From positions 1 through 64,000 of IMG/VR virus record IMGVR_UViG_2834368228_000004: a stretch of DNA of 64,000 nt. One strand, given 5' to 3'. The notes beneath the pieces are model-generated. The model ran no database searches. It saw only the letters and a program-made list of their open reading frames with translations, and was not told the origin of the DNA. Shown piece after piece: positions 1 to 64,000 of this stretch. Both the position numbers and the translations under genes were made by a program. The stretch comes from a virus (Duplodnaviria; Caudoviricetes). Position 1 is the first letter of the stretch, and the number at the start of each line of letters is the position of its first letter.

Positions 1-2
1 AA

Positions 3-1217
3 GTACGCCAAGTGATGGGCTATTCTTTAGAAGATTTTTATGATGAAGAAAAAGGGAATGGAACATGGAGAGAAAAATATCTAGAGTGTGTGGCAAATGA
101 AAGCTTATCACGTAAAACAGTAAATGCTATCGATATTATGAAACGTGTGATGGTATCCCAGCTTGAGACGGGTACACCATTTATGTTTTACCGTGATGAG
201 GTAAATCGTCAAAATGCCAATAACCATCAAGGAATGATTTACTGCTCTAACTTATGTACAGAAATTACGCAAAACCAGTCACCAACACAGTTTGTTGAAG
301 AAATAATTGAAAAACAGAACGAAGAATATCTTGTTCAGAAAACATACAAGCCTGGTGATTATGTAGTTTGTAACTTAAGCTCAATTAACTTAGCAAGAAC
401 AGTTAGCTCTGGTGTCTTAAATAGACTTATTAAAATTCAAGTTCGTATGCTGGATAACGTTATTGATGTAAATAACCTACCTGTTAAGCAGGCAGAGATT
501 ACAAATAAAAAATATCGACCAGTTGGTCTTGGAACATTTGGGTGGCACCACCTGCTTGCGCTAAAAGGTGTTCATTGGGAAACAGAAGAAGCCGTTCAAT
601 ATGCAGATGATCTCTACGAAGAGATTGCCTACCATACTATTAAATCATCCATGGAATTATCTAAAGAAAAAGGTGCATATCCTTTATTTGAAGGAAGCGA
701 TTGGGATACAGGTGAATACTTTGAAAAACGTGGTTATCTAGGAAATAATGAATACACATATGATAGCGAACAAGCAATGATATGGGGAGAATTGCGTGAC
801 GATGTGCAGAAGTATGGTATCCGAAATGCATATTTAATGGCTGTGGCACCAAACTCTACAACATCTATGATTGCTGGTTCTACTGCAAGTGTTGACCCTA
901 TTTTCCAGCCATTCTATAACGAAGAGAAGAAAGATTTTAAAATTCCTACAACTGCACCAGACTTAGACCATCATACGTATGATATTTATAGAAAATCTGC
1001 TTATATTTTAGATCAACGTTGGTCCGTTAGACAGAATGCTGCACGTCAAAAGCATATTGACCAAAGTATTTCATTTAACTTCTATGTGCCGAATACAATT
1101 CGTGCATCGATTTTATTAGATCTTCATTTACAAGCATGGAGAGAAGGACTTAAAACAACCTATTATGTTCGTTCAACTTCAACAGATGTAGAGGAGTGTG
1201 AATGGTGTCAAAGCTAA
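3..1217 (+). CDS. nrdE: Ribonucleotide reductase class I large subunit (5' truncated by window edge)
   Basis: SNLCTEI catalytic loop, VCNLSSIN, AVAPNSTTS, KTTYY and C-terminal CEWC. Confidence 0.95.
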   Translation, partial: VRQVMGYSLEDFYDEEKGNGTWREKYLECVANESLSRKTVNAIDIMKRVMVSQLETGTPFMFYRDEVNRQNANNHQGMIYCSNLCTEITQNQSPTQFVEEIIEKQNEEYLVQKTYKPGDYVVCNLSSINLARTVSSGVLNRLIKIQVRMLDNVIDVNNLPVKQAEITNKKYRPVGLGTFGWHHLLALKGVHWETEEAVQYADDLYEEIAYHTIKSSMELSKEKGAYPLFEGSDWDTGEYFEKRGYLGNNEYTYDSEQAMIWGELRDDVQKYGIRNAYLMAVAPNSTTSMIAGSTASVDPIFQPFYNEEKKDFKIPTTAPDLDHHTYDIYRKSAYILDQRWSVRQNAARQKHIDQSISFNFYVPNTIRASILLDLHLQAWREGLKTTYYVRSTSTDVEECEWCQS

Positions 1218-1675
1218 AAGCAATTATTGCTTACCATTCATATAGCGGGAACACAAAGGAAATAGCTGAGCATATAGAAAAGTATTTGAACAATCAAGCA
1301 GAAGTAATCATGCATCGTATTGGGGTAGACTCCCCAATACAGCGTGATACATTCGACATACTGCTTCTAGGAACGTTTACTTGGGAGTATGGAGAGGTCC
1401 CTGATGAAGTAAAGGACTTTATCCTTGAAGTAGGTTATAAACCAGAGAATGTAGCTATATTTGGCTCTGGAGACACACAGTTTGGTGGAGATGAGATATT
1501 CTGCTTAGCGGTTGATAAGTTAGCAAAATTTTATAATAGTCCCTGGAGCGGATTAAAGATCGAACAATCTCCAAGAGGTGTACAAGAAGATAAGATAGAT
1601 AACTGGATGAAAGAGGTAATAAAAGATGGAAAAATTAACAGTAGCAAAAACATTGGAGCCAACATATCCAAATAA
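1202..1675 (+). CDS. Flavodoxin associated with RNR
   Basis: YHSYSGNTKEIA FMN loop, FGSGD motif; lies between the two RNR subunits. Confidence 0.88.
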   Translation: MVSKLKAIIAYHSYSGNTKEIAEHIEKYLNNQAEVIMHRIGVDSPIQRDTFDILLLGTFTWEYGEVPDEVKDFILEVGYKPENVAIFGSGDTQFGGDEIFCLAVDKLAKFYNSPWSGLKIEQSPRGVQEDKIDNWMKEVIKDGKINSSKNIGANISK

Positions 1676-2663
1676 ATCAACTGGATTATTCGGTGGACAA
1701 TCAAGCGGCATTTTAAACTGGAATGATATTGCATATCCGCATTGGTATAAAATGTACAAGCGGCTTGTAGGGAACTACTGGCAAGCAGATGAGGTAAATA
1801 TGTCTAGTGACGTAAAAGACTTCTTAGGATTGCCCGAAAATGAACGAGAAGCTTACCTGAAGATAATAGGCTTACTATCTACACTTGATGCACCACAAAC
1901 AAGAACTGCGTTGCTTATCTCACTGTACGCAACAGACCCTGCAGTGCAATCTATTATGGCTGTTATCGCCCAGCAAGAAGCAGTACACAATGAAAGCTAT
2001 TCATACGTGTTGTCATCCGTTGTTTCACTGGATGAACAAAACAAATCGTTCCAGCTAGGAAGAGTAGATGAAGTGCTGCTTAAGCGAAATGAAGAAATTA
2101 AAAAGCAATATAACCTATTTGTTGAGTCACCTACAGTTGAAAATATCTTAAAAACATTGGTTTATACTACATTACTTGAAGGCATGTTCTTCTACTCTGG
2201 GTTTGCATTCTTCTACAACCTGGCACGTTACAACAAAATGGTAGGTACATCAACAATGATTAGTTACATTAATCGTGATGAACTGGAACATGGCCGCTTC
2301 ATTTCTGAATTATTCAGAGCAACATTAGCAGAACATCCAGAATTAAATACAGAAGAATTAACACAATGGATTTACAATCACTATGAAAAATCTGTAGAGC
2401 TTGAAATTGAATGGAGCAACTACGTATTAAAAGGAATTGAAGGACTTGACCTAAAAGAGATGAGCGGGTATATCAAGTACCGAGCAAACAAAATGCTACG
2501 CATGCTAGGCCTTAGCGAACTTTATCCAGATTACGTGAAGAATCCAATGAAATGGATTAGAGCTTATGTAGATAATATTGATGGCACAAAGACAGACTTC
2601 TTTGAAAATAAATCAAGACAGTACACAAAGACAAGTGATTTAAACGGTTTTGACGACCTTTAA
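1626..2663 (+). CDS. nrdF: Ribonucleotide reductase small subunit
   Basis: EAVHNESY, LEGMFF and RDELEH metal ligands; KTDFFE C-terminal motif. Confidence 0.95.
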   Translation: MEKLTVAKTLEPTYPNKSTGLFGGQSSGILNWNDIAYPHWYKMYKRLVGNYWQADEVNMSSDVKDFLGLPENEREAYLKIIGLLSTLDAPQTRTALLISLYATDPAVQSIMAVIAQQEAVHNESYSYVLSSVVSLDEQNKSFQLGRVDEVLLKRNEEIKKQYNLFVESPTVENILKTLVYTTLLEGMFFYSGFAFFYNLARYNKMVGTSTMISYINRDELEHGRFISELFRATLAEHPELNTEELTQWIYNHYEKSVELEIEWSNYVLKGIEGLDLKEMSGYIKYRANKMLRMLGLSELYPDYVKNPMKWIRAYVDNIDGTKTDFFENKSRQYTKTSDLNGFDDL

Positions 2664-2677
2664 AAGGAGTGAAAAAC

Positions 2678-3061
2678 ATGGAGTTAGTAAGCGAATATCT
2701 GAAAAGAATAGATCCTCAATCAAAAGATAAAGAAAAGCTTTTTGGTTATATTAATATGTTAATTGAAAAGAAAGACTATAGTGCTGATGAAATAATTAAG
2801 CTAATAAGTAAAGATAATATGCGAAGAAAATTGCTCTCAGAAAAAGAAGATAATTTCTATAGAAGAAGACGAGCTTTTGGACTTGATGTCTCATCTACAT
2901 GGTTTGATGAAACTTCTATGCCTGATCCTCCTCCAACATTACAAAGTAGGGGTGATGTATTCTGGGCTAATGAACTGAGACATGATTGGAGAAATGCTTT
3001 TGTAAGAGAATATTTAGGAGAGTGGGTAGAAGATAATGGAACAAACAGTGACACTAACTGA
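2678..3061 (+). CDS. Hypothetical protein beginning MELVSEYLKR
   Basis: ORF with AGGAGTG RBS before ATG 2678. Confidence 0.6.
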   Translation: MELVSEYLKRIDPQSKDKEKLFGYINMLIEKKDYSADEIIKLISKDNMRRKLLSEKEDNFYRRRRAFGLDVSSTWFDETSMPDPPPTLQSRGDVFWANELRHDWRNAFVREYLGEWVEDNGTNSDTN

Positions 3062-3776
3062 CCTATATGAATTTAAAAGATGTTCTCTCCGATTCAAGCT
3101 AACAAAAGTAGATAAAGTTACATCTGTCATGAATGCAAAAGATGGTTTACATGAAGCATTGCATAGCACGATTAATTATTTTTATTATGCAATGCTTGAT
3201 GGTAAATTTTTAAGTATGAATGATTTGAAGGAAAAGTTCTCAAACATTTGGTATGGAGAAATGGATTTATATGATATTAAATTGAATGGAAATCAAGAAA
3301 AACGTAAAAAAGAGTTGGAAGCCATTGAAATGCTCCAAACTCTTCATCGGAAAGAACAACGAAACAAAGATGAAATTGTAGCGGTTAATCTTGATTTTCG
3401 GGTTCCTTTTGGAAAGGAATTAACAGTGATGGATAAAATACCCCTCATTCGTAAGACAAGCAGAGGACATGAAATTGTTAACATTAAAACAGGCAAGCAA
3501 AAGTACGATGAGTTTTGGCAGCGCACTGATATGGGAATAACCTTGCAAGCGTTAGCTTTTGAAGGAATCTTTAAGAAGCAAGCAGATACAATACGTATTG
3601 AAAATATACGTAGAGGAGATAGCACCTTTTTAGAAAGAAAAAGAAGTGACTATCAACGCCTTTATAAATCTGTCAGGATGATGCAGAAGGCAATGCAAGA
3701 AGGCTGGTTTTACCCTAATGAAAGTTTTATGTGTAATTCATGTCCAGTTAAAAATATTTGTATGGAGTGGAGATAA
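3036..3776 (+). CDS. PD-(D/E)XK nuclease superfamily protein (AddB/Cas4-like, catalytic motif looks degenerate)
   Basis: N-terminal Cys plus C-terminal CxxCxxxxxC; VNIKTG and QALAF motifs. Confidence 0.7.
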   Translation: MEQTVTLTDLYEFKRCSLRFKLTKVDKVTSVMNAKDGLHEALHSTINYFYYAMLDGKFLSMNDLKEKFSNIWYGEMDLYDIKLNGNQEKRKKELEAIEMLQTLHRKEQRNKDEIVAVNLDFRVPFGKELTVMDKIPLIRKTSRGHEIVNIKTGKQKYDEFWQRTDMGITLQALAFEGIFKKQADTIRIENIRRGDSTFLERKRSDYQRLYKSVRMMQKAMQEGWFYPNESFMCNSCPVKNICMEWR

Positions 3777-3948
3777 ATATGAATATGAAAAAGCTGTTTA
3801 AAAAATTTGAAGCAAACTATGATATGGAAAATCTAACGGAAGCAGAAATGATAAGTATCATTCAGAATCCTAATGCTTTCAGCAGAAAAAAAGTTACCCA
3901 GCAAAAACCAAAAACTAAAAAGCGACACAAGCGAAACAGGAGAAAATA

Positions 3949-4362
3949 ATGCGCAAATCATGGGATAAATACTTTATGGATCAAGCTAAATTAGTAAATG
4001 AAAGAGCTACTTGCGATAGACTTCATGTTGGTTGTGTATTTGTAAAAGATAATCGTATGATTGCTGCAGGATATAATGGGTCAATCAGCGGTCATGAGCA
4101 TTGTGATGAGGTTGGCCATCTCATGTATGAAGGTGGATGTAAGAGAACAATACATGCAGAGATGAATACGCTTCTTCAATGCGCAAAATATGGCGTGTCC
4201 AGCGATGGAGCAACTGCATATGTAACAGATCAACCATGCCCGGATTGTACAAAGTCATTAAACCAAGCTGGCATTAAACGAATTGTTTATGCCAATGCAT
4301 ATGAACACAGGTATGAAAATAAGTTTGATGATGGAATGATTGTAGAACAACTATCGTATTAG
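3949..4362 (+). CDS. dCMP deaminase (ComEB-like)
   Basis: HAEMN and PCPDC zinc motifs, AGYNG. Confidence 0.93.
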   Translation: MRKSWDKYFMDQAKLVNERATCDRLHVGCVFVKDNRMIAAGYNGSISGHEHCDEVGHLMYEGGCKRTIHAEMNTLLQCAKYGVSSDGATAYVTDQPCPDCTKSLNQAGIKRIVYANAYEHRYENKFDDGMIVEQLSY

Positions 4363-4629
4363 AGCGTATAGAACTAAAATTAAACTAGAAACCTTACTTA
4401 GATGTATATAGAACAGAAAAGATAAAAAAATCTCGCAGAATCTCAAGATTCTGCTTTCTTTTTCCACTTTTTATGATATACTATGGTTAATGAAATGCAT
4501 TACATTTATAGAAGAGGTGATTTAAAATGGATTTTAAACAGCCTAATTTAATTGAAATAGTTGAGGATGAAGGCAAAGGAATTACAACAATTCTTACTGA
4601 AAAAGGGAAAGAAAAGGAGAATGTTGAAA

Positions 4630-5106
4630 ATGGAAGCAACAAAGCAGATTCAAAAAAGGATGAATAGAATTGGTTCTAAAAAGAACTATGTTGTTGAAAG
4701 TCATCTTAATGATAAAAAGAAAAATCAAGATTTAGTTCAAGTTAAAAAGAGCTCCGAAGGTGGAACAGAAGTAATCAATCTCATCTTGGAGCCAGACAAA
4801 TATGAAGAGTTAAGCATGAAAACACGCTTAACCTTTGATGAGTTTTGTGACTGCATTAATACTTTTATTGGTTCAGAAGAAGATGATTGGGATTCCCTTC
4901 GAATGAAAGATCAAATTAATTTAAGTCGTGATGAAATCATTGCAGAAACAATGATCAAATATGCCAAAGAAGAACTGAAAATTGATACGGATAAGGCTAC
5001 TGGGAGAGAGATTAGCTATGCTAAATCCTATGATGAACAAGGGGTATATGCTGGCGAAATCATAACTGTGTCTCTTACAAACATGAATCAATTTGGGGTA
5101 TATTAA
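4630..5106 (+). CDS. Hypothetical protein
   Basis: ORF with AAGGAG upstream; start uncertain. Confidence 0.55.
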   Translation: MEATKQIQKRMNRIGSKKNYVVESHLNDKKKNQDLVQVKKSSEGGTEVINLILEPDKYEELSMKTRLTFDEFCDCINTFIGSEEDDWDSLRMKDQINLSRDEIIAETMIKYAKEELKIDTDKATGREISYAKSYDEQGVYAGEIITVSLTNMNQFGVY

Positions 5107-5656
5107 TATGAGAGAAGAATTAAGACTACCAATGATGATGTTTGGAAGTTTCAAACAGACTAAAGCTAAGCGTGATGAAAACAACAAGACGATTAAAAAA
5201 CCAAATGGACAATATGTGCTTCAAAAGTATACAAAAGTTCATAATGAAATGGCAGGAGACCCTGGAGTTTTTCCAAGTGTCAATCACATATATCAGCGAA
5301 CCAAAAATGGAAGGCAAAAACTTACTAAGCCTGCTGAAAATTTATTAGAAAAATGGAATTCGTTAGCACAGATTTGGTCCTATAATAATGGCTGGGAGCT
5401 AAGAAGTGACAAGGTTGTCGTTGAGATAACAACATACTTTCCTAACGACAATAAAGAGCGTGACACTCATAATGCGATTAAGTTAATGATGGATGCTTTA
5501 GAAGGAGTTATTTATAAAAAGGACAGCAAAGCGCTCCCACGCATCATGGATTTTCATAAAGTTGAAGATAATGATGCTCCACACTTTATGCTAACTATTT
5601 ACAAGAAGGAAGAAGAATATGAAATTATGCAATCAAGGTATAGAGAAGCTAGTTAA
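5093..5656 (+). CDS. rusA: RusA-family Holliday junction resolvase
   Basis: PSVNH and RDTHNAIKLMMDALEGVIYKKD match the RusA DxxNxxKxxxDaL pattern. Confidence 0.8.
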   Translation: MGYINMREELRLPMMMFGSFKQTKAKRDENNKTIKKPNGQYVLQKYTKVHNEMAGDPGVFPSVNHIYQRTKNGRQKLTKPAENLLEKWNSLAQIWSYNNGWELRSDKVVVEITTYFPNDNKERDTHNAIKLMMDALEGVIYKKDSKALPRIMDFHKVEDNDAPHFMLTIYKKEEEYEIMQSRYREAS

Positions 5657-6383
5657 AGAAATTCATAATGGAAAAGACCCATCAGAACTTGTTGAGCAAT
5701 ACGATAACTTTATTAATAAATATTTACGCATGTTCACACATGGAACCATAGACTTCTCTAATTATGATTTGCGTATGTTCCTTAGCTGCTATATTAAGAA
5801 TGAAACTGATAGAAGAAATTTAAGAAGAGGTAAATATCATTCTAAACAAGATTATGCAAATGCATATGAAGTATTAAACTATTTGCAGCAAGCATTTGAA
5901 GATTACGAGAGTAGAGAAATCTATCATGAATTAGTTATTCCCTTCTTGATTTGCATAAAAAGATACACATTTATGAATAAAAGTTTTAGTAAATATCTTT
6001 ATAGCACTTATAGGTATGAATTGCTTAGACATATTAATAACTTAATCTTCCAACGAGCTAAAGTAACAGAGATGAGTCAGCCTTCTGTTGAATTAGAAAT
6101 CAACATCAAAGAAGAGGAAGAAATGTATTTCGATGATGATTTAAAACTCAATCATCCATATTGGTTAAACGGTAAAGATACACTCGACCCTTTTAACCAA
6201 TTCAGGAGAGAAGAGAGACTTATTTTAGTTAAGTATTACTTAGAGAAGTACACAGACCAAGAAATTGGAAGACTGATTGGAAGAAATAGAAGATCCGTTA
6301 ATCGGTCCAGACTGCGTGTAATTCGAAAACTCGAAGATGATATAAGAGGAGGGCAAGTAAAGTGGAGCAGGTGGATACATTAG
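5619..6383 (+). CDS. Sigma-70-family RNA polymerase sigma factor-like protein
   Basis: Region-2-like IKRYTFMNKSFSKYLY and region-4 HTH EERLILVKYY...TDQEIGRLIG...RVIRKL. Confidence 0.75.
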   Translation: MKLCNQGIEKLVKEIHNGKDPSELVEQYDNFINKYLRMFTHGTIDFSNYDLRMFLSCYIKNETDRRNLRRGKYHSKQDYANAYEVLNYLQQAFEDYESREIYHELVIPFLICIKRYTFMNKSFSKYLYSTYRYELLRHINNLIFQRAKVTEMSQPSVELEINIKEEEEMYFDDDLKLNHPYWLNGKDTLDPFNQFRREERLILVKYYLEKYTDQEIGRLIGRNRRSVNRSRLRVIRKLEDDIRGGQVKWSRWIH

Positions 6384-6589
6384 TTTTATTCACAGAAGAA
6401 AAACCTAAACCAGTGGTTGCTATTCAATTTAATCCAAAAATCAATAAATTCACTAACAAAGAGGGGCATTGTACAGTGGATAATGTGATTTTTTCAACTA
6501 AGTTTTTTGAATCAATTGCTGCTCTTAGCAGAAAAGAATTTGAAAAATATATACCTAAAAAAACTATAGATAAAATATTTAATATTTAA
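6362..6589 (+). CDS. Hypothetical protein
   Basis: ORF with GGAGG RBS, coupled to the upstream gene. Confidence 0.5.
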   Translation: MEQVDTLVLFTEEKPKPVVAIQFNPKINKFTNKEGHCTVDNVIFSTKFFESIAALSRKEFEKYIPKKTIDKIFNI

Positions 6590-6658
6590 TAATCCATAAA
6601 TTCGAAACGGGAAGGTTCTCTATCATACTTAATAATTTATTAAAGGATGTAGAATTAA

Positions 6659-6961
6659 ATGAACTTTATTGATGTAGGATTTTCCAATTATGTAGACGCT
6701 AGCAAAATTATCTTTGTTAGTCAAGTAGACTCAGCTCCAATCAAACGTATGATTAAAAACGCTAAAGAAGAAAATCGCTTTATTGATGTTACACAGGGAA
6801 GAAAAGCTCGTTCAATTATTTATAGCGCTTGTGGAGACGAAATTGTTTTAACGCAAGTAACTGTTTTACCTTCAACTATTGTCAGTCGTATGAAGAAGGT
6901 AAATCCAGCATTTGAAAATTTATTGATGAAATCAGAAGTGGAAAACGAACTTGAGATTTAA
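6659..6961 (+). CDS. remA: RemA-family (DUF370) extracellular matrix/biofilm regulator
   Basis: IDVGFSN...SAPIKRMI...IDVTQGRKARSII closely follows the RemA consensus INIGFGN...SAPIKR...IDATYGRRTRAVI. Confidence 0.88.
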   Translation: MNFIDVGFSNYVDASKIIFVSQVDSAPIKRMIKNAKEENRFIDVTQGRKARSIIYSACGDEIVLTQVTVLPSTIVSRMKKVNPAFENLLMKSEVENELEI

Positions 6962-6983
6962 TGATTGAAGGAGAAGGAAATAT

Positions 6984-9900
6984 ATGGGGGCTATAACTGA
7001 TAATATTGTACATATACATGTTCACTCTGAAGATAGCAAACTAGATGGACTGCCAACAATCAATGACCTGATTAAAAAGGCTAAAGAAATAGGCAGTCCA
7101 GCTCTTGGATTAACAGACCATGGAGTAATGGGAGGAATTGCTAGCTTTATACAAGAATGTAAAAATCAAGGAATAAAACCTCTTCCAGGTATCGAAGCGT
7201 ATCTAGTTAAGAATAGACACCTTCATGGACCTGAACTAGAAAACATTCGCTTATATCTTGGAGATAAATATAAAATTGTTGATAAAAAAGGAAAGTTTAC
7301 TAAAAAACCTTTCAATGAATTTATTAAGAAGATAAAAAAAGATATAAGATGCTTTGAAGAAGAAGCAGAGGAATTACTAAAAGGCTACCTTATGAATGAT
7401 GAAATGGACTTATTTGACCTGCTTGATGGAAGTGTAGATCTAAACCAAAGTACAGAAAGTAAAATAGCTGAATTTAAAGCAGATATCCTCAAATATTTGG
7501 ATTATGCCAGCAATGACCACTTGCTCCTTCTAGCTATGAACGATCAAGGATTGAAGGATTTATATAAAATTAGCAGTGATGCTCACATTAATGGATTCTA
7601 TTCTGATCCAAGAACCGATTTAAAGTTTATTCAACAAAATAATTTAGGTGAAAATATTATTGCTACCTCTGCATGTTTAGGTAGCACACTTGCAAGATAT
7701 GCAATGAATGGCCGAATGAAAGAAGCGGTTCAATTTATTGAAGAGTGCAAAAAAACTTTTCATGCATTCTACTTAGAAAAGCAAGCTGTTGTTAGTAGAG
7801 ATCAAGTTGAATACAACAAGCTTATTGATGAATTAGCAGAGAAGACCAATACACCTAAAGTAATTACAACAGATGTTCATTTTGCCAATAAAGAAGATCA
7901 TGAGTTACACGATATTCTAGTTGCAGGATCAATGAAAAAATGTGTTCTAGATGAAGACCGATACATCTATTCTGAAGACCATTACATGAAAACAGTCGAA
8001 GAAATTAGGAAAAACTTCAGAGACGAAGAAGCTATCGCAAACACACTTAGGATTGCAGACATGGTTGATGTTAGCCTTCCAACTGAGCCACTGTTTCCAC
8101 GTTTCCCGGTTGAGGACGGAGATAGCGTAGAAGAAGTATTGCGCAAAAAGTCTTGGGAAGCATTGTTTCAATACTGCTTGAAGAATCCTGATATTGACTT
8201 TAATAAATATGCGAACCAGTTAAATTATGAGTTGGATGTTATTTGCTCTGAAGGTTTTGCAGATTACTTTCTAATTACAGAGGACTTTATCAATGCCGCT
8301 CAAGCAGAACACTATCTTGTAGGTCCTGGTCGTGGGTCAGCTGCAGGTTCCCTTGTTTGCTTTGTGTTAAATATTACTACGGTAGATCCTTTACAAAATG
8401 GATTGCTCTTTGAGCGCTTCCTAAACCCAGAGCGAGCAGGTTATCCGGATTGAAAATAAACCTTAATATGTTTCCTGAAACACAACTCACTATTCAAAAG
8501 ATTCAGAATCTGATAAAATAAGGGTATAAAACTTTTGAATAGGAGTGAAAAAATGGCTAAAAAATATATTGTAAAATTTCATTGTGAATTTTGTGGAAAA
8601 TCTGTAGAAACATTAAGTTACAGAAAAAATTTAAAGTATTGTTCTTTCAGTTGTAAGTCAAAGAAAACATAATGAGATTTTCTAATGCAATATATAATAA
8701 CGCAACTATATATCTAGAAAGAAAATATAATAGATATTTAAGGTTAAAAGCACAGTCCCTTACATCAGAGATGGTGTAAGCAAACTCTGAATATGCTGGA
8801 AAGCCCTTAGAGCCCTTGTTAGTAGCAGCTACTAGAAATGGTAGTCAGCATCTAAAAATACAAGGGATTGGGTAATCAGCAGAGATAGACCTAAGTGCAT
8901 GAATGCATACGGTAAGCTCTCAACGACTACCAAGGAGCATCTCACTGAGATGATGGTATAGTCTACTCCCCTATAAAAATATCGGGAAACCGAGGGTATA
9001 AAGGGTCGATATTGATATGGGCTATAACGCTTCTCGTTGGACTCAACTTTATTTAAAGCGAAAATATGGTACAGATAAAGTAGCCCAAATCGGTACTGAT
9101 GGAACATTGGCTGCTAGATCAGCAATTAAATTTATTACAGATGCACTTGGATATACTGAGAAAAACAAAAATCTTAAAGATGTATTTGCAGCTGCAGTTC
9201 CAAATGATCCAGGAATTTCACTTACAAAAGCATATGCTCAAAGTGATGAGTTGAAAAAGTATGCGAAACACTATCCAGATATATGGAAAGCAGCATTAGG
9301 TGTGGAAGGACATAAGAGGTCGGTTGGTGTTCATGCATCTGGTATAGTAATATCACCTAAGCCTTTAACAGACATTGTTCCGCTTCGATTAGATAGTGAA
9401 GGATTAGAAACTACAGAGTATGACATGGAATGGATTGAAAAATTCCTTGTAAAATTCGATTTATTAAAACTTGATACGCTTGATTTAATTGAAAGAGCTA
9501 TGAAAAATGCTGGGATATTAGGTAAAGTAAATATCAATGATATTGATTTAAATGACCCCAACATTTATGAAAGAGTGTATCGTACAGATCAGTTAGAAGG
9601 AATCTTCCAGGTTGAATCTGAAGGTATGAGAAATGTTATTAAAGAACTGCAGCCTAACTGTTTTGAAGATATAGGAGTAGTTGTTGCCCTATACAGACCG
9701 GGTCCAATGGATTTAATACCAACTTATATAAATCGTAAGTTTGGTAGAGAGAAAGTTAGTTATCCTTTTGATGAGTTGGAACCAGTATTAAAAGATACTT
9801 ACGGCGTCTGGGTGTACCAGGAGCAAATTATGGAAGCTTCCAGGATACTTGGTGGTTTAACATTAGGACAGGCAGACATGATACGTAAAGGTGTATCCAA

Positions 9901-11017
9901 GAAGAAAGTTAAACTTATGCATCGATGGATTGACTTAATGATTTATGGTTCTGCAGATTACATTCGCATACAGGAAGAAAGAATTCAACAATATCCAGAA
10001 CCATCATCTGTTCCATTAGATGATAACGGAGATCCAACTGTATGGGTAGACCATGATGAGTATAAAAAAGGTTGGAAAGGCATACCCGAAATTGAAGGGG
10101 CTCTTCAACGAGGATTTGATCTCAATAAACTACTTAAACTTAAAGAACAATGGATTAAGTTCGGGGAGTACTGTTTCAACCGTGCACATAGTGCTGCTTA
10201 TGCAAAAATATCAATTCAAACAGCATACTTGAAATGCTATCATCCTACAGAATTTATGGCAGCGCTTCTTAGCATATCTGAAGGAAAGAAAGATAAAAAT
10301 AAAAAATCAAAAAACGTTAACTATATTCCTATTTGTGAGGAAATGGGTATTCAGATTCTTCCTCCAGACATCAATGAATCTAAAAGCGATTGGACACCAA
10401 TCATTGAAATTCAAAGAGATGAGCAAGGAAATGAATTTCAGAAAGGCTATATCAGGTATGGTATTGGAAGCATAGCTGGCGTAAGAAATGCTGCAGTCGA
10501 CAATATTATTATGAATCAACCATATGACAGTGTAGATATGTTAATTGAATCCACTGACAGCAGCAAGGTAAATAAGACTAAGGTTATCAATCTTATAAAA
10601 GCTGGATGTTTTGATTCAATCAATAAAAACCGTAATGCATTACTTAATGAATACGGAAAGCGTATAGGAGAAAATTTAGAAGTAAAAGAAACGACCACCA
10701 AAACAGATATTATCCAGTATGAACGTGAAACACTTGGGATTAGCGTAACCATCAAATCTAGATGGATGACAATACCTGATGGTAAAGCAAACATTCAGTT
10801 TACTGGAATACTTCAAGAGATTGATCCTTTCGTTAGTCAAAAAGGTCAAGAGCATTGTCGCATTAAGATTGAAACAAATGAAGACACTATTTCTGGAATA
10901 ATATTTAATCGCAATTGGATGAATTTAAAAGACCAGCTCATTGTAGGAGCTAAAGTAGTTGTAAAGGGTAAGAAAAACAACGATAGTCTCCAAGTAAATA
11001 GTGTTGCTCAGGGGTGA
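6984..11017 (+). CDS. dnaE: DNA polymerase III alpha subunit, split by a group I intron (exons 6984-8450 and 9005-11017, about 1159 aa)
   Basis: [30 protein letters not shown]; splicing restores PD|VDID in frame; KFDLL and FNRAHSAAY in exon 2. Confidence 0.95.
8451..9004 (+). mobile_element. Group I intron in dnaE (554 nt) with a decayed homing endonuclease in the P1 loop
   Basis: Exon 1 ends in T and intron ends in G; P1 GGAT|TG pairs with CAGTCC; core elements ATGCTGGAAA, AATCAGCAG, TCAACGACTAC, GTATAGTC. Confidence 0.92.
8553..8779 (+). pseudogene. Internally deleted homing endonuclease remnant
   Basis: 39-aa CxxC/CxxxC N-terminal fragment (8553-8672), then out-of-frame [13 protein letters not shown] resembling LAGLIDADG C-termini (8672-8779). 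Confidence 0.7.
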
Positions 11018-11021
11018 AAAA

Positions 11022-11453
11022 GTGGAGTTAGTCTCAGAATACCTAAAAAGAGTAAGCAAGGATACCAGTAAAACAAGAGTAAATAAGAGAACAATTCACG
11101 CAGATATGTATAAGAATCTTAAGTGTTCTTTTATAAATGATGAAATGCAAATTAAATTTAATCAGCCATATGGTCGAATTCTTAATATGCGTAGTGAAGT
11201 TAACGACAGTTTTACAGCATACCATGTCAATGGAATTTATAAATCTAGATACAGGACTAATTATGTAGAGTTTGAAATAGACCCTACTCAAAAATTTTAT
11301 GACATACTTCTATCATTTGATGGACAAATTTGCATAGAGAATAACTATATTTGTGTGCTCGGAAGAGTAGAAAGCTATAATCTTAACCATTTTTCAGAAA
11401 CAAATTTATGTTCAATAACAATAATAGCGGAGGTAATAACATATGGAGATTAA
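11022..11453 (+). CDS. Hypothetical protein beginning MELVSEYLKR
   Basis: GTG at 11022 after an AGGGGTGA RBS. Confidence 0.6.
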   Translation: MELVSEYLKRVSKDTSKTRVNKRTIHADMYKNLKCSFINDEMQIKFNQPYGRILNMRSEVNDSFTAYHVNGIYKSRYRTNYVEFEIDPTQKFYDILLSFDGQICIENNYICVLGRVESYNLNHFSETNLCSITIIAEVITYGD

Positions 11454-11763
11454 TGAATTTCAAGAATTAAGTACAAGAACCATGCCTGAAGGCGATAAGA
11501 ATGGGAAAGCTAACTATGCTTTAGGAGTCACCGGTGAAGGAGGTGAGGTAGCAGACATTATTAAAAAGCACCTATTTCATGGCCATGAATTAAATAGAGA
11601 AAAATTAATCGAAGAATTAGGTGATGTAATGCACTACGTATCTGGGTTAGCGAAGATGTTCGATATCTCCTTAGAAGAGATAACAGAATATAATCTAAAT
11701 AAATTAAAGGACCGTTATCCAGAAGGGTTTAGCAAAGAGCGAAGTATTAATCGAGTACGCTAA
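11443..11763 (+). CDS. MazG-like nucleoside triphosphate pyrophosphohydrolase
   Basis: GEGGEVADIIKK, EELGDV, NLNKLKDRYPEGF. Confidence 0.9.
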   Translation: MEINEFQELSTRTMPEGDKNGKANYALGVTGEGGEVADIIKKHLFHGHELNREKLIEELGDVMHYVSGLAKMFDISLEEITEYNLNKLKDRYPEGFSKERSINRVR

Positions 11764-11778
11764 AAAGGAGAGATAAAT

Positions 11779-11994
11779 ATGTTTAAAGAAGGTCAAAAAG
11801 TAAGAGTGGTAGATACAAAGGCTGTCAAAGAAGATCCATTCTTGGATAAAGAAGGGTTGCAAATCATTGAGAAGAGTGACTTTACCGGAGAGATCACAAA
11901 AATAGAAGATGGTATTCACTTTGTGGGATTTAAAAATGAAGCTGGATGGGTTACACAAGGATACAAGGAAAAAGAGATTCAAGGAGTGAAGTAA
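11779..11994 (+). CDS. Hypothetical small beta-rich protein
   Basis: ORF with AAGGAG RBS. Confidence 0.55.
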   Translation: MFKEGQKVRVVDTKAVKEDPFLDKEGLQIIEKSDFTGEITKIEDGIHFVGFKNEAGWVTQGYKEKEIQGVK

Positions 11995-11995
11995 T

Positions 11996-13396
11996 ATGAC
12001 AACAATGAATGGTGTACCATTTAGACAGATGATGGTTTCTACATCAAAGCGTTCAATTAAATGCCCTAATCCAATGGTACCAAAGAAAATTACTGTTCAT
12101 GAAACAGATAATATGACTACTGCAGAAAACGAAGTTAAATATATGATTGGGAATGATAGTAGTACTTCTTATCATACAGCGATAGATGAAACAGAAGTAA
12201 TTCAGGCACTTCCTTACAACAGAAATGGATGGCATTCAGGCGATGGAAAAAATGGGTATGGAAACCGAAACACTATTGGCGTTGAAATCTGCAGAAACTA
12301 TGATAGAAATCGCCAAACAAGAAACCTAATTGAGCCGCTTAAATCTCAGTATAATAAGGCGAAAGAAAATGCTGTAAAAGTAATTGCTCAATTATGTGTT
12401 GATCACAATATTGTTGCTAACTCAAGCAACATCAAAAGACATTATGACTGGAATAGAAAGAATTGCCCAAGTAAAATGATTGCTGATAAACTATGGAATG
12501 CATTTCTTAATGATATTATTGCTGAATATAACCGGTTAGTAGGTAAGAAGGCAACATCTTCATCGAAGCCAGCTAATAACACAAGTAAAGATAACTCTTC
12601 ATCTTCTAATAGTTCTACAAAATCTAAGTGGACTAAAATTGAAGGAAAATGGACTGGCCAATCATTATTTGAAGGTCAATATGGTCCTCCGGTAGAAGAT
12701 ATGCAAACTATGCTTGCAAATAACACTCCACCATTTTATCCAGAAAAAGGTGCAAAAAATAATGGAGTTGATAACTACTTTGGCGGTCAGACAAAAGATG
12801 CAGTTATACGATTCCAAACTTATTATGGATTGAAGGTAGATGGCATACCAGGTAAAGAGGTATATGGAAAGCTGAAAGAAAATAAATCTGATTCAAGTAG
12901 TGAGTCAGGTTCAAGCAGTAAATCTAGCAGTCCATCATTTAAAGTTAACTCTAAAGTGACATTAAGCAAATCTGCTAAAAAATATGCTACCGGGCAAACA
13001 ATCCCAAGCAGTGTTAAAGGAAAAAGTTACACAATCCAACAAATAAAAACGGATCGAGTATTGCTGAAAGAAATTGTGAGCTGGGTCTATAAAAAAGATG
13101 TTGTAGGTACCAGCAGTTCTTCTAGCAAGTCGAAAACAAGTACCTCAAATTCATCGAGTAATTCTAGCGAATCAGGCAAACATGGTAAGTTAAAAATCGT
13201 TAATGTAAACAGTGCTGCCATTGTTATGGACAAGCCAGATCGCAACAATGCTAAAAGCATTGGCACAATTAAAAAAGGTGCTACATTGCCGCTTAATGGA
13301 TCTGTACGTGGGAAAAACAGTGATAATGGCTATTGGGAAGTCGAATATAAAGGCGGTCTCGGATATATCACAGGCAATTTTGGTCAAAAATCATAA
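11996..13396 (+). CDS. N-acetylmuramoyl-L-alanine amidase with peptidoglycan-binding and SH3-like domains
   Basis: ITVHETDN, GWHSGDG, IGVEIC, HYDWNRKNCP; AVIRFQ...LKVDGIPG binding domain; Ser-rich linkers. Confidence 0.92.
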   Translation: MTTMNGVPFRQMMVSTSKRSIKCPNPMVPKKITVHETDNMTTAENEVKYMIGNDSSTSYHTAIDETEVIQALPYNRNGWHSGDGKNGYGNRNTIGVEICRNYDRNRQTRNLIEPLKSQYNKAKENAVKVIAQLCVDHNIVANSSNIKRHYDWNRKNCPSKMIADKLWNAFLNDIIAEYNRLVGKKATSSSKPANNTSKDNSSSSNSSTKSKWTKIEGKWTGQSLFEGQYGPPVEDMQTMLANNTPPFYPEKGAKNNGVDNYFGGQTKDAVIRFQTYYGLKVDGIPGKEVYGKLKENKSDSSSESGSSSKSSSPSFKVNSKVTLSKSAKKYATGQTIPSSVKGKSYTIQQIKTDRVLLKEIVSWVYKKDVVGTSSSSSKSKTSTSNSSSNSSESGKHGKLKIVNVNSAAIVMDKPDRNNAKSIGTIKKGATLPLNGSVRGKNSDNGYWEVEYKGGLGYITGNFGQKS

Positions 13397-13464
13397 TCTT
13401 TAAGTAAGCCCTTATTACTATATAAAACTGGAGAACTTTTATATAGTGAGGAGAAAAATATATT

Positions 13465-14793
13465 ATGAGCAAAAGAATAGATTGGAAATCAGCACAGGGG
13501 AAAAAGGTAATCTTATATATTATAAAGCTACGTGAAAGTAAAAAAACTTTCCCAGAAATTGAAAAACTATTAAATGAAAAGTTTGATCTGCCAATCCATA
13601 TTAGTAATGACAGTATTAGAAAGCAATACAATAAACATAAAAATGATGAAGAATTTCAGGAGTTAGCTAAAAAAGAAGATAAAGAGATTGAAAGTCTTTA
13701 TCAGGAAATTGAAGAAAAAGAAGCTGCTGAAAATGCTGAAGAAGAAGAAAGAAAAGCTCAAGAAGAAGCAATTGAAGAAGCTAAGGAAAAAGCTCGGAAA
13801 GATAGAGATAAAAAACTCCTTACAAAGCTCTTAAAAGAACGAGGAACAACAGAGTTAATTGTTGAAACTTTCCGTGACACTATTCAGTCTTATCCATTTA
13901 TGGATATATCTGTTCCAGATCCTGTTAAAAAGAATAAAGGCTCTGTGGAAGAAGCAGTCTTACTTTTTAGTGATGCACAAATTGGTGAACACATTACAAG
14001 CGAAGATACTCAAGGTTTCGGTGAATATAACATAGGAATTTTTAAAGACCGCATGGATAAGCTAGTAAATCGTATGCGTAGAATTACAGAATCACATAAG
14101 CAAATAAATAACATCGAAACACTGAATTTATTCATGCTTGGCGATAACGTCGATGGAATTGGAATTTATCGTGGCCAAGAACATCATTTAGATGCACTTG
14201 TAGTAGAACAATTACTTGTAGGTTCTGAGAAAATTGCAGAAGGTATTATTCAATTACTTGGAACGTTTAAGAAAATAAAAATAACAGGAATAGTTGGTAA
14301 TCATGGTCGTATTGGACGAAAAGGTGAGAACCCTACACATGTTAACTTTGATTACCTGTTATACAAAATGTTAGAAAAGCTGCTACAGAACTATAAAGAA
14401 CGCATTGAGTGGACAATACCTAAATCAAACTGGATTCTTCAAAACGTTTTAGGCAATGGATTCTTACTATTACATGGAGACACAATCAAGGGCTGGAATG
14501 GAATTCCATATTACGGCATCGATCGTGCAGACTCACGCTTAACAAAAATGCTTCAAGCACATGGAAAAACATACAAATATTTATGCTTAGGTCATCATCA
14601 TAATCCAGGAGATGTTGACTCTCCAAATGGTGAGAAAATACTAAATGGAACAATGGTTGGTGGATCAAACTTTAGTATTAATCAATTACATACTACAAGT
14701 AGACCATCTCAATGGTTCTTCGGAATAAACAAGATTGAAGGTATTTCATGGAGATATAAAATCCTGCTTGACATAGAGGAGGATAATCAGTGA
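13465..14793 (+). CDS. Calcineurin-like metallophosphoesterase with N-terminal HTH/coiled coil
   Basis: FSDAQIG, LGDNVDG, GNHGR, LHGD and GHHH motifs. Confidence 0.8.
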   Translation: MSKRIDWKSAQGKKVILYIIKLRESKKTFPEIEKLLNEKFDLPIHISNDSIRKQYNKHKNDEEFQELAKKEDKEIESLYQEIEEKEAAENAEEEERKAQEEAIEEAKEKARKDRDKKLLTKLLKERGTTELIVETFRDTIQSYPFMDISVPDPVKKNKGSVEEAVLLFSDAQIGEHITSEDTQGFGEYNIGIFKDRMDKLVNRMRRITESHKQINNIETLNLFMLGDNVDGIGIYRGQEHHLDALVVEQLLVGSEKIAEGIIQLLGTFKKIKITGIVGNHGRIGRKGENPTHVNFDYLLYKMLEKLLQNYKERIEWTIPKSNWILQNVLGNGFLLLHGDTIKGWNGIPYYGIDRADSRLTKMLQAHGKTYKYLCLGHHHNPGDVDSPNGEKILNGTMVGGSNFSINQLHTTSRPSQWFFGINKIEGISWRYKILLDIEEDNQ

Positions 14794-14951
14794 AGGAATC
14801 AACAAAAAAAGATTTAATTTACGATCTCACTGTTAGCTCTTTCAATATGTTGAAAGTAGGATGCACACTCTTGATTTACTTTAAGTGGGGAACGGTTTTT
14901 GGCTTAGCAATTGCTCTTTTCTTTCTACTAGGTGCATTGAGAAAATACTAA
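14790..14951 (+). CDS. Small membrane protein (53 aa, not in the ORF track)
   Basis: GGAGG RBS, GTG start, hydrophobic C-terminal half (WGTVFGLAIALFFLLGALRKY). Confidence 0.55.
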   Translation: MKESTKKDLIYDLTVSSFNMLKVGCTLLIYFKWGTVFGLAIALFFLLGALRKY

Positions 14952-14966
14952 AAAGGAGGGTTATAA

Positions 14967-15218
14967 GTGGAATTAAATATTCAAACTTCAGAAATAATAC
15001 GTTCTATATTAAAAGAGCAATTTAAAAAAGGAGAACTAGAAAGAGCGGTTGAAGCTGGCAATAAAATTCATGATGCAATTGGCAATATAGTAGAAGAAAT
15101 GGAACTAACTGTCGCTGAAGTACTATATGCTACGCTTGCCGTTAATGAGGGAATCTTAGAAGAATGCATGAAAGATGCAGAAAATGAGAGAGAAAAGCAT
15201 GCAAAATCACTCAAATAA
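14967..15218 (+). CDS. Hypothetical protein
   Basis: ORF with AGGAGG RBS. Confidence 0.55.
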   Translation: MELNIQTSEIIRSILKEQFKKGELERAVEAGNKIHDAIGNIVEEMELTVAEVLYATLAVNEGILEECMKDAENEREKHAKSLK

Positions 15219-15756
15219 GTTATTTTGCCTAATAGGTCCATCCTCGTCAGGGAAAGATGCGATTAAATTTGCCAGTGGTTATCCCTATGTTGTCTCCTAC
15301 AGGACAAGAAAGAAAAGAGTAGGAGAAATAGAAGGTAAAGATGGCTATTTTATAGATGTAGAAGGATTCCATGAAATAGAGAGTGAGCTTATTGCAAAAA
15401 CATATTACTGTGGGAACTATTACGGGGTAACAAAAAAAGAGCTTGATCGATTGAGTAGCTCGCATATGATTTATGTAATTGATTGGGAGGGCTATCAGTA
15501 CATGAAAGCAATGATATCAAAAGAAGACCTCCCTATTGATATGGTATCTATTTATATTAACATTAATCCTAACGATTTAAAGGAGAGAATGATTAAGCAA
15601 AATAGAACAGAAACAGAAATAGAAGAAAGATTGCAGCAATTAGATCAGGATATAAGCGTTAAGAGTAAATGCAAATATATAATTAATAACAAAACAACGC
15701 TAGAAAATGCAGTTAAACAACTAAATAAAATTATTCAATTAGAAGAGCTACAGTAA
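15175..15756 (+). CDS. gmk: Guanylate kinase-like protein
   Basis: GPSSSGK P-loop, TRKKRVGEIEGKDGYF, GNYYG. Confidence 0.85.
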   Translation: MQKMREKSMQNHSNKLFCLIGPSSSGKDAIKFASGYPYVVSYRTRKKRVGEIEGKDGYFIDVEGFHEIESELIAKTYYCGNYYGVTKKELDRLSSSHMIYVIDWEGYQYMKAMISKEDLPIDMVSIYININPNDLKERMIKQNRTETEIEERLQQLDQDISVKSKCKYIINNKTTLENAVKQLNKIIQLEELQ

Positions 15757-15782
15757 TGTGGCTCTTTTGCTAGTATTTTGAA

Positions 15783-16124
15783 TTAATTTACTTTAAAAAG
15801 ACATGATAAGAAAAAATCTTCCAATATCTTCGAATTCCTTCCTAAAATGATGTAAATAGAATTTCTTATTTCACTTGTCAACTCATCAATAGTATAGTCT
15901 TTAAGATATCCACCTTCCTTAATTTCGCTAATAGTAGACTCTTCAAGGATTTTAGCAGTTCTACTTTCAGGCTCATTCTCTTCGATACAAGCAGTAAAAA
16001 ACATGTTAAGTTCACCTTCAACCACTTGATTATTAACAACTTTAGGATTATTAGCTACATGTTGAAGAAACAGATAACTCATAGATGCAACAGCAATTCT
16101 TATTGGCACAACATAAACCTCCAT
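15783..16124 (-). CDS. Hypothetical protein, probably SOS-regulated
   Basis: ORF downstream of a LexA box; start uncertain. Confidence 0.5.
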   Translation of the reverse strand: MEVYVVPIRIAVASMSYLFLQHVANNPKVVNNQVVEGELNMFFTACIEENEPESRTAKILEESTISEIKEGGYLKDYTIDELTSEIRNSIYIILGRNSKILEDFFLSCLFKVN

Positions 16125-16172
16125 TAATCTTATTGGGTATAATTATAATATCAGAGTGTAAACAGACATTCA

Positions 16173-16186
16173 AGAACAAGTGTTCG
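16173..16186. promoter_or_regulatory. LexA/DinR (Cheo) box AGAACAAGTGTTCG
   Basis: Matches the Bacillus GAAC-N4-GTTC consensus; abuts a minus-strand TTGAAT-17-TATTAT promoter. Confidence 0.7.
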
Positions 16187-16387
16187 TATTTTGGAATAAA
16201 TAAAAATTTAATAAATGCTGAATAGAAAGATTACTGTCAACCATCAGTTTACAACTCTGCACCGGGATTTATATTATACTAATTCCAATGAAAAGTAAAT
16301 ATAAAATATTACATTTTTGTTACTTCATGACCATTTTATGAATAAATAGGATAAAGTATTTAAGAAATCACTAGAGGGAGAAATAGT

Positions 16388-16759
16388 ATGAGAGAAATGA
16401 ATCGATTAGAAAAGTTCGGATCATATCTACATGACATTAGAATGGAGAATGGTTATACATTAAGTGATATAGCTAATAAAATTGAACTAACAAAACAATA
16501 TTTAAGCTATCTAGAAAGAGGGAAAAAAGATCCTTCGGATTCTACGATCTACAAAATAGCTAATTTTTACAATATAAATGAGCAAATATTATTTAACTTA
16601 TTAGGCAGAATTCCCCATAAGTTGCAAGAGAAATTATGTGAAAATGAATATTTTAATGAGCTAATCATTTACATTACTGAAAATCCATGTATTTTAAAAT
16701 CGAAACAGCAAGAATTCTGTATTGAATTTAAAAAGCTATATGAGAGATACAGTCAATAA
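16388..16759 (+). CDS. XRE-family HTH transcriptional regulator
   Basis: TLSDIANKIELTKQYLSYLERGKKDPS. Confidence 0.88.
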   Translation: MREMNRLEKFGSYLHDIRMENGYTLSDIANKIELTKQYLSYLERGKKDPSDSTIYKIANFYNINEQILFNLLGRIPHKLQEKLCENEYFNELIIYITENPCILKSKQQEFCIEFKKLYERYSQ

Positions 16760-16783
16760 AATAAAATATTTTTTAAAAAACGT

Positions 16784-16810
16784 TAAACATATATTTAAAA
16801 GAGCCGATAT
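16784..16810 (+). promoter_or_regulatory. Sigma-D (sigma-28) promoter TAAA-N15-GCCGATAT
   Basis: Exact consensus with 15-bp spacing and an upstream AT-rich tract; 30 bp before csrA. Confidence 0.9.
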
Positions 16811-16840
16811 AACTATTGTAATCATCAAGGAGGATGAAAA

Positions 16841-17026
16841 GTGGCATTAGTTCTAGGTAGAAAAGTAGGAGAAAAAGTAGTCATTCAAGACGATCAAGGA
16901 AGAGAAGTCGAGATTAAAGTAATTAAAGGAGAAGGTGGCTTAAAGCATTCTCTTAAGCTAAGAATCTCAGCTCCACAAGAATTCAATATTATTCGTGGAG
17001 AGATTTATGACGGTAATAACTCCTAA
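16841..17026 (+). CDS. csrA: Carbon storage regulator CsrA, short form
   Basis: LVLGRKVGEKVVI...LRISAPQEFNIIRGEI fits the CsrA pattern. Confidence 0.88.
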   Translation: MALVLGRKVGEKVVIQDDQGREVEIKVIKGEGGLKHSLKLRISAPQEFNIIRGEIYDGNNS

Positions 17027-17044
17027 CAGGAGATATTATATATA

Positions 17045-17093
17045 CTAGCATCTCACAAGGATAGGGTTTGCTAGAAAAACAAACACACGGAGG
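17045..17093 (+). promoter_or_regulatory. Putative CsrA-binding sites in the flagellin leader
   Basis: Hairpin CTAGCA...TGCTAG with ACAAGGA in the loop, plus ACGGAGG overlapping the SD, as in Bacillus hag leaders. Confidence 0.65.
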
Positions 17094-17102
17094 TAGATAA
17101 TT

Positions 17103-17975
17103 ATGATTATCAATCACAACATTTCAGCTCTTAATGCACATCGTCAATTAGGAGCAAACCAAGGAGCAGTACAAGGTTCATTGGAGAAACTTACTTCAGG
17201 TCTTCGTATCAACAAAGCAGGCGATGACGCTGCGGGACTAGCAATCTCAGAAAAAATGCGTGGCCAAATTCGTGGATTAGAAATGGCTTCTAAGAATGCA
17301 TCGGACGGAATAAGTCTTATACAAACTGCCGAGGGAGCTCTTAACGAAACTCATTCAATCCTTCAACGTATGCGTGAACTAACAGTTCAAGCTGGAAATA
17401 CAGGAACTCAGGAAGATGTCGATCTTCAAGCAATTCAGGATGAAATTGCTTCATTGAAAGAAGAAATTGGTGGAATGGCTGATGGTAGTAAAGGTATTGC
17501 TGACCGCACACAGTTTAATGGAAAAGACCTTCTTAATGGAGATTTTGCAGATACTGTGGCTGAAATTACTTTCCAAATCGGAGCAAATGGTGGGCAACAA
17601 TTAACTGTCAATATTGCTGATATGAGAGCTACAGCTATTGGAACAGAAGGCGGAACAATGATTTCTGATATTGATGTTACTGATTTCACAACTACAGATT
17701 TCGATACTCAATTGCAAGCCATTGATGATGCAATCAATCAAGTATCTACTCAACGTTCTTCTCTAGGAGCAGTGCAAAATCGTTTGGAACACACAATTAA
17801 TAACCTTGGAGCTTCATCTGAAAACCTAACAGCTGCAGAATCTCGAATCAGAGACACTGATATGGCTAAAGAGATGATGGAATTCACTAAGAACAATATT
17901 CTTTCTCAAGCAGCTCAAAGCATGTTGGCGCAAGCAAACCAACAACCACAAGGAGTATTACAATTACTTCAATAA
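17103..17975 (+). CDS. hag: Flagellin
   Basis: MIINHNISALN...SGLRINKAGDDAAGLAISEKMR and LGAVQNRLEH...QGVLQLL conserved termini. Confidence 0.98.
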   Translation: MIINHNISALNAHRQLGANQGAVQGSLEKLTSGLRINKAGDDAAGLAISEKMRGQIRGLEMASKNASDGISLIQTAEGALNETHSILQRMRELTVQAGNTGTQEDVDLQAIQDEIASLKEEIGGMADGSKGIADRTQFNGKDLLNGDFADTVAEITFQIGANGGQQLTVNIADMRATAIGTEGGTMISDIDVTDFTTTDFDTQLQAIDDAINQVSTQRSSLGAVQNRLEHTINNLGASSENLTAAESRIRDTDMAKEMMEFTKNNILSQAAQSMLAQANQQPQGVLQLLQ

Positions 17976-17980
17976 TAACA

Positions 17981-18018
17981 AACAAAGCGCAGTATTTTAT
18001 CTGCGCTTTGTTATTTTA
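17981..18018 (+). terminator. Intrinsic terminator after flagellin
   Basis: AACAAAGCGCAG/CTGCGCTTTGTT hairpin followed by a T-rich tract. Confidence 0.85.
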
Positions 18019-18171
18019 TCTCAATATCTTAAGTAAACTCTGAATTTTGAGACAAAAAATATTTTTTTAAATTAACTTCCGATAATAAAGATTATGTCTA
18101 CTCGAAAAAATAAAAGACTTGTCTACCAATAATTTCCTCGTTGTTCATCAATATATATTATGTAAACTAGG

Positions 18172-18459
18172 TTATTCTTCTTCTCCTTCCAGATTGCTTT
18201 CACTTTCTCGTATATACTGTTCGATTAGGTTGTAAGAGATTGTATCAAGTGACTTTTTTACTCCAAGGTTAAAGACTAGAATCTTAAATACATCCAATAA
18301 CTCTTCGTCACTATAAAGAAGCTTTCCTTTTCGAGGCATTTCCCATTTTTCAGGAAGATAAGCTTCTACGATTTTATAGTTTAATTCTTGAGGCTCCATT
18401 TTTAGACTTAAGGTATCCCTATTCTTTTTGGTTTCCTTCTGAACCATTATATTCACCAT
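18172..18459 (-). CDS. Hypothetical protein
   Basis: ORF with AGAGG RBS. Confidence 0.5.
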   Translation of the reverse strand: MVNIMVQKETKKNRDTLSLKMEPQELNYKIVEAYLPEKWEMPRKGKLLYSDEELLDVFKILVFNLGVKKSLDTISYNLIEQYIRESESNLEGEEE

Positions 18460-18755
18460 CCTCTAGGTATAGCTACTACATCTTCTTTTTTCACAGCTAG
18501 AAAAAGAGCAACAAAAAGTAACTACCCTCCACATACCAGTTGACAGGTAGTTACTTTTTGTTGCTCATAAATTTGGTCTACCATACATCTTGCGGCATGT
18601 AATTGCACTGAACGAGTGTTTGCGCACTCAGTCAGTGGATTTATAGCAGCTACTTCTTAATGAAAGTATACCTTCATTTGCAATATATTTCAAGCAACCT
18701 AAAAGAAAGGGAGTAAAATTTTTAGATTAGCTCAAATGTCTAATCTAAAAATTTA

Positions 18756-19136
18756 TTAATATACAATGTGAATACGTCCATCTTCCCATATTTCTACAGG
18801 GTGATAGCTTAATGCTCCATCCATCCCACTATAAAACCCTTTTTCAAGTAGATCCTTCTTGAATTTATCATAGTTTTCTCGGTGAACAACCAGGTCATAA
18901 AAGTAAAGATGCTTACCATCAATTATATCAACATTAGATGGAAGAAAATTACCTTCGAATTTTCCTTCAAAGTATTTTCTAGCTTCATCGTGGTTTGGAA
19001 ATTCGGGCATTTCCTCTTCAAACTTCCTTGATAATCGATATGGATGTTCCTTCAACCATTCTCTTTCAAAATCATAGATTTCCCTCTGAGCGATTATATT
19101 CACCATCCTATCATTTATGACGTCTATTATAAACAT
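18756..19136 (-). CDS. Hypothetical protein
   Basis: ORF track; start uncertain. Confidence 0.5.
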   Translation of the reverse strand: MFIIDVINDRMVNIIAQREIYDFEREWLKEHPYRLSRKFEEEMPEFPNHDEARKYFEGKFEGNFLPSNVDIIDGKHLYFYDLVVHRENYDKFKKDLLEKGFYSGMDGALSYHPVEIWEDGRIHIVY

Positions 19137-19157
19137 CTTTGTCTAAACTATCCTATC

Positions 19158-19469
19158 TTATACATCATGATAAGCACTGAAATGTTTTACAATTTCTTTC
19201 ATATCATCTGCACTCAATTTTCCTAAAGGTGTTTTCGATATGTTGTCAAAAAACGCATAACGATCAAATTGGACATGAGATACTTTATTTAAACCGGAAT
19301 TAGGACTGTTTTTTATTTCAATCCTATTACTTCTAGAGGTCCCAGTTATTTTTAACCCAAGAGCCTTACCCTTGTCTTCTGAAAGCACAAGAATAAGGAC
19401 AGGGCGATTTTTGCTGCCCTGTCCATCTTCATATGGGAATTCTAATTTATAGATATAACCTGGCTGCAT
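19158..19469 (-). CDS. PemK/MazF-family toxin
   Basis: FPYEDGQGSKNRPVLIL, LKITG, GLNKVS, LGKLS. Confidence 0.8.
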   Translation of the reverse strand: MQPGYIYKLEFPYEDGQGSKNRPVLILVLSEDKGKALGLKITGTSRSNRIEIKNSPNSGLNKVSHVQFDRYAFFDNISKTPLGKLSADDMKEIVKHFSAYHDV

Positions 19470-19690
19470 TACTCATCCTCCATCCAAAATTTATAATTTG
19501 GATGGTCTGGTGAGATATTTACTCTCCCAAACTTGTCAACTTGCAAGGGATCTTGATTTTTCAGCTTAGTTACGTCAATTGTTTTAGAAATAGCACTTAA
19601 CTTACGTGCTTCGGCATCTTCACGAACTTTTCTAGCTGAACGAAGAGTTGAATGATTTACAGAACGTCTACTAGGAGTACTTATAGTCAT
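19469..19690 (-). CDS. Putative antitoxin of the PemK-like toxin
   Basis: Small gene with GGAGG RBS whose stop overlaps the toxin start. Confidence 0.6.
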   Translation of the reverse strand: MTISTPSRRSVNHSTLRSARKVREDAEARKLSAISKTIDVTKLKNQDPLQVDKFGRVNISPDHPNYKFWMEDE

Positions 19691-19880
19691 TTTTTTGCCT
19701 CCTTTTTTCTTCAACTGATCACCACCTATTGGATAAACAGTATATGCAATTACATTAAAAAGATACATTATAATTTAACTTTATCAGAAAAAGTCTGCTT
19801 TGTCTAAATATTAATAGATACGCAGAAACAAAGTTGTAGAAATGCAGTTTAGGTTTCCATGTCCTTTTTTTGTCTGTTTT

Positions 19881-20423
19881 CTATTCAAACAATTCTTTAA
19901 GGTCTGTGGATTTCATGGCCATAACTTTTCGCTCTCCATCGCTACCAATACATTTAAAGCCATGATCTTTATAGTATTGTTTAAGATCGGTTTTACATTC
20001 CAATGCAATTAGTGAAAATCCAATGACTTTGGTTAATTGATAACATTTATTGAGAAAGTGCATTAAGAATTGGGAACCTATTCCTTTATAGAGATCATTA
20101 TCGCATCTTCCAAAAAAGTGCAACTTTATAGAGGGGTAATCAACATCCTGATCAGTATACATGATGGGGCCCCATTCTTCTATTTCTCTTTCTGTTCCTC
20201 TCCGTATGTATTTTGCTAGTTTTGTGTATGCAGCATGCATGGCATAATAACCAATAACCTCACCCGTAGTTTCTTCGATAAAGACAGTTGTACGAGTGAG
20301 GTTCATTTCTTCACGTTTTCTTGATTCTTCTATTAAATATCTTTTAACTTTCTCATCCCTGCATTTAAAATTCTCTATTAGTTCCGGTTCAACTTCGAGA
20401 ACCTTTATCTCTTTTAGGTTCAA
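19881..20423 (-). CDS. GNAT acetyltransferase, TacT/AtaT-like toxin
   Basis: FKC...YL, VIGYYA, YPSIKLHFFGR, YKGIGS, YYKDHGF. Confidence 0.75.
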   Translation of the reverse strand: MNLKEIKVLEVEPELIENFKCRDEKVKRYLIEESRKREEMNLTRTTVFIEETTGEVIGYYAMHAAYTKLAKYIRRGTEREIEEWGPIMYTDQDVDYPSIKLHFFGRCDNDLYKGIGSQFLMHFLNKCYQLTKVIGFSLIALECKTDLKQYYKDHGFKCIGSDGERKVMAMKSTDLKELFE

Positions 20424-20658
20424 AGCGAATAATTCCTTCCTCTTTATTATAGTTTTTGTTAAACATAGCTAATTTTCCTTTTAAATTGCTCAGCCGTCTA
20501 AAATCATCTAATGTTGGAGGTGCTTCAATCCAATTTTTCGCACGTTGTAAATCAGCGTCGCTCTCGAACAGAACTTTACCTGAAACATTCTCTTCTCTAA
20601 GAACTAATGCTTCTCCCAATTTATTCTCCTCCTTTTCATTACCACTCATACTAATCAC
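20389..20658 (-). CDS. Putative antitoxin of the GNAT toxin
   Basis: Small upstream overlapping gene in TA arrangement. Confidence 0.55.
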   Translation of the reverse strand: MISMSGNEKEENKLGEALVLREENVSGKVLFESDADLQRAKNWIEAPPTLDDFRRLSNLKGKLAMFNKNYNKEEGIIRFEPKRDKGSRS

Positions 20659-20784
20659 CTGCTGTTTTCAGTCTAGTTATTAGTAGAGTTCCCTATATTT
20701 AGATTCATTATACCACATTTCCCCTTGTGTGAACGGCTAAATTTGTGGTTTTACTAACTCTGGAGCCTTAACAGTTAACCTTGT

Positions 20785-20826
20785 ACTGAAAACTACGTAT
20801 AACAATTCTTATACGAAGTTTTCAGT
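20785..20826. other. loxP-like recombination site (13-8-13 architecture)
   Basis: AAAACTACGTATA-ACAATTCT-TATACGAAGTTTT with ACTG/CAGT extension, about 200 bp upstream of the recombinase. Confidence 0.8.
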
Positions 20827-20903
20827 AACTAACAGCCAAGAATCTCCTATTCTCATAATTTAACTCCCCTTTCATGTCAATATAAGTTAACAGGAAAAAC
20901 TGG

Positions 20904-20917
20904 CGAACATCTGTTCA
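20904..20917. promoter_or_regulatory. LexA/DinR box CGAACATCTGTTCA
   Basis: Near-consensus Cheo box between divergent TTGACA (minus) and TTGACT (plus) -35-like hexamers. Confidence 0.7.
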
Positions 20918-21028
20918 CTTGACTACCCTCTTTTGACCTTGCTCTAAAATTACATCGTTTTATACGAAGTTTTCATTGCGAGTTTTTAATTTATTTGCTA
21001 CCTTATATATAATAAGGAGCTGGTAGAG

Positions 21029-22102
21029 ATGACGCCTGAGCAAAAAAGAAGGCTCTTGGATCAGAGTAAACTTCATTTAATCGATTTACCCTGGTATGTG
21101 AATGAATATGTTGATTATCGAATTAATGCTAGTGCTAACACGCTCTACAACTATACAAGAGATTACTATAAGTTTTTTGAATGGATGGTTCAGGAAGAAT
21201 TGCATCCTGGTCCAATGAAGGATGTAGATATTTACACCTTAGAAAAGCTTACAATACAAAACATCATTAGCTACGAAAGATATTGTATAAGAAACAATAA
21301 TCAAATTGATACAATAGCAAGACGACTCACCTCCCTTAAATCTTTATTTCATTATTTATCTCAGATTGCTGAGGATGAAGAAGGATATCCCTACCTACAG
21401 CGTAATGTTATGATGAAAATAAATATTCGCAAAGAACGACTTTCTGATAAGAAAAAAGCTGAAAAAATCGCAAGCAAAATATTAGTTGATGATGAGATAA
21501 ATGCTTTTCGGCAATTTATACGTGAAGGGTATGGAAGGTATTTAATAAGTAGAGATGAAATACGAAGACATAGTGCTCATACATTCAACAGAGAGCGTAA
21601 TTTAGCATTAATAAGTTTAATGCTTGGATCCGGATTGAGAATTAGTGAAGCCTTAAGTATTGATGTGGATTCAATTGACTGGAATCGTAGACAAGTGGAT
21701 ATTGTAAGAAAAGGAGACTCCGGTGACATTGCATCATTTAGTGATGTAGCAGCAGAAGATATGAGAAAATATTTGGAAATACGTGAAAAAAGATACCAAA
21801 TAGATCGAACTAATAAAGCTTTCTTTATCTCCAGGAGAACGGGTAATGGTAAGTCTAATCGCTTAACAGTTAGAGCAGCACAATTAATGATAAAAAACTA
21901 TGCATCTGCATTCGGTAAAGCAACATTGACCATGCATAAGTTAAGGCATAGCTTTGCTACGAATCATTATAAAATTAATAAGGATCTAGCAATGCTAAAG
22001 GAAATACTTAATCATGCAAATGTAGAAACAACAATGATTTATACTTATATATCGGATAAACAAATTGAACAGTCAATAAACAAAGCAGACAGGATCATCT
22101 GA
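21029..22102 (+). CDS. Tyrosine recombinase (XerS-like)
   Basis: GLRISE, RKG, HKLRHSFAT, LNHANVETTMIY catalytic residues. Confidence 0.93.
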   Translation: MTPEQKRRLLDQSKLHLIDLPWYVNEYVDYRINASANTLYNYTRDYYKFFEWMVQEELHPGPMKDVDIYTLEKLTIQNIISYERYCIRNNNQIDTIARRLTSLKSLFHYLSQIAEDEEGYPYLQRNVMMKINIRKERLSDKKKAEKIASKILVDDEINAFRQFIREGYGRYLISRDEIRRHSAHTFNRERNLALISLMLGSGLRISEALSIDVDSIDWNRRQVDIVRKGDSGDIASFSDVAAEDMRKYLEIREKRYQIDRTNKAFFISRRTGNGKSNRLTVRAAQLMIKNYASAFGKATLTMHKLRHSFATNHYKINKDLAMLKEILNHANVETTMIYTYISDKQIEQSINKADRII

Positions 22103-23249
22103 CTGCTTTGTGATTGATTACATTGTATATGTACTCTCCATTTTCTTCCCATACCTTTTCAAACTCTTCTGAGGAATACCCTTCTTTAGTAAACCTTCCA
22201 ACTAGTTTGTTTTTTATATGCCAATCAGGAACTGGAGGTATAGTACCTTTACTCTCATTAAGATACCTCATAATAATATCTTTTGTTTTTTCATCTTTAG
22301 CATTTATTTTGGAAGCAGATTTTAAATAATCTTTTCTTCTAGATTTGAGAATAGTAGTGATATATGCTCCTACATGTCCCACATTAGTAGAATATTGTTG
22401 CATATCTTCAAGAACAGCTTTTAGCTCATCAATTCCAAATATTGTCCAGGCTCTAATTTGTCTATTTGGAATATCATACCCATATTCTTTAATAAGAGGT
22501 CTTGCTTTTTCTAAAAATACTTTTATGTCCTCTTCCTTTAGATTACCTCCTAGATCTAAGCTATCTGTAATTTTGATATCAAACTTAATTTTAGCTGTTT
22601 TTCTTCCTTCTTTGATTTCTTCAAAGTCGTATGTTAAAACATTTATATCATCAAGCTCTTCTTTTACTCTCATAAGTATTCTTGATTTAAAATGTCCATA
22701 CTGTTTGTATTTATCTTTAACTCCAAGATGCTCCTTTAATTTGTCTAATTCAAAGGTTCTTTTTCCTATTGGAGCATATTGCTGAAGCAACTCAAATAAT
22801 CGTATTGTATAGGGGCTTTGCATATTTCCAATTGTAGGGAATGAGTATTTTGTGTAACGTCCTTGCTCGGTTAGGTTGATTAAGTATGGCTTGATTAAAT
22901 CATTAAATGTTATATGTACCATTCCGCTTCTATATACAATACCTTTAAACCAAGGAAACCACCCTTCTTCATCTTCAGTCTTTATACGAATTCTTTTTCT
23001 AGTTAATTCACCAGCCATCTTTTTCACTTTGCTGTGATAACTTTTACTTGATATACCGGCAGCATTAATAAACTCTGTTACTGTAAATGAGACATTAGGA
23101 AAATGATCTGGAGACTTATTAATCTTAGCTGCTGCATAACGAATGATTTTATGCTCTGTTGCAGTTAAGTCATCCTCATAAATCGCCTCTACTAAATCAT
23201 TTGCCTGATAGACTTGTACTCTATTCTCTTTTTTTATCTTTTCGCCCAT
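22095..23249 (-). CDS. Rep_3/RepB-family plasmid replication initiator
   Basis: QANDLVEA, YTIRLFELL, FKSRIL and EIKEGRK motifs; ORF-track extension to 23402 reads through the iterons. Confidence 0.9.
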   Translation of the reverse strand: MGEKIKKENRVQVYQANDLVEAIYEDDLTATEHKIIRYAAAKINKSPDHFPNVSFTVTEFINAAGISSKSYHSKVKKMAGELTRKRIRIKTEDEEGWFPWFKGIVYRSGMVHITFNDLIKPYLINLTEQGRYTKYSFPTIGNMQSPYTIRLFELLQQYAPIGKRTFELDKLKEHLGVKDKYKQYGHFKSRILMRVKEELDDINVLTYDFEEIKEGRKTAKIKFDIKITDSLDLGGNLKEEDIKVFLEKARPLIKEYGYDIPNRQIRAWTIFGIDELKAVLEDMQQYSTNVGHVGAYITTILKSRRKDYLKSASKINAKDEKTKDIIMRYLNESKGTIPPVPDWHIKNKLVGRFTKEGYSSEEFEKVWEENGEYIYNVINHKAVR

Positions 23250-23325
23250 ACAACCAGTCCAATACATTATATTGCTTATTATTATTTCATAATAAAAATA
23301 GTAATTCAATAGATTTATTGAAGTC

Positions 23326-23786
23326 TCACAGATAGGGTACGTGTGATGTTTAACAACTATCACACATTGGGTACTTGTGATGATCTTTGAAGTATCACAC
23401 ATTGGGTATCTGTGATTTTATAAGCAACTATCACAGATTAGGTACCTGTGTTTTATGTAAACTATCACACATTGGGTAATATCCAAATATAGACCCCCTA
23501 TGTATTACCCGATGTGTGATAGTTATAAACAAATGTAAATCGTTTATACCCCATGTACCCTATCTGTGATAACAAAAAAGCTGTTATAGCAGGAATTATA
23601 AGGAAAATAGATTATCCCTATACCCAATGTGTGATAGTAATACCCTATCTGTGATGGTTAACCCCACAAGTGTGATAATTGAGTACCTATTCTGTGATAC
23701 TTTAATACCCTATCTGTGATCGTTAAACCCTACAAGTGTGATAGATTAGTACCCGATTCGTGATGTTTCGCACCCTATCCGTGATA
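23326..23786. repeat. Iteron array (about 15 copies, consensus TACCCWATSTGTGATA): replication origin
   Basis: 5 copies in one orientation (23326, 23358, 23393, 23429, 23463) and 10 inverted (23506-23771), followed by an AT-rich tract 23830-23945. Confidence 0.9.
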
Positions 23787-24023
23787 TTTCGACATCACGA
23801 ACCCTTATACGACAGGGATTACAGCGCCCCTAAATGTATTAAATGATTATATATGTCCTAAATGTTTAATAAAGTCTCTTTTAAAGAGAGTCATATAGTA
23901 TGTGTCTTTTTTAATATATTTTAATAGAAAAAATTATGATATAATAAGTAAGAGCAATAAAGCAGGGTGATGGCGATTTGCATCCTTTCTCAGCAACATC
24001 TATAGAGAAGGGAGGTGATCGCT

Positions 24024-24152
24024 TTGATAGTTACTTCAGAATTTCTTGTCATTGTGTTAAAAATTATGATAGTTGTCTATCTAATTATGAACACAAAAAA
24101 TATATCTAAAAGAGATAATATTAAAGATGATGAGAAAAACGAAAAAAAGTAA
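24024..24152 (+). CDS. Putative type I toxin (42-aa membrane peptide, not in the ORF track)
   Basis: GGGAGGTGA RBS, TTG start, MIVTSEFLVIVLKIMIVVYLIMNTKN...KNEKK; TGnTATAAT promoter at 23937-23945. Confidence 0.75.
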   Translation: MIVTSEFLVIVLKIMIVVYLIMNTKNISKRDNIKDDEKNEKK

Positions 24153-24276
24153 CTCACCCTGCCGCAAGTAGGTTATGAGTTACTTCTCTAATCTGCGAAT
24201 CGCCATTAACTCTGGCGTTGCTCATTTAGAGTGTTGGTTGCAGCCAGCACTCTTCTTTTATATTTTATTCCTGGTG
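24142..24276 (-). ncRNA. Putative type I antitoxin RNA
   Basis: Convergent TTGTAG-17-TATAAT promoter (24310-24282) and AAGTAACTCA/TGAGTTACTT terminator with a U tail over the toxin stop. Confidence 0.65.
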
Positions 24277-24330
24277 ACTACATTATATACCTAATTTCAT
24301 TATTCTACAAGAAATTTAAAATGGAATGAA

Positions 24331-26600
24331 TTACCGTGATACAATAGAATTATCAATAAGTGAGATAAAAGTATCATGCTTTTTTTCATTTAACCATTTC
24401 ATGTAAGCCAATTTATCAGCACCAAATACTCCACTTCGTTTTGATTGATGCACATTTTCTTCAAATTCTTTCCACAGTTGTGTATGTAAATCTGGATAAG
24501 AGTGTGCGAATACATTTGTAATAAAAATTGCCTTTTCTATTGTCATGAAGCTAAAGTCCCTTCTAGTTCAAACAAATCCATTTGATTTTCATCTGTTAAT
24601 GCGGACAGTTTATATAGTAATTTTCCATCCAGTATGCGGTAAACTTGTTTTCCTACAAAATACTCTCCATCCTCTAAAAGAGTTTCATCATCAAGATCTA
24701 ATTCGTTAAAATAAGTGGGAGGAAGTTCTTCGCCATGTTTGCTTTTGTATCCTTCTTCTAATTCTTCCAGAGCAACATGATCGATTGATATATCCAGACT
24801 TATATCTAATGATAAAGAATATTTCCTATTACAAGAATCACAGATTAATTCTTCATTTTCAAAACTTGCAAGTTTTGAAAATGAATCTAAATCATTAACT
24901 GTAGAATCATATAAATCTTCAAAATCGATTTTATTTCCACAATGACAATTTACAACTAAATTTCTAGTATTTACTTGACTAATCATAATTCATCTTCCTT
25001 TCTAATATCGGAGTGTATTCGAACTACACAACAACTTCTTTACATTCATTGCAGTATATTGTTCCCTTAATGTTCTGTGCCCAATTGTCGTCATTACCGC
25101 ATTTACAAGGATTAGCATTATCCCATATTAAATCCAATCTTTCATTTAAAGAATTCATATTTACCACCTCTATATGGAGTTTTTAAATAGAAAAATTTAT
25201 TTGAACTTCGTAATAGTTAAACATCTATTCCAATACTTAGTAAAATCAAATCTTCCATTGCTATTCCATGCACTACTTTTAACTGATTTAGTATATATTT
25301 TAGTCTTTCTACTTTTTCATCAATACTATTTTGATAATCAAGAATCCCTAAATCACTTTGCTTACTAACGTAAAAATCCCTTGCTTTTATTAATTGCGGT
25401 ATTTCAGTCTTTAATTGCAAATACTGGTTATATAATTCCTCTGTCATCCAGCTTTTATTTTGTAATAATCCCATATAATATTCCCCTTTTAGTACGTAGT
25501 ATCTATCGAATGTTAATTAGAAGTTTATTCGGAAAGTGAATTAAGGTACTCATTAATTGATTCTTCGTGTTTTTGAAATTCTAACTCACATTCCATTGAA
25601 CATAATGCTTCTTGAATACTCGAACTCGATTCTTCTACTTCATAAACACTCTGGCAATATGCGCATGTTTCCATTAATACGCTCCTTTTCTACTCCGTAT
25701 TTTTTATCGAATTCGAATTTTATTCGATTTATTAGCTGCTCAATCAAATCGCTCGTGTTTAAACGTCCCATCTTACGACCTCCTTAATTCATCAATCCAA
25801 TTAATAGCTTGTGATACAACATCACTTATGGAGTCCCCATGAAACTCCGCATCACAATCTACCTGATCATTTGCATAAAACTCCTCAGCAAATAATTGAA
25901 TGCAAAATCCTCCATAAGCATTGTAAAGATCAAAGTTAAAGTAAATTTGTATATATTTGAGATGCTGTTCTAAGGTTGTTAAATTATGATTATCTCCATC
26001 TCTTCTTCTAACGGTATACAATGTCAAAACCCCTTTTCTCTATTTAATTAATTCTTTCTTGATTCATTTTCACTTTCATAACTTTTTATGGCTTCTTCAA
26101 TCATCCAAGCTTTTCGGTAATCTCCTTCTTCATGTAACTGTTCAACTCTGTAAGACAAACCTTTAACAATATATGCTTTGCCTATTTGAAAACCAAGTGA
26201 GAATACAACTATTAAAAGCAAGATGTAATTCATTGTCATTTTAATCATCACCTAAATTAATTTCTTTTCCATCCATTTCATAATAAAACCACATATATTG
26301 ATTAGCAAAAAACCATTCTTTCATATCTTCTTCAATTTGTGTTCTAGTTGGCTTCTTAGTGTAATGCATTTCTTTTTCCACATTTATTTCATTAACTTCA
26401 AATCCAAATTTCACCTTTTCCATTGTGTTTTACTCCTTTAGATTATCTATCAACTTTTTATTCGGACTGTGCAATCGGACAATCTTCTTTAGCCTCAATC
26501 TCCCTAAAATTATCGTGATAATCAATATGTGCATATGCGCCACATTTATCACATTTAATAGCTCTTCCATTGTGTAGCGTGTACCATTCATGTCTATACA
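24331..26600 (-). other. Array of small hypothetical genes
   Basis: About 9 short co-oriented ORFs with RBSs, several with CxxC motifs. Confidence 0.6.
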
Positions 26601-26655
26601 AATCGCTCACCTCTTGCTTCGTATTTTCTATCAATTACAGATGAAAAGGCCTGAA

Positions 26656-27945
26656 TCACTCAGGCTTCTCATCTTCAACTAAGTCAATTTGAATGTCAGC
26701 TTTAAAATTATCGATTGTAACTACTGCATCTTTTGCATCTTTATCTGGAAGTTGTACTGGTAAGATTAAATCTAAATTTCGATCATCACCATTTTCTGTG
26801 CGAATTAAGAATGGCTTCATAAAGCTAATGAATTGTAATTTAATTTGCTCTTCCGCATCATAGTGGCTTAATGCATCCATTAGATAACGAATATTGAATC
26901 CGATTCGAATATCTTTTCCTTGGCCACGTAGTGGTACAACATCTTCTTCAAATCCTGACTTATCTGCTTCTCTAGACACCATACGCATTTGTCTATCTTC
27001 AGCTCGGATAAGAAGTTTAACGGAATTCTCTTGATCGACAAGCATTGCACGCTTGACTAAACTTTGTAAGTCACCAGCCAAGAAGCTTACTTCAGTTACA
27101 CAATCTTCAGGTACAAGTCTATCTGTATCTGGGAAATTATGATCGATTACTCTTGAACGAATGGTTACACCATTAGAGAACACATAGATAACTTCTTTAT
27201 CTTTAATGTGAAGCGTTACAGATGAAACTGTGTCATCCAGCTGCTTTTGAACTTCATTTAATGAAGGTGCCGGTACAATTTTGCTGACTTCTTCAAAGTC
27301 TTTGTCTAGTTCATAACGCATTTGAGCTAGTCTGTGTGCATCTGTAGCTGCTAAAACAAGATGTCTATCTACAAGTTTATGGTTAACACCAGTTAAGAAT
27401 GGTCTAACTTCATTAGTAGACGTAGCATAAGTAGTGTTTCTATACATTGCTCTTAAAACATCTGGATGAACTTTAATTTCTACACCACCAAGCTCATTAA
27501 AGATAGCTGGATATTCTAAATGGTCTAGAATTTTTAATTCAAATTTAGAGCGGCCTGCACTTAAAACAGCATCTCCTCCATTGATGGATAGCTTAATGTT
27601 TTTTCTAGGAAGACTATTAACCATAGATACTAGTTTAGGATCCATAAATACTGCTCCGCCAGATGTTCCATCTAGAATGTCAAAGTTTTTCTTATCCTTT
27701 GCTACAACTACTTCTGTAGTAAAGTCACCATTCATTGCACGGCCTACAATTTTTTCCTCATCGAAGAAAATATAAATCCCTTGCTTAATTGGAAGTACAC
27801 CATTTTTCTCTCTAGAACGATCTAAACGTTTTAAGATGCTTTGCATTACATCTTTTCTTATTTCTACTTCCAATTTTGTTTTAAGTGAATCCTCCACTTG
27901 TTCATTTAATTCAACGATTTCTTTTTCAGCAACTGCTGTTGACAT
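26656..27945 (-). CDS. dnaN: DNA polymerase III beta clamp
   Basis: RPFLTGVN, ATDAHRLA, FPDTDRLVP, IGFNIRYLMDAL, LILPV. Confidence 0.93.
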   Translation of the reverse strand: MSTAVAEKEIVELNEQVEDSLKTKLEVEIRKDVMQSILKRLDRSREKNGVLPIKQGIYIFFDEEKIVGRAMNGDFTTEVVVAKDKKNFDILDGTSGGAVFMDPKLVSMVNSLPRKNIKLSINGGDAVLSAGRSKFELKILDHLEYPAIFNELGGVEIKVHPDVLRAMYRNTTYATSTNEVRPFLTGVNHKLVDRHLVLAATDAHRLAQMRYELDKDFEEVSKIVPAPSLNEVQKQLDDTVSSVTLHIKDKEVIYVFSNGVTIRSRVIDHNFPDTDRLVPEDCVTEVSFLAGDLQSLVKRAMLVDQENSVKLLIRAEDRQMRMVSREADKSGFEEDVVPLRGQGKDIRIGFNIRYLMDALSHYDAEEQIKLQFISFMKPFLIRTENGDDRNLDLILPVQLPDKDAKDAVVTIDNFKADIQIDLVEDEKPE

Positions 27946-27983
27946 TTAAATCTCTCCCTCTTGTTTGTTTTAGATTATTCGAA

Positions 27984-30103
27984 CTACGCAGTGAGCCTAA
28001 TCCAATTTTTTATTACTACTTTACCCATGCTATATTCAGTTTCAATGAATTCTCTAATACCATTAACGTCCGCAGATGTCTTTATCTTCTTGTTCCTCCT
28101 GATAGTTATAGAACCATCACCACCGGTGTTGTTATTCTGATAAGTATAAACAACATGATATTTAAACTCTTTTTTAAAAAACATATTAATCACTTCCTTA
28201 CTCCGTGTATTATTCGAAATATGGATTTAATCTAAGTCATAGACAACATCTAACAACTCTTTCCCGTCCATTCTTTCTGTAATGGTGTCGACAAAACCTT
28301 CGAGTTGATAATACTCTTCATTTGTAATATTCCAGTCAGCAAAATCATCATAAGAATGCCCCGTTGGCGTTCTATCTATTTGCAAAGTTTCTGTTCCTGT
28401 TCTTGTCTCCACTTCTATAATTGACATTTCTTTTGTAAGTTTTTTAACAGTTACTCTCATTTTTTCTACTCCTTATTTTTAATTTGTATTTTAATCGGAA
28501 TATTGATTACTCGAAAACTTCCAACCAAGGATATTCCCGAATAGCCTCCTGCATATCTATATAAGGAATTATAGATTCAATAAAGCCACCAGCTTTTTCA
28601 GCAGGTATTATAAATTCTCGATACTTTCTTTCCGAAACAATTACACTAACTCCATCAGTACGATTGACAACATATCCATTTGCCATTGGTATATCGCTCC
28701 TTCACATTGAATCCGAATTAATAACATTCTTTTAATTGTTCAATTTCTTCAACTAAACAATTAAGACAAAAGTTATCTTTTCGCCCTTCATTGTTAATAT
28801 CCACCATTTTATGAATACGAGTATTAAAAGCAAATCTAACTGGTTTTTCAATAATAACTGTATTGAAATGATCTTCACCACAGCAATCACATTTTAATCT
28901 ATCTTCAGTATCCATTTGACTTCCTCCTTGGCTTGCAAATCATATAAACTCTGAATCAATTAAAGGCACTAATAACAGTCTTTATTAAACTTACAACTCC
29001 GTAAAGACTTGCTGTAATCCACCCTACAAGAGCAGCTCCATTAAGTTTTACAGTATACATTTCATCGTAAAAGACTTTTTTTAATAATTTCATAGAACTA
29101 TTCCTCCGTATTTTCTTTATAATAATGCTTCATTCGTGAGCCAGAAACAGTTCCAATTCTCATTGCAAGCTTATATATAAATAAGCTTTTATCCTTAATC
29201 CAGATAGGAATAAGTCTTTTTTTACCTTTTGTATACCAAGCAGATTCACTTAAAGCAAAAAATAAACGAAACTTCCCAACATCTACATACAAGCATTTAA
29301 CTAATCCATCTGGTGCCTCTTGATCATATCTCCATATATCCAAAACTTATCCACCCCTAGCTTAAAACTATATTTTTTGATTGTTCTTCTCTAAGATTGA
29401 GTGCTTGTTTTAAAATAAGCTTGTCACATTCATCATCCTGGAGAATACAATTCATGATATGATGTACTATATTACCCTCATAATCTAATGCATATGGAAA
29501 ATTCATTTGATAACGCTTGTACCATTCTTTTTGAATAATTTCATTGTGTCTTGTAATTTCTGATCCAAATTTAAGCAATTCATTGTTTGACATATCTGCC
29601 ACTGATTTCCTCATAACTGTGTTCCTCCAAATATTTCTTTGCTGCATTTAATCCACGAAGATCTGCTGATGTTTCATGCCATTGATGTAGGTAAACATGT
29701 TTATTTAAGTCATAAACCATAATCATATGATGATAATGAAACATAATAAGCAAGCTTACATTTTCTATTGCAAGGATACCTGCACGCCATTTTTTCTTTA
29801 GAGGTTTTTTATTGTTAAAAGCTCGATCTAAACACTCTGTAATCTGTTTCATAAAACACCTCTACAAATATTTCTTTATTAAATTTCATTTTCTTTTTGA
29901 TACAAAACATAACCATCTTTGGGATGAATATCTAGCAAGATTTCATTTTTATAATCAGACTTAATTTTTTCTTTAAATTTAAGTGCCTGTTCTTTAGAAT
30001 CAAAACGGGATATTTTCGTTCGGTTTCTCCAAGTATCTCTCCAATTCAATGGAGGATTTTTAAATAACTCTTTCCATTTCTTATCCATGTTTTTACACCT
30101 CAT
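27984..30103 (-). other. Array of small hypothetical genes
   Basis: About 9 short co-oriented ORFs with RBSs. Confidence 0.6.
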
Positions 30104-30125
30104 TTTGATTTAAACAACCAAGTCC

Positions 30126-33100
30126 CTAGAATAAAGCTAGGGCGACTTGGCCTTCTATAACCTGTTCTTTCTTTCTCTTACCTTTATTGTAAGATTTCAC
30201 ATCATCGATAACCTGCATCATCTCATCGAATTTTTCCATATACGCAGCAAGCTCTTGAACAGTTGCTGTACCAGCAGACACTTTATCTTCAAATTCCTTA
30301 ATTAGACCTTGAGCGATTTTCTTAACAGTTTCCATGCCACCCTCAATAGGGTTAACATCATAAAACTCATAGTCCTCATAGTTTGTGCTCTGCAGCTCCT
30401 CATAAGAATGATTTAACCGTTGGAAGCGTTCATGAATTGTATCTACATTATCAAGCTTACCTTCAGATAGAAGCTTCTTAGCAAGTGATTGAAAGCCATC
30501 ATTAGAATCTGCCATCGAACGTAGTCCTTCTTCAGAGAACTTACCTTGCATAGCCATCGCTGAATCAATCTTTGTTGCAATATGTTCAAGGACCTGGTCT
30601 TGAATTGTATTACGATATGAGTATGTTCGTACAATAACGTCCTCTGTTTGCTTGATTCTCCAACTTCTACGTGAAGATTGCATATAATCATATGTGCTGT
30701 AATCTAATTGATAGTACATGATATTAGGGAACATTAAGAGATCCAGTCCTACTTTAACCAATTTAGGATTTGTGACAAGAACATCCCAATCATTTTTTTC
30801 CATCATTTCTTTTAACCAACGTTCACGGTCTTTAGAAGACTTTGGCATACGTATACCATCATAGGTCCCTGATGATTTTAAAATTCCTACATTATATCCT
30901 AATTCTTTTAACTTTTCATAGATATAACTATCTGTAGCATTGAATGAATTAGCACCAGTAAACTTTGTATAAACTAAACATTTTCTGTTTTTCGTATAAA
31001 CTTCTTCATCAATATCTCGCAGCATACGCTGGAACTTAGCTGGGACAAAAGAATCTGCCTCAAATGAGTGTGGAGTTGCAATTACATAGTCATTTCCAAG
31101 ATCATCAAAGCTATTGATTTCAGGAATATTGAATGGTAAATCTGAGTATTGACTCATTAGATTTATATAAGTTGAAACGTATTTCATACCAGACCCTGAA
31201 AAAGCATTTGTACCAATTAAGCTAGTCATATGTTGGTCTAATCGATCATATTCAATACGATGTTCATTATCCATTTCAATGAAGATTGGCTCTTCACGAT
31301 ACGGTGGTAGTGCATATCCTAAATCACTTAATTCTAAGAATGCACAGTTACGCATTAAGTACCTTGGGAATAGATGAGGTGATAGACCAGGCTTTTTAGC
31401 TGAACCTGATTGTCTTCTGTTATCATCGTCACCAACATATTTCTTCTCGAAAACACCATATTTTTTAGTGAAAAGAGATTCATCGGAATATCGGATACCC
31501 TCTTTTAACAATCTGCTAGGATCCAATCTAGCTAAAAGGTAAAATATATCAGAAGCCATACCACCCATTAACGTACCAGTCAACAGAATTTGTTTTTCTG
31601 TATGATTAATTAATTGTCCAAAAGCTTGAGCGATTGAGGAATCTCCTGATTTATATTCATGCACTTCATCAGCAATTAAGTATTGGAAGAACCCTCTACG
31701 TAAGAATTTATTAATTGCCCATGCAGGAGAAACTTTTCTCTTCTTCGAATCCGCTTCTAGCTTTTCAGGCTCCCATAAAACATAGCCACATTTTTGTGTT
31801 TCAGCATTTTTATCTTTAACTTTATGCTTCGGTAAAGTCTTTACAGGAACAGCATTTTGACAAACATAGTTAACAGATTTTCTAACACGTGGTGTCCATT
31901 TACGTCCAGAACGCTGTTCAAAGAATCGTTGTCCAGATGGTACATCTTTCTTTTCATATAGAACTCCACCACATTCTGGGCAGTGATATCCAGTTTCAGT
32001 TGGTGCTAAGACTGTCTGCTCATATCCATTTGCAAAATGAGATTCTTTTTCGAAGCGGACACGAGGTGGCTTATCTTCAAATACTCCATTCTCATTAAAG
32101 TCTGCTTTATATTGAGAGTAATAAGCTTTCGCATCTTCCGAAGAATATCTCCAATCTTTAATTGGGAGCATTGGATATGTGTATTTAGGCAGATCACTAT
32201 TCATAACATAGTACTCAATCTTATTTGGCCTGTATGGCTGATTCTTTAATTTTAATACATCTGTATAGTGAGCAATTTCATAAACTTCACAATTAGGAAT
32301 TCGCTCTTTAATTTCACGTTTCCACTTTTCAACCATAATACTTGGTGAAAAGACCAGTGCTCGATATGGTTTAACAGAACCATCATGACTGCGTACTGAT
32401 TGTGTCACATAAGGAGCCACCATACCCAGAGGGGTTTTTCCGGCGCCCATTTCACCTACTATAAAGCAGTAATCATCTTCTTTTAACGTGTTAGCTACTC
32501 CCATTACAGTATCTGCTTGTGGCGGGAATAGACCAGTTATACCGTTCTGATTAGCTGTTAGATTCACATCTTTAAAAGCTGGGCTATGCCTGTCTTTATG
32601 TGGATCAAAACGAAGAGCAATATTCTGTTGAATACATTCAGCTAAATCTCCTGCAAAATGGCTTAAGTATTGATCAATTGATTCTAGCTTTGATAACACT
32701 TCTTCTTGTGTATCATCTTCTAGGAGTGCAAAATCTAATTCATATGATTGTATTCCATTTGTAATGATATTTTCAAGCTGCTCATCAGTAACCCTTAATA
32801 GACCAGCTTGGATAGGGGATTCATTACCAAACGTATATACAGATAAATACTCAAAATACTCATTTTCAATCATTTCATCTACAATGTACTCTTTCCATTC
32901 TTCAATCATAGGAGTACCATAACGATCATTTAAAATTTTGTAGATTTGAGAATACATGTCACCATCCCAAGCAATAATGAATTCTGCTAAGTCATGAGGT
33001 AATTTTTGACCAGGTGCTGGATGGCCATTTGTTTCAATCCACTGAAAACGTTCACTCGTTTTTTCTTCAATGCTTTTAGAAACAATCAAAGCATGAGAGA

Positions 33101-33416
33101 TATCATCAATTCTTTGAGTATGAACCGTATACTTTTTCTTCTTTGTTTCGGTAAATGCTCGAATTCTTTTGTGATTTTTGTCAAATCGATATCCTTCTGC
33201 TCGATGAATCTCTGCAGTTTTATTTCCATCATTAAATAACCATGCAATTTGTTCTACTTTTGATGGACTGCCACTAATGCTAGCTAAATAAATGTGATCT
33301 GTATTGTTTATAGTTGAACTAATTATTAAATCTGTATAAGCTGTTGTTCGAATACCGTATCGGTTTGACCCATACATGCCAATTTCATAAAGCTCATCTG
33401 AATGAAATGTAGTCAC
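30126..33416 (-). CDS. SNF2-like superfamily 2 helicase
   Basis: GEMGAGKT, IADEVHE, LTGT, VGLDL, QSSRRSWRI. Confidence 0.88.
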   Translation of the reverse strand: MTTFHSDELYEIGMYGSNRYGIRTTAYTDLIISSTINNTDHIYLASISGSPSKVEQIAWLFNDGNKTAEIHRAEGYRFDKNHKRIRAFTETKKKKYTVHTQRIDDISHALIVSKSIEEKTSERFQWIETNGHPAPGQKLPHDLAEFIIAWDGDMYSQIYKILNDRYGTPMIEEWKEYIVDEMIENEYFEYLSVYTFGNESPIQAGLLRVTDEQLENIITNGIQSYELDFALLEDDTQEEVLSKLESIDQYLSHFAGDLAECIQQNIALRFDPHKDRHSPAFKDVNLTANQNGITGLFPPQADTVMGVANTLKEDDYCFIVGEMGAGKTPLGMVAPYVTQSVRSHDGSVKPYRALVFSPSIMVEKWKREIKERIPNCEVYEIAHYTDVLKLKNQPYRPNKIEYYVMNSDLPKYTYPMLPIKDWRYSSEDAKAYYSQYKADFNENGVFEDKPPRVRFEKESHFANGYEQTVLAPTETGYHCPECGGVLYEKKDVPSGQRFFEQRSGRKWTPRVRKSVNYVCQNAVPVKTLPKHKVKDKNAETQKCGYVLWEPEKLEADSKKRKVSPAWAINKFLRRGFFQYLIADEVHEYKSGDSSIAQAFGQLINHTEKQILLTGTLMGGMASDIFYLLARLDPSRLLKEGIRYSDESLFTKKYGVFEKKYVGDDDNRRQSGSAKKPGLSPHLFPRYLMRNCAFLELSDLGYALPPYREEPIFIEMDNEHRIEYDRLDQHMTSLIGTNAFSGSGMKYVSTYINLMSQYSDLPFNIPEINSFDDLGNDYVIATPHSFEADSFVPAKFQRMLRDIDEEVYTKNRKCLVYTKFTGANSFNATDSYIYEKLKELGYNVGILKSSGTYDGIRMPKSSKDRERWLKEMMEKNDWDVLVTNPKLVKVGLDLLMFPNIMYYQLDYSTYDYMQSSRRSWRIKQTEDVIVRTYSYRNTIQDQVLEHIATKIDSAMAMQGKFSEEGLRSMADSNDGFQSLAKKLLSEGKLDNVDTIHERFQRLNHSYEELQSTNYEDYEFYDVNPIEGGMETVKKIAQGLIKEFEDKVSAGTATVQELAAYMEKFDEMMQVIDDVKSYNKGKRKKEQVIEGQVALALF

Positions 33417-33436
33417 AAAAAATCCTCCTTTTTTAT

Positions 33437-34702
33437 TTACATTAATTTATGGAAATTGCCGCTATAATCAAGATATTTTACTGTAATATCATAAAAGTCT
33501 CTTACTTTTGTAGTTGTTTCACCATCTTCATCTTCTTCAATTGTTTCTCTAACTCGCTTTTGAGCTGTTCCTTTTACAAGATGCTGGTTTTCCCCTTTGC
33601 CAATAAATCCATTCAAATGACCTGATGTTAAGAGAAGCATAATATGCCCTTTATGCAAGGCAGTTGGAGCAATTGGATTATCTTCTGTTAATACTTGAGA
33701 ATAACTCTCTTGATAATTATTAATCAAATTACTTTTGTTTAATGCTCCCAAAACTTCTTGGGGTGTAATTGGACCAATACGGAACATCTCAACTGCATCT
33801 TTTGATTGTGTTGGTACAATATAAGAAGCAGCTGCTTGTGGTGAAATTTCCTCAATTTCACGATAGGATGTTAATTTAGTCTCAGCAAGTTGATAACCTT
33901 TGGTTCGATCAATTTTTCCATATTTATTTAATCGCTTTTTAGCAAGAATAATACATTTGTGAGTATAACTATACTCATCTTCCTCCAATCTAATAATCCG
34001 AATATCTTCATACTGATTAGCTAAACGTAATGTTATAGCAGTGTCTATCATCTCTTTTGGAGTAATCATCACAAGAATCCCTCCAGGCATTAGCTGATCC
34101 GTTGCCTTTGCGAGTAAAAAGTTATCTTCACGTTCAAATGTAATGCGCTTCTCTTTCTCTTTTAACACACGTCTAAATGCTAATTTGCGTTCTTTTACAG
34201 CCTTTTCCACTTTCCTCTCAATCTCTTCTGACTGTTTTTTTAATTCTTCTTTACTAATATTTTCAATACCTAAATCAATTTGGTCCACATCTATATTTTG
34301 TCTAACCTTCTCCAATCTTTCTCGTTCTTCAGCTTCAAAGTCGGGCTCAACCAAGTCATCAACTGAAGAAAAAATTTCATCAGTAACTACTTTATTAATA
34401 AACGGATCTACAATAGCAAGTGAAAAGGCTTCTTTTGAGATACGAGATTCTGCCTTATAATGTGAATGAGACACCTTTTCAAAGTCTCCACTATCATTCA
34501 TGGATTCTGCAAGATACAATTCATTTGTAGCTCCATATAAATGCTTATTACCTTCATGCTTCTTAGTTAAAAGCTTAATAGTTTCTCCATTACGTGCACG
34601 ATAATCAACAGCAGTTATTGGTTGATTCTTCGGAAAATCGAGGTACATGGATAAAATCTTTGTAGCATAATTACTCAATGGTCTATTCAAATCGTAATGC
34701 AT
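33437..34702 (-). CDS. DUF6094-like methyltransferase-fold protein, apparently degenerate
   Basis: AVDYRARNG (motif I-like), IVDPF (motif IV-like), LMPGGILVMITP, LHKGHIMLLLTSGHLNG; precedes the SNF2 helicase. Confidence 0.6.
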   Translation of the reverse strand: MHYDLNRPLSNYATKILSMYLDFPKNQPITAVDYRARNGETIKLLTKKHEGNKHLYGATNELYLAESMNDSGDFEKVSHSHYKAESRISKEAFSLAIVDPFINKVVTDEIFSSVDDLVEPDFEAEERERLEKVRQNIDVDQIDLGIENISKEELKKQSEEIERKVEKAVKERKLAFRRVLKEKEKRITFEREDNFLLAKATDQLMPGGILVMITPKEMIDTAITLRLANQYEDIRIIRLEEDEYSYTHKCIILAKKRLNKYGKIDRTKGYQLAETKLTSYREIEEISPQAAASYIVPTQSKDAVEMFRIGPITPQEVLGALNKSNLINNYQESYSQVLTEDNPIAPTALHKGHIMLLLTSGHLNGFIGKGENQHLVKGTAQKRVRETIEEDEDGETTTKVRDFYDITVKYLDYSGNFHKLM

Positions 34703-34719
34703 TTCAAATTCCCCCTTTT

Positions 34720-35136
34720 TTATTTATAAACAATATATTGCTTCAAATCTTGAATAACCGCATCAATTAAAGCGATAGGAACACCGGCATTAATAAATCC
34801 GAAAACATGCTTTAGTTTACGTCCATGATAAGATTTCTTATCAACAAAAATATCTCTAAATTCAGAAGGGCTATCTTTCTTTTCCGTTTCTGTAATAACA
34901 AAAGGAACAGGTGAGCTTAATTCATAAAATGAATCAGACTGAAGCTCAAAACGAACCAATACTCGATACCAACTCCCTTCGATATTGAAACGTTTATTCA
35001 AAATTTGAAACTTATTAGATGCCCTGTGATCACGGTACCAGCCTGCTTGAATCATATTGGGAAAAGTACCCTTATGAATATCTTTAAGTTTAACAGGTGA
35101 TGATAAATATAAATAAGCTGTAGCTAAATCCATCAT
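34720..35136 (-). CDS. Hypothetical protein
   Basis: AGGAG RBS; promoter with palindrome upstream. Confidence 0.55.
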   Translation of the reverse strand: MMDLATAYLYLSSPVKLKDIHKGTFPNMIQAGWYRDHRASNKFQILNKRFNIEGSWYRVLVRFELQSDSFYELSSPVPFVITETEKKDSPSEFRDIFVDKKSYHGRKLKHVFGFINAGVPIALIDAVIQDLKQYIVYK

Positions 35137-35153
35137 TGTCTAACACTCCTATA

Positions 35154-35169
35154 ATGTAATGCATTACAT
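35154..35169. promoter_or_regulatory. Perfect 16-bp palindrome ATGTAATGCATTACAT (putative operator)
   Basis: Directly downstream of a minus-strand TGTTATAAT; variants recur at other promoters. Confidence 0.75.
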
Positions 35170-35235
35170 ATTATAACATGAAAATAGCGATCTGCGAACA
35201 AAAATCCACAAATCGCTAAAGAATTTAAGAGTATG

Positions 35236-35667
35236 CTATGAATTTTTCAGTTTTCCTGCCATATCCTCAATAAGATCTTGTGCGCTTTTATATCCTTTTG
35301 GATTAATTTTCATATTATAGTATGCAAATGATAAAACTGTTTCGATCAGTTGTGATTTTGTAATAGGATTACCACCATTTTTCCTATTCTGTTTACTAAA
35401 ATTAGATAAAAAATCATTTAAATCATAATTGTATAATTGCAAGTTAGTAGCAATTGGCATGATACCATAAGCTTCTTCACTTGCATCTGGATGTTTCACT
35501 TGTATTGCTTTACTAGGTAATTTGCTTGACTCCACTTCAATTGTTTGACTTTGTATAGGTTCTACTGCAGGTTTAGTTTCTGCTTTATTCACCTGTACTG
35601 TAGGTTGTATTACAGCAGATCCTTGTTGATGTGCTTGTCTTAGTAAGTCTTTTGCTCCCATAATCAC
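35236..35667 (-). CDS. Hypothetical protein, possibly DNA-binding
   Basis: Disordered N-terminus and ITKSQLIETVL helix. Confidence 0.45.
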   Translation of the reverse strand: MIMGAKDLLRQAHQQGSAVIQPTVQVNKAETKPAVEPIQSQTIEVESSKLPSKAIQVKHPDASEEAYGIMPIATNLQLYNYDLNDFLSNFSKQNRKNGGNPITKSQLIETVLSFAYYNMKINPKGYKSAQDLIEDMAGKLKNS

Positions 35668-35748
35668 TCCTCCTATCGTTATGTATTATTTAATCATACC
35701 TAACGATTTAAAAGCAACTTTTTGTAAGGAAATATATTGTGTTATAAT

Positions 35749-36420
35749 TTATACAGGCTGTGGTATATTTTGATTTTGTGTATTACTTTGGTTGAGAAGT
35801 GCTTGCAGTCTATTCTCTACAGCCATGAGTTCTTCTAACGATAGTTCGTGGAAATTAGAAAACGGTCGGACTGATTGTGCACACACATTTTGTAAGTATT
35901 CTCCTGTATATCCTAATTGATTTAATTGTATAATAAGATTATTAACATGGTTATCATGCTGCTGTCGTTGTTTTCTTGCTTCTTCTACATATTGCACTTT
36001 TTCCATTTCTTCCTTAGAAGCAGAATTAGAATGATATCCAAGGTTATCTAAAGCTCGGCCAACTGCAGATTCTTCCGCATTTTCTACCCAAGCATTTCGG
36101 TCTGCACCATTTCCACCGGCAATTGATAAAGAGTATCCAGCAGCATCAGATTTTGCTAAGATTGCAATGGAAGACATAATTGTTCCAGCATTTTGTTGTG
36201 TTGCCTTTTGCGCTATATTCGATATACTTTCTATTGCTTCAACAGATAATTCATCTCTTACCTTTTTGTCTTTCCATATAAGAGCTCCAATTAATGCGTA
36301 ATTGAAGGACTGAGTTGGATCTGACAAGAACATAGGTAAAATAAGGCTGTCAGGAAAATCATTTTTTAATCGTGATTTTCTTTCTTTGACTGTTTCATAG
36401 TTTTCTAATTTCTTGGCCAT
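35749..36420 (-). CDS. Possible single-strand annealing protein (Rad52/Sak-like)
   Basis: YETVKER and VENAEESAVGRALDNLG motifs. Confidence 0.5.
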   Translation of the reverse strand: MAKKLENYETVKERKSRLKNDFPDSLILPMFLSDPTQSFNYALIGALIWKDKKVRDELSVEAIESISNIAQKATQQNAGTIMSSIAILAKSDAAGYSLSIAGGNGADRNAWVENAEESAVGRALDNLGYHSNSASKEEMEKVQYVEEARKQRQQHDNHVNNLIIQLNQLGYTGEYLQNVCAQSVRPFSNFHELSLEELMAVENRLQALLNQSNTQNQNIPQPV

Positions 36421-36422
36421 AT

Positions 36423-36950
36423 CTATTCTCCTTTTGTATATTCTGATATATCTTTAATGCGACCAGATTTAACAGGATCGTTTTCACGTACTAACTTAGC
36501 GATAGATATTAGAGCTGACTCCGCTGTGTTACTACCAATTCCGTTCGCAAAATCCGTAACAATATCATGAATATCATTTACTCTTAGTAAATGCTCTCCA
36601 ACATGATTGCAATAAATGGCTTTATCAAAATCCTTACGGGAATATTGAATTAAGGATGCACCATTAATGGTTTTGTGATAATCAAATGGAATGTTATTCT
36701 TTTTCAAAAAAACTGGAAATGTATTTGTTAAATAACCTGATTTGACTGCTACTAAGCCATTATTGCGAACAATAGATTTAGTAGAATGGCTCTTTTCAAT
36801 TGCAGATAAATATGTTTCCAATACTTCTGTTATATAAATTTCTGGAAAAATGATTAAATGATTCATATTAAAAATCTCCTTATGTCTGAAAAGCTGTTGT
36901 AAGTTGCTGATCGTATCTTGCTTGCCTAAGTTTTTCTTTAATTGCATCAT
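36423..36950 (-). CDS. Hypothetical protein
   Basis: ORF track; true start probably near 36866. Confidence 0.5.
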   Translation of the reverse strand: MMQLKKNLGKQDTISNLQQLFRHKEIFNMNHLIIFPEIYITEVLETYLSAIEKSHSTKSIVRNNGLVAVKSGYLTNTFPVFLKKNNIPFDYHKTINGASLIQYSRKDFDKAIYCNHVGEHLLRVNDIHDIVTDFANGIGSNTAESALISIAKLVRENDPVKSGRIKDISEYTKGE

Positions 36951-38902
36951 AAGATACTACCATTAAATCGGATATTTGACGAATATATAAATCTAACTCT
37001 ATAGGATCCTGGATCGTTAAAAGAACACCGATTATCTTGCTCAAACGCTCCTGTTGGGTTTGATTGATTTCATTGTAATGGTAAAGAATATTTTCTTGTG
37101 TTTCCTTATACACTTTAGTTATCTTATATTGACTTATTGGCTGTGTAAATTTATGAATATGATTTAATAAGCTTTCATTATAGTAGCCAAAAGAGATACA
37201 TAAAGAATCAGGATCCATACCATTTTCTAATGGATAGATAAATGTCTCAATATTATGTGCAGCTAATAGCTTATCATCTCTTTCTGCAGCTATTATACCA
37301 GCTGGGTCCAGTTTGTTATCGTAAGGTTTTTTATCCTTACTTCTAGCCCATTACAGACTAGCTCGGCATATCTCTTCACCCACATCACTATATGTTTGGG
37401 TGGTGCGGCCTCGTGCCAGGATTATAGTCTGTTACTACAGGTTCACCTGGTATGCTCTGCCCCTGACTAAATCTTTACATTTAGCCTTCGGTTCGGGTTG
37501 CCCTTTCAATCAGGGAGGGTTTTCCCGCTTAGTTCCGCACTTATAATTCAACTAATTTCTTAATTGAACGGCAACACTTCATTATCGGTTAATAAGCGAA
37601 ATAAATCGTTCACGTTTCCTTGGAAGAGAAAAAGTTGAATCCTTATAAACATAATTATAAAACTTTAAAGCATTTCCTCTACCGCAATACTTTAAGTTAT
37701 ATATATTATCTCCATTTTTCTTTCTCTTAGTAAACTTTACGTTTGGATTTAAACCAGCTTCTTGAAGGTGACTTCTAATGTTTGAAAGTAAATTGTAAGT
37801 TCCGTCCACTGAGTAATGCCACATTCTTTTTCAATTTCAGGATTCCTACATCCATTTAAGTACATTTCAATAATCTTTTTTTCAATCTCTGGCTTAATTT
37901 TATTCCGTGTCAATTTATCTCATCCTTTGTCTCTTTGAGGTGTTTTTTATACATCTCAAGTATAACAAATAATTAACTGAAAATAAAGAAAATTCTACCA
38001 TCTCTCATTAGGATGACCTTCTTTGCCCCGGCACGCTTTAACAATTCAATCTGTGCTTGAGATAAAGCAACTCCCATTGTGGATACAGCATGCTTTAATC
38101 CATGACGATGTAAACTGATAACATCGGTCCATCCTTCAACAATTACAGCAGTTTTTGCTTCTCTTATATACTCTTTAGCGATGTGCATACCATATAGATG
38201 GTTTCTTTTATCAAAATTCTTCATGTCTTTATATTTTGGTACGAAGGATTTTCCATTACTTTTATTCTCTACATTTAATTCGTTTAATACACTTTGACCA
38301 AAAGGAACACGGCCAGTAAAAGAAACGATTTCACCGTGATAGTTAAACATAGGAAAAACAATTCGATTCTTTACATTAATAAAATTAGAATGAGGTTCTT
38401 TACCTCCATAGCCAAGTTTCCAAACCTTCATATCTAAGTGTGTAATACCACGATTACCTAAATACTGTAGAGACCTTTGATGTTCGCATAAATTCATATG
38501 AAATGCTTCTGAAACACGACTCATTAAATTAAAATAATCTCTTCTTTGATTAACAGCAGCTTGTTCTTCAGGCGACAATTGAGGGAGTGGGATTCCAACC
38601 ATTGACGCAAGCATTTCTACAGATTCTCCAAATGTAATGTTATTTATATGTTTTAAGAAAGATATGACATCACATGCAGTTACTTCCGAATGATTCTTGC
38701 TACCGGCTCCGCAAGCATGACAATAAAATGTATTATTATCAGAATTAACTTGCATGCTCGGTGTCTGATCATCATGAAAAGGACAGATGGCCAGATGAGA
38801 ATGCCCCATTTGCTCAACTTGGATATATTGAGACATAATATCAACAATATTAGCTCGCTGCTTTAATTCTTCAATAAACTCTGAGGGATAGTGTTGTGCC
38901 AT
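36880..38902 (-). CDS. dnaG: DNA primase, split by a group I intron (exons 38902-37997 and 37308-36880, about 444 aa)
   Basis: CPFH...CHAC zinc finger, VEGWTD; splicing restores TOPRIM RDG|DPAG in frame. Confidence 0.93.
37309..37996 (-). mobile_element. Group I intron in dnaG (688 nt) with a decayed homing endonuclease
   Basis: Exon 1 ends GGT and intron ends G; IGS GCCGTT pairs with GATGGT; P7-type GCATA/TATGC pairing; GC-rich structured core. Confidence 0.88.
37582..37913 (-). pseudogene. Internally deleted LAGLIDADG-type endonuclease remnant
   Basis: HTH-like N-terminal fragment from TTG 37913 (KKIIEMYLNG...EIEKECGIT) out of frame with the C-terminal FYNYVYKDSTFSLPRK fragment. Confidence 0.7.
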
Positions 38903-38949
38903 TTATGTGAAGCACCTCCTACTGTAAGATTGCAATAAAAATCTTTCTG

Positions 38950-40270
38950 TAATTAATAACTTAAAATTATTTTCTCATCATCATCTGAATCTAACTCAAC
39001 TTCATCAAGAGGAGCTTCTATATTTCTTACTGCTAATGCAACTTCATAATTTTGAGGATAGCATTTCAATTCATCAATCAATTTCTCTACTGTCCATTTC
39101 TCCTTCAAATCGATTCACTCCTTTATTTCATATATTAGATGAAATCATCTATCTTTTTTGCTGTTTGATTAAAACATCAAATTTTTATTGGATTGACTAT
39201 TCATATCTGGGTTGGCCAATAATATTTACTAGGACTCTTTTTTGCTTGTGAGTAAGGGGGACTCCTGTTTTGGCTTTATTATAAACATCTGTAGCCATAT
39301 CTTTATAATCATTATCAGGTATATCTAAATTTAATTCATCAATTATTTGAACTAATGTTTCTTTACTTAATGATTGTAGTTGAGTATATATCCATTCAAT
39401 CTGTGATAGGTAAGACATTTCTATTACCCCCCCTTATTTCACATTCTATTCGGACTTTTAATTAAAACCTTTCTGTCAGCAGTACATCTTGTTCGTGAGT
39501 AGGTTTGTCGCTTTCGATTCTAAACAACTTATTCACAGCTGCTTTATCGCCTTCATCATTCAAAAGATACACTGTTGCGTTTGGATTTCTAACCTGTAAT
39601 TCTTCTATCAATTGTTTTACTTTCATCATCTACACTCCTCCGCATTTTCTGTCAAATTCGAATTTTAGTCGGACTACTAAATAACATTCCGTTCAGCTAT
39701 CCAGCATTCGTCTCTGAATTTCTTTTGTTTAAGAGATTCTTCACGACAATTGAATGCCTTGCCTTCGTCAGCAAATACACCTTTTATCTCAATCTGATGG
39801 TCTCTCAAATAATGTTCATACAAGACGATAAAAACAGTCATTTTATTTCACCTCTCCTGTCGCATCTTCTATCGACTTCGAATTTTAATCGGAATTTGGA
39901 TTACTTAAAGACCGTAATTTTCTCCAAAATCAGCTAAATGGTCTTGCAAAAACTCTGCAAACTCTTCAATAAATTGAGGGTCATTAACCATCTTTTTTAC
40001 GCCTTCTTTTGTCTTTTCAACGTTTGATGATACGTGCATCCCTTCATCGTCTAAATACTCCAACATATGTTCCATAGTGATTTCATAAGCGTTTCTAATA
40101 TCCATATTTTTAGCTCCTTTACTCTACATTTTTTATCGAATATAAATCAAATCGTTTCAAATATTATATATCATTCATAATAAGTTGCATTTCATAGATT
40201 GCTTTTTTAGACAAGGACTGTTTATCCTTGTTTAACCACTCTTCACGCTTTTTCAAATTTGCTCATTTAA
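38950..40270 (-). other. Array of small hypothetical genes
   Basis: Several short co-oriented ORFs with RBSs. Confidence 0.55.
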
Positions 40271-40335
40271 TATCTCCCCTTTTCTCACTAGGAGAAGTAG
40301 TCTCTAAAACATGCCGATAGGCAGTAAAGAAATTA

Positions 40336-41343
40336 CTACTCTAAGTTTAGAACATATCGAAATGCATCATTAATTAACTTTGTAATAGTATTTCTGAATT
40401 CTATTCGAGATAAGGCTAAAGCATGGTTTGGTTGATCTAAGAAACTATCCAATACACTTATAATATTTTGTTGAGCTAAGCGGATTCTCTTAGGATCTAA
40501 ATCAAACTTACCTCTATTATTATCCAATTCGCTACGAAGAATTTCATTTTCTTCTTGTAGTTTTGTCTTTTCTTCAAGATAAACATTACGCTCGTCAATT
40601 AACTGTTGAATTAATTCTTTGTTTTGAATGGTAGAAAGTTGTTCAGATAAGTCTTTTAAGTAAATAATATTTTGATGGATACTTTCATTCATAACAGCTA
40701 AGACTTCTCTATCCTGATGTGTCAATAAATTCTCTGGTGTAGGAACATGAGAAGATTGTTTTAAAAACAATTGAATTTTGTCATCAAGATTTAAATCGCC
40801 AGCGGAAAAGTCAATGCTCTTTTGAGGAACAAATTCTTTTTGCTTATCTGATTCTTCCTCATTTATTGCTGGCTCCTCTATGTGCTCTTCTACTTTATTT
40901 TCTGTTTTAATTTCATCTTCAACATTATCTTTAACAGGAGCTTCTTGTTCAACTTCTTCCACTTGCTGTCCCTGTTGTTCTTCCTTTTTTGAATTACTTT
41001 CAACAGTATCTAAAGCATTAGAGAAATCTTTCATTTTCTCTTGTAGTATAGTTCTATATTGATCTATATTGCCAGAGGTGAATATCTTTTTCTCAGGTAA
41101 GGCTTCTTGTTTCGAATCAGGCAAATAATAAAATTTACGATTATATTTTCCACGTTTATTTGAAAGTAACAAGCGTCCTTCATTTACAAGATTTTTAATA
41201 TGATAGTCAACTGTAGGACCTTTAACTCCATATTTTTTAGCTATCTCAGCAGTATTTATGAAGACTTCATCTTCGTTTCCATTTTCAAAAATATCAAGTA
41301 CATCATTATAAATTGTTTCTCTGTTTAATTGTTTTGAAGACAT
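40336..41343 (-). CDS. Winged-HTH and coiled-coil protein
   Basis: TAEIAKKYGVKGPTVDYHIKNLVNEG; its TTGACT-17-TATAAT promoter is flanked by the inverted repeat AGGTACTAAC/GTTAGTACCT. Confidence 0.65.
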   Translation of the reverse strand: MSSKQLNRETIYNDVLDIFENGNEDEVFINTAEIAKKYGVKGPTVDYHIKNLVNEGRLLLSNKRGKYNRKFYYLPDSKQEALPEKKIFTSGNIDQYRTILQEKMKDFSNALDTVESNSKKEEQQGQQVEEVEQEAPVKDNVEDEIKTENKVEEHIEEPAINEEESDKQKEFVPQKSIDFSAGDLNLDDKIQLFLKQSSHVPTPENLLTHQDREVLAVMNESIHQNIIYLKDLSEQLSTIQNKELIQQLIDERNVYLEEKTKLQEENEILRSELDNNRGKFDLDPKRIRLAQQNIISVLDSFLDQPNHALALSRIEFRNTITKLINDAFRYVLNLE

Positions 41344-41435
41344 CTAAATTCCACCTCTCAAAAAGTTAGGTACTAACCATTATATACATGTCTCTGCAAA
41401 TATAGTCAAGTTAGTACCTGTAATGAGATTATATT

Positions 41436-43442
41436 TTATAAAAGTTCTGTTTTTGTTGTAATATCTTCTGGAATCTCCATAATGAAGCGGGATGGATCAT
41501 AAGACTGGACACCTTTACCATCATGTCTTGCACGCTGGTTAGTGTACGTAATGTATATCTTTTCTTCTGCACGAGTTAATGCAACATAAGCTAATCTACG
41601 TTCTTCTTCTACATCCTCTTGAGTGTTTGATCTCCAAGATGGGAATAAGCCTTCATTCCATCCAATATTAAACACGACAGGAAACTCCAATCCCTTTGAA
41701 GCATGCATCGTCATCATTTTTACAACATTTGGCTCATCTTCACCATCTTGTTTATAATCAGAGATGAGAGATATTTCTTGCATGAATTCATCTAAAGGTT
41801 TATCAGGATGATTTTCTTCATAATGAGCCATTAGATTAATAAACTCTTGAATATTATCTAAACGTTCTTCTTCATTCTTATCTTTTTCTGCACGTGTTCT
41901 GTACAACTTTTGCAATCCAGATTGTTCGATCACATATCTTGCAAAAGCTGATATAGACATATTTGAGTTTAGTTTTTCTTCGAAATGATCGAGAGTATCT
42001 AAAAATGATTTAATCTTACCAGCTGCAGCCTTTTTAATGGAATCAATTGTATCAATTCCTTTTAATGCTCGGTAAACACTAACAGAGTTACTAGTTGCAT
42101 ACTCTTCGATAGCAGTCTGTGAAGTCTTACCGATTCCTCTTGTAGGTTTATTTAGGATACGAAGCATAGCAGCATCATCTTTTCGATTGTAAATAACTCT
42201 CAAATAAGATGTTATATCTTTAATCTCTTCTCTTTCGAAAAACGATTGTCCACCAAAAACTTTGAAGGGGATGAAGTTGTGAACAAAGACTTGTTCTAAA
42301 GCCATCGATTGATATCCTGCTCGATAAAGAATAGATATATCTTTCCACTCGTATTTTTCAGACATAACAAGCTGCTTAATCTTAGTAGCTATAAAAGCTG
42401 CTTCTGTATATTCGCTTTGCAATTGGATTATATCAACATTCTCACCTTCATCCTTATTGGCACGCAATACTTTATCATAAGGAGCAGGATTATTAGATAT
42501 TAAACCATTTCCAGCTTTAACAACAACATTTGTTGATCGATAATTATCTTCTAATTTGATAACTGTACAAGGTGCGAAATGCCTTTCAAAATTCATGATT
42601 ATTCCAATGTCAGACCCTCTAAATCGATAAATCGATTGATCGGGATCGCCAACGGCAAACACATTCATATGTGGTGCTGCAAGTAAACGTAGTAAGTTAA
42701 ACTGTGACGGATTAGAATCCTGATACTCATCAGACATAATATAATGAAATTTATTCTGCCAATAAGCTGCAGCATCTGGATGTTCTTCTAGTAATGTAAC
42801 AACATTCATTATTAAATCACCGAAGTCCATTGCATTTGATTCTTGCATAATACGTTGATAGTGAGAATAAACCAGTGACATATCTTGTTCAGTCCGGGAT
42901 TCCGCATTGTTGTATGAACAATATTCAGGAGTCCATAAATTATTCTTTGCATCATCAATATAATGCATTGCTAAGCCAGGCTTATATTTTCCATCAAAAG
43001 AAAGAGACTTATAAATACGTTCGATAAGTTTTAATACATCATAGGAATCATAAATGATAAAGTTGGATCGATTATCTACTTGTTCATATCCCAATAAATG
43101 AGCATGTTTTCTAAGTATGCGCACACACAAGCTGTGAAACGTACCCATCCATACTTTATTCATATTGTCTTCACCAACAATTGCTTCCAGTCTATCTTTC
43201 ATTTCACGAGCAGCTTTATTCGTAAATGTAGCACAAAAAATACTTTCAGGAGCTACATTGTTAGCAATCATATTAGCAATACGAGTAGTTAGAGTGGATG
43301 TTTTTCCAGATCCTGCTCCCGCTATCACAAGATATCTCCCATCAATTGTAATAGCCGCTTCACGTTGATGTTCATTTAATTTTGCAAGCATTTGTGCGAC
43401 CTGAAAGATATTCAGGCCGACACCTAATGTTGAAGTAGTCAA
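41436..43442 (-). CDS. pcrA: PcrA/UvrD-like ATP-dependent DNA helicase
   Basis: AGAGSGKT, FTNKAA, DEYQD, GDPDQSIYRFRG, TMHASKGLEF, EERRLAYVALTRA. Confidence 0.95.
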   Translation of the reverse strand: MTTSTLGVGLNIFQVAQMLAKLNEHQREAAITIDGRYLVIAGAGSGKTSTLTTRIANMIANNVAPESIFCATFTNKAAREMKDRLEAIVGEDNMNKVWMGTFHSLCVRILRKHAHLLGYEQVDNRSNFIIYDSYDVLKLIERIYKSLSFDGKYKPGLAMHYIDDAKNNLWTPEYCSYNNAESRTEQDMSLVYSHYQRIMQESNAMDFGDLIMNVVTLLEEHPDAAAYWQNKFHYIMSDEYQDSNPSQFNLLRLLAAPHMNVFAVGDPDQSIYRFRGSDIGIIMNFERHFAPCTVIKLEDNYRSTNVVVKAGNGLISNNPAPYDKVLRANKDEGENVDIIQLQSEYTEAAFIATKIKQLVMSEKYEWKDISILYRAGYQSMALEQVFVHNFIPFKVFGGQSFFEREEIKDITSYLRVIYNRKDDAAMLRILNKPTRGIGKTSQTAIEEYATSNSVSVYRALKGIDTIDSIKKAAAGKIKSFLDTLDHFEEKLNSNMSISAFARYVIEQSGLQKLYRTRAEKDKNEEERLDNIQEFINLMAHYEENHPDKPLDEFMQEISLISDYKQDGEDEPNVVKMMTMHASKGLEFPVVFNIGWNEGLFPSWRSNTQEDVEEERRLAYVALTRAEEKIYITYTNQRARHDGKGVQSYDPSRFIMEIPEDITTKTELL

Positions 43443-43454
43443 TTTATAACCTCC

Positions 43455-44204
43455 TTATGAAAATGATGCTTCTGGTTCTGCATCCGGTTCAACCTCAGAA
43501 GAATCACTGTCTAAGTCTAATATAATTGATGTATAATCCTGAGAAAGCTGCATTAATAGAATTTGGAACGAATTTAAACGCTTTAGAGAAGTCAAATCTC
43601 TAATACCTTCATAATCGAGAGTCCACTCATTTTTCTTATTATGATCCCAGCGATGAATTCTTACTTCAAAATTCATTTCCTCATCATGTTCACATTCGAA
43701 TATAATCACTGCAGATTTATGACTGCTCCATGACCTCTCTTCATTGTATTCAACATAATAATTCACTTCTACACTTTCATAATGAGGACTATCTTCAAAA
43801 TAAACATCGAGACCATGTGTTTCTACATTTTCAGCAACATATTTCATCCACTCTTCAAATAAATCAGTCGCATTAATAGTACTTTTTCTTTCATAATCTA
43901 CTAGATGCTTAAAGTTTTTAATAATTTCCTTATTATCTACAGTGCTGTTCTTTAAGATATCAACAAGAACAGCATCTAACTTAACGATATATTCACTATA
44001 ATCATAGTTCTCAAGATATGGTACCATTACAGACTTGATTTTCTTTTCAATTATACTAGTGATTCCTCCATACCTATTAAATAATTGATCAGTTGCACTT
44101 CTTATACTACTTTCAAACTCTTTTGTAATGATTTCCTCAACTATTCCCTCTTCCATTTTTGATGAAATAATATCTTTAATATTGGTCTCCAAGTTTTTCT
44201 CCAT
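43455..44204 (-). CDS. Hypothetical phage-type protein
   Basis: Long ORF with GGGAG RBS. Confidence 0.6.
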   Translation of the reverse strand: MEKNLETNIKDIISSKMEEGIVEEIITKEFESSIRSATDQLFNRYGGITSIIEKKIKSVMVPYLENYDYSEYIVKLDAVLVDILKNSTVDNKEIIKNFKHLVDYERKSTINATDLFEEWMKYVAENVETHGLDVYFEDSPHYESVEVNYYVEYNEERSWSSHKSAVIIFECEHDEEMNFEVRIHRWDHNKKNEWTLDYEGIRDLTSLKRLNSFQILLMQLSQDYTSIILDLDSDSSEVEPDAEPEASFS

Positions 44205-44227
44205 GTTTTTTCTCTCCCTTTTTTAAA

Positions 44228-46897
44228 TTAGATTCTTCGCTTTACTTGCTTCATTAAATGAGGATGATACTGTGATAGAACATTGTAAAGCTCATTGAAT
44301 GTGTCTTTAATGTCCCATTGTGCTTCGTCAGACGTTCTAAGATTAATTAAGTGGTAAGCTTCCCATAAGTCAAAATTAGCCACTACACGTCTCTTATGTG
44401 CGTTTAAAATAAGATAGTCCGCTTCTTGATCGAAACCTTTTTCTACAAAGCTTACATACTGTGCAAATACTTTTTCATGTAAGTTCACTAAGAGATGTTC
44501 TAAACCAGCTGCTTTAATTCTTGGTGGAATTACTAATCCATTTTGCATAGAAGGCCCAGCAAACATAAAATCTGTTTTGCGGTTATGTCGCAAGAGCTGA
44601 TGCCAATTTGCTTCTGATACTTTTAGCTCAACCTGATAATTAACAGACTTAAAAGCTTCTGGTGCTGTATCAAAATGTTTAATATCAAAGAGAAGCTGTT
44701 CAATAATTTGATTTCTTTTTGCATAATCTAATTCTCTGGCACGATTAAGTGCAACTGAATAAGGAATATTTGATTGCTGTACAAAATATAAAGCTAAAAT
44801 ATTTAAAACCTCATCAAGTTCAAGGCCGACAGTAAGAACTTTAACATCACGTTGTAAACCTTGATCATCTTGAGTGGAATTAAAATTAGATTCAATAACA
44901 GATTGATGTTTTTTCTGGTATGGAGAAGCATCTGCGTATTTTAGTAAGACTGGTAATACTTTTGTTATCTCTTCTTTCAACGCTTTACGCATATCTTTAA
45001 CTTCAGTGTATTTGCTTGTCTCTAATTGTGCTAAGCCATCTCTCCAAGCACGACCATTAGCAGTCATACCTAATTGAGTGTACATGGCTAAAGGTAATGC
45101 ATAACGAGCATCTTCAAATGCAAGCTTTTTTAATGCATTATAGTCAGAAGACAGTTCTTTATCGATTTTAGTTAATTCCTTAACATTTTTATCATTCTCT
45201 TTTTGTTTCTTCTTAAGCTGTTTAAATTCTATAGAATCGTGATATTCAGATTTCAAATCCTTATAGACTTCATCAATTAACTTCTCAAATACATCAAAAC
45301 ATTCATTCATAGACTGTTCAAATTCTTTATGTTCTTTGCTATTCTTTTTGAATGGATTATGCCAATCACCACGTTTAGGCTTTTGATATCGCTGACTGTA
45401 TTCTGTAATACTGTAAAATGTATTACTAAGTTCAAGATCTGCACTTGCTAGTCGAGATACCTTTTCAATACCGACATGTGCTACAGCATGTTCTGCAACG
45501 CTGTTTCCGCTAATATGAACTCTTCCATTTCGACGCACAATTAATGTGTGATACTTTGGCAACTCTGCACAATAAACTAAACCACTGTAATCCTCCCAGT
45601 CATCAAAAATGTCATATTGAACTTTATTAACCATCGATTCAAGTAGCTTTTTTGTAATAAATAATCTCCATCCATCCTTATGGTTTTCAGATTGTGCAGG
45701 TCGCTCATAACTAAGATATGAACTCCAGCCTAATAGTAAAACTAAATGTTGCACTTGATCTGCTAATGTTTTACTAGAAGTATCATATACCATTGATCCA
45801 TTTCTATGATCTTTACTTCCATCTGAATTCATTAAGCCATCAAATAAATAATGAAGAATTGTGGAATCAAGTTCTAGAAGATTATCTGGGATTTGTTTTT
45901 CTCTATTTTCGTCATAACATTTTGATAAGATATCACCAATATCATTATTGTTAGATGTGATATAGAACTTATAATTTTTATTTGCTGAAATTGATAAGCC
46001 TAACTGTTCACAGAGAGAATATAGATAATCAATTTTACGTTGTTTTTTAATATGAAACTGAACTGAATGTTTTGTTCGGGTATCAATGTAACCATCTCCA
46101 ATAAAAAAGCCAAAAAGTTGTAGTAATGGCTCAATTGGGTATCCATATAATGTATCGGAAACGTCCCCATTCCAATTTAATCCACCTAATCTAACCTTAT
46201 AACATTTGTCTTTTAAATCTTCAGCATTAATTAACTGATATTTACGAGTTTCGAATTCTTTAATCTTATGACGAGGCCATGCAAAAACCTTATGATTTGG
46301 TGTTACCATCATATCTATACGGTTTCGATCAACCTTATACATTGGTCCAGTATAAGGTTCTTCAATGAGTTTAACTGGCTTTAAATATTCAACTTCTAAA
46401 GAGTCAGGATTTACAGATGCTAATTTATCATCATCATTAACACTAAACCAGTTTTTAAATCCTTTCTCCGTAAGAACTTCAGTTTTCTCATCGTAGCAAC
46501 TATGTCCGTACCCGACAGTCCACTTTTCATGAAAATCTTTTGCTTTCTTATCAAGACTAGTAAAAGTGTCTTGCTTCGGAACTTCTATATCAAATTCTTT
46601 TAAAGCTATTTGTAAATGTTCCTTAAACGATTTAGGTGAACGGGATACCCATGCGAATAAAGTTGCAACAAACTCTTCTGGTAAGTTTTTAATGGCATAG
46701 ATGTTCCCTTCTGGATTGCTGACAAAAGGAGAGATATCGATTGTTTTTTCTGTTTGTTTATTCTCTGATGATTCAGTTTTTGTAGGTCTTTTCCTTGTTG
46801 TGTTTCTCTTTTCTACTGTAGAAGTCTTATTGGAATCATTGATTTCTTCCTTTACTTCGACTTTTGTATTCTTTTCTTCTTGTTTTGTATTTGACAT
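44228..46897 (-). CDS. thyX: FAD-dependent thymidylate synthase (tandem ThyX domains) with intein
   Basis: GYGHS|SVAEH after intein removal, EYSQRY, DARYALP, NGRAW; second domain QLLRHNRK and LRTSDEAQWDI. Confidence 0.9.
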   Translation of the reverse strand: MSNTKQEEKNTKVEVKEEINDSNKTSTVEKRNTTRKRPTKTESSENKQTEKTIDISPFVSNPEGNIYAIKNLPEEFVATLFAWVSRSPKSFKEHLQIALKEFDIEVPKQDTFTSLDKKAKDFHEKWTVGYGHSCYDEKTEVLTEKGFKNWFSVNDDDKLASVNPDSLEVEYLKPVKLIEEPYTGPMYKVDRNRIDMMVTPNHKVFAWPRHKIKEFETRKYQLINAEDLKDKCYKVRLGGLNWNGDVSDTLYGYPIEPLLQLFGFFIGDGYIDTRTKHSVQFHIKKQRKIDYLYSLCEQLGLSISANKNYKFYITSNNNDIGDILSKCYDENREKQIPDNLLELDSTILHYLFDGLMNSDGSKDHRNGSMVYDTSSKTLADQVQHLVLLLGWSSYLSYERPAQSENHKDGWRLFITKKLLESMVNKVQYDIFDDWEDYSGLVYCAELPKYHTLIVRRNGRVHISGNSVAEHAVAHVGIEKVSRLASADLELSNTFYSITEYSQRYQKPKRGDWHNPFKKNSKEHKEFEQSMNECFDVFEKLIDEVYKDLKSEYHDSIEFKQLKKKQKENDKNVKELTKIDKELSSDYNALKKLAFEDARYALPLAMYTQLGMTANGRAWRDGLAQLETSKYTEVKDMRKALKEEITKVLPVLLKYADASPYQKKHQSVIESNFNSTQDDQGLQRDVKVLTVGLELDEVLNILALYFVQQSNIPYSVALNRARELDYAKRNQIIEQLLFDIKHFDTAPEAFKSVNYQVELKVSEANWHQLLRHNRKTDFMFAGPSMQNGLVIPPRIKAAGLEHLLVNLHEKVFAQYVSFVEKGFDQEADYLILNAHKRRVVANFDLWEAYHLINLRTSDEAQWDIKDTFNELYNVLSQYHPHLMKQVKRRI
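45503..46498 (-). mobile_element. Intein (332 aa) with LAGLIDADG endonuclease domain
   Basis: CYDEKTEVLT start, VTPNH block B, FGFFIGDG and FDGLMNSDG, HISGN|S end. Confidence 0.93.
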
Positions 46898-46919
46898 TAT
46901 TATTCCTCCTATGTAATGC

Positions 46920-47019
46920 ATTAATGCACAGCATAGAGCTGATTGGTTGAAACTACCTTGTCAGGGGTGTTTCACCATCCTTTTTATATTTTTTATTCAG
47001 CCCTATGCTGTGCATTAAT
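46920..47019 (-). ncRNA. Long hairpin in the thyX leader
   Basis: ATTAATGCACAGCATAGAGCTGA/TCAGCCCTATGCTGTGCATTAAT stem with a nested inner hairpin. Confidence 0.55.
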
Positions 47020-47025
47020 TAGGTT

Positions 47026-47160
47026 CACGGTAGGCAGGATTTGAACCTGCGTGGGAAGGTATTTCCAGAGGACCCTTCATACAAAGTATCAACATCTTGG
47101 TTTTTTATTTCCTTCCTCCCCGCTCGTCGGGGTGCGTTCGGCCAGCTTCGCTACTTCCGT
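47026..47160 (-). ncRNA. Aberrant tRNA-like RNA (Ser-like class II scaffold with a greatly enlarged variable arm)
   Basis: ACGGAAG/CTACCGT acceptor, GCG-AAGCTGGCCGAA-CGC D arm, CCCCG-ACGAG-CGGGG arm, GGAAGG/CCTTCC arm with a loop of about 50 nt, GCAGG-TTCAAAT-CCTGC T arm. Confidence 0.7.
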
Positions 47161-47433
47161 GATAATAAAGTGGATGGCTTCGCACTCAGTTGTGCCGGGA
47201 CGCAAGATCCTATCACATAGTTAACGCCATCCAAATTAACTAAGTGATATGTTTGTTACAGCAGTTTTCATCTGCCCACTCTTTGCTAACTGTTTGCGGG
47301 GTCAGTTTGAAAGAGCAAAAGTCAACCACTCCCCCAATATCAGACAATCTATTTATCTACTATTGGGGGAGTTCCAACATTGTTGGATGCTCCACATCTG
47401 CTGTACGATACCTAGAAAGTAGTAGGTTCCTTA

Positions 47434-47880
47434 TTATTTTTTTACTAAATCTTTCTTATGCTCTAAAAAGGTTTTATTAATTTGATCGTAATAAGATACA
47501 ATACCTTTGTTTTTTATGTCTTTGGAGTTAAATAAACCTATGACTCTTTTAATTGGTATAGATGATATTGAATCTCCATTAGCATCAGATATTGGCAATT
47601 TGATGCGTAAGAATTCTAATGATGGAGCTTCATAATTCCATTCAGATCCTTCAATTGTTTTAATCATTGTTTCTCCAAGTATTAGTCCATAAGCAAATAA
47701 TATAACTGTCACATCATCAGCTGGTTGATTCCGGGACAACTTAAGAATATGCTTTTCAATTTGTGTAAGAGATGGTCGTGTGAAACCAGGAAGCATATCT
47801 ACACGAATAATTTGTGGCACTATTTTATCTCTAATTTCATTAACTGTATCTTCAAAATTACTTAGTTCTACTTTTGACAT
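47434..47880 (-). CDS. Hypothetical protein
   Basis: ORF with AGGAG RBS. Confidence 0.55.
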   Translation of the reverse strand: MSKVELSNFEDTVNEIRDKIVPQIIRVDMLPGFTRPSLTQIEKHILKLSRNQPADDVTVILFAYGLILGETMIKTIEGSEWNYEAPSLEFLRIKLPISDANGDSISSIPIKRVIGLFNSKDIKNKGIVSYYDQINKTFLEHKKDLVKK

Positions 47881-47902
47881 TTAAATGCTCCTCTAATCTC
47901 AA

Positions 47903-48109
47903 TTAAGTAAGGTCATTAAATACTGATAAATTACCGCTACCTTCGTAGAATTCAGGCTTTTTACCTTCATCTTTCTTCTGACCGGCATTTGCAAGACTAA
48001 CTTCAATCTCTTTTGTAACTTCAACACATGATGACCCTTGACCATTTAGTACTTCCATATTGATCTCTCCGCCTGGAGATATTTTAAATTTAACTTCAGT
48101 TAATTGCAT
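47903..48109 (-). CDS. DUF2997-family protein
   Basis: FKISPGGEINMEVLNGQGSSCVEVTKEIE...KPEFY. Confidence 0.8.
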   Translation of the reverse strand: MQLTEVKFKISPGGEINMEVLNGQGSSCVEVTKEIEVSLANAGQKKDEGKKPEFYEGSGNLSVFNDLT

Positions 48110-48135
48110 TTTGGACTCTCCTTTGTCTATCTTAA

Positions 48136-48453
48136 TTATTTTAAATTAAATGATGTGAAAAAATCTAAGTTATCTTCTGGTGTTGGACGACCAGCATTAT
48201 TCCATGATTTTGCATAATTTAAAACAGCTTCTATATCATTTCTAGGCTTTTCAATCTTATAAATTACTTCATCTTTATAGAATATTTCAATTAAAGAGGT
48301 TTCACCATAAACTTCGGTATCATCATATGATTCAAAACCTGTAGAAGAATCAATAGTAAGTATTTGACTAGCCATAGAATGTACTACAACATAAAATTTT
48401 TCCTTAAATGCATCCAGTATGGCTTTTTCTTCATCTGTAAATATATTTTGCAT
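48136..48453 (-). CDS. Hypothetical protein
   Basis: ORF with AAGGAG RBS. Confidence 0.5.
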   Translation of the reverse strand: MQNIFTDEEKAILDAFKEKFYVVVHSMASQILTIDSSTGFESYDDTEVYGETSLIEIFYKDEVIYKIEKPRNDIEAVLNYAKSWNNAGRPTPEDNLDFFTSFNLK

Positions 48454-48467
48454 AAAAAATCTCCTTT

Positions 48468-48752
48468 TTAAGCTGTTTTCAATTTAGGTGCTCTTTTTTT
48501 ACTTTCAAATTGAATCCAAGCTGCAAAAACAAACGTAGATGTTAAGTTAGCTAATCCAGCCGTACTTGACTGGAATGCAAATAATTTCAATAGTATTGTG
48601 CTTGCAAATAATCCATATGAAATATTAATAGCCCATCCAAGGATTGGGATTTTTAAAATCCAAACTAAAACCTTTTTAATCTTATATACAGGAGCAATTG
48701 TGGCTGCAGATGCTATAGCAACTGTAAAAAGAAACATAAACATATTAAACAC
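48468..48752 (-). CDS. Small membrane protein
   Basis: Three hydrophobic segments. Confidence 0.55.
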   Translation of the reverse strand: MFNMFMFLFTVAIASAATIAPVYKIKKVLVWILKIPILGWAINISYGLFASTILLKLFAFQSSTAGLANLTSTFVFAAWIQFESKKRAPKLKTA

Positions 48753-48791
48753 CTCCAGTTTTAATATGTAGATAGGGTGGATTAAACCACC

Positions 48792-49178
48792 CTATGCAAA
48801 CGTAGTTGCAAGAATTTCAATCTCGCCTTCTTGATTGAATTGAATATTCTCAAAGTTTACAGTCCATCGATTTTCTTCACATGTTTGGATAACTTGATAT
48901 TTTGAATGTAATTGGCTTATTTTATTTGTGAATTGCTTTTCTGACATGGGAACTTTAAACCAATCAGCTTGCAATTGTAATTCACCGCTTTTATCCTTTA
49001 TCCATCCTAATGGAAGAAGCTTACCATTAGAAACTACTGCTAGATCAGCTAAGCGCTTTTGACCATAGTAATCAGTAATCGTTGTATTCTCCTTGTACCC
49101 AAGACCCATATCTGACAATGAAGCTTTAATAAAATCTACATTTGACACGTTACACTCATAAACTGCAAAATGACTCAT
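48792..49178 (-). CDS. DUF1257/Ycf35-family protein
   Basis: MSHF start, ASLSDMG, LGW...LQADW, QEGEIEI. Confidence 0.8.
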   Translation of the reverse strand: MSHFAVYECNVSNVDFIKASLSDMGLGYKENTTITDYYGQKRLADLAVVSNGKLLPLGWIKDKSGELQLQADWFKVPMSEKQFTNKISQLHSKYQVIQTCEENRWTVNFENIQFNQEGEIEILATTFA

Positions 49179-49219
49179 AAAAATATCCTCCTTGTAATTG
49201 TATATAATAAGAGCAAATG

Positions 49220-49618
49220 CTACTTATTTTTCATTCTTTCAGGCATATATGTTTCAGCAATCTTTTTAAGCAATTCGCTTCTTTCTTTTTGAACAGCTAT
49301 TACCTGGTTATAAACTGGCGTAGGCATTGTTTCCATTTCTTCATTTGTAAATCCTTCATTTGTTATCATCTCTCGAAGGCTTTTAAATGTATTAATTGTT
49401 TCTTTTACAATCGTATCTTTCATCTTATATTTAAAAACTACAAGATGACTGACTTTCTGGAAAAAGTCATTATATGCATGAGCAAGTTCTCTATATTCAC
49501 ACATAGCAAAATCGACAGCATGTCCTATAATTTCTTGATTATTATAATGATGTTCTTCAACTTTTGACTCGCTAAGCATCTCATAGATACGGGATTTCTC
49601 TTCTACTGGATCAAACAT
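49220..49618 (-). CDS. Hypothetical protein
   Basis: ORF with GAGGTG RBS. Confidence 0.55.
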   Translation of the reverse strand: MFDPVEEKSRIYEMLSESKVEEHHYNNQEIIGHAVDFAMCEYRELAHAYNDFFQKVSHLVVFKYKMKDTIVKETINTFKSLREMITNEGFTNEEMETMPTPVYNQVIAVQKERSELLKKIAETYMPERMKNK

Positions 49619-49634
49619 ATCTTCACCTCAGCTT

Positions 49635-51266
49635 TTAATTGAAATCAAACAGTAGCTCTTTTGGGTTGACTTCATCTTTATTCTTTTCTGTTTTAATTGG
49701 TTTACCATGAATAGCTTCATGCTCATAAGAAGATGCACATTTGGCAGATTGTTTTGCCCATGTTCGTAATTCTTGAAGAATTTCAGGGTTCCTTTGAACG
49801 ATTGGAATAACTAACTCAGTTTGTTCTACCAAGTCCTTTTCAGTCATCTGATAAGATTCACGTAACTCCTTCTTGTAACCTGCATATGCTCTTCTACCTG
49901 ATTCAGCAACTACTCTTTCGATCTCAGCACCTGTAAAGTTATTCATTAATTGAGCTACACGTTTAATTTGATTAGGCTCAAATGTGTTTTCATCTTTCTT
50001 TTCACCAATTTCATATCCACGTTTGCGAAGATGAATCTCTAAAATATCTTCTCTTTCTTCTTCTGAAGGAATAGAGACAAAGAAAAACTCATCAAATCGG
50101 CCAGCACGTGTTAACTCTGGAGGTAATTTAGAAATATCATTAGCAGTTGCAATAACAAATACAGGTGCTTCCTTATCCGATAACCAAGTTAATAATGATT
50201 GAACAACACGGGATAATGTTCCTCCATCTGATCTATCTGATGAGCCCACTCCACTAAGACCTTTTTCCAGCTCGTCAATCCAGAGAACACATGGAGATAC
50301 ATCTTCGGCAAGCTTTAATGCACGATCAATATTCTTTTCACTCTGGCCGACTTTCGAGTCCATGATTTTTGACATATTCATTTTTAATAATGGCAAATTC
50401 CAAAGATGTGCTAATGACTTTGCCATGAGAGATTTACCACTACCAGGAACACCAACTGTAATAGCTCCTCTTGCAGGATCGATATTATAGTCACGTGCTT
50501 CTGGATCAAAAGCATAGTAAGCATCGTTTAACCATTCTTTAAATATATCCATACCACCAACATTGTCCATGTTACCTAACTTTGTAATGTATTCCAATAA
50601 GCCAGTTTTGCGAATAACTTGCTCTTTTTCTGCCACTATCTCATCAAGTAAAATACGTTTATGTTTTGTAGCAGATTTCTTCAGAACATTATTAACTTCT
50701 GTACGTGTCATGCCGACCAAAGCATGGATAATAGCATCTCTTTCTCGACCTTCTGGCGTTGGAAGTTCTTTGCTTCTCAAAAACTTTTCCATTCCTTCTA
50801 AAAGTTCAATTACATCTTTTCGAGAAGGTAAATCATATCGAACAGTTGTAATTGATTTTTCAAGTTCTAAAGGTATTGATATCTGTGGAGACGTACAAAT
50901 AATTGGCTTATAGATAGAGCTTTTACTTTCTAAGTAATCACGCAACGCTCGTTTTGCTTGTGGATTAGACCAAAGATCATGTATATCTTTTAAAATAAAA
51001 ATAGATGGCTTATCATGAGCCGTAATTCTTTTAACAAAACTAATCGGATCATAATCTTTAAAAACTTCTTCTTCAGATAAAAGATCAACACCACCGCCAG
51101 TGATGGACCAAGAGTATATTTCAAATGACTTTAACTCAGCTAATGCTTTCATATCTTCAAGAAAACGCTCTTCTTCGTATGTTTCAACAAGTAAAGCTTT
51201 CCGCCTTGAATTTAATAGTGTTTGAATTTCATTAATACCACTCATTTCAAGTGTGTTTTCACTCAT
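49635..51266 (-). CDS. Ycf46-like AAA+ ATPase
   Basis: TYEEER, FILKDIH, GVPGSGKS, LWIDELEK, LPPELTRAGRFDE. Confidence 0.88.
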   Translation of the reverse strand: MSENTLEMSGINEIQTLLNSRRKALLVETYEEERFLEDMKALAELKSFEIYSWSITGGGVDLLSEEEVFKDYDPISFVKRITAHDKPSIFILKDIHDLWSNPQAKRALRDYLESKSSIYKPIICTSPQISIPLELEKSITTVRYDLPSRKDVIELLEGMEKFLRSKELPTPEGRERDAIIHALVGMTRTEVNNVLKKSATKHKRILLDEIVAEKEQVIRKTGLLEYITKLGNMDNVGGMDIFKEWLNDAYYAFDPEARDYNIDPARGAITVGVPGSGKSLMAKSLAHLWNLPLLKMNMSKIMDSKVGQSEKNIDRALKLAEDVSPCVLWIDELEKGLSGVGSSDRSDGGTLSRVVQSLLTWLSDKEAPVFVIATANDISKLPPELTRAGRFDEFFFVSIPSEEEREDILEIHLRKRGYEIGEKKDENTFEPNQIKRVAQLMNNFTGAEIERVVAESGRRAYAGYKKELRESYQMTEKDLVEQTELVIPIVQRNPEILQELRTWAKQSAKCASSYEHEAIHGKPIKTEKNKDEVNPKELLFDFN

Positions 51267-51284
51267 TTATATTTCCCTCCAATT

Positions 51285-52130
51285 TCAAATTTCAATGTCT
51301 GCAAACTCATCGACAATTGACTGTTTTCTTATTGCACTTTTAATATCTTCTAATACTTCATGACGTTTACTAATAAGATCGGTTATCCTATCTGGATCCT
51401 TTACTTCATTTAACTTAATTAAGGACTGTTCTTTAACTAATGAGTATTGAGCATCTGACTCTTTAAAATCTTCTACTCCAATGATTTTGCAGCGCAATGA
51501 AATGTCACAAAAATCTCCGTCATCAATGCTTGTAATATCTTTCTCTTGACTAGGAACAACAGTGAAAATTTTATTATCTGCTAGTGAATAAAATTTAAAA
51601 CAGCATTTTTTAAATTCTGTCTGTTTAATTATAGTTGTTTGCAATATATCTTTAATATGAACGGAAAGATCATCATTGAAATACTGAAACTGTAATCTTT
51701 CAAATGTTGAGATATGGTTAGTTCCATTATTAAGTGAGATTAACCCTACACCGCCTTTAAAGACATATAGCTCTTTTAACTGAATAAGAAACTTATCACT
51801 ATATCTCTCTTTAAGATATGAATGAAAAACTTCTAACTCCTTCTTCATGATAGGATGACTCTCTATTTTATGATTTATATTGTCAGCATCGATTTTCTTG
51901 ATTGTATCTAATAATATGGCCTTAAATGTATCAATTCTTAATCGCAATTTTGTAAACATGCTTTTATCGATATAAAATGGTATAGAAATTATATCATCTT
52001 CCACCTTTATCTCAGATGTAACAGTATGTTTTTTGCTTGTTTTTATATCATAGTATAACTGATCAGAAAATGGATTTATATCAGTTACTTTATTCAAATC
52101 AATTGTATCTTGATCTATAAGACTCATCAT
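51285..52130 (-). CDS. Hypothetical protein
   Basis: Long ORF within the operon. Confidence 0.55.
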   Translation of the reverse strand: MMSLIDQDTIDLNKVTDINPFSDQLYYDIKTSKKHTVTSEIKVEDDIISIPFYIDKSMFTKLRLRIDTFKAILLDTIKKIDADNINHKIESHPIMKKELEVFHSYLKERYSDKFLIQLKELYVFKGGVGLISLNNGTNHISTFERLQFQYFNDDLSVHIKDILQTTIIKQTEFKKCCFKFYSLADNKIFTVVPSQEKDITSIDDGDFCDISLRCKIIGVEDFKESDAQYSLVKEQSLIKLNEVKDPDRITDLISKRHEVLEDIKSAIRKQSIVDEFADIEI

Positions 52131-52153
52131 GACACATCTTCCTTTTCATATTC

Positions 52154-52969
52154 TTATAAACTCTCATCTAAATGCTTTTTATATCTGTTTTCACATAAAG
52201 AAGAGCAATAATCTTCCGTTTGAGTAGAACCCCCACAAGCTTTACAATGGTTACTTGAATTAAACTCATTCATATACTCATCAGCATACTTGTAGATAAA
52301 TTGATTGTCTTTATTTTGGCGTGTCATTGTTTCAGATGCAAAAATAACACGTTGATTAGCGGAACCTATAAATCCACCATCATGCATATACTTAGCAATC
52401 GTTAGACGCTGCTCATGCTTGTACTCACCATCAACAATGATATCAATGTATCTCATCAATTCGAGAACATCATCAGTAGTAAGTATTTCAAATTTAACTA
52501 AAGTTGGATTCCCTTCTGCATCTGTCTTCTTAATCTCAAATGAAGCTGAATAATCCTTTAATTGTTCTAACATGGCATCCTGGTGTCTTTCTTTAGACCA
52601 ATAAAAATTCAACCCGTGCTTCATTAAGACATCTAACTTATACATTGTATACATGACAATATGAAAGGTAGGATCTTTCTTCTTAAGTTCTTTTGCGACT
52701 TTGCCAATAGCTCTACCTTGTAAAATTGGCTCTCCACCGCAAAATGTTACTTGACGATTCCATGCATCTCTATCTATAATCTCAATGATTTCATTGATTG
52801 TCAGTTTTCGATACTTACCTTCAAACGTCCATGTTGTTTGATTAAAGCAACCTTCACAAGGACTAACAACTCCACGAATACAACCCTTTGTAAAGAGTTC
52901 TAATCGTTTTCCAGGTCCAGCAGTTAAGGCATTCTTGGTCACACCAATAAAACGCATAAAATCTACCAT
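52154..52969 (-). CDS. NrdG-like radical SAM / 4Fe-4S activase
   Basis: GPGKRLELFTKGC-X7-CEGCFN, TFCGGEP, DIIVDG, GSANQR. Confidence 0.82.
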   Translation of the reverse strand: MVDFMRFIGVTKNALTAGPGKRLELFTKGCIRGVVSPCEGCFNQTTWTFEGKYRKLTINEIIEIIDRDAWNRQVTFCGGEPILQGRAIGKVAKELKKKDPTFHIVMYTMYKLDVLMKHGLNFYWSKERHQDAMLEQLKDYSASFEIKKTDAEGNPTLVKFEILTTDDVLELMRYIDIIVDGEYKHEQRLTIAKYMHDGGFIGSANQRVIFASETMTRQNKDNQFIYKYADEYMNEFNSSNHCKACGGSTQTEDYCSSLCENRYKKHLDESL

Positions 52970-53137
52970 GTAATGCACCTCTTTTATAAAAATGTAATGC
53001 CTTACTTTTATTAGTTTAAAACAAAAGCTTAGGAAAAGCAACCAAAAATAGTGATATTTTGAAAAAACTGCAGATAATCCTAGATAATTAAACGTAACAC
53101 ACTGTGAGCATACGGATTCTAGGCTTATCTGCAGTAA

Positions 53138-53797
53138 TCATTGCATATTTGAAATTATAACAGTTGCTTCTTCAATATGACTTGTAGCTGTTATGATATA
53201 ATCTGTACATTCATTTATTAAATCTACATCTAAAGTATCAATAGCAGTTGGATAATTATCTACGACAAATTGATAATTATCAGCTGCAAGCAACAATTCG
53301 CTATGTGAATCTTCAAATTTCTCTGGAGGTTCTAATGATCTAATTTCTCCAATTAAACTTTCTAACTCTAATAGTTCAAATGCTACTGAAATCACCCAAT
53401 CCTCACTATAAAGTAAGGTTACATCTTGACCTGCTTCACCTGTCAATATTGAAAGAGATTCCATTGTACTAGCAAAGCCTGTCATAACTTCAACCATAGC
53501 TAACTCATAGTCCATTTCAAGTGATAAATCAGAACTTGATTCAACTGTTTCTGTAGATGAAGTTTCAGACTTATTTCTTGATGTATCTTCTAAATCTGAT
53601 TCTTCCTTTTCTACTTCTTGTTCCTCTTGTTCGCTTTCTTCTGGTGTTCTTTCACCGCTTCCTTCTGCTGTCTCTTTATCACTGTCTTCTGTGGGAGCTG
53701 CTGTCTCTGAACAGGCCGCTACAGTGAATAATAACATCATTAAGATTAGTACCATGTAAGTTTGTTTTTTATTAAATAGCTGTTTTAAAATATTCAT
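53138..53797 (-). CDS. Lipoprotein
   Basis: Signal peptide with VAAC lipobox, acidic linker, helical C-terminal domain. Confidence 0.75.
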   Translation of the reverse strand: MNILKQLFNKKQTYMVLILMMLLFTVAACSETAAPTEDSDKETAEGSGERTPEESEQEEQEVEKEESDLEDTSRNKSETSSTETVESSSDLSLEMDYELAMVEVMTGFASTMESLSILTGEAGQDVTLLYSEDWVISVAFELLELESLIGEIRSLEPPEKFEDSHSELLLAADNYQFVVDNYPTAIDTLDVDLINECTDYIITATSHIEEATVIISNMQ

Positions 53798-53864
53798 TAA
53801 AAATCCTCCCTAAAATTAAATAAAGGAGAACTTCTCAAATAAGAAATTCTCCTTTATAGTGTAG

Positions 53865-54557
53865 TTATTTTATGTTTGATCTGATGGTTAAGCTTTCAGT
53901 AGGCATTGTTAAAGCAAATCCATTAGGGAGTTTCTCTTTAAACTTAGGAAGCTCCCTTTCGATTACTTCTTCTCTTATTTCTTTCTCACGCTTTTTCGTA
54001 ACTTTTTTACTTTCACTCAACTGCTTCTCTCTATCTACTTCAAGCTCTACTATAGAGCTTACAATCTCTTCAAATTCATTCATGTAATACTTTTCAGATA
54101 ATCCTGTATCTAAAGGACCTGGCTTAATAAACTTTTCTAGCATATTCTGCTCAGCAAAATGCTGTCTAACCTCATCTTCATTTTCAACTTTTATTTTATG
54201 GGGTTTCTTTTGTAAATATGCAGTACCAATATCAAGTGATAATTTTTTACCTTTATTATCATTTCGAACAAAATTATCTACGATAGAATCAATTGCTGCA
54301 ATGTCTTCATTTTTTTTGTTAATTCTACGGTCCCAGTCTCTCATGATCGCAGATTTCATTGCTTTCATTTTTTCAATATCTTTTTTATTATATTCACGAG
54401 CCAACATCATTTTACGAATTGTGTATTCGTCCAATTCAGAGCGTACATATCCTCCTCCTTGTTCTACATTTCCAAGCATTTCTGCCATCATTTCTTGTAA
54501 AGATCCAGCTGCTTCTTCTCCTTCAAATACTAATGCATCAAGTAATTCTGCACTCAT
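53865..54557 (-). CDS. Gam-like host-nuclease inhibitor family protein
   Basis: Coiled coil followed by KKLSLDIGTAYLQK, similar to Mu Gam-like proteins. Confidence 0.55.
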   Translation of the reverse strand: MSAELLDALVFEGEEAAGSLQEMMAEMLGNVEQGGGYVRSELDEYTIRKMMLAREYNKKDIEKMKAMKSAIMRDWDRRINKKNEDIAAIDSIVDNFVRNDNKGKKLSLDIGTAYLQKKPHKIKVENEDEVRQHFAEQNMLEKFIKPGPLDTGLSEKYYMNEFEEIVSSIVELEVDREKQLSESKKVTKKREKEIREEVIERELPKFKEKLPNGFALTMPTESLTIRSNIK

Positions 54558-54614
54558 ATTATATTCTCCTCTCAGACAATTGTTTTTAAATTTTTTAAAT
54601 CATAAAATAAGCCG

Positions 54615-55226
54615 TTAGGCGTTAAGAGAAAATTTTGTATCTCTTAATCTTTTTAAACGTTTCTCAATAGAGTTAACTGAACGATTTAATATATTAGCAA
54701 TATCTTTCTGTTTCATATTTTGGTTATAATACATATTCCATAGCTTTGTATCTTTAGCTGGAGTCCAATACTTCCCTTTATTTGAAGGTAATTGCACATC
54801 TATGGATATTTGCTCATCTAACCATTCTGGTTCTGGATTTAAAACTCTTCGCTCAATTCGTGACCAAATATAAAGATCTCTATTATTGCTGGCCCAATTC
54901 CAAAACCTTTTTACATCAATATAGTAAGGTTGGTTTTTTGAATTATTTCCTTTGAAGTAGAGTTTTTCACCTGGAAGACCTTTTTCATGTATATGCCTTA
55001 TTATTGTACTAGTATCCACATGAAGTGTTTTAGCTAATTCATTAGCAGAAAACATTCCAGTTTCTATGTGCTTTGTTGCACCCAATCTCTCCAATTGTCT
55101 TTGGACAGATCCTGGAGTTCGATTAAGACGTTTTGCTATAGCCTTAATTGTCTTGACTCTCCCTACTAGGAATAAGAGTTCTTCGTTTGCTTCTTCTGTC
55201 CAAGGATTTATATATTGATTAGACAA
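54615..55226 (-). CDS. Multi-HTH DNA-binding protein
   Basis: WTEE...IAKRLNRT and WTPA...IANILNRS repeats. Confidence 0.7.
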   Translation of the reverse strand: MSNQYINPWTEEANEELLFLVGRVKTIKAIAKRLNRTPGSVQRQLERLGATKHIETGMFSANELAKTLHVDTSTIIRHIHEKGLPGEKLYFKGNNSKNQPYYIDVKRFWNWASNNRDLYIWSRIERRVLNPEPEWLDEQISIDVQLPSNKGKYWTPAKDTKLWNMYYNQNMKQKDIANILNRSVNSIEKRLKRLRDTKFSLNA

Positions 55227-55239
55227 ATGAATCCCCCTT

Positions 55240-55770
55240 TTATTCTTCTTTTTGCAATAAGCGAATCTGTTCTACAAGGGTTTGAATAGTTTGAACGTAA
55301 GATAAGATAACATCAAACTCAATTGCCACATAATCAGTATCAGATCCTTTGAAGCGAAAAGGTAGAAAATAATATTCTTTTCCCATTTGAGAAGCTTCTT
55401 TCTTAATACCATCAAGCCACTCTTTCTTGATAGTTATTTGCTTCACTCCTCTTGCATCTCTAGAACCTCTTTCTTTAAACTCTGCTAAGGAAGCTGTAAT
55501 CTCTTCTTCCGTTATCATATCTCCTAATGCAAAGTGTAAGGCTCCACTAGCAATTTGCCTGCGAGCGACTTCTTTCGCTTGTTTTACAGTTGTATTGTAT
55601 TTTTTAGTACCTTGATTTTCAAAATCAATTCCTTGTTTTATGTGCTTATTTTGATTTGATCGAGTTCGTAGTGTTGTTTTTTCTTTATGGGGACTATACA
55701 TATTAAAATTAAAGCATTTATAGCAAGATTTGTTTAAATTTGCGCATTCTTCTGCAAATTTGCACTCCAT
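55240..55770 (-). CDS. PD-(D/E)XK Holliday junction resolvase-like protein
   Basis: FE...SGA...GD...EFK...ITIKKEWL. Confidence 0.6.
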   Translation of the reverse strand: MECKFAEECANLNKSCYKCFNFNMYSPHKEKTTLRTRSNQNKHIKQGIDFENQGTKKYNTTVKQAKEVARRQIASGALHFALGDMITEEEITASLAEFKERGSRDARGVKQITIKKEWLDGIKKEASQMGKEYYFLPFRFKGSDTDYVAIEFDVILSYVQTIQTLVEQIRLLQKEE

Positions 55771-55850
55771 GTTATACACCTCGGTTAAATTAAGGAGGAG
55801 ACTCAAAATTGAGAACTCCCCCTTAATGCATTTCATTACCATTTTGAAAA

Positions 55851-56330
55851 TTAAGCTTCTAATAAGCTTCTTTCTAGATTTAAAAGTGAATTGTTTGTAA
55901 TTTTTGCGCCAGACTTCACATGAAGGGTTTGAATAATCGACTCTAAGATATAATAATGTCCATTAAAGACATCCTCTAAATCAAATAAATCTATATGATC
56001 ATTTTGCTGAAAGGGTAATACAGCTTCAGGAACAGGATATCTTTGAGCGAGTTGTATCCCAGCAGCTCTTCTAGCAAGATCATTTTGGCCTCTATAATTA
56101 TCACGCAAAACATTTTTTATAAGGCGTGTAATTGCATCCTTATTTCTACGAGCCTTTGCAAAATAGAAGTTCACTTCTGAGAAAAAATTCGCAAGGTTTA
56201 CATTAAAATCATGTAATGTTGTAGTATCATTTACAGTTGGCACTAACAACTCATTATTTCGACAACTTAAATTGTCGACGATGGTTTCCCACTCATTTAA
56301 ATTTTCCATTAGCAATCTTTCTAATATCAT
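55851..56330 (-). CDS. Hypothetical protein
   Basis: ORF with AGGTG RBS. Confidence 0.5.
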   Translation of the reverse strand: MILERLLMENLNEWETIVDNLSCRNNELLVPTVNDTTTLHDFNVNLANFFSEVNFYFAKARRNKDAITRLIKNVLRDNYRGQNDLARRAAGIQLAQRYPVPEAVLPFQQNDHIDLFDLEDVFNGHYYILESIIQTLHVKSGAKITNNSLLNLERSLLEA

Positions 56331-56631
56331 CTATAATCACCTATTAAAATAAATTAGCAACCTCATTTGTCCTTGATCCCATAGAGATATCATTAGCAAC
56401 TTCAGAAAGCTTAAATAAGTAAATATTCTGTAATTCTTTTTTTATCTCACTTGCTAGTGATGGAGTTAAAGATATCTCTTGTTTTAACTCTTGAATCAAG
56501 CGTTGAGTATCATTGCTTGATGAATGATACTCTATTTCTTGAATCATTTTAAATAACTCATTTGCAAAATATAAGACTTTCTCGCTGCTAGCACCAGTTG
56601 TATGTGTTATGGATAACAAATCGTACACCCC

Positions 56632-57177
56632 TCAGTTTTTTTCTTTGAAAATTAATGCTTTTGTGTCTTCGCCCAATTCAGTTATGCCAATAATATTCTC
56701 TTCACTCAATATTGATAAACCATTTTCATATGATTTAACAATATCTTGAAGCCCTGTAATTAACCCCTGTTGCTCTTTAACTTGTTTTAGCAAGTGATCT
56801 TTTTCAGCTTGTAAGGATCGGATTGTATCATCTTTTGTTTTCATTAGTGCCTGAAAGCGATTCAAGCTACTGTTTAGATCTGAAGCCATTGTAAGAATGT
56901 CATTAACTTCTTTCTCTTCATCTGGAACACCATAGTATATAATCTCATTCGATTCGGTCTTATCACTTGAAGGGACTATACCTATAATACCTTCAGATTG
57001 AAGAATTCGAACACTACGATGAACTGTAGCATCACTTAACCCAATGTTCTCACCAATTTTGGCCATTGATTCTCTTAAGCGTCCATCAGTCTCCTTTGAT
57101 TTTTCTTGAATATAGTCATGCACTTTCTTAGCACTTGGCTTTAAGCGACCTAATATTTCATTCTCATTCCTTGCCAT
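56632..57177 (-). CDS. Winged-HTH and coiled-coil protein
   Basis: MAKIGENIGLSDATVHRSVRILQSEGII. Confidence 0.7.
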   Translation of the reverse strand: MARNENEILGRLKPSAKKVHDYIQEKSKETDGRLRESMAKIGENIGLSDATVHRSVRILQSEGIIGIVPSSDKTESNEIIYYGVPDEEKEVNDILTMASDLNSSLNRFQALMKTKDDTIRSLQAEKDHLLKQVKEQQGLITGLQDIVKSYENGLSILSEENIIGITELGEDTKALIFKEKN

Positions 57178-57343
57178 CGTATTACCCCTCCAGTTTTTTC
57201 GATAACATTATTATTCACATAAGTCCTCCATTATAATACATTACATTTTATATTTTGTAAAAGCATTACAATATTATGCACTAAAAATTAAATGTTATTT
57301 GAGATAACGATAGAAAAGGAAATATATAGATCGTTTCGTATCA

Positions 57344-57619
57344 TTAAACTTTAATTCCACGGATGTCTCTAATTTCCTCTATCTCTTTATCATTGTATGT
57401 TCGATAATTGTTTTTTGGATTCCTTCTAGGCTTGGGAATTAGACCTCTTTCTTCCCAGTAGATAATGGTATCTCTGTGAACTCCAACTTTTTTCGCTGCT
57501 TCTGACAATTTATACTCTCGAATAATTGTAATCACTCCTTTGTTGCTGTAAACGAAATTGCCACTGATTAAAAGCCATTTGCATGTGTTGAAATAATTCC
57601 TCGTATTTAGAAGGCTCAT
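57344..57619 (-). CDS. MerR-type HTH protein (true start probably near 57535)
   Basis: LSEAAKKVGVHRDTIIYWEERGLIP...NNYRTY. Confidence 0.8.
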   Translation of the reverse strand: MSLLNTRNYFNTCKWLLISGNFVYSNKGVITIIREYKLSEAAKKVGVHRDTIIYWEERGLIPKPRRNPKNNYRTYNDKEIEEIRDIRGIKV

Positions 57620-58139
57620 GTATTATATCTTCTAAGGAATGTGTTACCACAAAATCAGAACCATTAATAAGTGTTTTTCCTTGACCAGGAAAATCTATTT
57701 GATCAGATAATGAATTTGCCGGTCCATAGCCAAGAGCAACTATCATCTTTGGTTGAATGACGATAACTTCAGACGATAGGTGCTTATGGCAAGGATCTAC
57801 AGCTTCAACAGACTTCTTAATAGAGGTTAAATAAATATGATCTAAATCTACATGCAATTGTCTAATAATGTGAGATAAAATTTGACCATGTTCAGTTTCA
57901 AAGTGAACATCATAAGGAGTCTCACCCACAATCATAAAAGATGCATGCATATTGTTTAATGGCAATGTATAATCTCCTTCATGATATGAACACGTACTAC
58001 AACTCATAATACTTGTTTTCAAATGAAAATGAGAAATTCCATTACTCCTATTAACAAAGGAAGGATAAGAATTGTAATAATCAGGTTTAAATATAATAGG
58101 AGATATATCTGACATATCAAATGCAAAATCATCTTTCAT
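57510..58139 (-). CDS. Uracil-DNA glycosylase family 4-like protein (degenerate)
   Basis: CSTC, MIVGETP, IYLTSIKK, QPKMIVALG. Confidence 0.65.
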   Translation of the reverse strand: MKDDFAFDMSDISPIIFKPDYYNSYPSFVNRSNGISHFHLKTSIMSCSTCSYHEGDYTLPLNNMHASFMIVGETPYDVHFETEHGQILSHIIRQLHVDLDHIYLTSIKKSVEAVDPCHKHLSSEVIVIQPKMIVALGYGPANSLSDQIDFPGQGKTLINGSDFVVTHSLEDIIHEPSKYEELFQHMQMAFNQWQFRLQQQRSDYNYSRV

Positions 58140-58153
58140 AAATGAACTCTCCT

Positions 58154-59263
58154 TTATTCAGTTAATTGTAATTCTTCTTCTATATCTTCTTCCATGCTTG
58201 TAGCATCGATAAACTGTACATCTTTTGGTATACGGCCTTGAACAATATCATTGATATACTTAAATAATTCAGGTGACTCTTTCAATACTCTCTCTAAAGT
58301 ATCCTTACCTTGCCATTTTAATTCTTTACCTTGTTCATCTAAGTAAGGAGATTTAGAATCTTCAGGATCTGCTCCTAAGAAGTAATAAGCTCCTTTTCGA
58401 TGAATGATACCCATTTCAATAGCAACATTCATAATATCTTTTGATGTGTCAAATAAGGTGTCATAGTAATAATCAACTTCAGATTTTGTAAATGGTCTAG
58501 CTACTTTGTTTTTCTTAACAGAAAGAGTCATTGTTTGACCATAAACCATATCACCTTTTTTAATTTCTTTCTTTCTTACTTCTACTCGAATAGAAGCAAA
58601 GAATTTCAATGCACGGCCTCCTGGAGTCGTCTCCGGGTTTCCGTACATTACTCCAACCTTCTCACGAATCTGATTAATACAAATAATTAATACATCGTTT
58701 TTTAATGCTGGAGCAGTAATTTTTCGAAGTGCTTTAGATACCATTCGTGCTTGTAAACCCACTTGATTATCTTCATTACTTCCTTCAATCTCTTTTTTAG
58801 GAGTTAGAGCAGCAACTGAATCAATAACAACAAGTCCTACTTCACCGGAGTGAATCATTGCTTCGGTAGTATCAAAGGCTTGCTCCCCATAATCTGGCTG
58901 ATTAATAAGCATTCCAGTTTCTTCTGAAACATCTACTCCTAAACGCTCAACATGGAGTGGATCTAAAGCGTGCTCTGCATCTATATAGCACACATTAGGT
59001 CTTTTGGAGAAAAGGTGATTAGGATCTTTAGCTAATTTTTGATATTGAGCAACAGTTTGTAGAGCAATTGTTGTTTTTCCGCTTGATTCTGGTCCATATA
59101 ATTCTATAACTCTACCAAGTGGCCATCCACCAATTCCAAGCGCATAATCAAAACTAGGTATAGCAGTTGGAACTGGTTGGACTTTAACACTTTCTGTATC
59201 TTCAAACGAAAAGACTGTACCAGCCCCTAACTTTTTGTTCATCATATCTTTAAAGTTAGACAA
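58154..59263 (-). CDS. recA: Recombinase A
   Basis: YGPESSGKTT, DAEHALD, IDSVAAL, NQIREKVGVMYGNPETTPGGRALKF. Confidence 0.97.
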   Translation of the reverse strand: MSNFKDMMNKKLGAGTVFSFEDTESVKVQPVPTAIPSFDYALGIGGWPLGRVIELYGPESSGKTTIALQTVAQYQKLAKDPNHLFSKRPNVCYIDAEHALDPLHVERLGVDVSEETGMLINQPDYGEQAFDTTEAMIHSGEVGLVVIDSVAALTPKKEIEGSNEDNQVGLQARMVSKALRKITAPALKNDVLIICINQIREKVGVMYGNPETTPGGRALKFFASIRVEVRKKEIKKGDMVYGQTMTLSVKKNKVARPFTKSEVDYYYDTLFDTSKDIMNVAIEMGIIHRKGAYYFLGADPEDSKSPYLDEQGKELKWQGKDTLERVLKESPELFKYINDIVQGRIPKDVQFIDATSMEEDIEEELQLTE

Positions 59264-59265
59264 AA

Positions 59266-59619
59266 TTATTTCACTCCCTCATATGTAGCAATGAATTCAT
59301 CGGAAGCATCTTTTGCTTGCTTAATGGTTTGCAAAAGCTTTCGAATTTCTTCTGATTGCTCTGGGTTTTGTTTTGCAATTTTTGTTAGTTCTGCTCCTCG
59401 TTGATTCAAATGTCTAGACGCATGCTGCATAGTTGTAACTAATACATGATCGGGAGCTTCTTCTTCATCTTTAGCAAAATCAAAACAAATGTCATACGTT
59501 TCTTTAAACATTTTTACTTTTGCGGTTTTTGATGGTACGCCCTTATCTAAATAGTAAGCATATATGCCTTTCAAAAAACGATGAAAGGCATATATTGGCT
59601 TAGCTGGTTTCCTACTCAT
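59266..59619 (-). CDS. Hypothetical protein
   Basis: ORF between ssb and recA. Confidence 0.55.
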   Translation of the reverse strand: MSRKPAKPIYAFHRFLKGIYAYYLDKGVPSKTAKVKMFKETYDICFDFAKDEEEAPDHVLVTTMQHASRHLNQRGAELTKIAKQNPEQSEEIRKLLQTIKQAKDASDEFIATYEGVK

Positions 59620-59635
59620 CTGACAACAACTCTCC

Positions 59636-60346
59636 TTATTGTCCTACGAACTGTCCTTGAGGTGGTCCAAATTGTTGTCCTTGTGGTTGTTGAGGAGCTA
59701 CACCTGGTCCACCGAAACCACCTTGTGGAGGTACAAACCCACCTTGTGGTTGCTGTCCTTGGAACTGCTGTGGATTTCCTTGATTTTGGAAATTGTTCTG
59801 CTGTGTCTGTTGTTGCTGTCCAGAACCAGAATTATTACCTTTATTTTGACCAGCACCAAGTCCCATTAATTCATTCACACGAATTGTTGGGTAATAGTCA
59901 TAAATTGCTTTACCATTTGGATCTAACACATCTTGACCATTGTTTTGACGCTTTCTGCGTTTCAAATGAGGAATACCTTTCACAAAAACTTGACGACCAG
60001 ACTTACAATAATCCATTAGGAAATCATGCGTAGACGATCTTCCACCTTGATTCACCCACACTTCAATATTCCAAAAATCTGTTGGAGCATCTTGTCCACG
60101 ATGATTGTTTGCAATAGTTGCTTTTGCGACTTTTGCACCACTTGACATGACTTCTGATTTCGGGTCTTCTGTTAAACGAGCAATGATTGTGATTTCAGAA
60201 AAACTTGGTGAATTTGAACCTCCACCATTACCACCTGTATTTTGATTAGGGTTAAATTGACCTTGAGGTTGTTGAAACCCTCCTTGAGGTTGTTGGAAAC
60301 CTCCTTGTGGCTGTTGAAATCCATTGTTATTAAATCCGTTATTCAT
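59636..60346 (-). CDS. ssb: Single-stranded DNA-binding protein with Q/G/N-rich tails
   Basis: ARLTEDP, TDFWNIEVW and GRQVFVKG OB-fold motifs. Confidence 0.88.
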   Translation of the reverse strand: MNNGFNNNGFQQPQGGFQQPQGGFQQPQGQFNPNQNTGGNGGGSNSPSFSEITIIARLTEDPKSEVMSSGAKVAKATIANNHRGQDAPTDFWNIEVWVNQGGRSSTHDFLMDYCKSGRQVFVKGIPHLKRRKRQNNGQDVLDPNGKAIYDYYPTIRVNELMGLGAGQNKGNNSGSGQQQQTQQNNFQNQGNPQQFQGQQPQGGFVPPQGGFGGPGVAPQQPQGQQFGPPQGQFVGQ

Positions 60347-60591
60347 AATTATTTCTCCTCTCAGTTTTTGAGTTTTTATTTTTTCTACTGAACTAGCCGA
60401 CAGGCGTTATTAGTTTACATATTGCAAATAGTAATATATTGAATTTCCTTGAATTTTAATATCAAAGATTTTTACCTTTTCAAGACCTTTATTAGTCTTA
60501 ACTTCAAGTTCTAAATCGACTTCTAAATCTTTATCTTTTGGATACATGAAATCTATTTCATATCCTTCAGGAAAAATAAGCACATTTCTCA

Positions 60592-60951
60592 TTAAGATGC
60601 TTCTTTAATGTCCAATACTGCAGCATCAAAAGCAACAATAGAGTAATCTTTTTTATAGTCATCTTTAATTTTCCGAAGGAGAACATTCACATATCCATTA
60701 AAAGTAAGGTAGTTTCCAACTTCAATAAAATCAAAATTACTTTTCATCATAGGAGAAACAAAAATAAATATTGTTCCTACATGATCATCTAATTCTAAGA
60801 TATAATGTGATGAAAGCAGCTTGATGTCATCTGTAATAGGAGGTATTATTGATAAAATTTTTCCTGCTACCACAACAGAATCAAGATGATTACACTCATT
60901 CTTAATTTGCTCTGAAAAATGAGTCGCATATTTTTCCAACTTCTCGAACAA
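60592..60951 (-). CDS. Stand-alone OB-fold protein resembling the DnaE OB domain
   Basis: VVVAGKI...LELDDHVGTIFIFV...EVGNYLTFNG. Confidence 0.55.
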   Translation of the reverse strand: MFEKLEKYATHFSEQIKNECNHLDSVVVAGKILSIIPPITDDIKLLSSHYILELDDHVGTIFIFVSPMMKSNFDFIEVGNYLTFNGYVNVLLRKIKDDYKKDYSIVAFDAAVLDIKEAS

Positions 60952-61225
60952 AATTAATTCCCCCTATCACCCTTCATTTGACGATGAAGTTCTTCTAAAA
61001 TCATAGATAAATCTTCTTGGTTTATAAACTTGTTTTGAAGTAATAAATTAAGCATTGCATTTGTTAACATATAAGAAGAAAAAATCATTTCATCTTTTGA
61101 AGGAAGTAATGAACCTTCTTCAAACATGGTAAGCTTTACTTTATTTTCCTCTTCGTTTTCATCTGGAAGCACTTCTTTTAAAAAATTAAGTTCTTGCTCA
61201 TCTCTACCCAAGACAGACATCTCCT

Positions 61226-61936
61226 TTATAGTATCTTTAGTTGAACTTGATGCTTTCCACTTGTAATAGATGCCTGGTTAATATAAATATCAACCTTATG
61301 TCCTTGGATAGCAGACCCAGTATCATCAGCTCTTCGCTTTTCAGTGCTGCCATCTGGGTATTTAATCATTACCCATGAACCAAGTGGAATAACATCAGGA
61401 TCTACGGCTATTGTCACTCCAGATTCTACCTTCTTTCCACTAGCAGTTACACCATATCCAATGTCTCCTGGATTTTTGCCAGTTGATTGATAGTTAGCAT
61501 CATAATACGTTGCTGTAAAAGTTCTCCACTCTTCATCCTTACTAGTCTCATGGGATAACAGTTGTAGATTACTCTCTTTAGCAGATTTTACTTCTTGTTT
61601 TGCTTCTAAATCACTTTTCAACTTTTTAATATCCTGCTCCAAAGATTGACGCTCTTCTTTTAAACCATCAATCTTTTGTTGCCGCTCTTTCAATGTTGAA
61701 TTTTTATCCTCAATCTCTTGTTCAGCTTCAAGTAATGAACGTTCAACATTTTTCTTTTTTTGCTCTAAATCATTCAGAGCTTCTTGGTAAGACTTGTTCA
61801 TTTCTATGACATTTTCATGTTCCCTTTTTAGCTGTATATGAGCATTTATTAGAGAATAGAGGTGATATGAAGCGACACTAAGCGTAATCAGCGCAATTAC
61901 AGTGACAATAATCGCTTTTCCTTGCAGTTTCTTCAT
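61226..61936 (-). CDS. Membrane-anchored 3D-domain cell-wall protein
   Basis: N-terminal TM helix, coiled coil, TASG, IAVDPDVIPLGS, DTGSAI, VDIY. Confidence 0.9.
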   Translation of the reverse strand: MKKLQGKAIIVTVIALITLSVASYHLYSLINAHIQLKREHENVIEMNKSYQEALNDLEQKKKNVERSLLEAEQEIEDKNSTLKERQQKIDGLKEERQSLEQDIKKLKSDLEAKQEVKSAKESNLQLLSHETSKDEEWRTFTATYYDANYQSTGKNPGDIGYGVTASGKKVESGVTIAVDPDVIPLGSWVMIKYPDGSTEKRRADDTGSAIQGHKVDIYINQASITSGKHQVQLKIL

Positions 61937-62309
61937 AATAGAACTCCTTTTAATCTCCCCTGCATCTGACACTATGTTATCACTTTCCATAGGTTTATGC
62001 AATACATTACATAAAATAAAATGAAATACATTACACTCTTTTTGTTAACAGTAATCTACTATCTCCCAAATCATCTACAATTTCATCTGTCAGTACAGTT
62101 ATTTTTTTAAATTCCTGGTCAAACGATGGTTTACTTTTATACCCTAAAGATAATAACCCTGTTTTAAAATAGTGATAATCTATAGGAGTTATATAAACTA
62201 TCATAGGTAGAATACCTCCTTAAATTAACATAGCCTAATAAGGAATTAAAAACCCTATTAGGCTATGTATATATGTGTAGAAAACAATCTATTATAAAGT
62301 TTCAATCCT

Positions 62310-62771
62310 TTAATTTAAGATATACCATACCCCTGTAAGTGCAGAGTCAAATGGAACTACGAAATCTGTTGTTCTTAATTTTGTAGGATCAAATGTAAAT
62401 GACCTATCTTCATAATCCAAAGCTATTTTCTTCCCTTTTAGGAAAGCATTATGTGCATCTTCGTAAGAAACCATAATATCAGTCTCTTTCTTTTTAAACA
62501 CATCGTTCATTAAGTCTTCTGTCAATTTGATAGGGCTACCGTCAAGTGTCATATAATGAACTTTATCATCCACGACAACCTTTTTAAACTCGAATCCAGT
62601 GTTCTTTCCAATAAAAGTCTCATTAATAACAGGATGATTAACTACATCATAGATTGTATACAAATCTTCTTTCTTATCAACAGTCTCTTCTTCCATTAAA
62701 TTAATACCGATTTGTGACAAAAAATTTATAATACGTTTTTCGTCTGCTAAAGAATTTTCTAATTGAAACAT
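62310..62771 (-). CDS. Hypothetical protein
   Basis: AGGAG RBS; promoter with palindrome upstream. Confidence 0.55.
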   Translation of the reverse strand: MFQLENSLADEKRIINFLSQIGINLMEEETVDKKEDLYTIYDVVNHPVINETFIGKNTGFEFKKVVVDDKVHYMTLDGSPIKLTEDLMNDVFKKKETDIMVSYEDAHNAFLKGKKIALDYEDRSFTFDPTKLRTTDFVVPFDSALTGVWYILN

Positions 62772-62839
62772 TTAAACACTCCTCTATTTTTATGGTAATG
62801 CATTTCATGTGGTATTATAACAGTTTCAAATAATAATGT

Positions 62840-63198
62840 CTATTCTTCATTAGACATAATATAACCTTCTGGTATTGTTACAGGCTCCATTCGATTAACT
62901 AATGCACTTCTTTGCATGCGAGCCATATCTATGATCCAAATTTTATTTCCATTTTTCATAACATCAACGCTTCTTTAGAGTAAGAGTCGGATCTTAACCA
63001 TTGAATAGTGTTGAAATCAAGTTTTTCTGTTTTTGTTTTAGGTATTTTTAATGATGATTTATTTCTTGTATTTGAAGTTTCAATTTTTGGAAGCCAATAA
63101 GACATATTCTCTTTGTTATTCTTTGCTGCAGCATATTCATCTCTTTCCATTTTTTCAAAATCTACTTCTGTAGGAAATTTAAAATTAGGAATACTCAT
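62840..63198 (-). pseudogene. Internally deleted gene, possibly ATP-grasp-like
   Basis: N-terminal NMSYWLPKI...LKIPKT fragment joined out of frame to an SVDVMKNGNKIWIIDMA C-terminal fragment. Confidence 0.5.
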
Positions 63199-63623
63199 TA
63201 TCCTTTTTTAGCTCCTTTTACAACAGGGACAACCTGCTTTTCTTTTTTATCAATTAACATTTCTGTTCGTTCCTTAGATAGCTCTGGAAAGTCCATTTCT
63301 AAATAAGAGCGTAAAGTTTCTAATGTCATATCGCTTTCAGGAACAGGTACTTGGTGTCCAGCATAATAAACAGTGTACTCTGTATCAACCTTATCTTCTG
63401 GCTTAGCTTTCTTTGCATTTGAAGATTTCTTCTTCTTAGGTTCCTCTTTTTTCTCTTCAGGAGCATCAAATAACGAAAACTGACCGTTTTCTTCTACGTT
63501 AACTGATTCCTCATTTGTTTCTGCAGCATTATCATCTTTCTTTTCATCTGAATCTATTTGCTCTAACTGTGTACCAAAAGTTACCTCTTGTTCTTTTTCA
63601 TTTTCAAATTCTAATTGTGACAT
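63198..63623 (-). CDS. Ubiquitin-like protein, PRTRC protein C-like, with acidic N-terminal extension
   Basis: MTLETLRSYLEMDFPELS core and C-terminal KGAKKG. Confidence 0.65.
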   Translation of the reverse strand: MSQLEFENEKEQEVTFGTQLEQIDSDEKKDDNAAETNEESVNVEENGQFSLFDAPEEKKEEPKKKKSSNAKKAKPEDKVDTEYTVYYAGHQVPVPESDMTLETLRSYLEMDFPELSKERTEMLIDKKEKQVVPVVKGAKKG

Positions 63624-63650
63624 ATAAATTCTCCTTTTTTATTGTATTGA

Positions 63651-64000
63651 TTAATTTACTATTAATGAAGTGCTCCAGCCTGCAAATGTTTTACCTGTTT
63701 CTTTTAGCTTGCTATAATCAAATTTTGTATGTTGCGTTTCTTCTAAAATTTGACGTAATGGCTTATTGAACTTATTTGTACTGCCTTGATGATACAAATG
63801 ATCATTAAATGGTTCCGATAACCAAGTCATCGGGTAGGTTTGCAATTGAACAAGGTCCTTTACTTCTTGATTATTGTAATAACATAGTGAACCATTCCCT
63901 TCAAAAACATTTGCATATGGAAAAATATATAAAAGTGATTCATCACGTAAGAAACGATCTTTATAGCAAAACACGTATTTATTAACAATACGATTATTTC
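63651..64000 (-). CDS. Prokaryotic E2 family D / PRTRC protein B-like (5' truncated by window edge)
   Basis: LYIFPYANVFEGNGSLCY...SEPFNDHL. Confidence 0.7.
   Translation of the reverse strand, partial: NNRIVNKYVFCYKDRFLRDESLLYIFPYANVFEGNGSLCYYNNQEVKDLVQLQTYPMTWLSEPFNDHLYHQGSTNKFNKPLRQILEETQHTKFDYSKLKETGKTFAGWSTSLIVN

Follow-up and report, generated by a model that had tools for sequence, protein, structure and literature searches.

Flagellin homeostasis by Hag, FliW, and CsrA is a textbook checkpoint. In Bacillus subtilis, CsrA represses the translation of hag, and FliW antagonises CsrA by way of the CsrA C-terminal extension. The chromosomal form of this partner switch, in the order fliW-csrA-PsigD-hag, has reportedly been described by Mukherjee (in 2011 and 2016), Altegoer (in 2016), and Oshiro (in 2019).

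The contacts involved have been placed by mutagenesis and by a Geobacillus co-structure: FliW touches CsrA at I/V51 and N55, both in the helix that comes first beyond the RNA-binding strand. N55 does not vary among species that have FliW, and the N55D substitution in B. subtilis abolishes FliW binding (PMC7829508). On the flagellin side, FliW binding requires no more than the N-terminal 72 residues, and FliS and export depend on the C-terminal D0 (PMC6070490). A further study describes Hag, FliW, and CsrA as working near a 1:1:1 ratio, with hypersensitivity to the level of Hag (PMC6529632). On mobile DNA, csrA genes have been found without flagellin on many plasmids and phages, for example, the rsm alleles of Pseudomonas and CsrT of a Legionella ICE (PMC7366521). 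The closest published analogue of the locus described here is a flagellin-remodelling prophage: FRphi of Enterobacter, which carries tldR-fliC(P), replaces the host flagellin, and accessory CsrA proteins linked to alternative flagellin loci bind another fliC 5' UTR at a CAAGGAUG stem-loop (PMC13418256).

Here, we describe a two-gene csrA-flagellin unit that runs from promoter to terminator at positions 16784-18018 of the window, by which we mean the whole 64-kb stretch of viral DNA analysed; the element to which it belongs spans 198 kb or more. A sequence-only reading of this DNA had listed a perfect sigma-D promoter, a 61-aa CsrA, a leader with GGA sites, an intact 290-aa flagellin, and a closing terminator, and every one of these parts was present. 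The features are as follows.

16784..16810, plus strand: promoter of the sigma-D (sigma-28) type, TAAA-N15-GCCGATAT; a consensus match, and the unique exact one in 64 kb.
16822..16837, plus strand: small hairpin UCAUC-AAGGAG-GAUGA with the csrA Shine-Dalgarno (SD) sequence, AGGAGG, in its loop; from RNA folding.
16841..17026, plus strand: csrA, 61 aa, GTG start; Pfam PF02599 at 48.6 bits (cut-off, 27).
17020..17032, plus strand: 5-bp hairpin CUCCU-AAC-AGGAG over the csrA stop, followed by an AU-rich run; a terminator-like match.
17045..17074, plus strand: hairpin of the leader, placed like hag BS1, the loop of which contains CACAAGGAU; -8.6 kcal/mol, with 3 of 200 shuffles folding as well.
17085..17095, plus strand: SD region of the flagellin gene, ACACGGAGGUA, placed like hag BS2; from its position and its conservation in relatives.
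17103..17975, plus strand: flagellin gene, 290 aa, short Hag type without D2/D3 domains; Pfam N and C domains.
17981..18012, no single strand: bidirectional intrinsic terminator at the end of the cassette; 12-bp stem, -19.1 kcal/mol, z = -8.3.

Several of these parts recall the Hag-FliW-CsrA system of B. subtilis, specifically, the sigma-D promoter, the RNA-binding residues of CsrA, a GGA hairpin combined with a GGA at the SD, and a flagellin of the short Hag type. The layout, however, departs from the B. subtilis switch in two ways. First, the cassette is without fliW. Second, its promoter lies 5' of csrA, as had been noted beforehand, whereas in the chromosomal loci compared it lies between csrA and hag, so that here both genes would be carried on one sigma-D transcript. 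The exact promoter match occurs once in the window, where 0.37 sites would be expected by chance if one mismatch were allowed; it stands 31 nt from the csrA start, and the transcript is expected to begin near 16818. It resembles the hag promoter of Ornithinibacillus (locus L021) and also the promoters 5' of csrA in loci L001-L004, L006, L007, L009, L107, and L188. From the match to the consensus we infer that transcription of the cassette would depend on sigma-D. Both the GC skew and the gene orientation change at the terminator, and Rfam searches of the window returned only sub-threshold, terminator-like matches. RNA-labelled runs matched in small shares only; their coverage was confined to the flagellin gene, at 90-95% likeness and with different flanks, and we therefore assigned those reads to a relative rather than to the window's cassette. 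We also weighed, and set aside, the idea that a sigma factor encoded by the phage reads this promoter; there is only one such promoter in 64 kb. Sigma-like ORFs do occur in the window, at 5619-6383 and 54615-55226.

The genes around the cassette are those of a phage and a plasmid. They include genes for nucleotide metabolism (ribonucleotide reductase [RNR], NrdI, dCMP deaminase, and an intein-bearing ThyX), for replication (a split DnaE-type polymerase, a DnaN-like clamp, helicases, a primase, a RecA/UvsX-like protein, SSB, and UDG), and of phage or plasmid type (an endolysin, a tyrosine recombinase, a plasmid initiator of the Rep3 family, and a toxin of the PemK type). RNR, DnaE, the endolysin, and the RecA-like protein count as phage genes. 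The flagellin gene has csrA and a gene for a 123-aa XRE HTH protein as its neighbours. The window covers the arm of a large phage-plasmid that is devoted to replication and nucleotide metabolism. No other flagellar family was detected among the scanned ORFs of at least 110 aa in this 64-kb part of the element, in line with what had been read from the letters. A chromosomal flagellar locus, which the sequence-only reading had itself set against its proposal of a self-contained cassette on a mobile element, is ruled out by these surroundings, which are of phage and plasmid type with no flagellar gene among them. Further, the DnaE of the window shares 52-54% identity with the DnaE of a family of “plasmids” of 140-260 kb from Bacillus and Paenibacillus, 36 contigs of up to 198 kb are on record with exactly this CsrA, the 24 CsrA-bearing contigs that were read have a common gene context, and near-identical cassette DNA was found in 17 runs from about six studies of soil and animal-gut metagenomes. 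The carrier is a widespread large phage-plasmid of a soil and animal-gut relative of Bacillus. A megablast search with 20 kb gave no match in plasmid or phage collections, and in the genomes considered as hosts (Ornithinibacillus, Paucisalibacillus, Paraliobacillus, Oceanobacillus, and Sediminibacillus) only the chromosomal DnaE was found, with no relative of the element.

In its broad outline, the cassette is like FRphi, in that a temperate element brings its own flagellin together with a putative repressor aimed at flagellin expression. The two differ in the nature of that repressor, which would here be a translational RNA-binding protein and not an RNA-guided, TnpB-derived transcription factor; no scanned ORF of the window matched the TnpB/TldR-like family, and the flagellin gene on this temperate element has no tldR beside it. 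They differ, too, in their hosts, which are Gram-positive for the cassette, and in that replacement of the host flagellin, a finding for FRphi, is a proposal for the cassette.

The CsrA of the cassette, for which the precomputed PF02599 assignment agrees with our profile match, retains its RNA-binding positions in the alignment (the L2/L4/R6/R7 region and V42/R44/I47), and its MALVLGRK and IIRGEIY segments have LVLSRK and IHRKEIY as their aligned counterparts in B. subtilis CsrA (1t3o) and Ornithinibacillus CsrA. Relative to the B. subtilis protein, it has two loop insertions and is without the FliW-contact helix. Its C-terminus reads RGEIYDGNNS and stops five residues past EIY, which upholds the earlier observation that the C-terminal extension is missing. 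The CsrA of a metagenome contig (L107) has the same 61-aa length and the same tail at 62% identity, and the dN/dS of csrA between the two is 0.16; the short form is under purifying selection, and its truncation is not decay. A tblastn search with the 61-aa protein against phages gave no match.

The aligned CsrAs that have fliW immediately upstream (at least 50 fliW-linked loci) all show R-x-E-x-x-x-x-[IV]-x-x-x-N. The I/V...N signature is missing from the window CsrA and from all of its mobile partners, which either end early or continue into unrelated sequence. An HMM seeded on Pfam-validated FliW, which recovered 52 chromosomal FliWs, detected none among the ORFs of at least 40 aa in the 64-kb window of this element of at least 198 kb, as the earlier reading had it, and Pfam FliW was found in none of the 10 whole records of related mobile elements that were searched. 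The window CsrA therefore falls outside the FliW-regulated subclass on both counts, with neither the I/V51-N55 helix nor a fliW in the 64-kb window, and it is very probably independent of FliW. One Lentibacillus genome contains a canonical fliW-csrA pair as well as a short csrA-flagellin cassette, and a cell carrying the window's element would likewise combine the canonical pair with a short CsrA.

The leader between csrA and the flagellin gene spans 76 nt and has the geometry of a hag leader, with one GGA in the loop of an upstream hairpin (AAGGAU, in the hairpin at 17045-17074) and another overlapping the SD (ACGGAGG at 17087-17093). Hairpins with GGA loops and different stems lie at the equivalent place in L006, L007, L107, and L188, and in the host leaders L021 and L027. 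ACACGGAGGTA is kept 5' of the flagellin gene in L002, L003, L006, L007, and L009, and in L002 and L009 the ACACGGAGGTA/ACACGGAGGUA motif makes up the final csrA codons. Built on 28 hag leaders from chromosomes, the covariance model R1 found only a 4.2-bit local match in the window leader, a departure from the chromosomal, B. subtilis-like loci in addition to the residence of the unit on a phage-plasmid; the model scores the leaders of L005, L006, L076, and L010 at 16-33 bits and the nearest host leaders, L021 and L027, poorly. The window leader belongs to a lineage-specific class. As the R1 match is not significant, the case for CsrA control of this leader rests on its hairpin and GGA geometry and on its homology to L107, L113, and L188.

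Two other hairpins bear on the regulation of csrA itself. The csrA SD lies 7 nt 5' of the GTG start, and the CAUCAAGGAGGAUG element there is kept in L006, L007, L107, L113, and L188, making the hairpin at 16822..16837 a candidate CsrA autoregulation site to which the protein would bind. The hairpin over the csrA stop (17020..17032), for which the pairing is kept in L107 and L113 with differing loops, could be a weak attenuator or an additional GGA site.

GGA hairpins stand within the cassette itself at the csrA SD as well as in the flagellin leader, and these would also be expected if CsrA mainly capped the bicistronic mRNA of a possibly multi-copy element, with host hag being no purposeful target; the extra hag gene would thereby neither overload the cell nor upset the 1:1:1 balance of Hag, FliW, and CsrA. 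The constant co-transcription or even overlap of csrA and the flagellin gene, the hypersensitivity of the near-1:1:1 circuit to Hag (PMC6529632), and a near-identical flagellin variant in the same samples (see below) all fit such buffering. A role in cis only, however, offers no reason for the consistent loss of FliW control in every lineage, and the similar leader of the host would be within reach of a free CsrA dimer as well. We consider this account unlikely, if well short of negligible. Across the window, hairpins with A.GGA in the loop number 177, against 128 in crude shuffles that form a weak control, and the count does not discriminate between readings. This modest excess, together with the many csrA genes that occur on plasmids and phages without flagellin (PMC7366521; also L012-L020), might be taken to favour a general regulator that acts on the element or the host, for example, on the lysis-lysogeny decision or on metabolism, its link to flagellin marking a capture site only. 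Those CsrA/Rsm paralogues resemble the cassette's CsrA in being mobile copies presumed to retune the post-transcriptional control of the host, but they are paired with neither flagellin nor a flagellar promoter and belong to sRNA-antagonised CsrA systems. In the lineage studied here, csrA always lies directly 5' of flagellin, behind a flagellar promoter, and no specific second target was found; with the A.GGA excess itself measured against so weak a shuffle control, we regard a general regulator as decidedly improbable.

The flagellin covers both of its Pfam profiles end to end (Flagellin_N, PF00669, 149.9 bits; Flagellin_C, PF00700, 114.3 bits), and it is 80% identical to that of Ornithinibacillus xuwenensis. 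Against chromosomal Ornithinibacillus flagellin, its terminal blocks are 87-97% identical, confirming the D0/D1 termini as host-like, and its centre is 47-53% identical. The dN/dS is 0.11 overall, with values of 0.07 for the N-terminal, 0.32 for the central, and 0.05 for the C-terminal part. Given this high identity and low dN/dS at the termini, both the FliW-binding N-terminus and the C-terminal D0 are conserved, and the conserved D0/D1, with terminal dN/dS of 0.05-0.07, suggests a flagellin that can be exported and can enter the filament. Such genes are rare among phages: any flagellin homologue was present in 11 of 50,697 phage records.

Conservation of the N-terminus also enters into another possible account, in which a CsrA blind to FliW constitutively represses all hag-type mRNAs while the flagellin serves mainly as a cytoplasmic sponge for FliW that frees host CsrA, with the resulting scarcity of flagella excluding flagellotropic phages or saving resources. 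The absence of the FliW helix from CsrA agrees with such a shut-down of motility, and the FliW-binding N-terminal 72 residues (PMC6070490) are 90-97% identical to the host type. A sponge, however, needs the N-terminus only, whereas the whole flagellin is strongly selected, including the C-terminal D0 (dN/dS 0.05), and the centre varies widely in relatives (290 to 471 aa), as would be expected for the exposed surface of a filament. We think it improbable that the cassette works in this way.

The same metagenomes also contain a flagellin gene that is 93-94% identical in DNA; its flanks are different, and most of its differences fall on third positions of codons. This variant may be the host hag or another cassette; if it is the host hag, then the subunit of the element is nearly the same protein, and a change of filament surface becomes weak as a rationale. 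A scan of metagenome contigs found no flagellin above 76% identity, and it recovered the relatives L107 and L113.

Beyond the window, the promoter-csrA-leader-flagellin scaffold is seen again, without fliW, some 20 times, in phages and proviruses, on large plasmids of Bacillus and Paenibacillus, and on a few islands of chromosomes, so that the survey for csrA-flagellin pairs on plasmids and phages proposed by the sequence-only reading turned up many. Specifically, csrA lies directly 5' of the flagellin gene in Bacillus phage EZ-2018a, and the pair is found on six plasmids of 200-215 kb (from B. halotolerans, B. licheniformis, B. paralicheniformis, and Paenibacillus urinalis) and in seven IMG/VR contigs of 41-173 kb, complete proviruses among them, in one of which the cassette lies just ahead of the gene for the small terminase subunit. 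L107 and L188 both have the scaffold. In the metagenome contig L107 the pair sits beside an AIPR abortive-infection (Abi) gene, and in the Lentibacillus genome it is on a chromosomal island adjoining the cox genes. The plasmids of B. licheniformis, B. halotolerans, and P. urinalis, along with EZ-2018a, share with the window both the architecture of the cassette and the element family (DnaE 52-54% identical), but their CsrAs have other, non-homologous tails of 65-76 aa, and their csrA abuts or overlaps hag. In the literature searched, we found no study of the csrA-flagellin cassette or of the plasmid and EZ-2018a pairs, only annotation.

A sigma-D-like promoter precedes csrA in most of the mobile units, and the relatives have two motifs in common, CAUCAAGGAGGAUG where the SD of csrA lies and ACACGGAGGUA where that of the flagellin gene lies. 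With flagellins of 290 to 471 aa within one conserved scaffold, the scaffold appears to travel, with the flagellin matching the host. The window CsrA is only 46% identical to CsrA of the genus Ornithinibacillus, while the flagellin is host-like. A quick tree, made from few columns and showing long branches, puts this CsrA among the mobile ones and apart from the chromosomal clade (SH-aLRT 93), and on the same quick tree the mobile label requires 3 changes, compared with 14.2 in shuffles. One chromosomal copy (L113) has a frameshifted csrA and an intact flagellin gene, from which CsrA appears to be dispensable in some settings. The resemblance of the flagellin, promoter, and leader to those of the host lineage could be explained by a recent acquisition of inert passenger DNA from the host chromosome. 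Yet neither ORF is disrupted and their dN/dS is 0.11-0.16, the scaffold is conserved over different host genera and element types, and the recurrence of the identical CsrA in a common context and of the cassette across runs and studies, described above, likewise speaks against it. We hold a passenger origin of this kind to be barely credible.

Taken together, these observations make it well supported that the cassette is a functional, selected, mobile unit with putative wiring to host sigma-D, and that it delivers a flagellin predicted to be assembly-competent along with a CsrA that FliW probably cannot antagonise. We propose that it is an accessory unit, or moron, of the phage-plasmid, plugged into the late-flagellar programme of the host. 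As the promoter match suggests, host sigma-D RNA polymerase would make a single csrA-flagellin mRNA. The flagellin of the element, judged by its conserved termini and purifying selection, would be able to bind FliW as well as FliS, to undergo export, and to polymerise. With the RNA-binding residues kept and the FliW-inactivation helix missing, the CsrA of the element would be an added repressor of hag-type leaders, one that the Hag-FliW-CsrA checkpoint of the host could not relieve. It would repress the hag-type leaders of host and cassette alike and also regulate itself, the GGA hairpins at the cassette's own SD probably keeping the repressor at a set level. Repression of both sets of leaders would, in turn, shift the supply of flagellin towards the element. 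Most likely, the net effect would be that translation of host hag is dampened and the element's subunit is fed in, giving a mixed or replaced filament, with flagellin supply coming partly under the control of the element.

How far this chain holds can be graded. Since a FliW-blind CsrA and a flagellin of its own are both placed under a host promoter, the element can probably interfere with the production of host flagella. That the cassette affects host flagellin supply or filament composition has, in our judgement, about an even chance of being right. This account as a whole, a moron with a FliW-blind CsrA that shifts flagellin supply, could equally well hold or fail. Selectivity for host hag stays a proposal, because the leader of the cassette also has CsrA-type sites, and the idea of outright replacement is weakened by the co-occurring 93-94% flagellin and by the frameshifted csrA of L113. 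More tentatively, and with the balance tilted against it, the cassette may represent a portable module for the post-transcriptional take-over of flagellin, with a scaffold that crosses phages, plasmids, and islands of the Bacillota and accepts a host-fitting flagellin, and a CsrA whose preferred target for silencing is the resident hag mRNA, which would leave the filament to be built from the element's subunit.

The short CsrAs would be natural separation-of-function variants, still able to bind RNA but no longer FliW, and as such they would be useful for dissecting the partner switch. To our knowledge, phage-driven flagellar remodelling has so far been shown only for the TldR system in Enterobacter. 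If the take-over reading is true, the cassette would be an independently evolved, protein-based counterpart of that RNA-guided system. A mobile element that brings in a CsrA immune to the checkpoint, along with a flagellin of its own, would be a natural hijacker of the Hag-FliW-CsrA circuit, and phage-driven flagellar remodelling would thereby extend to Gram-positive bacteria and to translational control.

The csrA-flagellin cassette adjoins a plasmid-maintenance cluster, and at about 18 kb the cumulative GC skew of the window reaches its maximum and gene orientation switches, exactly at the cassette terminator. Features of the window are as follows.

19158-23402: plasmid-maintenance cluster adjoining the csrA-flagellin cassette
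Within 19158-23402: PemK/MazF-like toxin, with a small partner upstream of the toxin
21029-22102: tyrosine recombinase
22095-23402, minus strand: Rep3 initiator
44228-46921, minus strand: ThyX (Thy1 domain), 897 aa, interrupted by a LAGLIDADG homing-endonuclease domain

The insertion in ThyX is as expected for an intein. Further, two ORFs (6984-8453 and 9017-11017) together make up a DnaE-type DNA polymerase, and the gap of ~560 nt between them could reflect an intron, the remains of a homing endonuclease or a genuine split.

The cassette's closest relative (L107:785-2941) has a short csrA, encoding a CsrA without the C-terminal helix that bears the FliW contacts, followed by two flagellin genes in tandem, and an AIPR (abortive infection) gene lies close by. 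A chromosomal copy of the cassette, on metagenome contig Ga0209487_1000632 (L113:4733-5828), has a DUF4317 gene on one side and ddl on the other. In this copy a 1-nt deletion puts csrA out of frame, with promoter, leader and flagellin still intact. In a Lentibacillus sp. MAG (L188:3216-4891), the same promoter-csrA-leader scaffold drives a flagellin of 471 aa whose centre is long and repetitive; cytochrome oxidase genes adjoin the unit, and that genome also holds a canonical fliW-csrA at another site. Short-tailed csrA-flagellin pairs also occur in a Peptococcaceae and a Clostridia genome (L072:4621-5879 and L076:4567-5816), among toxin-antitoxin, HTH and integrase-like genes and with no fliW within 5 kb of either pair.

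Soil and insect-gut sequencing runs (X14, X18-X20) contain a flagellin gene whose DNA is 93-94% identical to that of the window's flagellin gene (17103-17975). Most differences between the two genes fall at third codon positions, and both the upstream (…AAAAACATGGAGGTAGATTGATC) and downstream sequences of the variant are unlike those of the window.

In two mobile cassettes (L002:6017-6028 and L009:3983-3994), the last csrA codons (T-R-R-stop) themselves form the flagellin Shine-Dalgarno sequence, ACACGGAGGTA(A/G). The CsrA-like protein of Bacillus phage EZ-2018a (L003:5803-6006) begins MGLLLDITPEK, and the conserved R6/K7 RNA-binding pair is therefore replaced; judging from these residues, the protein may have altered RNA binding, or none.
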